Positions 1 to 64,000 of a stretch of DNA of 64,000 nucleotides are shown here, one piece after another. Every line of letters begins with the position of its first letter. Position 1 is the stretch's first letter. The stretch spans positions 129,966,808 through 130,030,807 of the forward strand of contig NC_081357.1 of the NCBI RefSeq assembly GCF_030684315.1. Reading direction: 5' to 3'. This stretch comes from Stegostoma tigrinum. Lineage: Eukaryota. The translations under genes were made by a program, and so were the position numbers. The notes below the pieces were generated by a model that was not told the origin of the DNA, searched no databases, and was given only the letters and a program-made list of their open reading frames with translations.

Positions 1-930
1 TTTTAAGAGACCTCTTTTCTCTGAGATATTTCCTTTTCATTCGCATGGCCAATTCTCAACCTTTCCTCTGAGACATTCTATCAGATGAATATTGCCTTGA
101 AGACAACAATTATCCACACTATAGGCTATGGGCAAGCTGTTCCCAGACTGTAACTTGCATAAGATTCGGCAGTTAAAGCATTTTTAATTCCCCTTTAATC
201 ATTTTGCCTTCCCAGCCAATGGACAAAATTTATTATTCTTTCCCACCAAGAATATAATAAACACTGTTGGTCTGGAATATCCATCTGAAAGACTAGCATG
301 TGATGACTAAAATGTCTATTTTTATATCACCCATGGCTAGAATTCTGAATGCACATTTCTCGGAATTTATTTTTCATGTTTCATTTTCTCTCTTGACATT
401 GGCATGCTTTGACATGGTCTTCAGTTTCAATGGGTCATAACAATTATTGGCCCCAGTCAGAGTGCACAACTAGATCATCTGACCAAACAAACTTAAGTGG
501 TCTTAAGTGATCTGTTTCTATCTTGGATACTATATCCTTTTTTTTAATTACTGGGATGCAATCAGTGTGTTCTAAGTGTTGATCCAAAGTCACTCCTGAT
601 TTGTCCTACACGGTATTTAAATCCTTTATATTCAAAGGTGCCTGATGCTTGACTCCAAACTGTAATCAATAATGCATCTTAAAGATGCCCTCTAATTTCT
701 CCTTGTAATATCATAAAATTGCTGGGTCTAACTCTAAATGAATACAATTCACCTTCAACAAGGTGGCTCAAAGGCAGAAATGCCACACTCGTGATCAAGC
801 CATAAATACACTTGTTTAATTTCCACAATTTCCCTTCAATATTGCCAGTCTCTTTAGGAGGCTTCAAAAAGATTTCCTTTTGAAATCTTACCCCTTGCAA
901 AAATGTAGATTTTATATCGATCAATTTACA
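1..930 (-). mobile_element. Degenerate Ty1/copia LTR-retrotransposon pol fragment (RT to RNase H), possibly GalEa-like
   Basis: ORF 679-924 reads IDIKSTFLQG..EIFLKPPKE..KLWKLNKCIYGL, the copia RT (RVT_2) signature. Near 165-225 the minus strand reads CPL..GIKNALTAES, resembling copia RNase H (W.S.K.KRV..STLAAE). Many stops and frameshifts. Confidence 0.8.
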
Positions 931-1389
931 TTATTATGAAGGCTTTACATATTTAATACTTTTTGTCGATTGTGTTTGAAGGATTGTGGACATCTAGAAT
1001 GTTTCTAAGAGGTAAATGAAACTGTGATTAAATGTTTTAAGGAAGATAGCTCTTAGTGGTCACGTGTCTTACTTGTTCAGTGGAGGCCCTCAGCCAAGGT
1101 TCATGATGTTCTGGCTGCAGCTCCTGCTTGAGGAATTCTTTGAGTATTTTGCAGTTGCTGTCCAACCACTGGAACTTCCCAGGCCAGCTCTTCCAGTTTT
1201 GACGAGCCTCTTGTTGTCAGTCCAGTATAGCACATGCAACGCTGGTCCATTCTGAATCCTGTTTGTCTTCTGGAAGAATGTTCAATACTGTGCCTACCTC
1301 AGCAAGAGACATTGCCAATGATCCTCGAGACATCCATTTGTGTTTGGTAACACTAGCCTCTATGTGCTAGAAGGTGAGATCAACAATGA

Positions 1390-1740
1390 CACCCCCCCCC
1401 CCAACTCCATAAGTATCCCTTCCTGAGTGTATGTGTATGAGAAGGGTGTGTGAGTTTTGGGTTATTTAGAAGAGTAAGGGTTTATACTTTCATATCACAA
1501 ACTACCTGTGTTAACTAATTTATTTCATCTGCATTAAATACTTTTGTTGGTAATAAGTTGATAATTTTGTGTTTATTAATGGATCCACAGTTAATGGATC
1601 TTTTTATTTTGGTCTAATATACACAAATCATAAGACTGGTTACATCAGCAACTAGGTAAAACATTCCAGTTGATGATGTGATCCAGGGAGCGGTGGTACT
1701 AGAGAAAAACAGTGCATTCTTCCTGTCTCAGTCCAAACAA
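1390..1740 (+). mobile_element. Probable 3' part of an LTR (LTR-retrotransposon relic)
   Basis: GT-rich then AT-rich segment ending ...gactagaga-like..acagtgcattcttcctgtctcagtccaaaCA, resembling U5 ends of shark LTRs; recognised by eye only. Confidence 0.35.
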
Positions 1741-2614
1741 CATTCCCAGGAATACATTTCTGAGAGTTAAGACAACTTCAACTTTAATACTTTGATAATG
1801 AAGTCTCTCTTTAAACTATAGAGCCAACATACTGGGGTTAACCTTATATGTGGTGTCACTTTGTTTTTCCATGCACATCCCTCTCTATAACAAGCTATTT
1901 TATACAACAGTGTAAACACCAAATTCTTTGCAGATTTCCAACTCTTTTTGTTGCTAATCTTGATCTGTTTTATCTCTGAATTTGTTCAGAGCCACTTAAA
2001 CATCTTATCCATAAGGCTTTCTGCTTCTCCTGTAGTATTCCTGGTCAGTCATTTCCTTATTCTTGTGAAACCACAATCTCTACTCATTCTCCTACCTTGT
2101 TGTGGGCTAAGACAAGATCTTCACCTTCTATGGCCTCAGCTCTTTTTACCAAGCTGTGGCCCTCCTGGGACCATGCTCACTTCTGAGTGCACTTTCAGAA
2201 CTCACATTTTGTTTCTGGCTTTCCAGCTATTTATCTCACTTTGTCAATTCATGGATCTCACTTTCTGTCATTCACCTTGTTTATTTAGCCAATGCTTGTA
2301 TTTGTTGATGATTTTCTCTATAGTGGTAACATCCCTCTTTCACTGGCACCTTCTGGTATACATGTGACTCATGTGCCAAATAGCTTTATCCTGCTCTTCA
2401 ATATCATCGTCTTCATATTTAATCAGCACTTTATTTGCTATAATTTACTTCTCATCATTGTCCACTTGCGAAGTGCGTGGTTCTTTATCTCTTTCTATTA
2501 ATTATTCAGATTCCATAAATGTATAATATGAAAATTCAGGGCTTGATACATTACAATCAGTTCTGCCATAGTGTGTGTTTGGCAACACAAGTTGGCGATA
2601 ATGCAATTGATGAA

Positions 2615-2944
2615 TAGAATTAGAATTAGAATTCCTACTCTGTGGAAACAGGCCCTTTGGCCCAACAAGTCCACACGAAAGTCAGTGCATCCCACCCAGA
2701 CCCATCCGCCTATAACCTACCTAAGCTAACACATCCTGAACGCTACGGGCAATTTAGCACGGCCGACCACCTGGCTTGCACATCTTTGGATTGTGGGAGG
2801 AAACCGGAGCACCCGGAGGAAACTCATGGAGACATGGGGAGAATGTGCAAACTCCACACAGGCAGACACCCAAGGCCGAAATTGAACCTGGGTCCCTGGT
2901 ACTGTGAGGCAGCAGTGCTAACCACTGAGCCACCAAACTGCCCC
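2615..2944 (-). mobile_element. HE1-type tRNA-derived SINE
   Basis: Minus strand starts ggggcag..ggtggctcagtggttagcac (A box) ..ggttcaatt (B box), followed by the core tgtgtggagtttgcacattctcccc and a CR1-like tail ending in (ttctaa)n. Confidence 0.92.
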
Positions 2945-3689
2945 AAAGAGAACACCATTTCTAAAACACGAACTTGTGTTAGCTATAACGTGATTCCATT
3001 GGTGCGCGGAGGAGTATGCGTTGACATCACATGATCATTTTGCAGGCTTTGTCGTGAAGTGCTTTCTGTGAGAAGTACAGTACAACCTCCTCCCCCATCA
3101 AGTCATCTTGACATTTTTTGAGATGCAGTGTTAAATTTACATCTACTTCATCTTTAGATGTGAATTCAACATTTATTCAAATTGTGCTATCCTTTGAGTT
3201 AGGCTTTTGAGCAATTTTTTTGGTGGTCTACCCCTTATCCCACTTTTCCTATTGGCCCCATTATTTCTATAGCACAATTTTCTACAACGTAATGTTGCAC
3301 AGAAACACAACTGTGGTGTTATAGCAGTATCGACCGTAACTTTATTTCTCTCTCCAAATATACTGCCAGGTCCATTGAGTTTCTCCAGTAATTTCTGAAT
3401 TTGTCTCAAATTCCTTAACCCTTGCTTTGATATTTATAATTTTAAAAAGTCCAGGCAACATCTTAAGCACTGCATTTACAATCGGTGTGCTCCCACTGTC
3501 TAACACAGCACAGCCTGAATGCATATGTACCTAGAATAATCATTATCAGGCTGAGGTCTCTTGTGGCCAGAACATTTCTTACACCTAATTGGTACTGTCC
3601 TCTTCTCCTTTGTGAACCTTCTGTATTGAGAGTCATTTTGAAACCCTTGTATTTCTGTTCAGGACAACACACTGCACTAGAGCCACTTC

Positions 3690-4006
3690 GGGGCAGCACG
3701 GTGGCTCAGTGGTTAGCACTGCAGCCTCACAGCACCAGGGACCCAGGTTCAATTCCAGCCTCGGGCGACTGTCTGTGTGGAGTTTGCACATTCTCCCCGA
3801 GTCTGTGTGGATTTTCTCCGGGTGCTCCAGTTTCCTCCCACAGTTCAAAGATGTGCAGGCTAGGTGGATTGGCCATGGTAAATTGCCTGTAGTGTTCAGG
3901 GGTGTGTGGGTTAGAGGGGGATGGGACTGGGTGGGATGCTCCAAGGGGTGGTGTGGACGTGTTGGGCCGAAGGGCCTGTTTCCACACTGTAGGGAATCTA
4001 ATCTAA
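3690..4006 (+). mobile_element. HE1-type tRNA-derived SINE
   Basis: ggggcagcacggtggctcagtggttagcact..ggttcaattcc (Pol III A/B boxes), V-SINE-like core, tail gggccgaagggcctgtttccacactgtagggaatctaatcta. Confidence 0.93.
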
Positions 4007-4749
4007 AATATCTATTGACCATTCCTCAGTCAATCCTGGGGCTCATTTTTCCGTTGTAGCTCTGTGATTTTGGTCATTTGTCATGGCTGCCAAAAATATC
4101 TTTATCTTTACTTCTTCTGGTTATGTTCCTTCCTTCACATTGATGCATGTGCCCCATTGATGGAAGATTTTGAAATGCTGCTGCTATTGTAAGATCATCC
4201 ATTTTTTATTGTCACTATGGAGCGTCCCATTGGTGCGGTGAAAGCTGCTGGAAGGGAATATTTTCCAGGAATTCGTTTAAGGTTTACAAAAGCATGCTTC
4301 TTTCTTGAAATCTAACTCCAGTTAATGCCAGGGATCCCTTCAAGTTCTGCATAACCCAGCAATTTAAAGGCAAACACTGAATTAGAAATCTTCAAAGGAA
4401 AAAATTTGCAATTTTGCATATTGTCTGTTAAATTCCATTAAATATTCTTCAACAGAATATTCAACCAGCTTTCTAAATTGTTCAGAGTTTGACTTTGCCT
4501 CATGTGTATTTATTAGGTCATCTTACATATAAATTTTAACAGAACTTCCTAACCTTCTTTTGAATCCAACTGTTGAGATTTTAATTCTGACAATGCTTTA
4601 CATCTAACCTTGCTTCTGGTAAGAATTAAAAGTATCAAGGCCATACTTACTTTGCTCTTGGTAAAAACATAAACCATGTTAACTCAGCCACTTCATTTTT
4701 ACATTGATCATAAGGTTGGGCTTCATAAAAGATCAGTGAGAAATCTTAC

Positions 4750-4805
4750 CATGTCACTTTGCACTTATTTGTAGCCACTTGTCTCCAAAGTAATTCCAAT
4801 TCTGT
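4750..4805 (-). other. Candidate 56-nt exon of an unidentified host transcript
   Basis: Minus strand ttttttttcag|ACAGAA...GACATG|gtaaga gives a strong acceptor and donor; one frame is open (TELELLWRQVATNKCKVT). Protein not recognised. Confidence 0.3.
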
Positions 4806-4949
4806 CTGAAAAAAAAATCTTAATTTCTAATCTCCACTTCAGGCAACCATCCTCTGCTACCACTCTAAATAGATTCCAAACCAGATGGAGGGGCTCAAAT
4901 CGCGACAAATATATCTCCTCTTATGTGGTGAGAGTTTGCTGACCTCCTC

Positions 4950-6045
4950 AGTCTTACCTCTCTCATCCTTTCTTTCCATGAGGCAATGACAAAGGATAAC
5001 TTCCCTTCACTCTGGTGTTGTGGGTGTCCTTGAAGTGCTGGAACAAGCCAAAGCTGGATTCACATAACTTGCCTCTGTTGGAGCAGCTGCTGTTTAAAGT
5101 GGTAGATGGATGGCATCCTGAAGTTTCCACACACTCATTCCAATGTTTATACTAGACCTCCATCTGGGCCCGTAGGAGATAGTGGAGACAACTGGCACCT
5201 TGGTGTTTGCTTCTTCTCCAGAACAGGCGGTCCTGCACAAGACATTCCTGTGAGTCATTTGGGGTAATGCCTTTCCGCAGGAAGCTTTGGGAGTGCCCTT
5301 GAGGCATGTCTCAGATCTTCTGCTAACAGTTTACCATGATGCAGCTTGGATTAGACAGCTTGTTTGGAAGTACTGTGTCAGTTATGTGGATGATGTGCCT
5401 GTCCAAAGCAACTGAATGACATTGACCAGTGTCTGAAGCTGGTGATGCTGGTCTGAGCAAAGACTATTACTGGCACAAATATCTGCCATTAAATTTGCAG
5501 CATTGTGTAGAGGCATCACTGTTGCTATGTGCACACGTATTGGGACTATACTGGATCTATAGGTGAGGGTCATGGCTGGCACATTGTCATACAGAGAGCA
5601 GAGAATGGGGATGAATTTCTGCATGCAGCCAAGAGGAGGACTCTCTTGACCAACAGCTCCAGAGAGTCTTTGTGACTTTAAAAAAGGCTATTTATAATAG
5701 TTGCTGCTGCTGTCTGCATTTTTCTTGGACTTATTCACCGTCCACATTCACTATTTGATTCATCTTATGTCCCCAGGAAGAGCTCTTCAACCATTGGGAA
5801 AAGGCCTTCAAGGAGAATAATCACAATGACCTTCCCTTTGGTGGACAGCAGTAAGGCTGCAGATCCCACAATTGGTCTTATCTCCTCCCTTGAAGGTGTT
5901 TACAATTACATGTCTTGGAGATCTGCCGGCACGTTTTCTAGGTGAGGGAATGTATTCGTACCAGGGGCTCATCACTGCTGTATCTCTGTACCTCCATCTG
6001 CAGCAAATACCTTGTTGGTTCTAAGCTGTTGTATGGCCTTTTTAA
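4950..6045 (-). mobile_element. Degenerate RTE-clade (BovB-like) LINE, RT region with internal deletions
   Basis: Minus-strand peptides GDKTNCG..LLSTKGKVI..ILL, QEKCRQQQQLL.IAF, QKFIPILCSLYDN, QLLWTG and HFKDT match RTE RT motifs (QEKCREQ..LY.AF.DLTKAFD; GCP.KF..I..LHD; QLRWAGH; RFKDT). Confidence 0.8.
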
Positions 6046-6059
6046 TCATCATGTGCACT

Positions 6060-6411
6060 TAGAATCATACATTCCTTAAAGTGTGGAAGCAGGCTATTCA
6101 GCCCATCGAGTCCACACTGACACTCCAAAGAGCATCCCATACAGACCTACCTCTAACCCTATTCCTATAACTCATGGCTAATCTGCCTAGCTTGCACCCA
6201 CCTGAACACTATGGGCAACTTAACATGGTCAATCCACCCTAACCTGCACATGTTTGGACTGTGGGAGGAAACTGGAACACCCAGAGGAAATCCATGCAAA
6301 CATGGAAAGAACGTGCAAACACCACACAGACAGTTGCCAAAGGGTGGGATTGAACCCAGGTCCCTGGCACTGTGAGGCAGCAGTGCTAACCACTGAGCCA
6401 TTGTGCTGCCC
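6060..6411 (-). mobile_element. HE1-type tRNA-derived SINE
   Basis: Same head, core and tail as 3690-4006, in reverse complement. Confidence 0.92.
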
Positions 6412-7550
6412 ATACTTGAACTGTGCTGAGGCGGTGACAAGGTAGTATACTGTGGAACGTGGTTGAGGGCACTCATGTTACAGACTGAGTGTCAGTTAAA
6501 GATAATCATAACGTATCCTTCCAATGAACACTGACTGCTTTTCTGCCCTTGATGAGCTCCACTCTATCTTTAGGTACAAGTACAGTAGGTCATTGAACAC
6601 TTGGGCCATAAAAGTTCTTGGTTGCCCCTTGTACCACACTCAGTCTCACAGTTGTATTACGCTTAGAAAAAGAGTAGACATCACTAGTTTCTCTTCACCT
6701 TAGATATAGACATGAACAATCTTAACAATGTGATAAATCAGCAACCCACGGGAAAAACATGTAACTACAAACAGTTTGCTCCAATATTTGCAATTCTGAG
6801 GAGTGTAATAAATAACAAGAAACTATTTACAGCAATAGTTTAAAGTGTAAGTTGCTTATACTTGAAAATTGTGTTTAGTCAATATTATTTTAGTTTTAGC
6901 CATTTGATGTATTAAAAAACTTATAAGAACATGACATTTTGATGGGTCACTCTTTCACTGAATAACTGGAGGTTTGAATTTCTCTTTAAAAATGATCATT
7001 CTCTGTGGAGATTATGACAAACTCCTATTTCTAATATCATTATACTGATTCTAGTTTGGGGCTCATCATCAGCATGTATTGCTGGAAAACACTGAATAAA
7101 TCTATCCATTAAAATTTGTTGATAAAACACTGTGACACAATTACTTGAAAACAAGGAAGTACATTAAATCCATCTGCTGGTGAATTTCTAACTTGATGCC
7201 TCTCTTAAAAATTAATGTAGGAATGTAAATGAATGAGCCCTGAATGTAATGGACCAGGCAGCATTATCATTTAATAAACTGGCATATTACAAAAACTATG
7301 TAATTGTGAAAAAGGTGGCTAAACTGAGTGAGAAAATACATTGGCACAAAGTTAGCTTTCTCTGTATGGAGCTATCTAATTTTGAGAAACCACATGTTCT
7401 TAAATTATAGTGTACAGTCAACAAGGTCTTTTACTAAGACATCTGTCTTGTTTTCTCATGTTCTTTAAGCTGTGATGCAAGGGCAAAGAACAACCAAACT
7501 GCAGTCATTCTGAACTGACTTGACCTGTGCCAGATGCCAATTGTGCATTC

Positions 7551-8716
7551 CGCGTTCTCCCGTATTTCCCGCAACACATCCCTCACACCCCGCCCCCGCC
7601 ACAACCGCAAAAAGAGGATCCCCCTCGTTCTCACATACCACCCTACCAACCTCCGGATACAACGCATCATCCTCCGACACTTTCGCCATTTACAATCCGA
7701 CCCCACCACCCAAGACATTTTTCCATCCCCTCCCCTGTCTGCTTTCCGGAGAGACCACTCTCTCCGTGACTCCCTTGTTCGCTCCACACTGCCCTCCAAC
7801 CCCACCACACCCGGCACCTTCCCCTGCAACCGCAGGAAATGCTACACTTGTCCCCACACCTCCTCCCTCACCCCTATCCCAGGCCCCAAGATGACATTCC
7901 ACATTAAGCAGAGGTTCACCTGCACATCTGCCAATGTGGTATACTGCATCCACTGTACCCGGTGCGGCTTCCTCTACATTGGGGAAACCAAGCGGAGGCT
8001 TGGGGACCGCTTTGCAGAACACCTCCGCTCAGTTCGCAACAAACAACTGCACCTCCCAGTCGCAAACCATTTCCACTCCCCCTCCCATTCTCTAGATGAC
8101 ATGTCCATCATGGGCCTCCTGCAGTGCCACAATGATGCCACCTGAAGGTTGCAGGAACAGCAACTCATATTCCGCCTGGGAACCCTGCAGCCATATGTTA
8201 TCAATGTGGACTTCACCAGTTTCAAAATCTCCCCTTCCCCTACTGCATCCCTAAACCAGCCCAGTTCGTCCCCTCCCCCCACTGCACCAACACAACCAGC
8301 CCAGCTCTTTCCCCCCACCCACTGCATCCCAAAACCAGTCCAACCTGTCTCTGCCTCCCTAACCGGTTCTTCCTCTCACCCATCCCTTCCTCCCACCCCA
8401 AGCCGCACCCCCAGCTACCTACTAACCTCATCCCACCTCCTTGACCTGTCCGTCTTCCCTGGACTGACTTATCCCCTCCCTACCTCCCCACCTATACCCT
8501 CTCCACCTATCTTCTTTACTCTCCATCTTCGGTCCGCCTCCCCCTCTCTCCCTATTTATTCCAGCTCCCTCTCCCCATCCCCCTCTCTGATGAAGGGTCT
8601 AGGCCCGAAACGTCAGCTTTTGTGCTCCTGAGATGCTGCTTGGCCTGCTGTGTTCATCCAGCCTCACATTTTATTATCTTGGAATTCTCCAGCATCTGTA
8701 GTTCCCATTATCTCTG
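7551..8716 (+). mobile_element. 5'-truncated Penelope-like element (Cys-rich linker, GIY-YIG endonuclease, pLTR)
   Basis: ORF 7534-8145 has CNRRKCYTC..NVVYCIHCTRCGFLYIGETKRRLGDRFAEH; premature TGA at 8143; pyrimidine-rich pLTR; flanked by direct repeat gtgcattc (7543-7550, 8717-8724). Confidence 0.95.
8585..8616 (+). ncRNA. Minimal type I hammerhead ribozyme motif in PLE pLTR
   Basis: ct-CTGATGA-a-gggtctaggccc-GAAA-cgTC-ag: intact catalytic boxes, stem II, loopless palindromic helix III (ACGT); predicted cleavage after 8614. Confidence 0.8.
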
Positions 8717-9489
8717 GTGCATTCAGATCATCTACCTTCCCAGGAAGCTCTAACTAGAGTAAAGGCAACTGCTACACCAGGGACATTGACTGTTTACTTT
8801 GGCATTTCCAGCCATTGTATACAAATACAGCCCCAGTACAAATGGTCCTCCAGCAAGTTTAGATAAAAAATAATCATGCATCTGGTAGCCCTCCGTATAT
8901 TTGTTGCTTACATCTCTTTGGACCTGTCAACCAAAGGTGCTGCCTTCAAGGAGTTTAGCACATGAACATCACTGCAACGCACTGTTGACACTTGGCCTGT
9001 TGACTTGCTCTATTTTGGCCTCTGAAAAGGAGTTAGAATGGAGAGTGCTGTCACTACATCTCATTTCCTGCCTGCTTGCAAAGCTTGCACCTCATTGTGG
9101 AAACCCCACTACCACACAAAGGAGATGGTAAGAACCAACACCTGAGATTGCAGCACCTCCTTTCAGCAGGAGTCTAACAGGAGTTTTGGCCACTGGGTCC
9201 TCTTCTGATCACATACATACACACACCTTCACCTCTCCTCTTAAAGCCCACCGTTCTTTCAGTCTCAGCAATTTATGTTGCATATAAGCTTGCCACTTCA
9301 AATGCCTTCAGTTTTCTTAATAATCTACTGTGATGCTCTCTTTAAATATTATAGCCCCAACCCAATACAATTTTACTGACCCAAGGCTTGCTGCTGATAC
9401 CGGTGGTCTGCTGTTCAGACATGACCTCAATTTCAAACTTCAAGAGTTATTTCAACCAGTTTTTATTTCCTGGCATATTATCAAATTGG

Positions 9490-10130
9490 ATTTTTTTAAA
9501 TAAAGTCACAAATGACATCCTTTGTGATCTCGAGAGAAAGGTAAACCCTCATTCCTCAGTTGCACTGGCCTATCAGCAGCGTTTCTCAGACTTGACCACA
9601 CTATCCTTCTCTGGTGCCTATCTACTGTCAGCCAGCTCGTTGGGGCTGCTGTCCCATCACTCCATTTAGACTTATCTAATCATAACTACAGAATGACTCC
9701 TCTTCGAGCTGATATTCAATAAACGCTGGTCTCTCCCATTTCTCATCCAAACACCATATGTGCCTGCTGACAACACTCAGCACTATGACTCCTGAGTCCT
9801 CTACTGCTAAACCATTAGATGCTTATCCAAAATCCACAACTGTCTGCGTCAATAGGTTCTACTAATTACCAATTCTACTCCAAACTCCGTTCTCTGGGCA
9901 TCAAAGCTACCCCTCACCCTGGCAACAGTTTGAGGTTAGACTAATCTGTCAGCAAACTTAATATCACCGTTGACTCTGAGTGCAGTTCCTGACCTCATAT
10001 TTGTATCATCTTCAAGACCTGTGAGTTTTATCTCCCTAACATGGCTAGTCTTCCTTCCAGTCTCAGCCTACCCGCTGCTTGAACCTGGGTGAGCTACATT
10101 CCCAACAACTCCTTGGCTGCTTTTGATCGC
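9490..10130 (+). mobile_element. Old L2/CR1-group LINE RT fragment
   Basis: KVTNDIL followed by a degenerate LSAAF..DH.IL and later gctgacaacactcag (YADDTQ-like). Confidence 0.7.
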
Positions 10131-10649
10131 TAAATACTACATATCCAGTTAATTAAAAATTTTCCGTCTTCTAACTCCTTGTAAATTGACAATTTTTTAC
10201 TTTAATAAGTTCGGGTCTAATCCAATTTACATTATTCAGTGGGATGCTGAATTTTATTCTGGAACTATCTAAATGGTTTGTTTCAGTTATGGAGAGGACT
10301 GGCCACGGAGGAAGTTGAAGGATCAATGTTTGAAAAATCAAGGTTTTGCATAGCACAGAACATGTAGTTCAACGGGCACTTAAATGATGAATGAACAGTT
10401 GTCACAGTGATTAATGATACAGTCAGCACAGTTTTGGCTCACCTCAAGTTTAAGCATGACATTATGTGGCAGGCCAGGAATAGTGCAAATGTAGCCAAAG
10501 TACCGGTATGGTTTTACACAGATGAGCTAGTATAAGGCGGGAGCTTGTTAATGTTTGCAGAGATTGAAATAAATGGTCTTATGTGTAGGATGGTTCTGTG
10601 TTTGGAGCAGCCCTAGATAACACCGAGGTATCTATGACACTCTTGTGAA

Positions 10650-12260
10650 ATGTCTTTAGACCTGCTCCACGTTGCCCATATGCAGTTTCTATCCTTTTTT
10701 TCACCTGCCGTTCATGGTATGCCTTAAAGATCGCTTACGTGCCTATTTCCACCACCTTCACTAGTAGTGTGTTCCAGTGTGTTCACATCTGGGTAAAAAA
10801 CTTACCCCCTACTTCTCCCCTAAACTTTCCCCCTCACACATTGAACCTGTGCCCTCTTGTAGTTGATCTTTCAACACTTGGGAAAAGCCTCTTTCTATTC
10901 ACCCTATCTATGACCATCAAATGTTGTAGAGCTCTACTAGGTCACTCCTCAGCCTCCATCTTTCCAGTGAATATAATCCAATTTGATCCAACCTCTCCGC
11001 ATAACTAAAACCCTCCAGACCAGGCAAAGTTCTGGCAAACCTTCTCTGCACTGTCTCCAAAGCATGCACATCTATCAGGGAGCATGGCCACAAGAACAGC
11101 ATGCAAATGTGGTGTAACTGAAGTTTTATACAGCTGTAACATCTCCTGCTCACACTTATGTTCAATGCCCAGCCGACGAAGGCAAGCATGCTGTATGCCT
11201 TCTTCACCTTATCCACCTGTGTTGCCACTTTCAGGGATCAGAGGACCTGTACGCCCTGATCCCTCTGTATGTCAAAGTTCCTCAGGGTTCTGCTAGTTAC
11301 AGTATAATTCACATCTGATTTTGATCTTCCAAAATGCATCATTTTGCATTTATCCAAATTGAACTCCATCTGCCATTTCTCTGCCTAAATCTATAATCTA
11401 TCTACATCCTGCTGTATCCCTTGACAATCCTCCTGACTATCTGCAACTCCACCAATTTTGGTGTCATCTGCAAACTTACTACACATCAAGCCACTACCTT
11501 TCATATATTTTACAAACAACAAAGGTCCCAGCACTGATTCCTGTGGAACACTACTAGTTACTGATCTCCATTCCAAAATGTCCCCTATCGCCATTATTCC
11601 CGTCTTCAATGGCCAAGCCAATTCTGTATCCATTTAGCCAGGTCACACCGCATCCTGTGAGACTCTACCTTTTTCACCAGCCTGCCATGACGTACCTTAT
11701 CAAATACCTTACTAAAGTCCATGTAGACAACATCCGTGCCCTTCCCTCATTAATTAGTCTTGTCATCTCCTTGTAAAACTCAATCAAGTTGGTGCGACAT
11801 GATCTTCCTCACACAAATCCATGCTGCCAATCATTGACAAGTCCATTTACTTCAAAATGTGAATAAATTCTGCCCCTCAGTATCTTCTCCAACATCTTCC
11901 CCACCACTGACATCAGGTTCACAGGTTTGTAACTGGATTGTCTCTGTTTGTCCTTCCAAACAAAGGAATAACATTAGCAATTCTCCTCTGAGGCCTGAAG
12001 CCAAAGAGCATGTAAGGCTGTCTGTGAAGGCCCCATTATTTCTTCCCTTGCTTCCCACAGTATCCTGGGGTAGATCCTGTCTGGGCCATCTCTATCTTCA
12101 TATATTAATACATTTCAAGACGCCCAACACTTCCTCCTTTGATATGTTGACCTGCCTGAGAGTTTTTACACACCTTTCCTAACCTCGACATTCTTCATGT
12201 CACTCTCTTTGGTGAACATTGATGTGAAGTACTCATTAAGGATCTCACCTATTTCCTCCA
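10650..12260 (-). mobile_element. CR1-clade LINE, 5'-truncated, degenerate RT to 3' end
   Basis: Minus ORFs VPQESVLGPLLF..SKFADDTKIGG and LETVQRRFARTLPGL..LYSLERWRLRSDL. Confidence 0.92.
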
Positions 12261-14487
12261 GCAAAAAGCAATTCTGTTTTACGACAAAAGCTTTCTAAGT
12301 ACAAGATGTTGGTGTTATAAAACATTCTTAATATCAATATCACTTTGGATTTGAATGTCTGCTCAGCATGATTCATTGGGGCAAGAAAAAAATCAATTTT
12401 GTTAAAACAAATTCAGAATATCATATCTGATGCAAATACAAAAGCAGAAATCCCATTCTGGAACCTCTAATTTTGATAAAAACGTAAAACAATACGTCCA
12501 TTATAAGTTTCATATCCCATCCACTCTGTTCAATGTTTCTTTTCACTTCAGAGTGGACAATGAGTGGTCAATCTAATAACAGCTGCTTTAGGCCCCATCT
12601 GAAGAAGCAAGTTTTGTCTTCAATGTTTAACTCAGTCACTGTCTGGAAGCTAAAATTATATCAAATTTGATAAACAAGGGCAGCTCCAGCTATTTGCATG
12701 GATTTGCAATTTATCTCAACCTTGACCATGATACATGTCAGTTGTGATAGTTCTTTTCCATTTTGTCATGCAAATATAATGTCAAGTAGTTCCCCCTGCT
12801 AATTTTTGAAGATAAAGATGTGTGAAATGTGTTTTGTGTTTCAGTGAATGTTTCTGAATGAGGCTGAGTGAGAATTAGCAAGTGCTTGTGTATGTACTAT
12901 TGTGCAGAAACACACTAGTGAGGCACCACTCATTTGGCACTCTTTCTGTACCCATCATTATATGGGTTGGGTTAATTTTATTGAAACAACAAGCTTCACA
13001 CACATGACATGCAATTTAATTAATTGTGACATTTCTAGAAACCACAGTAAAATAGCTTTCTGTAAACAAGACAGAACAAAATGAATTTTAAAAATATTTG
13101 TGACTTTATAATCATATTAGCTAGTTTTCAGATGAAGGAAGCTCCACAATATTTTCCTCAAAGATACAGTATATTTTATATTGAAATAAATGAACACTTA
13201 TATGTTTGAAGTAAAAAATAATTTTAGCTCCTTTCCAAGCATCTCCATCAAACAGATAAGCTAGCTTTTTACAGGTCAATGTCACGGTTCTAATAATATA
13301 TACAGCATGTTTACAACTACCATGTGACAAGTCTATGAAATGAGATTTGGCTGCTGGTAGTTAGGAATTCATTGTTGCAATCTGTTTGGATTTGCTCCAT
13401 TTAAATTGGTAACCCTATGAAAATAGTTGGATAAGTATGCTGCAGGATCCTTCTTATTACAGATTCTTTTATTACCAGATTATTGGTGACAGAAGTGCAT
13501 GGTTGCCACTCACAACAGCAAATGAAAAATATAATTCTTTTACGATTCAATCTGAGTGATATTAATATTGGATAGCTGGAAATGATTGCAAGGCAATAAT
13601 CTGATTAAATAGTTCAGATGCCACTATAAACTGCGATTGCCAAGTTTGAGTGTTATTTGAGTGCCATCTGGAATTTTATGAGATTAGATTATAAACTTGA
13701 TTATCAGTTTTACTACCCGCTACTTAGAATAAAATTTTATTTTTGTATTATTTGTAATTACCATTTTTTCAGTCATTTGCACTGGCAACAACCTTCCTTG
13801 TCTTCCTGATGTATGATAATGTTCAGAAAAACATCAACAAGTGGAACATTATTACCTCAAATCTGTTGACAATTGAAGAGCAGATGATGACAAGGAAATT
13901 CTTTGTTTTATGGAAAGAATAAGAAGATAGCATTTATGAAAGAAAACAAGTCAGCCATAAACTTTGGTCGTACATCATCCACCTGACAATTAGATTTAAA
14001 CCTTGGCTAAAATTAACTGCATTGTATCAATGTAAAGTGACTGCCCACCATTAGGTTTTGATATTCTCTGCTGCATGAAAAAGGACCTAACAGTCATACA
14101 GTTACAATTTGTTTTTAAGATATTTGTAAGCTGTATCCAGATAATGAATTTTTTTAATGAATACTTACTCCTGCTGCATAGCAATACTGCGCACAATTTG
14201 TGTGAAGCAGGTCCCACAAAGAAAAATGGATACACTGACTGGCTAATTCATTTGATGGAAGAGGTAGAGAATAATTTTGGCCAATTTATCCCCCTCAGTG
14301 TCATTTCATTTACTTGAAGGACTCCAAATTACAGTTTACTGATCGATTCCAGAACATATTGCTGATCTCTTTGCCTGACAACTGTATTGAAAAGTCAGCA
14401 GTTTTGTTCAACAACAGAAAAGCAATGTCATGGTGGAAATGCCGAGAACAATAAATTCTCAAGTAATGTGGAATAAGAATGGTTCAA

Positions 14488-16430
14488 CAAAGAACAAAGA
14501 ACAAAAAATAAAGAACAAAGAAAATTACAGCACAGGAACAGGCCCTTCGGCCCTCCAACCCTGCGCCGATCCAGATCCTCCGCCTAAGCCTATCATCGAT
14601 TTTCTAAGGCTCTGGATCCCCTTGCTCCCTGCCCATCCATGTACCTGTCCAGATACATTTTAAAAGACACGGCCGTGTCTGCGTCTACCACCTCCGCTGG
14701 CAACGCGTTCCAGGCACCCACCACCCTCTCCTAAAGAACTTTCCACGCATATCTCCCTTAAACTTTTCTCCTCTCACTTTGAACTCATGACCCCTAGTGA
14801 TTGAGTCCCCCACTCTGGAAAAAAGCTTCTTGCTATCCACCCTGTCTATACCCCTCATGATTTTGTAGACCTCAATCAGGTCCCCCCTCAATCTCCATCT
14901 TTCTAATGTAAATAATCCTCATCTACTCAACCCTTCATCATAGTTAGCACCCTCCATACCAGGCAACATCCTGGTGAACTTCCTCTGCACCCTCTCCAAA
15001 GCATTCACATCCTTTTGGTAATGTGGCGACCAGAACTGTACACAGTACTCTAAATGTGGCCGAACCAAACTCTTATACAACTGTAACATGACCTGCCAAC
15101 TCCTGTGGTCAATACCCTGTCCATTGAAGGAAAGCATGCCGTAAGCCTTCTTGATCATCCTATTGGCCTGCGTTGTCACCTTCAGGGAACAATGGACCTG
15201 AACACTCAGATTTCTCTGTACATCAATTTTCTCCAGGGCTTTTCCACTTACTGTATAGTTTGCCCTGAATTTGATCTTCCAAAATGCATCACCTCGCATT
15301 TGCCCGGATTGAACTCCATCTGCAACTTATCTGCCCAACTCTCTAATCAATCTATATTCTGCTGTAATCTCTGACAGTCCCCTTCATTATCTGCTACTCC
15401 ACCAATCTTAGTGTCATCTGCAAACTTGCTGATCAGACCACCTACACCTTCCTCCAAATCATTTACCTATATCACAAACAACTGTGGTCCCAGCACAGAT
15501 CCCTGTGGAACACCACTGGTCACAGATCTCCAATTTGAGAAACCCCCTTCCACTACTACTCTCTGTCTCCTGTTGCGTAGCCAGTTTTTTATCCATCTAG
15601 CTAGCATACCCTGGACACCATGTGACTTCATTTTTCTACATCAGCCTGCCATGGGGAACCTTATCAAATGCCTTACTGAAGTCCATGTATATGACATCTA
15701 CAACCTTTCCCTCATCAATCAACTTTGTCACATCCTCAAAGAATTCTATCAAGTTGGTAAGACATGACCTTCCCTGCACAAAGCCATGTTGCCTATCACT
15801 GATAAGCCCATTTTCTTCCAAATGGGAATAGATCCTATCCCTTAGTATCTTCTCCAGTAGCTTCCCAATCACTGACATCAGGCTCACCGGTCGATAATTA
15901 CCTGGATTATCCTTGCTGCCCTTCTTAAACAAGGGGACAACATTAGCAAGTCTCCAGTCCTCCGGGACCTCACCCATGTCTAAGGATGCTGCAAACATAT
16001 CTGTTAAGGCCCCGGCTATTTCCTCCCTCGCTTCCCTCAGTAACCTGGGATAGATCCCATCCGAACCTGGGGACTTGTCCACCTTAATGCCTTTTAGGAT
16101 ACCCAACACTTCCTTCCTCCTTATGCTGACATGACCTAGAGTAAGCAAACATCTATCCCTAACCTCAAACATCTATCCTTAACCTAACTTCAACCATCAA
16201 TCCCTTCCCTCTCCTTGGTGAATACCGACGCAAAGTACTCGTTAAGAATGTCACCCATTTTCTCTGACTCAACGCAAACTTTCCTTCCTTGTCCTTAAGT
16301 GGGCCAATCCTTTCTCTAGTTACCCTCTTGCTCTTTATATATGAATAAAAGGCTTTGGGATTTTCTTTAACCATATTTGTTAACAATATCTCATGTCCCC
16401 TCTTAGCCCTCTTAATTCCTCGTTTCAGAT
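14488..16430 (-). mobile_element. CR1-clade LINE (HER1-like), 5'-truncated
   Basis: ORFs KSPGSDGIYPRLL..NYRPVSL..QHGFVQGRSCLTNL..MDFSKAFDKVPH and LVRPHLEYCVQFWSP; FADD near 15410-15424; 3' tail (tttgttc)n at 14488-14520. Confidence 0.96.
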
Positions 16431-16600
16431 ATAAAACATGATCTAAAACTGCAGTTCCCTCCTTGGCATACTGAGTAAGCATTTGCTATTTCATCATGTT
16501 GTGTGGATTTTCACTTTCAGTTGAAAATCCAACTGCATTTCTACGTAACTGTCGTCATTATTGACTTGTATCACCTTACAACTTATGTGCGGAGACGTAC

Positions 16601-16729
16601 TTCACACAAGAGCTTTTCTCCATTCCTGAGGTTTGTAATTTGTATAAAAGTAGACTGCAGCTGCCATAACCCAAAGAAAGGAATTGTGCTCACTGTTTCT
16701 GAGCCCTTTGCAATAACGGTGTTTACTTC
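16601..16729 (-). other. Candidate 129-nt exon of an unidentified host transcript
   Basis: Minus strand tttattgtacttacatag|GAAGTA..TGTGAA|gtacgt; open phase 0-0 frame EVNTVIAKGSETVSTIPFFGLWQLQSTFIQITNLRNGEKLLCE in non-repetitive-looking DNA. Protein not recognised. Confidence 0.25.
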
Positions 16730-17869
16730 CTATGTAAGTACAATAAACAGAATATGAGGCACCTTTCTGTCCACTTTCTTCATTTGTTGATGTAGTTTTA
16801 TAAAAGGATGATTTCAAAAAAGTATAACTTTTTAAACTGCCTCATACCTGATTGCATATTGTGCTTGAGTTAATCCATTTACTGATATATAAAACATGAC
16901 CGATCCGAAACTCTAAGACTAAATTCTGACTGAGGTTAAAAACTATTAAGTGAAAGGATTATTTCCATAAATTTAAAACATAAAGTTTTTTCAAGTAGGA
17001 AAATTAATATATATGTAACCAATTATTCAATGTGTTTAAGCCATAATTCTGGATCCATATGATCATAGCCTTATTTTATTGTCCAAATTGAAACTAATGT
17101 CTTACCAGACTGAATGAACCAAAGAACAAAAAAAACTGTATTAATAATATTACAGGACATTCAATCAACACTGTTACATTCATGCAATCATTGGACACTA
17201 AAAATAAATTCGCACAATATTATTAAGGTTAATGAAATATCAATATCAAGCAGGTCAACAACATTTATGTTCTTTTCATTATGTAAAATAAAACAATCTA
17301 ATTGAATCAAATTCTACATTTGATCACTTTTCCTCGAGAAGATAAGGACTGATCTCAGACCCCCCCACCATTAGTCAACTAATCAGCAAAACAGGGTCAG
17401 CTCCTATTATCATTTGCTGAAAATGAGGGTTGTGTGAACAAACTTTCATTGAGAAATTATTTAAATTACTACTCCTTTGTATCTAATAAATACTAATGTG
17501 GTGTTGTGTTACAGATCACTCAGAGTCTGAGTAGCTGTGACATATCGTAGCCTTGTACTATGTATCACACTGGGAGAGGCTCCAATTCTTTTTTCCCATC
17601 ATATGGCAGACAAGAATCTCTTTCACTTTTTGTAGCTGCCATTGGCATGTGTTAAAAGCACTTGTCGGTTGATAATGAGCCTGTTTGACTGTTTATGGTA
17701 ATGATTCCAAGAGTTAATGTTGGAGACTGCATAAAGGTCCACCCAATCTGACGATGTCAGAAGGATTTCAGTGGGAAAAGGCAAAACTTCTTCGAATCTT
17801 GTTGGGCAAAGACCTAGATCCACAAGTCTCTCAATATTCTAATTTACTTCTTAACTTGGTACCTGATTG

Positions 17870-18152
17870 GCATCATACAGAAAACAACATCTTGTTTAAG
17901 ACAGAGCCACTTCTTGTCATGACTCCCCAGTGGTTTTTCTCTACCACTGTAAACAAACAGGCATTTTGACCCAGTCAATAGAAGGAGCATGGTGGCAGCA
18001 AACCACGAGCTAGTAGTGGTTGGCATTGGAACTCATGCAACATGTTTTGCAACGTTAAGAACGCACCTTCTTTGGGCACCAAGTCCAAAAGTGAGACTCG
18101 AAATGAAGCTTCTAGTTCAGAGGTAGAGCTGCTACCCACTGCACCATAAGCC
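17870..18152 (-). mobile_element. Old tRNA-derived SINE
   Basis: Minus strand tggtgcagtgggtagc..ctctgaactagaagct..ttcgagtctc gives A and B boxes; related head at 51888. Confidence 0.6.
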
Positions 18153-18380
18153 CTCCCAACAAACACTGTATGCCTCATTCAATCTCATTTGATGCCAATG
18201 CGTTGTTCACTCTCTGAGATTATTCTCGGGTGGTTCTAGTTCAAATCATCCAGACAAGAGACATAATCTGCCCTCTCATCACAAACCAATGTTTTTGATT
18301 AATGTAGACGTAACATATCTATGGTTACAGAACTTTACACCAAAGATAAATTTCATCATTATCTCAAACACAGAGGATAA

Positions 18381-18534
18381 NNNNNNNNNNNNNNNNNNNN
18401 NNNNNNNNNNNNNNNNNNNNNNNNNNNNNNNNNNNNNNNNNNNNNNNNNNNNNNNNNNNNNNNNNNNNNNNNNNNNNNNNNNNNNNNNNNNNNNNNNNNN
18501 NNNNNNNNNNNNNNNNNNNNNNNNNNNNNNNNNN
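18381..18534. other. Assembly gap (154 N)
   Basis: Run of N. Confidence 1.
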
Positions 18535-18669
18535 GAACAAACACATTGCGCTACAGGTCTAAATAGAAAATGCATTGGCAAGGCGTTAGTCGTAACACAA
18601 TTGATGGAGTTCAGTGACATTTGTCACATGGTTCATCCAAAACTGAGACAACAGTCTCATTAGCGATCT

Positions 18670-19080
18670 GCAGATACCAAATGGGCATCTAGGGGCAGCT
18701 CGCTAGTTTCACAGGAAAAAGGTTGGTCTGGCCCCCTCCCCAGTAGTGGTCCTCAGGTAGGTCCTGGAGGGTTGTGGAGGGAGGGAAGGATTTGATTGAG
18801 AGAGAAGGGGAGCGATTGGGAAGACTAGGGGAATGATTGGGAGGGGGCCAATTCGGAGCTGGCATTGGTCTACAAGGGCTGGTGTGGAGCTAGACAAAGC
18901 ACTCCTTCTCCACCCAGCTCCACATTCAGGTAAGTATTTTTTTCAAAAACTTACCTTTATGGTGGCGGCCTCCAGCGGTCCCTTTAAGGACTGCTGGCTC
19001 GGCCGCATGTAGACACGGTTATCTTGAACGCAGCTGGCCCGGTGCCAGAGAAAGGAGAAGACCTATGCAGAGGAAAATTG
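18670..19080. repeat. GC-rich interspersed repeat, probably a non-autonomous DNA transposon relic
   Basis: GC- and G-rich island with internal palindromes aggtaagt..acttacct and ccagcggtcc..ggactgctgg; no ORF recognised. Confidence 0.35.
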
Positions 19081-20182
19081 TTATTGGGATTTCTAAATAA
19101 AATAATATGGCCATATTTAATGATATGTTAAGAGAACTGTTTGATTTTTATGTGCTTATTATTATAAGTCATTGGCTCAAAAAAAGTAACATAGTAACCA
19201 AAAGAAAATGGAGTAAAACTGTTTGAACAATTGTGTTGTGTTTTGGCCGGTTGCTGGCTGGTCAATAGCATTTCCTGTTAGTTGGGTGCATGAACATAAT
19301 TTTTAATTGATTTGCACTTAGTTCATCAGATTCTTGGGTCAATTTCACTTGTTCCCTTATTGATGTGTGACTGTTAAAAACGAAGGTGTTTATAAAGTAG
19401 CAACAAATGTTAAAACCTCAGTTATAATGTTGAGTTTTAATACAAATTTTGAACTTTTCTCCGATATTCCCATTTCATTAGAAGGATGGGCAAAGGGGAT
19501 ACTTCAATTCCTCAACAGTTAATGGACTTTATTGGTTGAGCTGATGTTGATAGCTAAATATATTTTACTCTAACTCTTAACTAAACAGTTTACTTTCTAG
19601 TCCCTTGACTACTGAATTTAAACTGTTGAGAAAACCTTCCATGAGTCAGATTGATATTGAAGGGCTAGACTCCTACGAGTAGCTAACTAATTACCTTATT
19701 TCAAGTTTAGATGTTAACCGATTACATGCATTTCACGAAACTGCTGATAGCTGCCACCGTTGCTTTGGCTTTAACCTGGGAAAGGAATCTGAAGCTGGTT
19801 TCCATTTGATGTTTGATTCTGGACACTGGCAGAAACTGGCAAGGATGATGGAGAACTCCAGAAAGTGGGAATGTACCTTGGCTGTGGATTTCCACCAAGG
19901 ACACAAAGAGGCAGACCCTAAGCTGCTAACAGAGGAAGGGGAAGGAAGCCCTTTGTAACAGAGCCCCACAGACTGGGGGCTGGAAGAGCACTACCATTTC
20001 TTATGTCCCTGAAAAGAACCTTTGAAACAAATCCAAAAGCCAAGACATTGCAGGACTCTTTCAGACCTTGCTGTTGTCTGCATATGCCAGCAGACCAGCA
20101 ACTGTCAAGGCCTCAGCTGACCCACAGCAAAAATCGCAAGGATGGCAAACAGGGATGGACAAATAGGCCTCCACTTTGAGAC

Positions 20183-21225
20183 TAAGTGCAAAATATTGCA
20201 GATGCTGGAAATCTGAAATGAAGCAAAATGCTCAACATACTCAGCAGGTCTGACAGCCTCTGTGGAGAAAGAAACACAGATAACATTTTGAGTCAACTAT
20301 TACTCTTCTTTAATGGTGAAAGAGTCAAGAAACGTGAGTGGGAAGTAGGGAGGAGGAGAAAGAACAAAAGGGAAAATCTGTGATAGGGAATGGGGTGAAG
20401 AGATTGACTGACAAGATATCATGGAATCAAAGGACATGAGAATGTAGCAATCAGTTGAGGTGTTTATCCAGGGTGAATGTAAATGGGAGAACAATGAAAA
20501 GCTTTGTCTGCAAGGAGAAACAATTGAAAAAAGATTTAAACTGACACATAGCTAAACAAAAACATTTAGTATACTGTACCTGCTTGCTTACAATGTGATC
20601 TCCTCTACTCTATGGAGACCAAGCACAGATTGAGTGAATGCCTTGTAGATAATCTCCACATGGTCCACAAAGCTGACATCTATGCCTTTTATTTTAATTC
20701 AATATCTTGTACTTATGCTCACAGTTCTGTCCTAGGCTTGCTGCGGTATTCCAGTGATGCTCAATGTCAACTCAAAGTGCACCATCCCATTCTCTAATTA
20801 GACATTCTACAGTTTTCTACACTCAACTGACATCAGCAGTTTCAAACTATGACCTCTGCCCTCCTTTTTTGTTGCTTAGCCTTGTGTCAGTTTGAATTGT
20901 GTTTTTCAATAGCTTTTCCATTCAGAAAGAGTTGGTCATTAAATTCAATCTGGATAAATACCTCAACTAATTACTACAGGCATTCCCACGCCCTTTGCCT
21001 TTGGTTCAATAAAATCTTCATCATTTAATTGCTTTCTTCTTCTACCTTATCCTAGACCTTCCACTTTGTTCTTTTTCCTCCTCCCTCCTTTTTACAGGAT
21101 CTACCACTCACATTTCTAACCTCTTCCACTTCTGGGCATTCATTTTTGACACAAATCGTTAACTATTTCGCTCTCTGCCCATATTGCCAGGCTTACTGAG
21201 TGCTTCCAGCACTTTCTGTTTTTAC
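20183..21225 (+). mobile_element. Old Penelope-like element: inverted pLTR, GIY-YIG remnant, direct pLTR
   Basis: 20183-20565 is the reverse complement of 20870-21225. The middle encodes degenerate C..CDLLYS.ETKHRLSECLVDNL..SVLGLL, homologous to the ORF at 7534. Confidence 0.8.
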
Positions 21226-21681
21226 CTCACTTAGCTAGGCAGGTAGCTGATTCAAAGCAAGACATTCACTGGTTAAAATGATTTGCAATGTGAATGGTGT
21301 GTGCGATTTGTCAACTCGATTTTAATTTGCCTATGAGGTGGGTCAGACTAAGATCATGGTTGGAATTTTTAATTCCAGCCATATGTGTGCTGTGTACTAT
21401 TATTGATTAGAATATAATAGCCTCCACAAAGCAATCACAGAAGGAATTTCAAGTCAAATAGGGAGAACGATTAAATATGGATGAAGTATCCTTCTCTTTT
21501 CATGATACAACTTCACTTATGCAAGTCTCAATATCATTTTCTTGTGAGATTACTAATGTCTCAACCCATCAAAAACACACATGAACAATCGCTTCCTTTA
21601 CTCAGCAGAACTATTAAGTGTTGCCAAGTGGCTATTTGGATATTTAAATAAAGGTGAGCAAAGCAATTACAAAAAATGGGA

Positions 21682-21878
21682 GATAATGGGAACTGCAGAT
21701 GCTGGAGAATCCAAGACAACAAAATGTGAGGCTGGATGAACACAGCAGGCCAAGCAGCATCTCAGGAGCACAAAAGCTGACGTTTCGGGCCTAGACGGGT
21801 CTAGGCCCGAAACGTCAGCTTTTGTGCTCCTGAGATGCTGCTTGGCCGGCTGTGTTCATCCAGCCTCACATTTTGTTG
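21682..21878. mobile_element. Solo fold-back pLTR hairpin insertion with 13-bp TSD
   Basis: 80-bp inverted arms 21717-21796 and 21799-21878 with one mismatch; acaaaaaatggga at 21669-21681 and 21879-21891. Confidence 0.93.
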
Positions 21879-23769
21879 ACAAAAAATGGGATTATTATTT
21901 TAATTTTATTGCAGCCTTATGTTAAAGGACAGCTGTAGCTGCCATGATAACTGAAGGGAACATGATAAAGTATAATTTGGGAAATAATTAAGTTTGTAAT
22001 AGTTCTAATGTTTGTGATAAATATGTAGTTAGTTTCAGGTTATATTTTATTACTGCTCCCCAATCACAATATTATATGACCATAAGACATAGGATAGTTA
22101 AGCTTTTACGCTGATATTATACTGAATTATTTTTGCAACCTAGATTGATCATGGTGAATTAACTAATGAGAGAAGATGAGGTTTAACTGTGGTAGGAAGC
22201 CTCCATTGAATAATTTAAGCCAATCAAAGAAAAGATCAGTTGTGTGGCCCAGGAAGAACATTTTAAAAATGTCAGTGAAATAGTTTGTTTCAAATACAGT
22301 GATGATTTTGTGCACACCTGTCATTTGTCACTGTAGTAACTATATCTAACACTCATTAGCAGATATAATTAAATTTGTGATAACACTGCTTTTTTATAAA
22401 TTTTTGATGGGCATATGTGCTGCACTGTATATATCAAAAATCCTCAGCACTCCCATAGACTTGACCACTTAAAAAGTTGTAGACACGAAGGGTTGTTGGA
22501 GGGAAGTATCCATAATTCCCCTCACAATTCAGTTGCCTGTAATCTTCCAAGTAATGTTCTCATGGGTGTACGCCTAAGTCCTTAGCTGTTTAGCAGATGC
22601 CTGTTTTACAATACATTTAAGAAACCAACTTCAACGTACCGAACCTTTGCATTCTGAGTTCCAAGTCTGGATTTATTTGAATGCTCTTCTTTGAAAAAAA
22701 ATGTAACTTATTACAGCTTTTCCCTAACTCCATCACAATCCCTGGACAATCTGGAAACCTACTTCTGACACTGTTATGCTAATGACTGACGACTACAGAA
22801 TTTAAGGGAGCCCAGGGTCATGAGCCCACTGCGAATGTCAACTGATCTTCAAGAAATTGGAAGTCAGTCATTCACTAATGTAACGGAAGAAGAGCACATA
22901 ACCCACTCCTATCTATCACCCTTCATAAAATCCACAAACAGAAGGTGAAACTGGTCTTTGAAAGTACATTTCACAGGACAATTAAAATTAATGGAAAAGA
23001 AACAAACTGAGGATAACACAGACTGTCAATTCACTGCAAATACACTACTAGTGAAGAACAATTCCCTGACACTGCACGATAAATTTTCAACGCAGTTTCT
23101 TGAGAACAGTGAACAAGAAGGGATGGGAGAATTCTGACTAATCACGTTTACATTAATTTACACAAGTTTTCTTGAGAAGAATGCTTCCTATTCACAGCTA
23201 GAAAAGCACTACCAACCCTACAACAGTCTCCCTATTAGTGAAGCAGCTATGGGAACAGGACCTCGTGCCTTCTTTACTTTGTGAGCAGCTGCTTGGCCAG
23301 ATGTCCCTTGTTGTTCACACATTATACTGTGCGTCATGTTTCTAATGTAAATTTACACTACTTATATTTCTGCCCCTCTCCAGACACAAAATGAAATGTA
23401 AGCAAACCAGCTCATTGGAGGAAATCCAACTTAGATGTCTCAATTTGCAATCAAACCTTTTATAAGAAACTCATTTTGTGCTAATTTTTCTTCTGCAATA
23501 AAACCTTTTCCCTAGTCTGATCTGAATCCCTGTCTTCAATGGTATTCCATCACTGTCTAAAAAATCAGCCGTTAATAACAAACAGATACTTCCCTTGGAG
23601 GGTGATGAAAGTATCTTCACACAGTAAACAAACAGTCAAAAATTTAGGCACAGTTATTTTAGTAGATTTACTGGTAGAGCACTGTAAACACTAACACTCA
23701 AACAGGGAGGCCTTTTGAGCCCTAGACTTTAGTTCTTGATCTCATAATAACATTGATGTCACTGTATCA

Positions 23770-24480
23770 CGAGTGTGCAGAGGGTCATTCTCCAATTTCC
23801 AGGAAATATACAAGGTGCAGCCTGGTGAGAGAATGAGTGAATGATGGAGCCCAATGAGGAATTAGGCAAGGTAATCAGCAGGATTTTCTGTAGGATCAGA
23901 TATGTTCTCAAGGATTGGATATGTAAATCACAAATCTTGAGAATGGGCATCTTAGAAAGATTGCAAGCAGCAGGAATTCAATTGGCCAGTTAGCTAAGAT
24001 GGTTTCAGATCTAAGGGATGTTCTTAGGAACCAGATAGGAAGATTAAAGTTGTTGGCATTCCTGTTAGTGGATCAGGAGAACTGTTGGGGGTGAGGTATG
24101 ATGATCCGTGTTGGGTATGTACATGAGATGGGACAATGATTGGGATATCCTCGAGCCCGACATCTTGTGACTGACAGCAGCAGTCACAAAGTTAATCACA
24201 TTATTAATCTCCAGGTAAGTTAATAAAAACAATGGTTCCAGAGGTACGTAGCACAGGTACAAGCTGTCTCAGGCCTGAACAAAGTTACAGAGGTAGGCAT
24301 TATTCCATTATTTGCACATCTTAATCAGATAATTCCAGCTTTAGGTGTGGTGAAAGAACGTCTCTGGTTTATCCTTCATCAAATTGAGATCCAACAGGGC
24401 TCACAGCAGAAGAATGTGTGCACACACATCATGCACCATTTCGATTCGTAGCAGATTCCTGCAGCTCCAAAGAAAACAGG
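23770..24480 (+). mobile_element. Very degenerate non-LTR RT relic (I/Nimb/Jockey-like)
   Basis: Fragments GILERLQAAGI..QLAKMVSD and SNRAHSRRMCA resemble RT domain 3-4 and QN.ALR.C.GA motifs; many stops. Confidence 0.35.
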
Positions 24481-24785
24481 CATTACCTAAACTCCCTCAA
24501 GTGTTTGAATTGCCCCCCGCTCTCCAAACTCTCCAGCCACACAACCTGCAAACGCACATTATCAGACGATGATTTCAAGGTAAGTCTAAATATCAGGCAG
24601 TATTTTTAAAAATTGCATTTTGCATTTAATTAATGATATTTATAAGGTTACTGATTAACTCCTCCGGTTTCAGTGGGGTGGGTTTAATACAATGTTGAAG
24701 TGCAAAAGACATTGCATGCAAAATCAACAAGGTTTTTCTCTCCACTGGCACTGTCCTGTGTTTATTGCATTTTCTGTTTTGCTCG

Positions 24786-25544
24786 ATATTTTCAGGATTT
24801 GCATTCTGTTTTGTGTATGTCACAGAGGGACAGAAGACTGGATGCTTTGTACTCACTTTCTACAAATGGATTAGTTGTGCCTGTACCTTTTACTGACTCT
24901 CCACAAAGGCACAAAGACACATACAGAAGTATCATCTCATTGCAATTGCAGAAACAGTGGCGTGGTCACTGGGTACTGAATATTCAAAGCTTTTTGATCT
25001 CTAAGAAAGACAGGCAAGAAGGAAAGGGAGGACGGTTTGGGCTACTGCTTTTGTGCTCCTGAGATGCTGCTTGGCCTGCTGTGTTCATCCAGCCTCACAT
25101 TTGATTATCTTGGAATTCTCCAGCATCTGCAGTTCCCATTATCTCTGATACTATATCCCATACGTTGTTTGTCCAACCTGAGATTCCGCCAACAAATTTA
25201 ACAAATGTAATCCCTTAAAAATCCCATGGTAACAAAGTGTGGACCTGGATGAACACAGCAGGCCAATCAGCATCTCAGGAGCACAAAAGCAGTAGCCCAA
25301 ACCGTCCTCCCTTTCCTTCTTGCCTGTCTTTCTTAGAGATCAAAAAGCTTTGAATATCCAGTGACCACGCCACTGTTTCTGCAGTTGCAATGAGATGATA
25401 CTTCTGTATGTGTCTTTGTGCCTTTGTGGAGAGTGAGTAAAAGGTACAGGCACAACTAGTCCATTTGTAGAAAGTGAGTACAAAGCATCCAGTCTTCTGT
25501 CCCTCTGTGACATACACAAAACAGAATGCAAATCCTGAAAATAT
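24786..25544. repeat. About 300-bp inverted duplication (arms 24786-25092 and 25245-25544) around a 152-bp spacer
   Basis: Arms are reverse complements with a few substitutions and one 7-nt indel; ORFs 24700-25062(+) and 25275-25799(-) share IQSFLISKKDRQEGKGGRFGLLLLCS. Confidence 0.95.
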
Positions 25545-25667
25545 AACTCCCTTGTTTGCTCCACACTGCCCTCCAACCCCACCACACCCGGCACCTTCCC
25601 CTGCAACCGCAGGAAATGCTACACTTGCCCCCACACCACCTCCCTCACCCCCATCCCAGGCCCCAAG

Positions 25668-26138
25668 ATGACATTCCACATTAAGCAGAGGTTCACCTGC
25701 ACATCTGCCAATGTGGTATACTGCATCCACTGTACCCGGTGCGGCTTCCTCTACATTGGGGAAACCAAGCGGAGGCTTGGGGACCGCTTTGCAGAACACC
25801 TCCGCTCAGTTCGCAACAAACAACTGCACCTCCCAGTCGCAAACCATTTCCACTCCCCCTCCCATTCTCTAGATGACATGTCCATCATGGGCCTCCTGCA
25901 GTGCCACAATGATGCCACCCGAAGGTTGCAGGAACAGCAACTCATATTCCGCCTGGGAACCCTGCAGCCATATGTTATCAATGTGGACTTCACCAGTTTC
26001 AAAATCTCCCCTTCCCCCACCGCATCCCTAAACCAGCCCAGTTCGTCCTCTCCCCCCACTGCACCACACAACCAGCCCAGCTCTTCCCCCCCACCCACTG
26101 CATCCCAAAACCAGTCCAACCTGTCTCTGCCTCCCTAA
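25668..26138 (+). CDS. Uninterrupted PLE GIY-YIG endonuclease domain (C-terminal fragment of the PLE ORF)
   Basis: NVVYCIHCTRCGFLYIGETKRRLGDRFAEH..VANHF..RRLQEQQLIFRLGTLQPY.IN without the stop seen in the 7551 copy; lacks RT, so probably not expressed. Confidence 0.7.
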   Translation: MTFHIKQRFTCTSANVVYCIHCTRCGFLYIGETKRRLGDRFAEHLRSVRNKQLHLPVANHFHSPSHSLDDMSIMGLLQCHNDATRRLQEQQLIFRLGTLQPYVINVDFTSFKISPSPTASLNQPSSSSPPTAPHNQPSSSPPPTASQNQSNLSLPP

Positions 26139-26360
26139 CCGGTTCTTCCTCTCACCCATCCCTTCCTCCCACCCCCAGCCGCACCCCCAGCTACCTACTA
26201 ACCTCATCCCACCTCCTTGACCTGTCCGTCTTCCCTGGACTGACCTATCCCCTCCCTACCTCCCCACCTACACCCTCTCCACCTATCTTCTTTGCTCTCC
26301 ATCTTCGGTCCGCCTCCCCCTCTCTCCCTATTTATTCCAGTTCCCTCCCCCCATCCCCCT

Positions 26361-26392
26361 CTCTGATGAAGGGTCTAGGCCCGAAACGTCAG
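26361..26392 (+). ncRNA. Minimal hammerhead ribozyme motif (tandem copy 1)
   Basis: CTGATGA at 26363-26369, stem II gggtctaggccc, GAAACGTC at 26383-26390. Confidence 0.8.
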
Positions 26393-26747
26393 CTTTTGTG
26401 CTCCTGAGATGCTGCTTGGCCTGCTGTGTTCATCCAGCCTCACATTTTATTATCTTGGAATCTCCAGCATCTGCAGTTCCCATTATCTCTGATACTATTC
26501 CAACCTGTCTCTGCCTCCCTAACCTGTTCTTCCTCTCACCCATCCCTTCCTCCCACCCCAAGCCGCACCCCCATCTACCTACTAACCTCATCCCACCTCC
26601 TTGACCTGTCCGTCTTCCCTGGACTGACCTATCCCCTCCCTATCTCCCCACCTATACTCTCCTCTCCACCTATCTTCTTTTCTCTCCATCTTCGGTCCGC
26701 CTCCCCCTCTCTCCCTATTTATTCCAGTTCCCTCTCCCCATCCCCCT

Positions 26748-26779
26748 CTCTGATGAAGGGTCTAGGCCCGAAACGTCAG
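26748..26779 (+). ncRNA. Minimal hammerhead ribozyme motif (tandem copy 2)
   Basis: CTGATGA at 26750-26756, stem II gggtctaggccc, GAAACGTC at 26770-26777. Confidence 0.8.
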
Positions 26780-27652
26780 CTTTTGTGCTCCTGAGATACT
26801 GCTTGGCCTGCTGTGTTCATCCAGCCTCACATTTTATTATCAACGAATGGGATATGCTCGGGTGGAACTAGAAAACAAAAAGGGGCAGCAGGCATTGATT
26901 GAAGTTATTTAAAGACTGCCAAATAGTAGTGTAATCTGAGGTATGGTATTAATCAGCAGATGAGAGAAGCTTACAGTTTGGATAACACAGTTATTTGGTG
27001 ACTTCAATTCACACATAGACTGGTTTAACCAATTGAGCACTAAAGGTGCAGAGGAGGAGATTCTGGAATGTGTTAGGAATGGTTTTCTACAGCAGTGTGT
27101 TGAGGAGCCAACTACATCTAGTATTATGTAATACAAAATGGCTAACTAACAATCTTGTTGAAAAAAGAGCCTTTTTTGACATGTGACCACAATACGATAG
27201 AATTTTACATTATGTTTGAAATTGAGGTAGTTAATTTGAAGCAAGAGTTTCTGATTAAAAAGGGGAACCTACAGAAGCAGGAGGCACCAATTGAGGTGAA
27301 TTGAGAAAATACATTGAAAATCATGGCTGTACATCAGCAATCTTTGGATAATTATTAGATGCCTCAGAGAAACTAAATATTCCTTCAAGATGCAGAACTC
27401 AGAAAGGTCAGTCAATTGTGGTTAACAAAGGAAGTTTGGGATTGTACAAGATTTAATAAAAAGGCCCATGAAGTTGCCAGAAATAGCAGTTAATATGAGG
27501 ATTGTGTGGTTTTTACAATACTGTAAAGGAGGACAAATGAACATGAGAAACAGGAGAGTGGAATTTGGAAGCAGCTATATAAAAGCAGGCTGCCAAAGCC
27601 TCTATATATATGTAATACAGACACATCTGACTAAAACAACTGTGCATCCGTG

Positions 27653-27850
27653 AAAACAAAAAATTGTTGGAGGTCACAGTGGGTGAGGCAGCATCATGGA
27701 GAGAGAGCAAACTAACATTTTGAGTCCAGATGACTCTTCATCAGAGCAAGTTCTGCTTGCTTTCTGTCCACGGATGCTGCTTGACCCATTGTGATTTGCA
27801 GCACTTTCTGTTTTCAATAGATTCCAGCAGTTGCAGTAATTTGCTCCTAT
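27653..27850. mobile_element. Older fold-back pLTR hairpin (second PLE family) inside CR1
   Basis: Imperfect inverted arms; minus strand reads gctCTGATGAagagtcatctggactcAAAAtgTTA, a degenerate hammerhead. Confidence 0.75.
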
Positions 27851-28750
27851 TGTGTGTGTCCATTGCAGACAGAATCAGGAGAATATAAAACGGGGAATAA
27901 GTTAATTGATTACTTTATAACTGAGGAAGATACAAGAAATTTCACAGAACTAAAGAATCAAGTGGGTAGGTAAAATGAGGAGTCGAAAGAATTAAAATTA
28001 AAGATGATCTTACTGAAGAAATTAATGGGGCTGAAAGCTGATAAACTTGCAGAACATGATGGTCTACATTCCAGAAAGTTGAAGGAGGCGACTGTAAGAT
28101 AGTCAATACATTGATGATTACCTTTCAAAATTCGATAGCTTCTGGAATAGCCCCTGTGGATTGGAAGGTAGAAAACATCACCCTACTACTTAAAATTGGA
28201 CCAAGAAAGAAAACAATGTATTACAGACCAATTAGGCTTACATCAGTAATAGGGAAAATGGTAGGATTTATTAGAAAGGAAGGTATAAATTGTCACTGGG
28301 ATGATAATGGTTTAATGGGGCATAGTAACATGGATTTGCTAAGGATTGAAATAGTGCCTGATAAATTTGTGGGAGTGTTTTGAAGACACTACAATCAAAA
28401 TTGATAAAGGACTGCTGACGGACATTATATACTAAGATTTATGGACATTTTTGATAAAGTATTTCACAAGAAGCTGGCTAGAAAATCTAAGAAACATGGG
28501 TTAGGAGATAATATAACGGCATGGCTTAACAGACAGAAAACAGAGTGTAGGAATACGTGGATCATTCTGGCTGGCAGGCTGTGAGGAGTGGTGTACCACA
28601 AAGACCAGTGCTTTGGGCCCAGCTCTTCAGAATATATATCAATAATTAGGACATGAGGACCAAATGCAATATTTCCTAATTTGCAAGTGATACAAAGCTG
28701 AGTGAGAATGTATTTTGCAAGGAACATATAAAATGGCTTAAGAAGGATTT

Positions 28751-28925
28751 GAGATAGCAGGAACTGCAGATGCTGGAGTCAGAGATAACACAGAGTGGAG
28801 CTGGAGGAACACAGCAGGCCAGGCAGCATCAGAGGAGCAGGAGAGTTGACATTTTGGGTCAGGAAATGGGGAGGGGAAAGGGAACTGGGAAATAAATAGA
28901 GAATGGAGGGGTGGGGCTGGGGAAG
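28751..28925 (-). mobile_element. Solo PLE pLTR fragment inside CR1
   Basis: gagatagcaggaactgcagatgctggag..cagcaggccaggcagcatcagaggagc is the reverse complement of the pLTR 3' part. Confidence 0.85.
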
Positions 28926-29094
28926 GTGGACAAGTTTAGAGAATGGGGCAAAAACATGGCATATGGAACTTAATGTGGAAAAATGTGAGGTTATTCACTT
29001 TGGTAAGAGGAATACATGAACAAAGTATTCCTTAAATTAGAAGAGGGTGCAAAGTATAGTTATTTAAAGGGACCTAGGAGTCCTTGTCAATAAG

Positions 29095-29805
29095 TCATAA
29101 AATCAGAGAGGCATACAGCACTGAAGAGGCCCTTAGGCCCATCAGGTCTGTGGTGACCAATGTATCGTAATCCCACTTTCCAAAATTGGGCCAATAGCCT
29201 TGAATATTATCACATTATACCAGCCCATCCAAGTACCTTTTAAAGATTGTGAGGGTTTTCTGCCTCCATTACTCCCCTCCGGGTAATGTATTTCTGAGTC
29301 CCAACACCTACTGGGTGAAAAGTGTTTTCCTCAAGTTCTCTCTAAGCCTCCTGCCCTTCACCTTAAAATTATGTTAAATTGTTCCTGACCTTTCAACAAA
29401 GGGGACAGTTGTTTTCTATCCATCCTGTCCGCGTCCCTCATAATCTTACACACTTCAACACGGTTCCTCCTCAGTCTTCTCTGCTCTAAAGGAAATTACC
29501 TGAACTTACCCAGCGACTCTCTGTTGTTGAAATGCTCCATACCAGGCAACATCCTGGTGAATCTCCTTTGCATCCAGTGCAAATCACATCCTTCCTATTG
29601 TGTGGAGGCCAGAACTGCACACAGTGTCCAGCTGTGGCCGAACCAAAGTTCAGTACCACACCAACATGACCTCCTTGCTCTTATAATCTATGCCTTAACT
29701 GATAAAGAAAAGTGCACTATACTCCTTCTTAACTACACCATTACCCTGTCTCCCACCTTCAGGGATCTGTGGACAAGCACCCCAAAATCTCTCCGTTCCT
29801 CTGAG
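29095..29805 (-). mobile_element. CR1-clade LINE 3' fragment nested antisense in the older CR1
   Basis: Homologous to 14500-15200 (ccaggcaacatcctggtgaa, ccagaactgcacacag). Confidence 0.85.
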
Positions 29806-30562
29806 CCACAGAAGGTTAACAGCAATTGATTCAGCAGCTTAATGGAATTTTGACCGATTGCAAGAGAATTTGATTGCAGGAGTGGTGAAGTTTAGTTTCA
29901 ATTGCATAAAAGCTTGGTTCAGCCACACCTTGGTTCACTATTTATTATATTATTGTCAAAGGAGGAGTGAAATAACACCATACTGATTCCTGAGATGGCA
30001 GGAATGTCCTGTTGGGGGCTCGGGGGGGGTGGGATGGGCAAACTGGGCCAGTATTCTCAAGCATATCGAACAGTGAGAAATGATCTCGCTGAAACTCATG
30101 AAATACTAAAGCGATAGAGGAGGTAAGATGTTTTGCTTGGTTGGGTAGTCTAGAGGCAGGGATCACAATTTAACAACAAAGGGAATGCCATTTAGGTATG
30201 TGATGAAGGGAAATCTTTTTACTTAGAGGACTGAGACGATTGTGAGATTGTTAGAGAATTCTGTACTGCAGAAAGCTGTAGAGACTTACTCTTTGAGTAT
30301 ATTTAAGGTTGATAAATATCTGATTACCAATGGCATACAGGGTTATGGGATGGTGTAGGTAAAAAGCATGGGTGTGTGGAATCAGCCATGATCATATTGA
30401 ATGACAGGGCAGGCTGAACTCTCCAAAACGGAGGTGGAAAGAGAACATGCAAATTTTTTTTGAGACAGAGGTGGATAAATTCCTGATGAGCAAGGTGGTG
30501 AAAGATTAACAAGGGTCAGCGGGAATGTGGATTTAAGGTTACAATCAGTTCAGTCATGATCA

Positions 30563-32584
30563 AATCATCATCTCCAATACCATCCATGACCTCATCACCT
30601 CAGGGGACCTCCCACCCACAGCCTCCAACCTTATTGTTCCCCAACCCCGCTCGGCACGCTTCTATCTCCTTCCCCAAATTCACAAACCTGCCTGCCTTGG
30701 TCGACCCATTGTCTCAGCCTGTTCCTGCCACACCAAACTCATCTCCACCTATCAGGACTCCATTTTCTCCCCTTTGGTCCAGGAGCTCCTTACCTATGTC
30801 CGTGACACCACCCACGCCCTCCACCTCCTCCAGAACTTCCAATTCATTGGCCCACAACACCTCATTTTCACCATGGACATCCAGTCCCTTTACACCTGTA
30901 TTCCTCATGCTGATCGCCTGAAGACCTTCCACTTCTTCCTGTCCCGCAGGCCTGACCAGTCCCCCTCCACCGACATCCTCATCCACCTAGCCGAACTCGT
31001 CCTCACCCTCAACAACTTCTCTTTCGATTCCTCCCACTTCCTACAGACAAAGGGGGTGGCCATGGGTACCTGCATGGGCCCAAGCTATGCCTGCCTCTTT
31101 GTAGGTTACGTGGAACAGTCCCTGTTCCACACCTACACAGGCCCCAAACCCCACCTCTTCCTCCGTTACTGTATCGGCACCACCTCTTGCTCCCCAGAGG
31201 AGCTCGAACAGTTCATCCACTTCACCAACACCTTCCACCCCAACCTCAAGTTCACCTGGGCCATCTCCAACACATCCCTCACCTTCCTGACCTCTCAGTC
31301 TCCATCTCAGGTAACCAGCTAGAAATTGATGTCCGTTTCAAGCCCACCGACTCCCACAGCTACCTAGAATACACCTCCTCCCCCCCACCCTCCTGCACAA
31401 ATTCCATCCCCTATTCCCAATTCCTCCATCGCATCTGCTCCCAGGTGAGGCATTCCACTCCCGCATATCCCAGATGTCCAAGTTTTTCATGGACTGCAAC
31501 TTTCCCCCCACAGTGGTCGAGAACGCCCTTGACACACTCTCCCACATTTCCCGCACCACATCCCTCACACCCCGCCCCTGCCACAACCACCCCAGAGGGT
31601 CCCCCTTGTTCTCACATACCACCCCACCAACCTCCGGATACAACGCATCTTCCTCCGACCCTTCCGCCATCTACAATCTGACCCCACCACCCATGACATT
31701 TTTCCATCTCCACCCTTGTCTGCCTTCCAGAGAGACCACTCTCTCTGTGACTCCATTGTCCGCTCCACACTCCCCTCCAACCCCGCCACACCCGGCACCT
31801 TCCCCTGCAACCGCAGGAAGTGCTACACTTGCCCCCACACCTCCTCCCTCACCCCCATCCCAGGCCTCAAGATGACTTTCCACATTAAGCAGATGTTCAC
31901 CTGCACATCTGCCAATGTGGTATACTGTATCCACTGTACCCAGTGTGGCTTCCTCTACATTGGGGAAACCAAGCGAAGACTTGGGGATCGCTTTGTAGAA
32001 CACCTCCGCTTGGTTCGCAATAAACAACTGCACCTCCCAGTCGCGAATCATTTTAACTCCCCCTCCCATTCCTCAGACGACATGTCCGTCATGGGCCTCC
32101 TGCAGTGCCACAATGATGCCACCCGAAGGTTGCAGGAACAGCAACTCATATTCCGCTTGGGAACCCTGCAGCCCAATGGTATCAACGTGGACTTCACAAG
32201 CTTCAAAATCTCCCCCTTCCCCACTGCATCCCAAAACCAGCCCAGCCTGTCCCCACCTCCCTAACCTGTTCTTCCTCTCACCTGTCCCTTCCTCTCACGT
32301 CATGCTGCACCTCCATTTCCTACCTACCACCTCATCCCACCTCCTTGACCTGTCCGTCTTCCCTGGACTGACCTATCCCCTCCCTACCTCCCCACCTATA
32401 CTCTCCTTTCCACCTATCTTCTTTTCTCTCCATCTTCGGTTCGCCTCCCCCTCTCTCCCTATTTATTCCAGAACCCTCTCCCCATGCCCCTCTCTGATTA
32501 AGGGTCTAGGGCTGAAACGTCAGCTTTTGTGCTCCTGAGATACTGCTGGGCCTGCTGTGTTCATCCAGCTCCACACCTTGTTAA
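30563..32584 (+). mobile_element. Penelope-like element with RT, GIY-YIG and pLTR; frameshifted
   Basis: YVRDTTH..TMDIQSLYTCIPH..LVLTLNNFSFD..QTKGVAMGTCMGPSYACLF..FLRY (the YIDD codons are deleted) and GIY-YIG ORF 31716-32264; TSD cagtcatg(a/g)tca at 30551-30562 and 32585-32596, inside a CR1 tail. Confidence 0.96.
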
Positions 32585-33279
32585 CAGTCATGGTCATATT
32601 GAGTTGTGCAAGAGGGTCAATGGATTGAATGTCTGCACCTAGTTCGTATATCGGTATGTCTGTTGGGGGCAAACTCACACAATTAGTTCCTCATCTTGTC
32701 ATAATCAAGGAGCAGAAAATTCCTTTCCTGTCTTAGCAACTGTGTGTGTATAAAGCAAATCCAAAAGCACCAGTGCACTCAAATGGTAAACATTGTAATT
32801 TTCCCCCACTTCATTGTTTATTTGACAGGTGTGGAGAAGCAGAATTCTTGGGAGTATTTCATTGAACCCCATTATTTAAAGGCTCACTGCATCTTTGGGA
32901 AGAGAAATTGAGGAGCTAAGTAATTTCATGTCCACACAACATTGCCAAGATTTGGTAACGCAACTACAGCTGTGCTCTAAATAATATTGCATTTGGTGCT
33001 AAGTGTATGCAGTACTAAGTTTATTAGCACTACTCACACAGGACCTGAGAACAGATAAATTTTCTTTGGCTTTAAACAACTAAAAGAAAGTTTTTAGAAT
33101 TGTTTTGCATTTCTACGTGTTTAGTTTTTGCCCCTCCCACACCTGAACTTCCCAGATTATTGTTGACAGAACTTTATTGAGCCTGAAGATGTCTACATTT
33201 CACAGATGGTCTGAATATAAGACACATCATATGCAGTTGTGGTGTGTGTGGGATTTCAATTTTCATGTCCTTCCATCAC

Positions 33280-33540
33280 TGCACTCCTCCCTATCTCAGC
33301 AAAGGTCACCATTCACAATATCTGCACCATTCCAAATTTAAGCCCCCTAAATTATAGAACTCTGTCACTAAACCTTGACACCACTCTCCATCAGAACACT
33401 TTTCTGATCAAGCTTTTGATTACTTCTCTTAATACTTCTTTATGAGGCTTGGTGATAAAGATGATTTGATAATACCTCTGTGAAGCATTTTGGTAGGTTT
33501 TACCATGTATAGGCACTATACAAATGAAAAGTATTGGAGT
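33280..33540 (+). mobile_element. L2-clade LINE 3' end
   Basis: Degenerate LKT.LF.QAF end and 3' UTR ctctgtgaagcattttgg..ggcactatacaaatg. Confidence 0.65.
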
Positions 33541-35009
33541 GTTTAACTGTCATATACTTATTAAAAGTTCATGAATTTTAAATTTATTTTTTGTTTTATC
33601 CTCATATAGATGAAGGATATGATTGTTCATAAATTAAACAATCACTCTCAAGCTCTCCTTTTACTGTGATTCTGGTGCAGAGAGCAGCTCCTTCATTTAC
33701 ATTAAACTTTTTCCCCAGTTATAACGGCAGTTCTGCCTCACTATGGTAACAGCGTTCACAGCAGATGGTTACATAATTAGAACCATGAATGTGAGATAAA
33801 ACCTATACTTTAGTATTGAGCTTGATCCTCAGAGTTTTATTCCTACCTTGAAATCTGGTGGTCTGCCATTGAATTGCACTTCATCTACCTGTTGGCCAAG
33901 AGTGAGGATAACCTGCTTTGCTTGTATGTGTGCCTCCTATGATGGCATTATCAGGTAACTGGTTAAACATCAGATGATTACACAACATTCTTGTTGTTGG
34001 TTTATTTCTGAGGTGATCCTGTAAATTGTTAATGATGAACTTGTGCCCTCTTGTTTCAGACTCTTAATCCAATCATTATATCCTATTTGCAACAACATAT
34101 CCTATGATCCTTCACGTTTACAGACCTGGATGTTATCTTTACCAGTCTGTCTGATCCTTTTTGCCTTTTTTCCAGTTATACTGCGGCTAACAACTTGATG
34201 TACAATTTTTGCAAATCTCAGCATGGCACAGTGATCAAGGAGTCACCAAAAACTTCATGTTAATGAATGTGGCTGTCGGATTGGCACCCAGTAGGCCGAC
34301 TGGATCTCTGTATCTCATAGAATATGGGCCGGAATCAGAACAACTAGAAAACTAAAAACTAGAAATTTGAATATTCACTTCAAAAAGAATCCCACACAAC
34401 CTCCCACTGGCAAGAAGAGGTTAAGGTTTGGGCTAGGTCATGATCCTGACACACATCTTATGTGACATCAAGGTTACTATTGGCTAGCCTAGAGGAGATT
34501 TTTCTTCCATGTCCCAGTGTCTTATTCAGGTGGATTTTGTAAATCTGACAGATAAGAGAGTTTAGGAATATACTGACATAAAAGTATTAAATGTTTTAAC
34601 ACCTTCAAATGTCAATATTAGATGCTGCATTATAAGTTAGATATGCTTTCACTGCTGTATCTGATGATAGGGTTCTCTCCTAAAAGTGCAACTTGACCAA
34701 CCAACATTATACAAGTATTGACTTGCATTACAGCAGTGTTTCCCATTAGAAAGTGTGCTACTATCCATTAAAAAGTATGGAAAACTATGCTTGGGAACTC
34801 CAGTGTCATAGTCTAGCCACGTGACATTGGACTCACTATTGCGCTGGAGCTGTAAAACTTTGTTTAACAGCTGAGTCAATTATGAGTGCTTAGTTGAGTT
34901 CCAAACTACTTTGCAGAGCAGGAAGTTGTATACAGTCTGGTTGACAATTATAACAGGTTATTAAAAGATTATCTGTCTCTGATGTGGTGTCAGAACATCT
35001 TGTTCCTTG

Positions 35010-35127
35010 GATAAGCATATGGATAATGATGGGATAGTGTAGGGGGAGGGGCTTAGATTAGTTCACAGGTCGGCGCACCATCGAGGGCCGAAGGGTCTGT
35101 TCTGCGCTGTATTGTTCTATGTTCTAT
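35010..35127 (+). mobile_element. CR1 3' tail fragment
   Basis: gagggccgaagggtctgttctgcgctgtat followed by (tgttcta)n. Confidence 0.8.
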
Positions 35128-36498
35128 CTGTTCAGTTTTAAAACTGATTGACAATTTAAGAATTTTATTTTTTTTCCAGTGGATCTGTATGCCTTTTTCA
35201 GTATGAATTGTGGCAGTGATAGTGAATAAAAGCTGTATTGCACTGTTAGAGATTTCTTTTATATCCATATCCAAGATTTCCCAATGACTGATCTGTAACA
35301 TCCTGTTGGGAGCCAAGGGAGAGGGGTAATGGAGGTTGAGGAGGGATAGTGAGTGGTGAGAGGTGATGGTTAGCAGGCCCAAAGCTGATGTGGAGAGCGG
35401 CGCTGATGTCCCCAAGAACCAAAGCAGACCTTTGTAACAGCCCAGCTTAGCACCTGAACTCTCCTGGCCACTGAGTCTGCCTGGGTAAATAGCAGATCTG
35501 AATCTTGTCTGCACACCTCTGTAGGAGACAGAACGTCTGGCCCCTTGAGTATATGCTATTACCTTTTCCATTGATGCACATGTACACTGTTCTGGATCAG
35601 TGGAATAATTGTACATTTGGAGCTGTACACTGTTAAATATCTAAAGTCAAAACCTAAAGCTAAATGCAAAGCTAAAAAATTATACTCATTGAAATTCGAA
35701 ATGTTCATTTAAAACTTTAATAATTAAATATATTCTTTGGAGTGGCAATGTACTGTTGCCACCCTTGTAGATTACAGTGACCAGACATGACACATTCTTT
35801 TCTTCTTTCCCAATGACTAATCACTTTGCAGTTGTGATTGTTCTAATATCTGTGACCTTGTGGTTGCTTACACTGAAGTTAGTTTAGCAGTTCTTTGTTC
35901 ATCTGTTTTATTGATTCCCGTTCCTCTGAATGCTATTGAACTCCCTTACACTAGCCACTTTTCAAATTTGTCTTTATTCACGTTAGAAGCACTCTCTATT
36001 GCAACATTATAAAGCAACGTGTGAAGTTCATGTTCCTGTCGCCTACAGTCTGTTCAGAAGTCAATGATATCTACAGGATTCTCTAACCATTAAAATTAAT
36101 GATTGGAAAATCTTGTAAAGTCTGGTGACAACCATCCCTGAATTACCCTTATTCTTTCCTTACTTAGGGCATGATGACAAATGTGAAAAACGTTTCTTGT
36201 CCTTTGTTATATTTTCACATGCAACAAAGCAACATACCTGCACCTATGTATGGTACAGGTTTATTGCTCACTGCCCATTGTCGGGAAAATATCCATTATT
36301 CACCAGATTAATTTATTTTGATGATAAAACTGGAAGTACAGACAGTTTCTAAACAAAACAATAATAAAGCAGTTCAACTATCTGTTGTCATTGCTACATT
36401 TGAGCAAAAAATATGCTAAATAAAATGTTAATACAGTTAGATGTTTGTATTAATTGCTGCACAGAAGAATAGCGGTAACCTGGATCAGATACAGAATT

Positions 36499-36691
36499 AA
36501 CAAAGTGTGGAGCTGGATGAACACAGCAGGCCAAGCAGCATCTTAGCAGCACCAAAGCTGACGTTTCGGGCTTAGACCCTAGGCCCGAAACATCAGTTTT
36601 TGTGCTGCTAAGATGCTGCTTGTCCTGCTGTGTTTATCCAGCTCCACACTTTGTTATCTCGGATTCTCCAGCATCTGCAGTTCCCATTATC
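36499..36691. mobile_element. Solo fold-back pLTR hairpin insertion with 14-bp TSD
   Basis: Inverted arms centred on gggcttagaccctaggccc; tcagatacagaatt at 36485-36498 and 36692-36705. Confidence 0.92.
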
Positions 36692-39611
36692 TCAGATACA
36701 GAATTTCTCATTCTATGCAGCAATTTTTTTTTGTCTAAACATAATATTGTAAAATTACTTGTTTCTCTACAGCCAACTCTATGTGCAATTTACTTTTTAA
36801 AAAGATCCACGAAGCATTTGAATCAAACAATTAAAGGTAAAAACATACACTTGAAAGGCTGTAGTCCATACAGTTCTGTACAAAGGTTCAAATGTGATGA
36901 AAAAATTAACCACGAAGTATTACTGTAACATGAACCTTCTTTAAATACTTGTTTTGAAAATAGATCGATTAATCATTCAAAGAAGAATTATTCACGATGT
37001 GTACAACCAGGGCAAAGTGTTTCTGGCCATTCCATTGATTTTGTAATGTTCTCCCTTTGTCAATAGGGCTCACTCCTTTTGTTAATGAATTTGCCAGAGA
37101 CACTTGACAGATTAAGTGAGTTGATTCACTGAGGATCACCGTCATTGTACATCCCTGAGAATAGTCAGAGGCTTGTAATTTTAGAACAAAAATTGAAAAC
37201 GCTTTAATATTAGCAGCTTCGGATTAGACTAATAAAATAAAAAATTCTCTTCCCTTCTTATCATTTGCTGTATGTTTTAACAGTCAGATTTGCTATGTGG
37301 TTTCATCCAGAATTACTGATTTAACAGAATCTGTTGAAAAGGGAAGGAACTAAGAATTGCCTATATTTGAAAGCCACTTTCTTATTGTTGTCTATACTGT
37401 TGTTGCTTATTGTTCCTCATTCTCATTGTTGTCTGCTATTTACAATAAAAATGATTTCATACAAATATGAAAATTTTGCTCACCAGCCAACAAATAGACT
37501 GTTCAGTTCATTCTGTTTTCAGGAAACACGTAATAAACAAGACATAAGTGAATAAAACTTTCCTCACTTTAAACGGTGCAGAAAACCAAACTGCTGGTGG
37601 AAGCATTCAAAACTAATGTCAGTTTGCTCAGATATTTAGATGATGGCCGAGGCCTCATTTCAGCCTTGGTTCATTCTGCACATGTAGACTCTGTTTGAAC
37701 AGCAACTTACAAAAGAAACAAGTTAGATTTGTCTATCAAATAGTTTTGCACTTAAGTGAGTGTTAGACAAGTGTTAAAATTGCCTTCCTCCAACAAAGCA
37801 GTCATTTGAATCATTCTCATTTGGAATCAGTCACTACTCTGTATTCTGGGCGGAAGGATAATTTTGTCATTTACACTTAATTCTGGAACTGAGAAGACAT
37901 GCAGAGTTGTTCATTTTCAGCCCAGCCTATTTTTATTACCTCCTTGCTTCACTCCTTTCCCCCAGCCTGAGAGTTGTGCACATGAAAGATCTGGCTTTTA
38001 CACGGGTCATGTGGTCTCTATTAATAAAAGTAACACAGGAAGTTGCAGAAGCTGGTCAGGGACTGGGCCATGGATTACTTATTGGCCAGAAAGATGCTGA
38101 GTACTGGTTTGTTAAATTTCCAAAATACTGTCTTGTTGTGATCAGTTATTTTAAAACAACATTTCAGTTTCAGGAAAAATACTTTGCAAAATGTGATTGA
38201 GTAAGCAAACAGATTCCCTTTTCTAACATGTAACACCAACAATACTTTAATATTTCTATAAAAATTTTTCCCTTCCTTCGTGAATTAGAGCTTGCTGCAA
38301 TTGTAAAGGTGCAATTTGTTGCAACAGCAGCTCTCGTTAAAAGCTTGCTTGTGATGATAGCTGGTAAAAAGTAAGACTACAGTGAGTGTTCCTGTTGCTC
38401 TTTTTAAATGTTTTCAGCATCTATGATCTTTCACAAGTGTTTTAAAGAACAGACACATTGTAATGCACAAACAGCTGTTTTGGAAATACACATCAGAATG
38501 GATGTATATTAACCCAGGTTTTATGAGTGGCCTGGGGAAATATCCGACATGTCATTTTATACCATTTTATGTTATACAATTCTCCAAATAATTTGGAACA
38601 AGCTGTGGGCAAGTATTCATTCCAGTAATCATCTGAGTCACTCAGTTCACTGTATATACTAAATAGGTACGCATTACAAAACCGTGGAATTCAAAAGCCT
38701 TTTAGCCAAGATTATTCCTTATCCTTGCATGCCTTTTCAGAGTCACCCGCTCCATGATGACCATTTCATTGAGAGGTGAATCCAGCGTCAGGACTGGCCA
38801 TCATGTTAATTAAAAAATGTTGATATTTGCAGCATTTTTCTGGTGTTCTATTTTTCCATTTTGAATGAAAGCTTTAGTACTTGGAGGAAAAGGAATCAAC
38901 GCTATTTTGGACCAGAGTGCATATGGATGACCCGACTAACCCACAAGCAATAAGAAAAAAAATAAAAGCTTGGTCCAACTTTAGATTGTAAATAGATTCT
39001 GATTTTTGACAGTGAATTTGGTGGTGTCCAGAATATTTGGTGACAGTAAATTCTCACATAGGTGAGCTAAATTTCATTAAGCCATCAATATTTGCCTTGA
39101 ATCTGTCCCTGTTGCTTGTACAGCGCGTAATCTAATGATCCACTACATAGTGTAGCTATCACGCAACTCATTTGCAGCTCAGAGTTACTGCTTAACTGAA
39201 AGCCTAGTTGAAATGCAATTGCAAATGGTTCTTTTTAAACAAGTCATACAGTATAACGTAGTCACATATTTTGAAATCTAGATAAGCTTTCAGAACTGAA
39301 AGTTTACATTTACATCATTGGCTCATCTCAATACGTCACTTTCAATTTAATTAGTAATAAGGACACATATGATACATGAGTACTAGGAAACTGCAATGCA
39401 AATATCACAAGCAAAGATTAACTTTGAGAAATTATCTTATTTATTTTCTTGACAAACACTTCAGCAAGTGTCATTTGCAACAGAAAGAACTAAATTTCTT
39501 TTCATTTACATGGCCACTTAACAGAGCTTTTTTAGTTTTGAAGTCCCCACATGTAGGATATGCAGACCCATATATGACTTCAAACCTACAGCAGAATTAT
39601 TGAATATTTTT

Positions 39612-40245
39612 TGACTGCCCTATGAAGACAGGTTGGGGAAACCAGGTCTGTATTCTCTACGGTTTCAAAGAGTGAGAGAGAATCTCATTGAAACTGCGGA
39701 AAGGGCTAGGCAGGGTAGATACAAGTAAGATGTTTCCTTGGTTGGAGTGTCTAGAACGAGGATGTACCATTTAAAAGTTAGGGGGAAGTCACTTTGACCT
39801 GAGATGAGGAGAAAGTTCTCTACTGAGAAAGTTGTGAACATTTACAATTCTCTACCACATGTACATTTATGGTAGAGATTTATAAATTTCTGATTACCAA
39901 CAGATACAAGACTATGGGGACGAGCTATGCAGTAATTGGAACAAGGGCCAGGTGGTTCTCATTGACTATGAGTTCCCTGATTGAGGTTGTTAATCTGAAC
40001 CAACCAGGGAGCCCTAAGCAGGAGATTTGGTCTTCTCATTCTGGAGACTGGCTCTGAGCTAGCTTGTCAAAGTCCATGTACTGGGCACATGTAAATAAAG
40101 AAACGCTTGGTGATGGGATACTGGCCTTTGTGGAGTTATTTCAGGGCGGGCAAAAAATATTGTGGTGTTCGATCAGCCATGATTGTATTTTACAGTGGGA
40201 AAGGCTCCATGTGTTGAATGACCTACTATTGTTGTAATGTTCAAA
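39612..40245 (+). mobile_element. Degenerate CR1 3' end interrupted by an LTR-like insert
   Basis: ctatgaagacaggttgggg..ctgtattctcta..gatgaggagaaagttctctact and tail cagccatgattgtatt. Confidence 0.75.
39928..40143 (+). mobile_element. Probable solo LTR (about 215 bp)
   Basis: TG...CA ends (tgcagtaa..ttatttca), AATAAA near 40094, interrupts CR1 colinearity; no TSD seen. Confidence 0.5.
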
Positions 40246-41744
40246 TGAATCTTCATGACCCTAACAAGACTCTACAAAAGAATAAAGCCACATAGATTTC
40301 ATGACTTCAATGTGGACACTATTTCAGATGTTGTATTAATCCAAGTTTTCATTACAGGGCAAGAGAAAATATACTAATTCTTTCAAATGGAAAAAGATAT
40401 TTGCAGAAACAATGGCTGGAAAGATGAAGCAATTAAGCCAATAAGCTAAATTAAGGCAATAATGTGAAGAGTTCAGAAAGTGAGTAGAAATTGTGGAGAG
40501 AAGCTAAATTAAGTCAACACAAACAAAGAGAACCAAGAAAAACAAGAGACTTAACTTGGCAGGGCAAGTTGAATGAGTAAAGGAGAAACTAGAGAAATCC
40601 AAATTCATATAAAATAAATCAAACAAAACTCAAAAATAAATTGAGAATAGATTAAATATTGCAATAACATCAGAAGGCTACTGATTTTGCAGTATGTAAG
40701 ATACAGATGATTTTATTTGCTTTTCAACTGCTTTTATTGGTATCTATAAGGTATTCTGGGCAGGCCGGCAGATATTACTGCTTCGAATGAAGAATAACTG
40801 AACTAAAGAAAGAATGCTTTTATCCTTTCATTGGCTGATATTATCGTTTCAACTCAGTACCATGCCAATCCCTTGTACTTGGTAATCACAATGATGACTA
40901 AACCTACAGTGGGAATTTTGAAATTAGTTCAGCATCCTAGAAAGCAAGGAAAATGTACAAGCGTTAGAGTAACAGAAATGTATCAATATGCAGGTTTATA
41001 CGTTAATTGTGTATTGTTAAAACAAACAAAGTGAAGACGTAGTTTGGGAAATGCTTTCAACACGGTTTCTTTGTATCTGGTCAATTTTCCGGTCTTTTAT
41101 TACTCTTGTAAGTGTGAGCATGATCTGATGATCCTGTCTGATGGTGTTACTCTCTGAACCAGCAATAAATAATGGCCTTCAGATTAGATTGTCATTAGTT
41201 GCCAGAAAGGATTCAGACTATCTCATTGCTTAAGAGCCTATAAACCTGCAGTGCACCTGGCCAAAGAAAGCAACAACTGGAGGTTAGAATTACAGTAAAC
41301 AGCAAGTTTGTACTATGCAGTGCTAGTACACTTAACAAGGGAGTCACAGAGAGGCAATTTTTTCTCTGCAAGGCTGCGTCCAGAGTGTAAATAATCACAA
41401 AGACAGTAGTAGCTCTTGTGTCTATGGGGTCAATGCGCTTGATTTGATCAGGGCACTGCACATCACTCATCTCAGCATTCTGACACGATGCTGTCCCACA
41501 CTCGCTCGCTCTCTCTCTCAGCAGTTCAGAATGTTCAACAGGCGAAATATTGAGAAATTACATCATCTTGTTGTGCATAAGATATAGAAAATTACAAAGA
41601 AAAATGAAGGTGATTGACGTATGAAATGAAATATAGAAAAGAAACTGCAAGTCCAAGCTGGCGAAATATTGTTAACTTTTCAATTTGGCAAGTTTTCATC
41701 AGAGTCTTAAATTTGAGTCGCTGGTCACACCTCTCCTATTTTAG

Positions 41745-42375
41745 AAATAAGAGCAAATCTGGGGATACCTGACAGATATCTATGGAGAGGAATACAATTA
41801 ACATTCTGGTCGATTACCTTTCGTCAGAGCTGAGAAAGTTTAGAAATGTGAGAGGTTTTAAACTGGTGAGAAGGGGATGATGTGGAAAAAAAGGTTTGTG
41901 ATAGGGCAGAAGACAAGAAAAATTCAAATAACTAACAGGTTTCTGGTGCAACATCAAGAGAGCGGTTGTGGGGGATAGCAAAGAAGCAAAAGATTGTGTT
42001 GAAAGGAGATATAAATTGCAGAACAAAGAACTGCTGTCATCAAAAAAGCAAAAATTAGAGAAAATGAGATTAAAATAAATGTTGCACAGAAAGAGGAAAT
42101 AAAATGTAGGTAAAGGTTACAGTCTGAAGTTGCTAACTCAGTGTTGGCTCCTGAAGGCTGTTTAGTACCTCACCCAGAGATGAGCTACTTCTCCTGTGAG
42201 TTTCTGTTGAGCTTCACTGGAACACTGCAGGATGCCCAGGAGCAAGAGATCAACATAAAAGCAAGGGAGAAAATCAAACTGACTGGTCATTCAGGGACAC
42301 AGTGGATGGAGTAGTGACACTTAACAAAGCAATCACCCAATCCACATGTGATTGGCGATATGCAGACAAACAACA
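41745..42375 (-). mobile_element. Old Penelope-like 3' fragment (EN C-terminus and pLTR)
   Basis: Minus strand LGILQCSSEAQ..GTKQPSGANTE homology and hammerhead-like agctCTGACGAaaggtaatcgaccAGAAtgTTA at about 41799-41831. Confidence 0.75.
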
Positions 42376-44184
42376 TTTTCAGCAGACATTATAGTCTAAT
42401 AAACTGAAAGAAATATTCTTGTGTTCCATTGAAGGAATAGAATGTTGGACAGCTAAGCGAAAGGGGGAGAAAGGAAAAGTGTGGAATCTTGTCCTAATGT
42501 TTGTCAGAACAGTGCTGTCTTGGCTGAGATAGTGGTGGGCTTGCCTCAGCTTGAACTCTTCAGTAATATCCCTCTGGCTACCATAGAGAGGCAGGTCTTT
42601 TAAACACATATGAAGATTAAGGATGGGGTTGAATGCTCCCCTTCATTTACAATCACTATGATCACTTTTCACACCCCAATTCCATCACCAACCCAAGAGA
42701 ATTTATTAGAAAGGGGCATGACGCGTGGAGGTGTGCCAGGAGCAAAAGACAACATGAGGACAAAGCCCAATCCACTACTTTCTTTGGTCTTCTGCTGGCC
42801 CAGACTTACCAACATGACATTGCTCCAATCTTTCCCCTAACCTTCCATCTTCCTGACCTCAAAACCCATGTGCTGCCATGGGACATGAGCTTGGCATCAG
42901 CACCTTCCCAGTCAGATTCAGAAGAGGCCACGACCATCTCACCACCAGGAATGGGCTGTTTGCCATCTACTGCATCATGTAGGTCAGCTCCCCAAAGATC
43001 AAAATCTGCTTCCGTGTTTTTACTGTGGAGTGTGATTGCTATTTGCAGACTGTCTAGGCTAGGTCAAGGAATGCAAACAAAAATAAGCAGGCTATACTAC
43101 AAACTGGAAATTCTGCATGTTAAAATTCTTAAAAATTAGGATGCGTAAAACCAGCAAACTTCTTTGACTGGAATATTTACTTTCTAAAATGAATAATTTA
43201 ATGTTTGCTTAATTAATGTTTAGGCCACTACTTCTCCTTCTATCCTTAAAGAATTTAAACTCACTGGTTTGAAAACTCTAAATTACTACAGTATGGGATT
43301 CCCTGCCCAACAGCTCCAACACCAATTCCTGCCAGAAACAGGAATCGCCTCCCTCTAATGTTGCTGGGAATGGTGCTAGGCGGACTAACGCAGGCACCAA
43401 TTGCAGCACATTATCTGAGAGACCCAGGAAGTCATTCTGAGGTCACAACTGCAGGATTTAAAAATGACTTGCACTTAAATCTGAAGCAGCAGGAAACACA
43501 TTGCAGAAATTGCTCCAACAGCAATGTCTCCAGAGAGTAGCAGAAATATTATTCAGTTCCTCTTGAAGTCTGAAAGCACTGGCACACAGTAATCTGAAGG
43601 CTCGACAAGAGAAGGTGAGAGTCTCTCAAACTGACAGTGAACAGTATTGACATTCTGTAAAATGAACTTTGGCCCTGGAGAGATGTAATAGTGGGAGTGT
43701 CCCCATGTACAATTCAGAACCATGTGAAAGGAAATGATACAATTGTTGAGTGCCAGGCAGCCCTCTGAGGATTCCTCTCTCATTCAGCAAATAATCCGTG
43801 ACGTCATGAAACCAGCAACGGCATGGAACTTGCATTTGTCTAATGTTTAAATAATAAATATAGACAAACATTGATCTTAACTTCGTTGAGAAATAAGAGT
43901 TTAACCCTGTGAAACATTCAGAGTTCTTCACTTCAGAATAAGGTGGTGCCTACAGAATCGAGCCAGGATCACATTTCTCAAGAAGTCATTTTCGCTTTGG
44001 GATCTCTGAGAGGGCAAGCAATGAGTGCTCCAATTGTTTAAAGAAAAACATTCTATGCCTAAAGTTGAAAGGACTCAGTTTTTAGCTGGAACCAAGTGAC
44101 ATAATTAACGGCTGGGCAGCCTCTCACATTGCAGCTTCTGTAAACCCGAGTTCAGCTCCAAGTTGGCTGCCCATGTCTTGATTT

Positions 44185-44610
44185 GCACCATGTCCCATTA
44201 CCCCTGTGCACAATTACTACACTGAATCCCAGGTAAACAACACCTCACTTTTAAAGTTCTCATCCTTGCACTGACATGCCTCCCAGCCTCATACTTCCCC
44301 ATCTCTCTAATTAATTCAAGCTCATCGCCAGCAGTCTGGTGGATCCCACATTTTAGTTGTTACATCATTGGTGGCAGTGTCTTCAGTTCCCTACAGTCTG
44401 AGCTGTGGGTTTCCTTCTGAAAACTCTCTTCGCCTTTCTCTACTTCTTCAAGACACTGTGTAAAGCCTACTTCTCCCACAAAGCTTTCGATTTCCTGTCA
44501 CAGTAACATCTTATGTGATTGGACATAAAATTTTGTTTTGCATGGTTCCTGAGAAGGGCCTTGAATCATTTCAATCTCTGAAAGGTGTTACATAAGTGTA
44601 ACTTATTCCT
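44185..44610 (+). mobile_element. L2-clade LINE 3' end
   Basis: PITPV...LH..P....TFKVLIL motif and 3' UTR similar to 33280-33540. Confidence 0.75.
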
Positions 44611-45242
44611 GTTTTCCATGATTAGGAACATTGAGCTGCTGCAAGAAGATCAGCAGAATTCCAGCTGACTGAGCTGGAGCAAGAGGTCACGAGAGTAAAA
44701 GATCTGACTCAACTAAATCAAAACTTCGAAAATGTCAAAAGGAGGCTTTGGATATCTTGCACTCAGTGGCTAGTTTGTGTGGAACATGTCAGAGTGCTCA
44801 AAAAGCAACAAAACAACACAGGCTCTGACATTTAGCTCTGGATAGTGACTCAACAGAACATTAAGAAAAAAGGTGGATTGTAGAAAACTCAATGCATTTC
44901 TTTATCTTTACCACAGGAATTAGAAACACGAATGAAGAAATATGGAGCTGAGGAAGATTGGGTTTTTAATTTTCTTGATCCAACATAAACTGAGCACAGG
45001 AAGAGTAAAGATGGAACAAGCGATTGATCAACAAGCTTCCTGCTGACTCCCCCCAAATGGAGCCGGGCTCATCAGGAAGTGGGTTTGGGCCAAGGGGAAA
45101 CCCAGCAAGGTGTTATATCAGATTTCTGAGAACGTCCTTACAGCCAGGTCATGCCAACGACAGAGAACAGCTCTTCTTCTACCTTCAACAACTTGTGGCT
45201 GGTGCTCATTTTTAAAAACAAACCAAATGCCAGACATCGTGT

Positions 45243-45440
45243 TAACACCGAGTGGAGCTGGAGGAACACAGCAGGCCAGGCAGCATCAGCACAGCAGGAA
45301 AGTTGACATTTCGGGTCGGGAAGGGAAGCTTTTCTGAAACATCAGCTTTCCTGCTCCTCTGATGCTGCCCGGCCTACTGTGTTCCTCCAGCTCCACACTG
45401 TGTTATCTCTGACTCCAGCATCGGCAGTTCTGACTATCTC
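45243..45440. mobile_element. Fold-back pLTR hairpin
   Basis: gtggagctggaggaacacagcaggcc..gacatttcgggtc / gaaacatcagc..ggcctactgtgttcctccagctccac; no TSD seen. Confidence 0.88.
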
Positions 45441-46621
45441 ACCATAAATTGTGCGATCATTATATTCTAATGTTAATAAATAACTGGCCCCAATAATCTC
45501 TGGGATGGTGGGACTGTACAGAAACCTGGCAGGGTCAGCCACATAAAGTTAGTACAACAGCCTGAATGGCACCAATCTGTCCTATACCATTGGAACATGT
45601 GGCAATTGGCTGCTCTCCTTGTCACCATTAACACTTCCTCAATTCCTTCTAAGTATACAGCAGCTCAGTTATGTTTCACATCCTACTGTGTGCCCACAGC
45701 TGCTCCCTATAGCAGAGATGGTAGGTGGCTGACTGGACTCTACCCTGAGCCCCATTACTGTTCTCCAGTGCAATCTGCTCCGTTTCTCGTGAAGGGGGAG
45801 CAGCTAAATCTAACTGATGAGTAGAGTCTTGATCTTCAATCATTGTTTGTAGAAAAAATAATTTAAAATATACTGCCCCACCCAGTCACATATCATTAAT
45901 TTGAAAGACAACAAAAACACAAACTGAAACCATGCTGCACATACACACACTTTTGGGCTCACCAAACGGTCAAACTTTAAATTTATAACAGATAAAAAAA
46001 ACTGAAGTTATGCAGTGAGTCTGTCAGAATCCAGTCTTCAGAGTGATTCTGAGCACCCCATTAATGCATTGACGATTCATTAGATAGTTCAGCTCGATTT
46101 TTTTTCACAGTGAGAGTGTTCTGTTACTCCTGACCTGGAGGTTGTCAGGATGTGTTTGGCGTGACCCCAGCATGTTTGGATTACATTTCTCAGCTGATCC
46201 ATGTCAATTGCCTCGTTAAAGACTACAAATATCCTTCAGGCTTTCTTTTGTTATTAAATGGAGGTCAGCAGACCTCTGTGAAATATGATCTCAAAGATCA
46301 GACTGAAACATGTCTGGTGATATGCCCAAACCAACTAGCTTGACAGCAACAGCACTTGGTAATTATATAATATAATATCCTCTCAATCAATTCTCAAGTC
46401 AACAGGCCCAGAATATTGAATGATTGGAAAACAAAATTATGTGGATGCTGGAATTCTGAAATGAAAAAAAGGTTGGAAAACAAACTCAGCAGGTGAAGCA
46501 GCACTTGTATGGAGAAAGGAAAATGCTAATGATTTATTAGCAGTGGGAGAAGTTAGAGATGTTGTAGTTTTTGAGCAAGGGGTGGGTCAGATGAGAACAA
46601 GAGAAAGGCTTATGGTAGCAT

Positions 46622-46816
46622 GACGTGGAGGTGCTGGTGTTGGACTGGGCTGGACACAGTCAGAAGTCACATGCCACCAGGTTGTCGTCCAACAGGTTTA
46701 TTTGAAATCACAATCTTTCAGAGCATAGCCTCACATGACAAAGGGCTATGCTTTGAAAATCTGTGGTTTCGAATAAGCCTGTTGGAATATAACCTGGTGT
46801 TGTGTGACTTCTGACT
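46622..46816. mobile_element. Fold-back hairpin of another pLTR family
   Basis: agtcagaagtcaca..ccaggtt..tccaacaggtttatttgaaatcaca / tgtggtttcgaataagcctgttgga..aacctgg..tgtgacttctgact; apex gagcatagcc..gggctatgct. Confidence 0.8.
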
Positions 46817-46929
46817 ATAATAGTATGGAAGACAGGAGTCAATGAATGACTGAAAAGTTAGTTCTCCAGGGCAAAGGAGAACAGTGATGATTCAAGAAAA
46901 GCAACAAAGAACTAAAAGATGGGGGTGAC

Positions 46930-47363
46930 CATGAGGGGCATAGATAAGGTGAATAGCCAAGATCTTTTCTCCAAGGTAGGAGAATCCAAAGCTAGAGGAC
47001 AGAGGTTTCAGGTGAGAATGCAAAGATTTAAAAGAGACATGAGGGACGACATTTTCACGCAGAGGGTGGTGAGTATATGGAATGAACTGCCAGAGTAAGT
47101 GGCAGAGACAGGTACAATGACAATATTTAAAAGGCATCTGGACAGGTAAATAAATTGGAAAGGTTTAGAGGGATATCAGCCAAATGTAGGCAAATGGGAC
47201 TAATTTAGTTTGGGAAAATTGGTTAGCATAAAGGATGAAGGGTCTAGGCCTGAAACGTCAGCTTTTGTGCTCCTGAGATGCTGCTTGGCCTGCTGTGTTC
47301 ATCCAGCCCCACACTTTGTTATCTTAGACCAAAGGGTCTGTTTCCATGCTCTATGACTCTATG
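46930..47363 (+). mobile_element. CR1 3' end carrying a young pLTR fragment (47234-47325)
   Basis: ctagaggacagaggttt..ttttcacgcagagggtggtg and tail (actctatg)n; the insert starts gatgaagggtctaggcctgaaacgtcagc. Confidence 0.88.
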
Positions 47364-48145
47364 TTCTGGAGCAATGCACTGCTAAGTGGAAGAAAACTGA
47401 ATCAAGCAAACAAAATGACTGACTAAAACAGCTCAACTCACTAATCACCCAATCATAATGTGAGCATGAATACAGCAGTGCAGATTGAAACATGTAGACA
47501 TAAATTGCTGCTCCACCTGGAAGGAAGATTTAGGGCTTGAGTGGTGAGGAAAGTAAGGTCAAAGATTACATTACCTTGATTTGCATGGTACTGTTGGAAG
47601 GGAATATGATGTCAGAGGTGACTGATACATGGCCAAAGGTATAATGGAGGGCATGGTCTTTTTGAAATATTGGAAGTGGAGGGGAGAGGAAGAGGTGTTT
47701 GGTGATGGAAATGGCAGATAATGATTAATTTGAACACGCAGGGTGGTGTGGGGGAAGGGGAAGACAATCCTACTATAGTTCTGAGACAGAGTGAAGAGGA
47801 GATTGCAGAAGTGTGGCTACCATGGTCAAAGGGCCCAGTCAACCATGCCAGGGGAAATCCTGAATTGAGAAAAAATAATTCCAGAAATACTGTTGCTGGA
47901 AAGTTGTATCATCAGAACAATACATAGGAGCTGAAGGAACTGTGAGAATATAATGAAGCCTTCCCAGGGAATTAGGTGTGAGCTAGTATCGTCAAGGTTA
48001 CTGTGACAGCAGGCAGAATATCAACAGACAGCCTATAACCAGAAATTGGGACAGAGGTGAAGAGAGGAGTTCAATCTCTGCCATCTTCCAGCCTATCATA
48101 GACCTTCACTTCCTCCTTGTCCTTCCTGTCTGCAGCAAGTGTTGG

Positions 48146-48901
48146 TTGCTGGAAGAACTCCGGATCAGAGTAAATGATCTGGAATCTGAGCTTCAAACTC
48201 TGCGGCACATCCGGGAGGGGGAGAGTTACCTGGACACTTTGTTTCAGGAGGCAGTCACACCCGGTAGATTAAACAACTCAAATTCAGAAAGTGTTCAGGG
48301 ACAAGGTGTGACTGTAATTGAGGCAGGTAGAGGGATTCAGAGTTCAGGAGTGCAGGAGCCTCAGCCCTTGACTTTGACCAACAGGTATGAGATTCTTGCT
48401 CCCTGTACGGATGAGGGAAAGGGCTGCGGACAGGATGAGCCAGCTGACCACGGCACCGTGGTGCAGAAGGCCATTCAAGAGGGGGGAGCAAAAAGACAGG
48501 TAGTTGTTATAGGGAATTCTATAATTAGGGGGACAGATAGTATCCTATGCAAGCCGGATCGGGAGTCCCCGCATGGTGTGTTGCCTGCCGGTGCCAGGGT
48601 GCGGGACATCTCCAACTGGCTTGAAAGGATATTGGAGCGGGAGGGGGAGGATCCAGTCGTTGTGGTCCACGTTGGGACTAACGACATGGGCAAAGCTCGG
48701 GTAGAGGACCAGTTCAGGGATTATCAAGCACTAGGAAAGAAATTGAAGTACAGGTCCTCAAGGGTCATAATCTCCGGATTACTGCCTGAGCCACGTGCTA
48801 ATTGGAGTAGGGAAAAGAAAGTTAGGGAAGTAAACACGTGGCTAAGGGATTGGTGTGGGAAAGAGGGATTCCATTTCATGGGGCATTGGCATCAGTTTTA
48901 G
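48146..48901 (+). pseudogene. CR1 ORF1p: zinc-finger/coiled-coil end plus SGNH esterase-like domain
   Basis: CSKC.LLEELRIRVNDLESELQTL; VVVIGNSIIRG (GDS-like block with Asn), GARVRDI, VVVHVGTND. Confidence 0.88.
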
Positions 48902-49169
48902 AACCGGGAGGGATCTGTACCATTCTGGAACCAGTGTTCTAGTGAAAAGGATAAATAGGGTGGTCAGTAGGACTTTAAACTTCTGAGTCGGGGGAAAGGG
49001 AATGGGAAAGGGAAAGTGACAGGGAGTATGGAGTTAAATGGAAAGATAAGCAGCAGGATAGCATGTGTACAGGTGGGTTTAAGCTCGAGGCAAACTAGGA
49101 ATACAGCAAAAAGGAAGGATAGCTTAGGACATCTTAGGATTTCCAATTTCTCTAATAATGATAAGAAAG

Positions 49170-51545
49170 TTAGCATTAAGGCACTTTATCTAAATGCTCA
49201 TGACTAACGTTGCCGGTGGATCCAAGGAAAGAGAATTCATGGAATGTTTGCAGGATGGCTTTTTGGAACAGCTTGTGATGGAGCCCACAAGGGAGCAGGC
49301 TATTCTGGACTTGGTGCTACGTAATGAGCCAGACTTTATAAAAGACCTTAAAGTAAGGGAACACTTAGGAGGCAGCGATCATAATATGGTAGAGTTCAGT
49401 CTGCAGTTTGAAAGAGAGAAGGTAAAATCGGATGTAATGGTGTTTCAGTTAAATAAAGGTAATTACAGGGGCATGAGAGAGGAATTGACGAAAATTGACT
49501 GGAAGCAGAGCCTAGCGGGGAAGACAGTAGAGCAACAATGGCAGGAGTTTCTGGGTGTAATTGAAGACACAGTGCAGAGGTTCATCCCAAAGAAAAGAAA
49601 GATTATCCGGGGTGGGATTAGACAGCCATGGCTGACAAAGGAAGTCAGGAAATGTATCAAAGAACAAGAGACAGCCTATAAAGTGGCCAAGAGCACTGGG
49701 AAATCAGAAGATTGGGAAGGCTACAAAAACAAACAGAGGATAACAAAGAGAGAAATGAGGAAGGAGAGGATCAAATATGAATTTAGCTAGTAATATTAGA
49801 AATGATAGTAAAAGCTTCTTTCAATACATAAAAAACAAATGAGAGGCAAAGGTAGACATTGGGCTGCTCCAAATTGATGCTGGAAGGCTAGTGATGGGAG
49901 ATAAGGAAATAGCTGAAGAGCTTAATAAGTACTTTGCATCAGTCTTCACAGTGGAAGACATGAGTAGTATGCCAACAGTTAGGGAGAGTCAGGGGGCAGA
50001 GTTGGGTATGGTAGACATTACAAAAGAGAAAGAGCTAGAAAAGCTAAAAGGTCTAAAAATTGATAAATCTCCTGGCCCCGATGGGCTACATCCTAGAGTT
50101 CTGAGGGAGGTGGCTGAGGAAATAGCGGAGGCTTTGGTTGTGATTTTTCAAAAGTTACTGGAGTCAGGGAAAGTCCCAGATGATTGGAAAATTGCTGTTG
50201 TAACCCCCTTGTAAGGATCAAGGCAAAAGATGGAAAATTATAGGCCAATTAGCCTAACCTCAGTAGTTGGTAAAATTCTTGAATCCATTGTCAAGGATGA
50301 GATTTCTAAATTGCTGGAAGTGCAGGGTCAGATTAGAACAAGTCAGCATGGATTTAGTAAGGGGAGGTCGTGCCTGTCAAACCTGTTAGAATTCTTTGAA
50401 GAGGTAACAAGTATGTTAGACCAGGGAAACCCAGTAGATGTTATCTATCTAGACTTCCAAAAGGCCCTTGATACGGTGCCTCACGGAAGACTGCTGAGCA
50501 AGGTGAGGACCCATGGTGTTCGAGATGAGCTACTGGCTTGGATTGAGGATTGGCTGTCTGACAGAAGGCAGAGAGTTGGGATAAAAGGCTCTTTTTCGGA
50601 ATGGCAACCGGTGACGTGTGGTGTCCCTTAGGGTTCAATGTTGGGGCCACTGATGTTCACCTTGTATATTAATGATCTGGATGAAGGGACTGGGGGCATT
50701 CTGGCGAAGTTTGCCGATGATACGAAGATAGGTGGACAGGCAGATAGTACTGAGGAGGTGGGAAGCTGCAGAAAGATTTAGATAGTTTTGGAGAGTGGTC
50801 CAAGAAATGGCTGATGAAATTTAATGTGAGTAAATGTGAGGTTTTGCACTTTGGAAAAAAGAATACAGGCATGGACTATTTTCTAAATGGTGAGAAAATT
50901 TGCAAAGCAGAAGTACAAAAGGATCTGGGAGTGTTGGTCCAGGATTCTCTAAAGGTTAACTTGCAGGTAGAGTCCGTGATTAAGAAAGCGAATGTAATGT
51001 TGTCGTTTATCTCAAGAAGGTTGGAATATAAAAGCAGCGATGTGCTTCTGAGGCTTTATAAAGCTCTAGTTAGGCCCCATTTAGAATACTGTGTCCAATT
51101 TTGGGCCCCACACCTCAAGAAGGACATACTAGCTCTGGAGCGTGTCCAGCGGAGATTCACACGGATGATCCCTGGAATGGTGCGTTTAACATATGATGAA
51201 TGGCTAAGGATCCTGGGATTGTACTCATTAAAGTTTAGAAGGTTGAGAGGAGATCTAATAGAAACTTACAAGATAATGTATGGCTTAGAAGGGGTGGACA
51301 CGAGGAAGTTGTTTCTGTTAGGCAGGGAGACTAGGACCCGTGGGCACAGCCTTAAAATTAGAGGTGGTAAATTTAAAACGGAAATGAGACGACATTTCTT
51401 CAGCCAGAGAGTGGTGGGCCTGTGAAATTCATTGCCATGGAGTGCAGTGGAGGCCGGGACATTGGATGCCTTCAAGGCAGAGATCGACAAATTCTGGATC
51501 TCACAAGGAATCAAGGGCTACAGGGAGAGTGCAGGGAAGTGGAGC
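49170..51545 (+). pseudogene. CR1 ORF2p (APE endonuclease and reverse transcriptase), broken by stops and frameshifts
   Basis: ALYLNA, PTREQAILDLVL, GSDHN, KSPGPDG, NYRPISLTS, QHGF, LDFQKA, GVP*GS, FADD, RPHLEYC. Confidence 0.93.
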
Positions 51546-51887
51546 TGAAATGCCCATCAGTCATGATTTAAATAGCAGAGTGGACTTGATGGGCCGAATG
51601 GCCTTACTTCCACTCCTATGTCTTATGGTCTTATGGTCTTATGGTCCCACATGCCCCTTCCTTGAAATCTATTACTTCCCTAAGCTTTACCACTTCTGAT
51701 GAAATGTAAACACTGTTTCTCGTACTACACAGATGCTGCCTAACCGGCTGATGTATTTTCCTAATATTTTCTATTTTTATCCCAGCATATTGACCTCTGA
51801 TATTTGTTTGTAGAGAAAGTATGAGGCTTTAAGTACGTTACCTGCTCACTTTGAGGATGTTTTTAATAGAAATATTTGCACATAAGC

Positions 51888-51997
51888 ACTGTTGCGGTGC
51901 AGTGGCAATGTCCTGCTTCTAAGCCAGGAGGCCTGAGTGCAAGTCCTACCTATTCCAGAGGTGTGCAGTAACATTATTGAACAGGTTGAACAGAAAG
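51888..51997 (+). mobile_element. tRNA-derived SINE head
   Basis: cggtgcagtggcaatgtc (A box) ..gagtgcaagtcc (B box). Confidence 0.6.
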
Positions 51998-52512
51998 TAG
52001 ACAAATAATCATGTATCTGAATGGAATGAATTCCATGCCGGTTCTATCTGCTGCACAGTATTAATAAAGATTAATGGAGAGAAAATAGTTTCCTGCCCGA
52101 ACCCAGTGCCTGTGTTCTGACTGAGCATCTTTATTTTCCTTCAACTCTTTGTAAATTTCTGTTCAGAGTTTCCTAGATTCTTTTACCATCACCACGTTGA
52201 GCTGTTCATCACTTCCTAGCAAACTGACAAAATAAATTGAGGCCTCTGCTGGTGTTATTCTGAAGCAAGAACTACTGAACGTTATTTCGTCTTCACCCGT
52301 TTTGCAAAACGTTTATGAGATCAGTTTGATCATCCATTTGACACCCCTCCACTGACTCCAATGAAATGTTAAATGAGTTAGGATGTAAACTAGCAGCAGA
52401 ACTAATTCTGTCATCTTTCGTCTAACTGGTTGGGTTAAGACCTGTTCACTGTCCCACACACACCACACAGTCTACATGTTCTTTTACAAAGAAGATTGCG
52501 AATTGTAGTATA

Positions 52513-52830
52513 ATCACAGAATCCATACAGCATGGAGGCAAGCCATTTGGCCCATCAAGTTCACACTGACCTTCTGAAGAGCATCCCACCCAGACCCACC
52601 CTATCCCTGTAACCCTGCATTTCCCACGGCTAACCCACCTAACCTGTACATCCCTGGACATTATGGGCAATTTAACATGGCCGATCCACCCTAACCTGCA
52701 CATTTTTGGACTGTGGGAGGAAACTGGAGCACTTGCATGAAACCCACACAGACACGGGAAGAATGTGCAAATTCCACACAGTCACCTGAGCGTGGAATCA
52801 AACATGGGTGTCTGACCACAGAATGCAGCA
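52513..52830 (-). mobile_element. HE1-type SINE with eroded head, followed by a pLTR scrap (52835-52882)
   Basis: Core and tail as in 6060-6411. Confidence 0.88.
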
Positions 52831-52895
52831 TTAAAGATAATAAGGTGTAGAACAGGATGAACACAGCAGCCAAGCAGCATCAAGCTTCATTCTTA

Positions 52896-53082
52896 ACATA
52901 GAACATAAAACATTACGGCACAGTACAGGCCCTTCAGCCCTCGTTGTTGTGCCGACCTGTCATACCGATCTCAAGCCCATCTAACCTACACTATTCCATG
53001 TACGTCCATATGCTTGTCCAATGACGACTTAAATGTACCTAAAGTTGGCGAATCTACTACCGTTGCAGGCAAAGCGTTCCAT
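52896..53082 (-). mobile_element. CR1 3' tail fragment
   Basis: (aacatag)n followed by cacagtacaggcccttcagccctcg; reverse-complement homolog of 35010-35127. Confidence 0.85.
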
Positions 53083-54477
53083 TAGTTCTCGCTTTTACCT
53101 TGTATTTTTGCTCTCCACTGACCTTAACTTCAATCTATTTTCTTACTGAAGAATGATCCGCTCTAGGGTAGGTTCGATGATATCTTTTTGCAAGTGGCCA
53201 ATTTAAGGTTGATTGTCAACTGACTGACTAAGGGGAAACATTATTGCAAAGCCTAGTCCTGCCCTCAGCCTATGGCCATACAAATAATGAACAGAGATTA
53301 CAGATTAGGACCCTGAACAATTTTGTCCTCCCTTATTCTGTTGCACTGGTTCCAACACTACCACTGAAATCAGACTGCTACCAATGTCAAGTCCGCAAAA
53401 GAAAGACAGCATTAAAATAACCATCCTACTCTAAACATAATTTTCACAAAGAATCATATTTAAATTTAATTGCACAAATAAATCTCAGGATTTAGGCTAT
53501 TTTTCCATTTTCCACGTTTCAAAAAAAACACTCAGGACCTGAAAAAAGCTTTCTGGCAATCCCTTCTGTAATAAGTGATTGAGCTTAGTGCATGGCATCT
53601 CCTGTGCTTTAATACAAAGCTTCACAAATCATTGTGGTAATGTATAAGGAAAAGAAAATGTGCTCTGCTTTCTGAACAGCTGCCAACTCTGAGCTCGAGA
53701 CAATGGAATTTGCAATAGACAATGACCAACAAACTGAAAAATAGACATCAATCATAATCCCAGGGCCACACCCAAACCATTTTACTGATATTACACATCA
53801 CTTTACTCTATTAATCTGCCATGATTGGAATTATTTTTAAAAATGATACAAAAGAACAAACTGAAAATTTACATAGCATCACACAAATCAATTTTTTAAT
53901 AGAATTGAGATGGTTCTAAGAATGATTTGATTTTTATCTGTGCAGCAATGGAAGTTAGCTGTAAAAACATAATTGTCTTCACAGTTTGAAATTCTCACAA
54001 TGCAAAATTTACTCAAACTTTCCTCATTCCTACTTACACACAAGGTTCATTAAATTAATATGTCTAAGGTAAAGGCAAGAGATCAAATACACATTCAGAA
54101 GAAAACAGATCACTGTAATACAATTCATAAGGATATTACCCATCCTGTGTCCAACACAAATCTAGCAACTTCCCTTCACCAAGTCAATCCATAGCCTACA
54201 GGAAGTCTGGTTCCCACATTTCCCAAAACGATCAGCTTATAAATCTACCAACTCAGTTTGAAATGCATGACCTGCCACACTGAAAATTCCCAGCATGTGT
54301 ACTTTATAAAGCCAGGAGATCTTTTACATTTCTCCCAACAACTCTTATGCACTATAAAAATTAACATAGTAAACTACTGCAATTTATATTACTGAAGCAT
54401 ACAGGCATTTTGTCAGTTTAATGAGTTTGCTGACACATCAGAAAGTGAGCAAAGGTATAAAAGCACAGATAGGCCCC

Positions 54478-55110
54478 CTAATCCCACCCTTGTCTTCTAT
54501 TAGTTACCCAGTTTTCTATCCAGGCTAATATCCCACCCTCAACAGCTTTTGTCTTAAGTAGCATAATATGTGGTACCTTATCAAATGCCTCTGGAAACCC
54601 AAATACATTACATTCACTGGAGGAGAAAACAGAGTTAACTGTTTTGGTCCAGTGACCCTTCCTCAGAGGAAGGGTCACTGGACAAAAACAGTTAACTCTG
54701 TTTCCTTCTCCACAGATGCTGCCAGATCTGCTGGGCTTTCCCAGCAACTTTGTTTTGTTCCTGAAATTTATAGCATCCACAGTTCTTTTGGTTCTTATAT
54801 TACTTTCACTGCTTCTTTGTTACCTATTGCACATGTCACCTCTTCAAACAATTCCGATACATTTTCAATTCCATCTCTCAGAGGGTTGAGAATCTTTGGA
54901 ACTCCTTGCCACAGAGAGCTGTGGGGGAAGAGTCCTTATATACATATATGAGGCTGGGATAGATAGATTCTTGATCAGTTGGGGAATCAAGGGTCTTGGG
55001 GAAAATTAGGAAAATGGATTTAAGGAACATTTGTTCAGCCTATTGAATGGCAGAGTAAGCTCCGGGGAAGAATAGTCTGTTGCTGTTCCTCTTTCTTATG
55101 GTCTTGTGGT
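54478..55110. mobile_element. CR1 fragment with a minus-strand RT piece (54478-54855) joined to a plus-strand 3' end (54870-55110)
   Basis: AFDKVPH..ILAWIENW..RRQ on minus; ctcagagggttg..aatctttggaa to cttatggtcttgtgg on plus. Confidence 0.8.
54620..54798. mobile_element. Fold-back pLTR hairpin (another family) with 13-bp TSD
   Basis: aaacagagttaactgtttt.gtccagtgacccttcctc-a-gaggaagggtcactggac.aaaacagttaactctgttt; attac(a/t)ttcactg at 54607-54619 and 54799-54811. Confidence 0.9.
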
Positions 55111-55290
55111 TCCATGCAAGATGCCACCTTGGTGAATGCTTTGAAGTGCCCATTAAAGAAGACCATGACACAAGACCTTCAACCATTTGGAGGCAATACC
55201 ATAATATCAATTTAATCAAATGATACACTGTCCTGGAACTCTGGAAAATCCTCTCTCCCTTACCTATACTGCAAATGCTTCATTACCACA

Positions 55291-55315
55291 CTCTCTCTCT
55301 CTCTCTCTCTCTCTC
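55291..55315 (+). repeat. (CT)n microsatellite
   Basis: About 12 CT units. Confidence 0.95.
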
Positions 55316-55664
55316 AGGTATTGACAGATAAAAATGTTGGCTTTACCAGCATTACACCAGAAATAAACTTTTAAAACCATCACTCTGCATCTTAACAGTG
55401 ATCAGGAATCAAAGCTTTTACACTGATTTCAACTATGAAAGGGACACTCATAACCTAAAGATATACCCCACCATTTCATGGCTATTGATGCAGGATCTAA
55501 GAAAGGTGCAGGGTTTTTCAGATGGGAGTGTTTTCCCATCCAGACACCTGAAGACAGTCAATGGGGAACAAAAAACAAAACACTGCAAATGCTGGAAATC
55601 AGAAATAAAATCAGAATTTTCTGGAGAAACTCAGCAGGTGTGGCAGCATGTTTCAGGCCCAGTG

Positions 55665-56065
55665 AGCCTTCCATTTGTGGTGAAGGATGGTGGAAGGTGC
55701 TGTCTGAGAAGGTTGGTGAATCTCTGCAGTGTTTCTTGTCGACAGTACACATTGCTGCTACTGAGCATCGGTGGTGAAGGGAGTGGATGCTTGTGGATGT
55801 GGTGCCAATCAAGTGGCTGCTTTGTCCTGGATGGTGTCAAGCTTCTTGAGTGTTGTTGGGGCTGCCCCATCCAGGCAAGTGGGGAGTATTCCATCACACT
55901 CCTGACTTGTGCCTTTTCGAAGGTGGACAAGTTACAGCAGAAGGACTGTCACTGTTTAAGAAGCAACTCACCACCACCTTCTCAAGGGCAACTTGGGATG
56001 GGCAAGAAATGCTGGGCCCAGCCAGCAACGCCCACATCCCACAAAATGAATAAAGAATAAAGAAA
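55665..56065. mobile_element. CR1-group LINE 3' fragment with inverted 5' part, preceded by a pLTR(-) scrap at 55570-55650
   Basis: Minus ORF KAQVRSVMEYSPLAWM (55665-55925), then plus-strand tail aagaagcaactcaccaccaccttctcaagggcaa..(gaataaa)n. Confidence 0.8.
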
Positions 56066-56228
56066 AACAAAAATGTGAGGCCGGAGCAGAGTGACCTGCC
56101 AGACCTCGCCTATCCCGACCTTCCACCAACCTCAGAATTGAGGGCTGACAGGAAGCGACTCTTAAAGTGGCCAATATCTACATCTGTAAAAAATTATGTA
56201 TATATAAAATATATTTAAAGTACATAAG

Positions 56229-56416
56229 AGATAGCAAGAACTGCAGATGCTGGAGTCAGAGACAATACACCGTGGAGATGGGATGAACACAGCTGGTCAG
56301 GCAGCATCAGAGGAGCAAGAAAGTTACAGGTCGGGACCCTTCTTCAGAAAAAGTCAACTTTTCTGTTCCTCTGATGCTGCCTGTGCTGTTCAGTTCCTCC
56401 AGCTCCATATTGTCAA
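56229..56416. mobile_element. Fold-back pLTR hairpin with 13-bp TSD
   Basis: Imperfect inverted arms; taaagtacataag at 56216-56228 and 56417-56429; minus strand CTGAAGAagggtcccgacc at the apex. Confidence 0.88.
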
Positions 56417-56689
56417 TAAAGTACATAAGTATTCACTCCAGTTTCATCCTTTACCATCAGATTTTATGGAACCTGAAGTCTTTGCTCAACTCCCGTTCTG
56501 ACATTGCTAACCCTCACCTCCTAAATTATTCCAATGGAGATCAAAAGAAAATTGAGTCTTTTGACCGAACCAAACAGCCTGCTTGATTGGCACCACATCC
56601 ACACACAACCTTCGGACTAAACTTCAAATGGAACAATTTCAGATCATAACCACTATCCTCATTCTTTCAGGTGGTAGCTGTGCATCACA

Positions 56690-56843
56690 ATAAAAGTGAA
56701 ATTCTGCAAATCTTGGAAATCTGAAATAAACACAGAAAATGCTGGAGAAACTCAACAGGTCTGGCAGCATGTGGGGCTAACTCTGTTTCTCTCCCTTTAG
56801 ATGGTGCCAGACCTGCTGAGTTTCTCCAGCATTTTCTGTGTTT
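56690..56843. mobile_element. Fold-back pLTR hairpin
   Basis: aaacacagaaaatgctggagaaactca.caggtctggca / tgccagacctg.tgagtttctccagcattttctgtgttt. Confidence 0.88.
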
Positions 56844-56899
56844 GCGGTGGGTTATGACTTTGCTATTTCCATCTCCCTTCAGTCCATCATTTGTCCTTT

Positions 56900-57320
56900 G
56901 TCCGAAGAAGGGTCCAGACCCGAAACGTCAGCTTTCCTGCTCCTCTGATGCTTCTTGGCCTGCTGTGTTCATCCAGTTCTACATCTTGTTATCTGCAGTG
57001 TTATCTTAGAAAGAGGGATCATAGTTTTAGGATAAGGGGCAGATTTAAAACAGAGATGAGAAGAAATTACTTGTTGTAATGGGTCATGAATCTGTGGAAT
57101 TCACTCGCCCAGAGTGTGTTGGATGCTGGGACATTGAGTAAATTTGTGGAGGAGATTGGAAAATTTTTAATTAGTAATGTGTCGAAAGGTTATGGAGCAC
57201 AAGCAGGAAAGTGAAGTTGAGGCTGAGATGAGATCAGCCACGGTTGTATTAAATGGCAGAGCAAACTCGAGGGGCTGAATGACTTATGCCTGCTCCTCAT
57301 GCTACTGTTTGTTCTTATGT
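56900..57320 (+). mobile_element. pLTR fragment (56900-56993) followed by a CR1 3' end (57005-57320)
   Basis: ccgaagaagggtccagacccgaaacgtcagc, then RGRFKTEMRRNY and the CR1 3' UTR. Confidence 0.85.
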
Positions 57321-57384
57321 TCGTAGAAGACAGGCACTGGTGAATTAGTGTGTCTTCAGTAGACAAATTAATTGTGTGCACTCA

Positions 57385-57950
57385 TTGGAGAGGCAACGCC
57401 TGAAACTGTGTTGGGATATAGTCACTGAAATATGTGATGCAGGCACCCTGCCACGTGAACTGGGGGGGCCTCCTTACCAATGCCAATAGCCAGGCAACAC
57501 TCAATTCCTTCACCAATGCCACATTCTAGGATTCTACAGGTAACATAAACATGGCCTATCACACATACTCCCAGACATAGGTACATGTACGAGGTGACCT
57601 ACACCCTCTTCTGTCATGCGACTGAATTCATCAATTCAATCAACACATTGAAAGGGCTCAATGTGAACTGCAAAGACTTTTAATCTTCAACCACAAGTCA
57701 ATACTCATGTCCCTGGGAGATTTCACCACTCTTCCACTGTGTGCATCTGGCAGCTTCCAGAGTTTGGTGGTCTCAGCCTGGAAGGAACAAACACCCACCG
57801 AGTACCTGCCTCTGCTGAATGAGCCTGTGTTTCCCATGGACACTACCAGCATATTACATTGTAAACAGAACTGCAAGGGAGCTGCTCCCAACACGAGATT
57901 GGAAGTGATGCTCGCTTTCAGTTCCGCTGTTAGGAACAGTGCGCCACACA
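57385..57950 (+). mobile_element. Degenerate PIF/Harbinger transposase fragment
   Basis: DIVTEIC..TLNSFTNATF*DSTG..HRYMYEVTYTLFCHATEFIN resembles the HARBI1-type HTH region (ALNFFA.GSFQ..H..I.EVT.AL). Confidence 0.65.
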
Positions 57951-58807
57951 CAAAATACACTCTCTTCACAGGTGCTAAATGACCTGCGTAGTATTTCCAG
58001 CATTTTCTGCTTTTAAATCTGATTTCCAGCATCTGCAATAATTTGTTTTCATTTTATGCCTTTAATCTGTTTGCTAATGATGGTAAATTAGAAACACTGT
58101 AATTATTTGTCTTTGAATCCAATTAGCTTTTCTCATAGCTGAGAAAGAACTGTTCGTAAAAACAATAATTTTACTACACAAAAGATTAATTTCACCAAAT
58201 CAATACTTACAGGCAAAAAAGAGGTTGAGGCTTATTTCCAATTGTGAATTGAAACCCAATTCCAAAACCTTCACATTTGCTTTGAAGAAAGTTTTATTTT
58301 TATTATATTTTATAGTTGTAGCTTTTTGATGACTGAATATCATCAATATTGCAGTATACTGAAACAATTCAATAGGTACCAGATATATTCAGCATTAATA
58401 TGCTGTCAGGGCTGTCTGTGATGAAGCTCAGATCTTATTAAATATTATATATATTTTATTCTTTATATTATTCTTAACTTCAACTTTTAAAACTTTTAGA
58501 TTCAAAACGCACACATTATTACAAATAACGCAATAGTATTTCTGTGCGTAATAGCCTTTGGAGCCAGGCTTATTGGTTCCTACGTGAAATATATTTATTC
58601 TTCTCCCTTTTTCTTTTGTCATCAAATAGTAGAATCCTTGTTGGATACAGGTCCATAAGATCCTGGGTTCCTGCAGAACTATAAGTAAATGGCTAATATG
58701 TCTAGGTAAGGAGTATCCATTCACATGCTTTTCAACTGCGTTGGCGTCACAAACCTGCTTTTGTCTTCAGCTGACATGTAATCTATACTAAAAGCAACAG
58801 CTTCCAC

Positions 58808-58904
58808 TCTCTGAAGAAGGGCCTAGGCCCAAAACATCAGCCTTCCTGCTCCTCTGATGCTGCTTGGCTTGCTGTGTTCATCCAGCTCTACACCTTGTTA
58901 TCTC
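58808..58904 (+). mobile_element. Solo pLTR fragment with a decayed hammerhead
   Basis: CTGAAGAaggggcctaggcccAAAAcaTCagc, then the pLTR 3' part. Confidence 0.85.
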
Positions 58905-60099
58905 AGCTTCCAGGTCAAACTTCAGTTCCTCCACTTATACAGACTGTGGCAACTTATAGCTATACTGTACCTCTGGCTGAAAACAGCCTCTCAGCATAGG
59001 CCAAAGTGTGAAGCTCTTCTTGTCTCAGTTTTGTCTTGCTCACATACTCCCTAGAGAAAAGCTTAGGGGGCAGACAAAAATGTGCTAAGATCACAGTCTC
59101 GATTTTATCTGTCATATAAAATACATACATCCAGAATGCAATGCACAGCAATGTACTGCCAATTGAAGGGAGAGCATTTTCTCTTATTATTACAGCACAA
59201 GTTGTATGGCATTTTTTCAACAAAAGATCACCATTTTGAAAACCTCATCATGAATACAATGGTGTGATCTTTCCCGATGAGCCATATACACCTCGGATTT
59301 GAATTTAACATTTCATTTGCTGATCTTGACTTTGGTAGGAGCCAATGATTAAGCTATTATGCACAGACTGCGCAAGGAATGAGCCTTTTACGGATGACTC
59401 CATGCAACATTCAGAAGAATCAATACCAGGCAAGACAAATATAGTCTCAGGGATCCAGAGGGCCCAAAGAGATACAAGCAAAAAACCTGAGTGACCTCAA
59501 GAAATTGAAGTTAAAGCTTGAGTACAGTTTGTCATGTATCTACCAGATGTATGGTTGTTTTAACATTCGGGAGAACAGGAATGGCTGAGAAATTGAGCTT
59601 ACTAACATCCATTTTTTGATCAAAATGAATGTCAATAGACTTCCCGAATAGCATGCGCACCAGTGTTTGCACATTTGTGGGGTGAACAGCATCAGACCCC
59701 TCAATATTAGTGAGGATGTTAGTGCACCCTGAGGGAGTATCAGCTGGAAGTATACACAGCAGGCAGATCAGAATAGCAATGCAACACTGCTATGATGTCA
59801 GTTGTGTATTTTGAAGCCTAAAGCTCTAGCTAATACATCCTCTTGTATGAAACATTCGGTATGAGAAGCATCCCTAATCAGCTCAATTTAAAACATCAAT
59901 TCCTCGTGAGACAGATGCTGTTAGTTGTTTTCTGGATAGTTCTTTGATTTGACTTGAGTTTGTACTGCAGCTCGAGTTGAAGGACTTTTTGATGAGTTCA
60001 AGGTTTCTCCGCAGACGAGCCACTCCATGGATGCTACACCTCATGGACAGCAACACAACGGTGAGGAAAAGCAGAGGGCCTGGAGAACAGGCTGCTGGG

Positions 60100-60860
60100 A
60101 AGTGGAGGGATGAGCAAAGCTCTCTCAGCTGGAGGCTATAACTATCCTAAACCTTCATGGAGCAATGTGCCTCTCTCAACACCATTGGGTGTAACGTGTC
60201 TGTACTTCAGTAGGCACATCCTCACTGAAACCAAACGACTGTTGCAGCCATAACTGTAATAGCAGATAAGGACTACATTTCCAATGGCTGTATAGACTGT
60301 CATGGTGATTAATTTCCATTTGTCTGGTTCCTTCAAGGCTGGACTTGGAGCTATTTTGTAATATGTCAGTTTGCTCTCTGTTCAACCAGTGTTTGCTCTG
60401 TATTCAATGCCAGACATTCTAACTCATCAGTTGCAGTAGGTGGAGCAAGCACATGGTTTCTCAAGGATTTTCAGCTTATGCACTTTAGTGGAATTAAAAG
60501 GGAATCTGCACCCTCAATGTCCTGCTGATCTATGATCATAGATACTGAATCATGCAGGTAAGTGCCCAGAATCCTGACAAAGTCTATGGCACTTCTTTGC
60601 ATTTGAGTTACCAACGACTAACCAAAGGTAGTTCACTGGGCAAGATGACATGCTCAATGAACTCTGGGTGCAATCCACATGCAAGTGGACAGCATGCTTA
60701 TAAATGGAGTTATTCAACCGTACAGAATGTCACCAAGTGTAGCTGTGGGTGCATGACACCACACCTTGTTCTGGAATGGCACTGCATTATTGCGCGGTGC
60801 AGAGATAAGCCTCATGAAAATCTGCACAACCCTGTCAACATCAGGGTTCACAGCTTTGTG
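60100..60860 (+). mobile_element. Degenerate PIF/Harbinger DDE transposase
   Basis: LYFSRHILTETKRLLQP; VMVINFHLSGSFKAG; N*KGICTLNVLLIYDH..IMQVSAQNP (NRKG.HSLNVQ..CD....V.A..PGS); LHN near 60822. Confidence 0.78.
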
Positions 60861-60914
60861 GTGAGCAGCTAGCCTGCAGAAAGACAGATAAGATTCTAGT
60901 TGCTACTCTTCAGA

Positions 60915-61645
60915 TACTTGAAGCTGACAAGGTCCACATACAGCAAAACCTGGACAACACCCAGTCTCGTGCTGATAAATGGCAAGTAATATAACTATCT
61001 CCAACAAAAAAAAACTAACCTTTGCCCCTGATGTTCAATGGCTTTACCATCAATGGTTCAATCCCTCATGGTCAAAATCCTGCGGTTGTGGCTGACCAGA
61101 AACAGAACTGAATCAGTCTTACAAAGACTCTGGTGACAAGTGCAGGTCAGATGCTAGGAACATGGTGGCAAGTACATCAACTCCTAATTCCACAAAGCCT
61201 GTTCACCGTCTACAAGTTACCCGTCATGAATGTGACGGAATACTCCCCACTTCCCTGGAGGATTGTGGCTCCAACAACAATCAACCATCCAGAAGAAAGC
61301 AGTCCACTTGATTGGCACTGTGTCCGCCAACTTCAATATTCGCTCCTGGCAGACAGTGACGGTAGTATGTACCACCTGCAAGGTGTACTGCAGTAATTCA
61401 CCAACGCTCAGTCAACAGCACCTTCCAAATCTGTCACCCTGACTAACCAGAAGGCAAGGATGGCACATGCATGGGTACATTACATCCTGCAAACTCCCCT
61501 CCAAATCACACACAGAATCCTGACTTGGAACTAAATTGTGGTTCTTTCATCATCACTGAGCCAAAATCCTGAAATTGCCTACCTAACAGCATTGCAGTGC
61601 ACCTGTATCGCATGGGCTGCAGCAGTTAAAGAAGGCAGCTCACCA
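60915..61645 (+). mobile_element. CR1-group LINE 3' part (same family as 55665-56065)
   Basis: QQNLDN....ADKWQV; LFTVYK..V.NVTEYSPLPW; tail gcagcagttaaagaaggcagctcacca. Confidence 0.82.
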
Positions 61646-61649
61646 GGAG

Positions 61650-62515
61650 ATCATGATGTAGCATCAGTTTGGGTAAAAATGAGAAATGTAGAGGAGTGGA
61701 TTCTTATTCGGGAGTGATCTTCAGGTCCCCTAATTAGTAATGACAAAGAAAGACAAAGTGTACAAGAAGAAATATTGAGTATTTGTGATAAGAGACATAG
61801 CAGTAATTGTGGGTGACTTCAATCAGCTTAAAAACGGGAAAAATCAGATCAGCAATGACAGCTGAAGGAGAAGTCCATGAAATGCTGTGCCATGTGCAAC
61901 AGAGGCCAAAACTAGGAAAAGAATGCAGTTGAATATGTGACTAAAAAGTTGGTGTAAGAGGGCGACATTCAGATATCTGGATCATTGGGATCTCTTACAG
62001 GGCAGGAGGGACCTGTACAAGGACAGTTGCTGTTAAATTGTGGGGGAGGGGAGTTTGCTAATGCCACTCGGAAGCAGGGTGTAAACCAGTGTGGCGGGGG
62101 TATGGAAACCCAGCTCAGCATGTAGAGAGTTTGAAGAGAAAAGAGGGGCAAAGTCAATTAAATCTAGTCGGAAGAACAACAGACAGGGCCAGGTTCACAA
62201 ACAAGTCAGGACTGAATCAGAGGGCTTTAAAAGAGCTGGCAGATGAGGAAATAGTTGCATTGGTATGGGTTTCACAAAAAATTGGTAGATTATAGAAATA
62301 TTTCAACAGTCCAGAAAGTAACTGTTCTAACCAAGTAGGGAGAGAGACAGAAAATGGGAAACAATAGCTTGATATCTTCACGGAAAAGTGTTAGAACCAG
62401 TCATTAATGAGGCTGTAGCTGAACACTTAGACAATCTGAAGGAGTTTAAATCACAAACCCATCTTATTGACTGATGGAGCAAGCTCAACGAATCTAACGG
62501 CCTACTGTTACTCCC
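61650..62515 (+). mobile_element. Patchwork of degenerate CR1 fragments (EN, ORF1 end, linker, tail)
   Basis: IFRSP, VIVGDFN, FRYLDHWDL and RALKELADEEIV.AL pieces. Confidence 0.65.
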
Positions 62516-63364
62516 CATTAGTACCAGCACCTCTCAAGTGCAGTTAGGCAATAAATACTGGTCCAGTCAGCAATACCCAAATCTCACGAAAAAATCCTTA
62601 AAAAAGGAGAAAGAGGACATCTATATCGCATTTCTGTCAAGTCTGTCTATGAAGAATTTATTTGAGTTTCATACCAATGCAACATGAACTCCCCAAACCT
62701 CATCCCTCTGTCACTGGCACCACAGCATCTGCAGGATCACAATGTAGATAATAAATACCACCAATAAATGAACATTTCAAAGCAAAATTGTTAATGGAAG
62801 CAGATTTATAAATTCCATATGGAGGTTAACTAATCACTCCTGTGCATTCACTTAATGTTTGTGTTCCTGCCTTTTCTTCTGTCACCGCTGCAATGTCATG
62901 CTGACCCAGTAACTTCTACAATCTGCTGAAAGGATGGCTTTCAGTGGAAAGCTTTGAGAGATGACCAACAGCAGCTCTTGGTTGTGGAGGCCCAGCTGTG
63001 GGCTGCACTGAGAGAGCACTCCAAGCTGGTTGGCTAACAACAAACTGCAACTGGCGGGGGCTTGGGGTTGAGGATGGTACTGCCTTCCTGAGCGAGGATA
63101 GCAGGTTTGAATTCTAATGGAACTACTCCCTCTTTTCCTTTGTACCTCAGCAATTTTAGTAATCTGTTAGAAGGCAGACTGCTAAATTGCCTTGACACCT
63201 TGCAAGCCTCTTTTGACACATAATCCTCAATCGTGATGGCAGCAAGCTGACCTTGTAATTACAGCAAGCCTCCACGATAGCACTCAGCTGTTAGGTCGCA
63301 CTTTGGTGCTGCAAAGTTACATCATGAGCCATTAGCTGTTGTGTCAAGATTGGATCCACAAGTG

Positions 63365-63975
63365 TATGAACAGAACTGCATCAAAATGCAACACCTCATA
63401 TTTATTTAAATTAAACTTCAACTGCCACCCCTCGGCCCATTGGTCGATGTGTGTCCACTACACCACGTAATTTGGTATCATCTGCAAACTTACTAATCAT
63501 ACCTCCTTTATTCACATCAAAATCATTTATAAAGATGACAAAAAGCAATGGATCCAGCACCAATTCTTGTGGCACATTGCTGGTCACAAGACCCTAACGC
63601 TAACCCTAACCCTCTCCAACCACCCTCTGTCTCCTACCTTCAATTTTGTATCCAACTGGCAAGCTTTCCCTGGATCTCATGTGATCTAACCTTACTAACC
63701 AGTCTACCATGTGGAACCTTAGTGAATGCTTTTTTGAAATCCAGACAGACAATGTCTACTGCTCTGTCTTCATCAATCTTCTTTGTCACCTCTTCAAAAA
63801 ACTCAATCAAGTTAGGCAGACACAATTTTCCACACATAAAGTTATGCTGACTATCCCTAATCGGTTCTTGCCTTTCAAAATACATTAAAATTCTGTCTCC
63901 CAGAATGCCCTCCAACAACTTACCCATGACATCAGGCTCACTGATCAAGAGTTCCCTGTCTTTTCCTTACAGCCT
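63365..63975 (-). mobile_element. CR1-clade LINE RT fragment with deletions
   Basis: SQHNFMCGKLCLPNLIEFFEEVT..LDFKKAFTKVPHGRL; FADD near 63475-63489. Confidence 0.92.
63591..63613 (+). repeat. Short interstitial telomere-like tract (CCCTAA, about 4 units)
   Basis: accctaacgctaaccctaaccct, with one variant unit. Confidence 0.65.
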
Positions 63976-64000
63976 TTCACGGCTGTACTGTGAGCCTCTA

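Follow-up and report, generated by a model that had tools for sequence, protein, structure and literature searches.

A head-to-head pair of Penelope-like pLTR ends within a single 13-bp TSD in Stegostoma tigrinum, probably formed by twin priming

The window analysed here is a 64,000-nucleotide stretch of Stegostoma tigrinum DNA (contig NC_081357.1). Within it, a 197-bp insert (21682-21878) sits between two identical 13-bp repeats, of which the left TSD (21669..21681; ACAAAAAATGGGA) matches the right TSD (21879..21891) at 13/13 bases and ends in two bases that also equal element positions 2-3. Hairpin arms of 80 nt each (21717-21796 and 21799-21878) differ by a single mismatch (21747) and are separated by a 2-nt spacer, and the insert DNA folds at −111.9 kcal/mol (z −23), a value equalled by 0 of 200 shuffles. 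Direct reading of the window bears out the insert length, the 80-bp arms and the perfect 13-bp TSD given in the original prediction, as well as its statement that the insert is made only of pLTR sequence: over its full 197 bp it matches other pLTR copies of the window. The flanks of the insert contain no repeat sequence. No empty site was seen, and fragmented contigs from four runs of one sample show no joint across the insert among the matches listed.

The pLTR-end repeat occurs about 15 times within the 64-kb window, and its longer copies continue into GIY-YIG and RT pieces, arranged as RT, endonuclease, pLTR. A longer, broken parent-type copy (30537..32583, plus strand) holds an RT piece, a GIY-YIG piece and a pLTR in that order. 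An RVT_1 match at 30537-31319 has an E value of 1.6e-4 and GIY-YIG matches in three copies adjoining the same pLTR have E values of 4e-4 to 5e-3, all in broken pieces and under the Pfam curated cut-offs. An intact minimal hammerhead motif in three window copies has the features given in PMC4209133, and an Rfam scan of the window at gathering score gave 0 matches. RT and GIY-YIG pieces are joined to the same pLTR and hammerheads are intact, and the insert therefore derives from a Penelope-like element (PLE). Features of EN+ Penelope-like insertions are found together here: RT then GIY-YIG, a pLTR with a minimal hammerhead, a one-sided tail of 30-40 bp, an inverted 5′-truncated copy and a TSD enclosing the whole unit. 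The reference is a parent-type, 5′-truncated copy (7556..8715, plus strand) with a GIY-YIG piece and an intact minimal hammerhead at 8587-8610; it is numbered on the minus strand, in the first-cDNA direction, from reference 1 at 8715. On this scale the tail end (S1) is at 1, the inner end (S2) at about 36-37, the predicted ribozyme cut at 101/102, stem II at 110-121 and the CTGATGA box at 123-129.

At the insert, two such pLTR ends meet head to head. The left arm (21682..21796), whose element sense strand is minus, runs from S1 (reference 4) to reference 119 within hammerhead stem II, of which it retains 10 of 12 bases (21787..21796). Its 35 nt between S1 and S2 (21682..21716) form the tail, as defined in PMC8557442 and PMC11167929, and are present on the left arm only. 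The right arm (21797..21878, plus strand) is inverted, begins at S2, the inner site (reference 40), and ends at reference 121; it has a complete 12-base stem II (21797-21808), a GAAA box (21809-21812) and a predicted cut after 21816. As originally noted, the CTGATGA box is missing on both arms, and because it is absent the right-arm hammerhead is predicted to be inactive. The arms join bluntly at 21796..21797, without microhomology, and the 'gg' of the apex represents the first bases of the right arm's stem II. The apex does lie at stem II as claimed, but it is not inside one stem II: a nearly complete and a complete stem II meet there. The insert is asymmetric, with the 35-nt tail private to the left arm and two stem-II bases private to the right. 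A variant common to both arms is otherwise rare (1 of 216 sampled copies), and they therefore had one template. By exact-pattern count, the apex of this locus occurs 10 times genome-wide.

Hairpins of the same kind recur in the window. One (36485..36705; hairpin 36499-36691) combines S1 with S2, has a 14-bp TSD and is joined within stem II, and an older one (56216..56429) has a 13-bp TSD and keeps the box on its long arm. At 45257-45438 lies a further older, diverged hairpin of this kind for which a TSD was not found, and at about 56727-56847 a short hairpin from a different, distantly similar end sequence, perhaps formed by the same process in another family. A ~760-bp inverted duplication at 24786-26490 (24786-25544 against roughly 24790-25545 on the other strand) contains unrelated DNA as well as an S2 arm and a short S1 arm; next to it lie a 945-nt copy and a tandem upstream copy. 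At 47987-49787 a GDSL esterase-like ORF is followed by a weak endonuclease match, which we take to be the arrangement of a LINE with an esterase ORF1.

An unbiased sample of 144 stretches of 10 kb (1.44 Mb), placed at round positions on large contigs, contained 305 element ends, in 63 head-to-head pairs and 179 unpaired arms. Arm ends are BLAST edges and are rough for old copies; 30 loci found with a query containing two apex bases, which all of them share, were left out of every distribution count. S1 is paired with S2 in 61 of the 63 pairs, the remaining two being S2+S2, while unpaired arms divide into 89 S1 and 90 S2 (binomial p 2e-16 for the S1+S2 excess among pairs). This fixed pairing points to two primings. 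At the apex of the 61 S1+S2 pairs, the arm without the tail outreaches its partner by more than 3 nt in 25 and the tailed arm does so in 19; in the other 17 the two differ by at most 3 nt. Pairs are short-short (56) or long-long (7) and never mixed, where the reference, ending at 1160 nt, leads very long pairs to be scored as unpaired; three more long S1+S2 pairs (L033, L074, L151) and one long inverted pair that looks S1+S1 (L187) lie outside the 63. Subfamily variants agree between the arms of a pair more often than after shuffling: diagnostic sites that differ between the arms make up 8.7% in younger pairs (n=33), where shuffled pairs give 24.5% (16.5% at the lowest of 500 shuffles), and 19.7% against 39.7% in older pairs (n=30). 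Four exceptional pairs, with arms differing at 5-7 diagnostic sites, suggest two templates or decay. At least 4 element bases lie beyond S1 in 8 of 44 short S1 arms; the template therefore continued past S1, which is internal. TSDs are 8-17 bp long across the loci where they were found. Extrapolation from 55 short pairs gives a rough genome total of ~120,000 hairpins (92,000-159,000), and the single locus is an ordinary, trimmed member of this very large class.

Arm ends are concentrated beside the ribozyme. Among paired arm ends (n=126), 47 fall in reference 128-136, 15 in 122-127 and 18 in stem II; at ≥90% identity (n=62) the figures are 21, 10 and 3. For unpaired arms (n=173, after dropping 6 at stretch edges), 42 end in 128-136, 4 end in stem II and 81 pass reference 150. 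One arm reaches 128-137 in 26 of the 63 pairs, both arms in 11 and neither in 26. The interval 0-7 nt upstream of CTGATGA, rather than stem II, is the main hotspot for the apex. The predicted ribozyme-anchored hotspot is partly supported: apices are distributed far from evenly and gather next to the ribozyme, but the main cluster (128-136) lies upstream of a CTGATGA box that is usually kept. Genome-wide, counts of hairpins whose gap is 0-30 nt are 1030 for those reaching past reference 69, 3045 for 110, 6009 for 129 and 46 for 194, the 6009 being the exact-pattern count of hairpins with the box on both arms; no arm goes beyond about 136 among 100 hairpin loci listed of the past-110 and past-129 sets. 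Per anchor copy, ends amount to 0.19% at 87, 0.95% at 101, 0.19% at 105, 0.89% at 121, 1.05% at 125 and 4.38% at 133, rates for which filters differ between positions, which include mutated continuing copies (per 100 rows, judged by eye: ~25 for 87, 7 for 101, some 40 for 105 and some 25 for 125), and in which one tandem array makes up 22 of 100 rows at 121. At stem II, where the check proposed with the original prediction looked for enrichment, ends form no hotspot of their own: they are no commoner at the 121 border than 4 nt on and far rarer than at 133, and both arms stop in stem II in 3 of the 63 sampled pairs. Stem II as a local peak of ends was rejected, 125 being as common as 121. In the array, a ~4-kb tandem repeat (G000:C1:133605512-133718776), each of the ~22 units contains a pLTR stub that stops at reference 121. 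Copies of a subfamily whose box is followed by an A-run (e.g., L119, L120) stop a similar distance upstream of the box, and the limit thus seems tied to box distance rather than to one sequence.

Ends at 133 are mostly followed by C. Counted by eye among 100 rows listed, the next base is C in 82, T in 5 and A in 13, against C 25, T 36 and A 39 among 100 rows listed for control position 87 (Fisher p 3e-16). Non-hairpin rows were counted separately because inverted arms often start with C; those ending at 133 gave C 24, T 2 and A 12, with four local duplications with C set aside. For unpaired young arms in the random sample, C comes next in 6 of 8 ending at 131-133; unpaired arms ending at 130 continue with A or T (C in 0 of 7). 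The C sometimes doubles as the first TSD base (L219, L230) and is clearly untemplated in few stored loci (L208). Copying of an RNA cap would be expected to leave such a C after arm ends at 133. For L1, the additional G at full-length 5′ junctions is ascribed to capping (PMC11702581), and a cap G is C in the cDNA direction; as read from DNA junctions only, this points to a capped RNA start about 4 nt upstream of CUGAUGA, on the reference copy near 8583. A promoter within the pLTR is known for Penelope. Bases at the putative start fit a TCT-type initiator, a fit that is likely to be a chance match in a pyrimidine tract. The 138-nt RNA front that would begin there folds no better than shuffles (z 0.66). 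A splice acceptor, an idea suggested for D. virilis (PMC4209133), was rejected as the cause of the limit: there is no constant upstream exon, and the lack of an AG acceptor before the limit and the variable bases after it make a splice junction unlikely.

A smaller peak of ends coincides with the predicted ribozyme cut. Position 101 collects ends at about five times the rate of 87 and 105, a ratio inflated by a palindromic 4-mer at 101 that adds hairpin junctions there. Non-hairpin rows, counted by eye, make up about 24/100 at 101, 30/100 at 87 and 17/100 at 105, which corresponds to ~0.23% against 0.06% and 0.03%. With two control positions and counts by eye, the peak is suggestive. For PAc, the Poseidon element of Anolis, no RNA reads ending at the ribozyme cut are reported in the accessible text of PMC11167929. 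Repeated pLTR pieces of other kinds also occur. At L072:6765-8434 and L089:4982-6183, tandem and inverted units combine a pLTR piece (reference 1-252 or 1-198) with a constant unrelated spacer; each carries bases beyond S1, and they look like retrozyme-type arrays or captured sequence. Minisatellites made from pLTR pieces occur with units of 46 bp (G000:C1:149364365-149364590) and 32 bp (C1:153754328-153754753).

With a PLE origin, S1+S2 pairing, a shared template variant, heterogeneous junctions and a sharp limit near 133 observed, the head-to-head pair of one S1 and one S2 end within a single 13-bp TSD was probably formed by twin priming. In this scheme, each strand of a single staggered cut would serve as primer for its own cDNA, with the front part of one and the same RNA as template; one strand would start at S1 and the other at S2, the two internal RT start sites. 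At the capped 5′ end the cDNAs, by then about 133 and 97 nt long, would run off with a C added opposite the cap, to be trimmed and end-joined with short microhomology. About 14 and 12 nt would have been lost at this locus, in joining or by later deletion at the palindrome centre, which would place the junction at the stem-II border. As template, either the front part of a full-length RNA or a short transcript made by a solitary pLTR would do, and priming on the RNA's rear pLTR instead would give long-long pairs. The stub would be a dead-end product arising anew at each site, and stem II serves as a minor annealing site, one of several, with other short palindromes used likewise. In vitro, PAc, a PLE protein, nicks and extends both strands and has two internal starts bounding the tail (PMC11167929). 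The accessible text of the same paper describes a start site that is no different between strands; nothing published accounts for a strand-specific choice of S1 and S2, which counts against the twin-priming reading.

The original prediction envisaged another route, in which a single cDNA folds on itself at stem II, a near-palindrome, and acts as its own primer. It has precedents, since self-priming has been proposed for PLE inverted junctions (PMC3846280) and cDNA snap-back has been seen for R2 (PMC11371274). Ends occur at 121 about 4.7 times as often as at 87 or 105, although ends at 125 match them in frequency, and both arms end in stem II at 13 of 50 loci listed among hairpins past 110 (of 3045). 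Junctions with a single stem II (12 exact and 11 near among 100 rows listed of 1108 matches) could also be produced by snap-back, and variants shared between arms are compatible with it too. Snap-back at stem II would, however, leave one stem II, and the nearly two present at this locus, with no paired primer, therefore speak against it. Within the cDNA, stem II amounts to 3 bp (−0.4 kcal/mol), against −6.8 for pairing between two cDNAs over stem II. A snapped-back second arm should also contain only first-arm sequence. It exceeds this by 2 nt at this locus and by more than 3 nt in the 25 of 61 pairs in which each arm has private bases, which snap-back cannot give, and it halts at S2, neither at random nor at S1. 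As a general route snap-back is largely refuted and its operation here is improbable, and some single-stem-II junctions could be true snap-backs.

Among explanations that retain or replace twin priming, one accepts it and ascribes the limit near 133 to an RT stop or to the end of a short non-capped RNA, with C added by enzyme preference. At the limit a long RNA pyrimidine tract begins and helix I has its 5′ edge, and C is missing after some ends, those at 130; yet C follows ends at 133 and not those at control 87, and long copies read freely through the limit (the 81 of 173 unpaired arms beyond 150), so that we regard this as unlikely. Later collapse, by central deletions, of one long palindrome or of two longer inverted copies side by side would account for the long inverted pairs that do occur (7/63, plus L033, L074 and L151), and the apex of this locus is explicable by a late small deletion. 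This account is very unlikely, given the single TSD around both arms, the same limit in unpaired arms (42/173), in which no palindrome drives deletion, and the addition of C, which is not a product of deletion. Amplification of a fixed hairpin as a MITE-like DNA transposon is barely credible. An exact apex is common to ten loci, but those examined differ in TSD, outer ends and subfamily variants present on both arms; asymmetric ends, widely varying junctions and apices and TSDs of 8-17 bp likewise depart from the TIRs at both ends, uniform copies and fixed TSD length of MITE or foldback elements. The part of the original prediction that derives the palindrome from a retroelement in a single event is upheld: it is a pLTR hairpin from one retrotransposition, not an amplified MITE.

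On the twin-priming reading, the ~100,000 hairpins may record PLE insertion, in which one capped RNA and two fixed internal primings, one per strand of the cut, give an inverted pLTR with a one-sided tail, and the second peak of ends, at the predicted cut, may be the trace of germ-line hammerhead cleavage with the cut RNA as template; we hold this combined proposal tentatively, as somewhat short of probable. If true, one mechanism would cover both the inverted pLTR and the one-sided tail, the RNA start would be mapped to within a few bases, and a first hint of in vivo ribozyme cleavage would be available. The stubs likely record where the element's RNA starts.

Inverted pLTRs were already stated in the original prediction to be known for PLEs, and these, together with tails and opposite-strand hammerhead pairs, are indeed published. 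Canonical EN+ PLE insertions (PMC8557442, PMC3846280, PMC2377424) resemble the present ones in their inverted pLTR pair, one-sided tail, single TSD and parent with RT then GIY-YIG, but here both copies are cut to ~100-130 nt, with no ORF, and arm ends are concentrated at a single place, a hotspot absent from the accessible parts of those descriptions. PMC3846280 explains the inversion by self-priming, and PMC8557442 states the origin of inverted pLTRs and one-sided tails as open. PAc shares two starts bounding the tail, nicking and extension of both target strands and a hammerhead about 100 nt upstream, although the accessible text of PMC11167929 connects this with neither inverted pLTRs nor twin priming nor a cap. 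The minimal hammerheads described for metazoan PLEs (PMC4209133) likewise have CUGAUGA, an extra base before stem II and a minimal, palindromic helix III; for Schistosoma, pairs on opposite strands with 100-700 bp between them are noted there, with no mechanism given in the accessible part, whereas here the core is broken on both arms. R2 snap-back junctions (PMC11371274) likewise carry element sequence in inverted orientation at the 5′ junction, in many cases following a full-length cDNA, but copy only the first cDNA's content and have no fixed second end. Non-LTR retrozymes (10.64898/2026.07.22.740005) consist of tandem units with intact hammerheads, whereas this locus is a single inverted pair with both cores broken. 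Our literature search, which covered few subscription papers, found no paper tying PLE inverted pLTRs to twin priming from two start sites or reporting a capped-end limit. The hairpin class is real; its inverted pLTRs and tails are known, and the twin-priming account and the capped-end limit are those for which no precedent was found. In L1 twin priming the cDNAs derive from separate, non-overlapping RNA segments, the second start has no fixed position and poly(A) lies at the first end. The likenesses are two primings per cut, a discrete TSD, an end-joined inversion junction and an extra G at capped 5′ ends (PMC11702581), and one TSD does surround two opposed cDNAs joined end to end at this locus; here, in contrast, both starts are fixed, there is no poly(A), and the arms overlap over 80 nt to give a palindrome. 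The process works like twin priming, but not in its L1 form.
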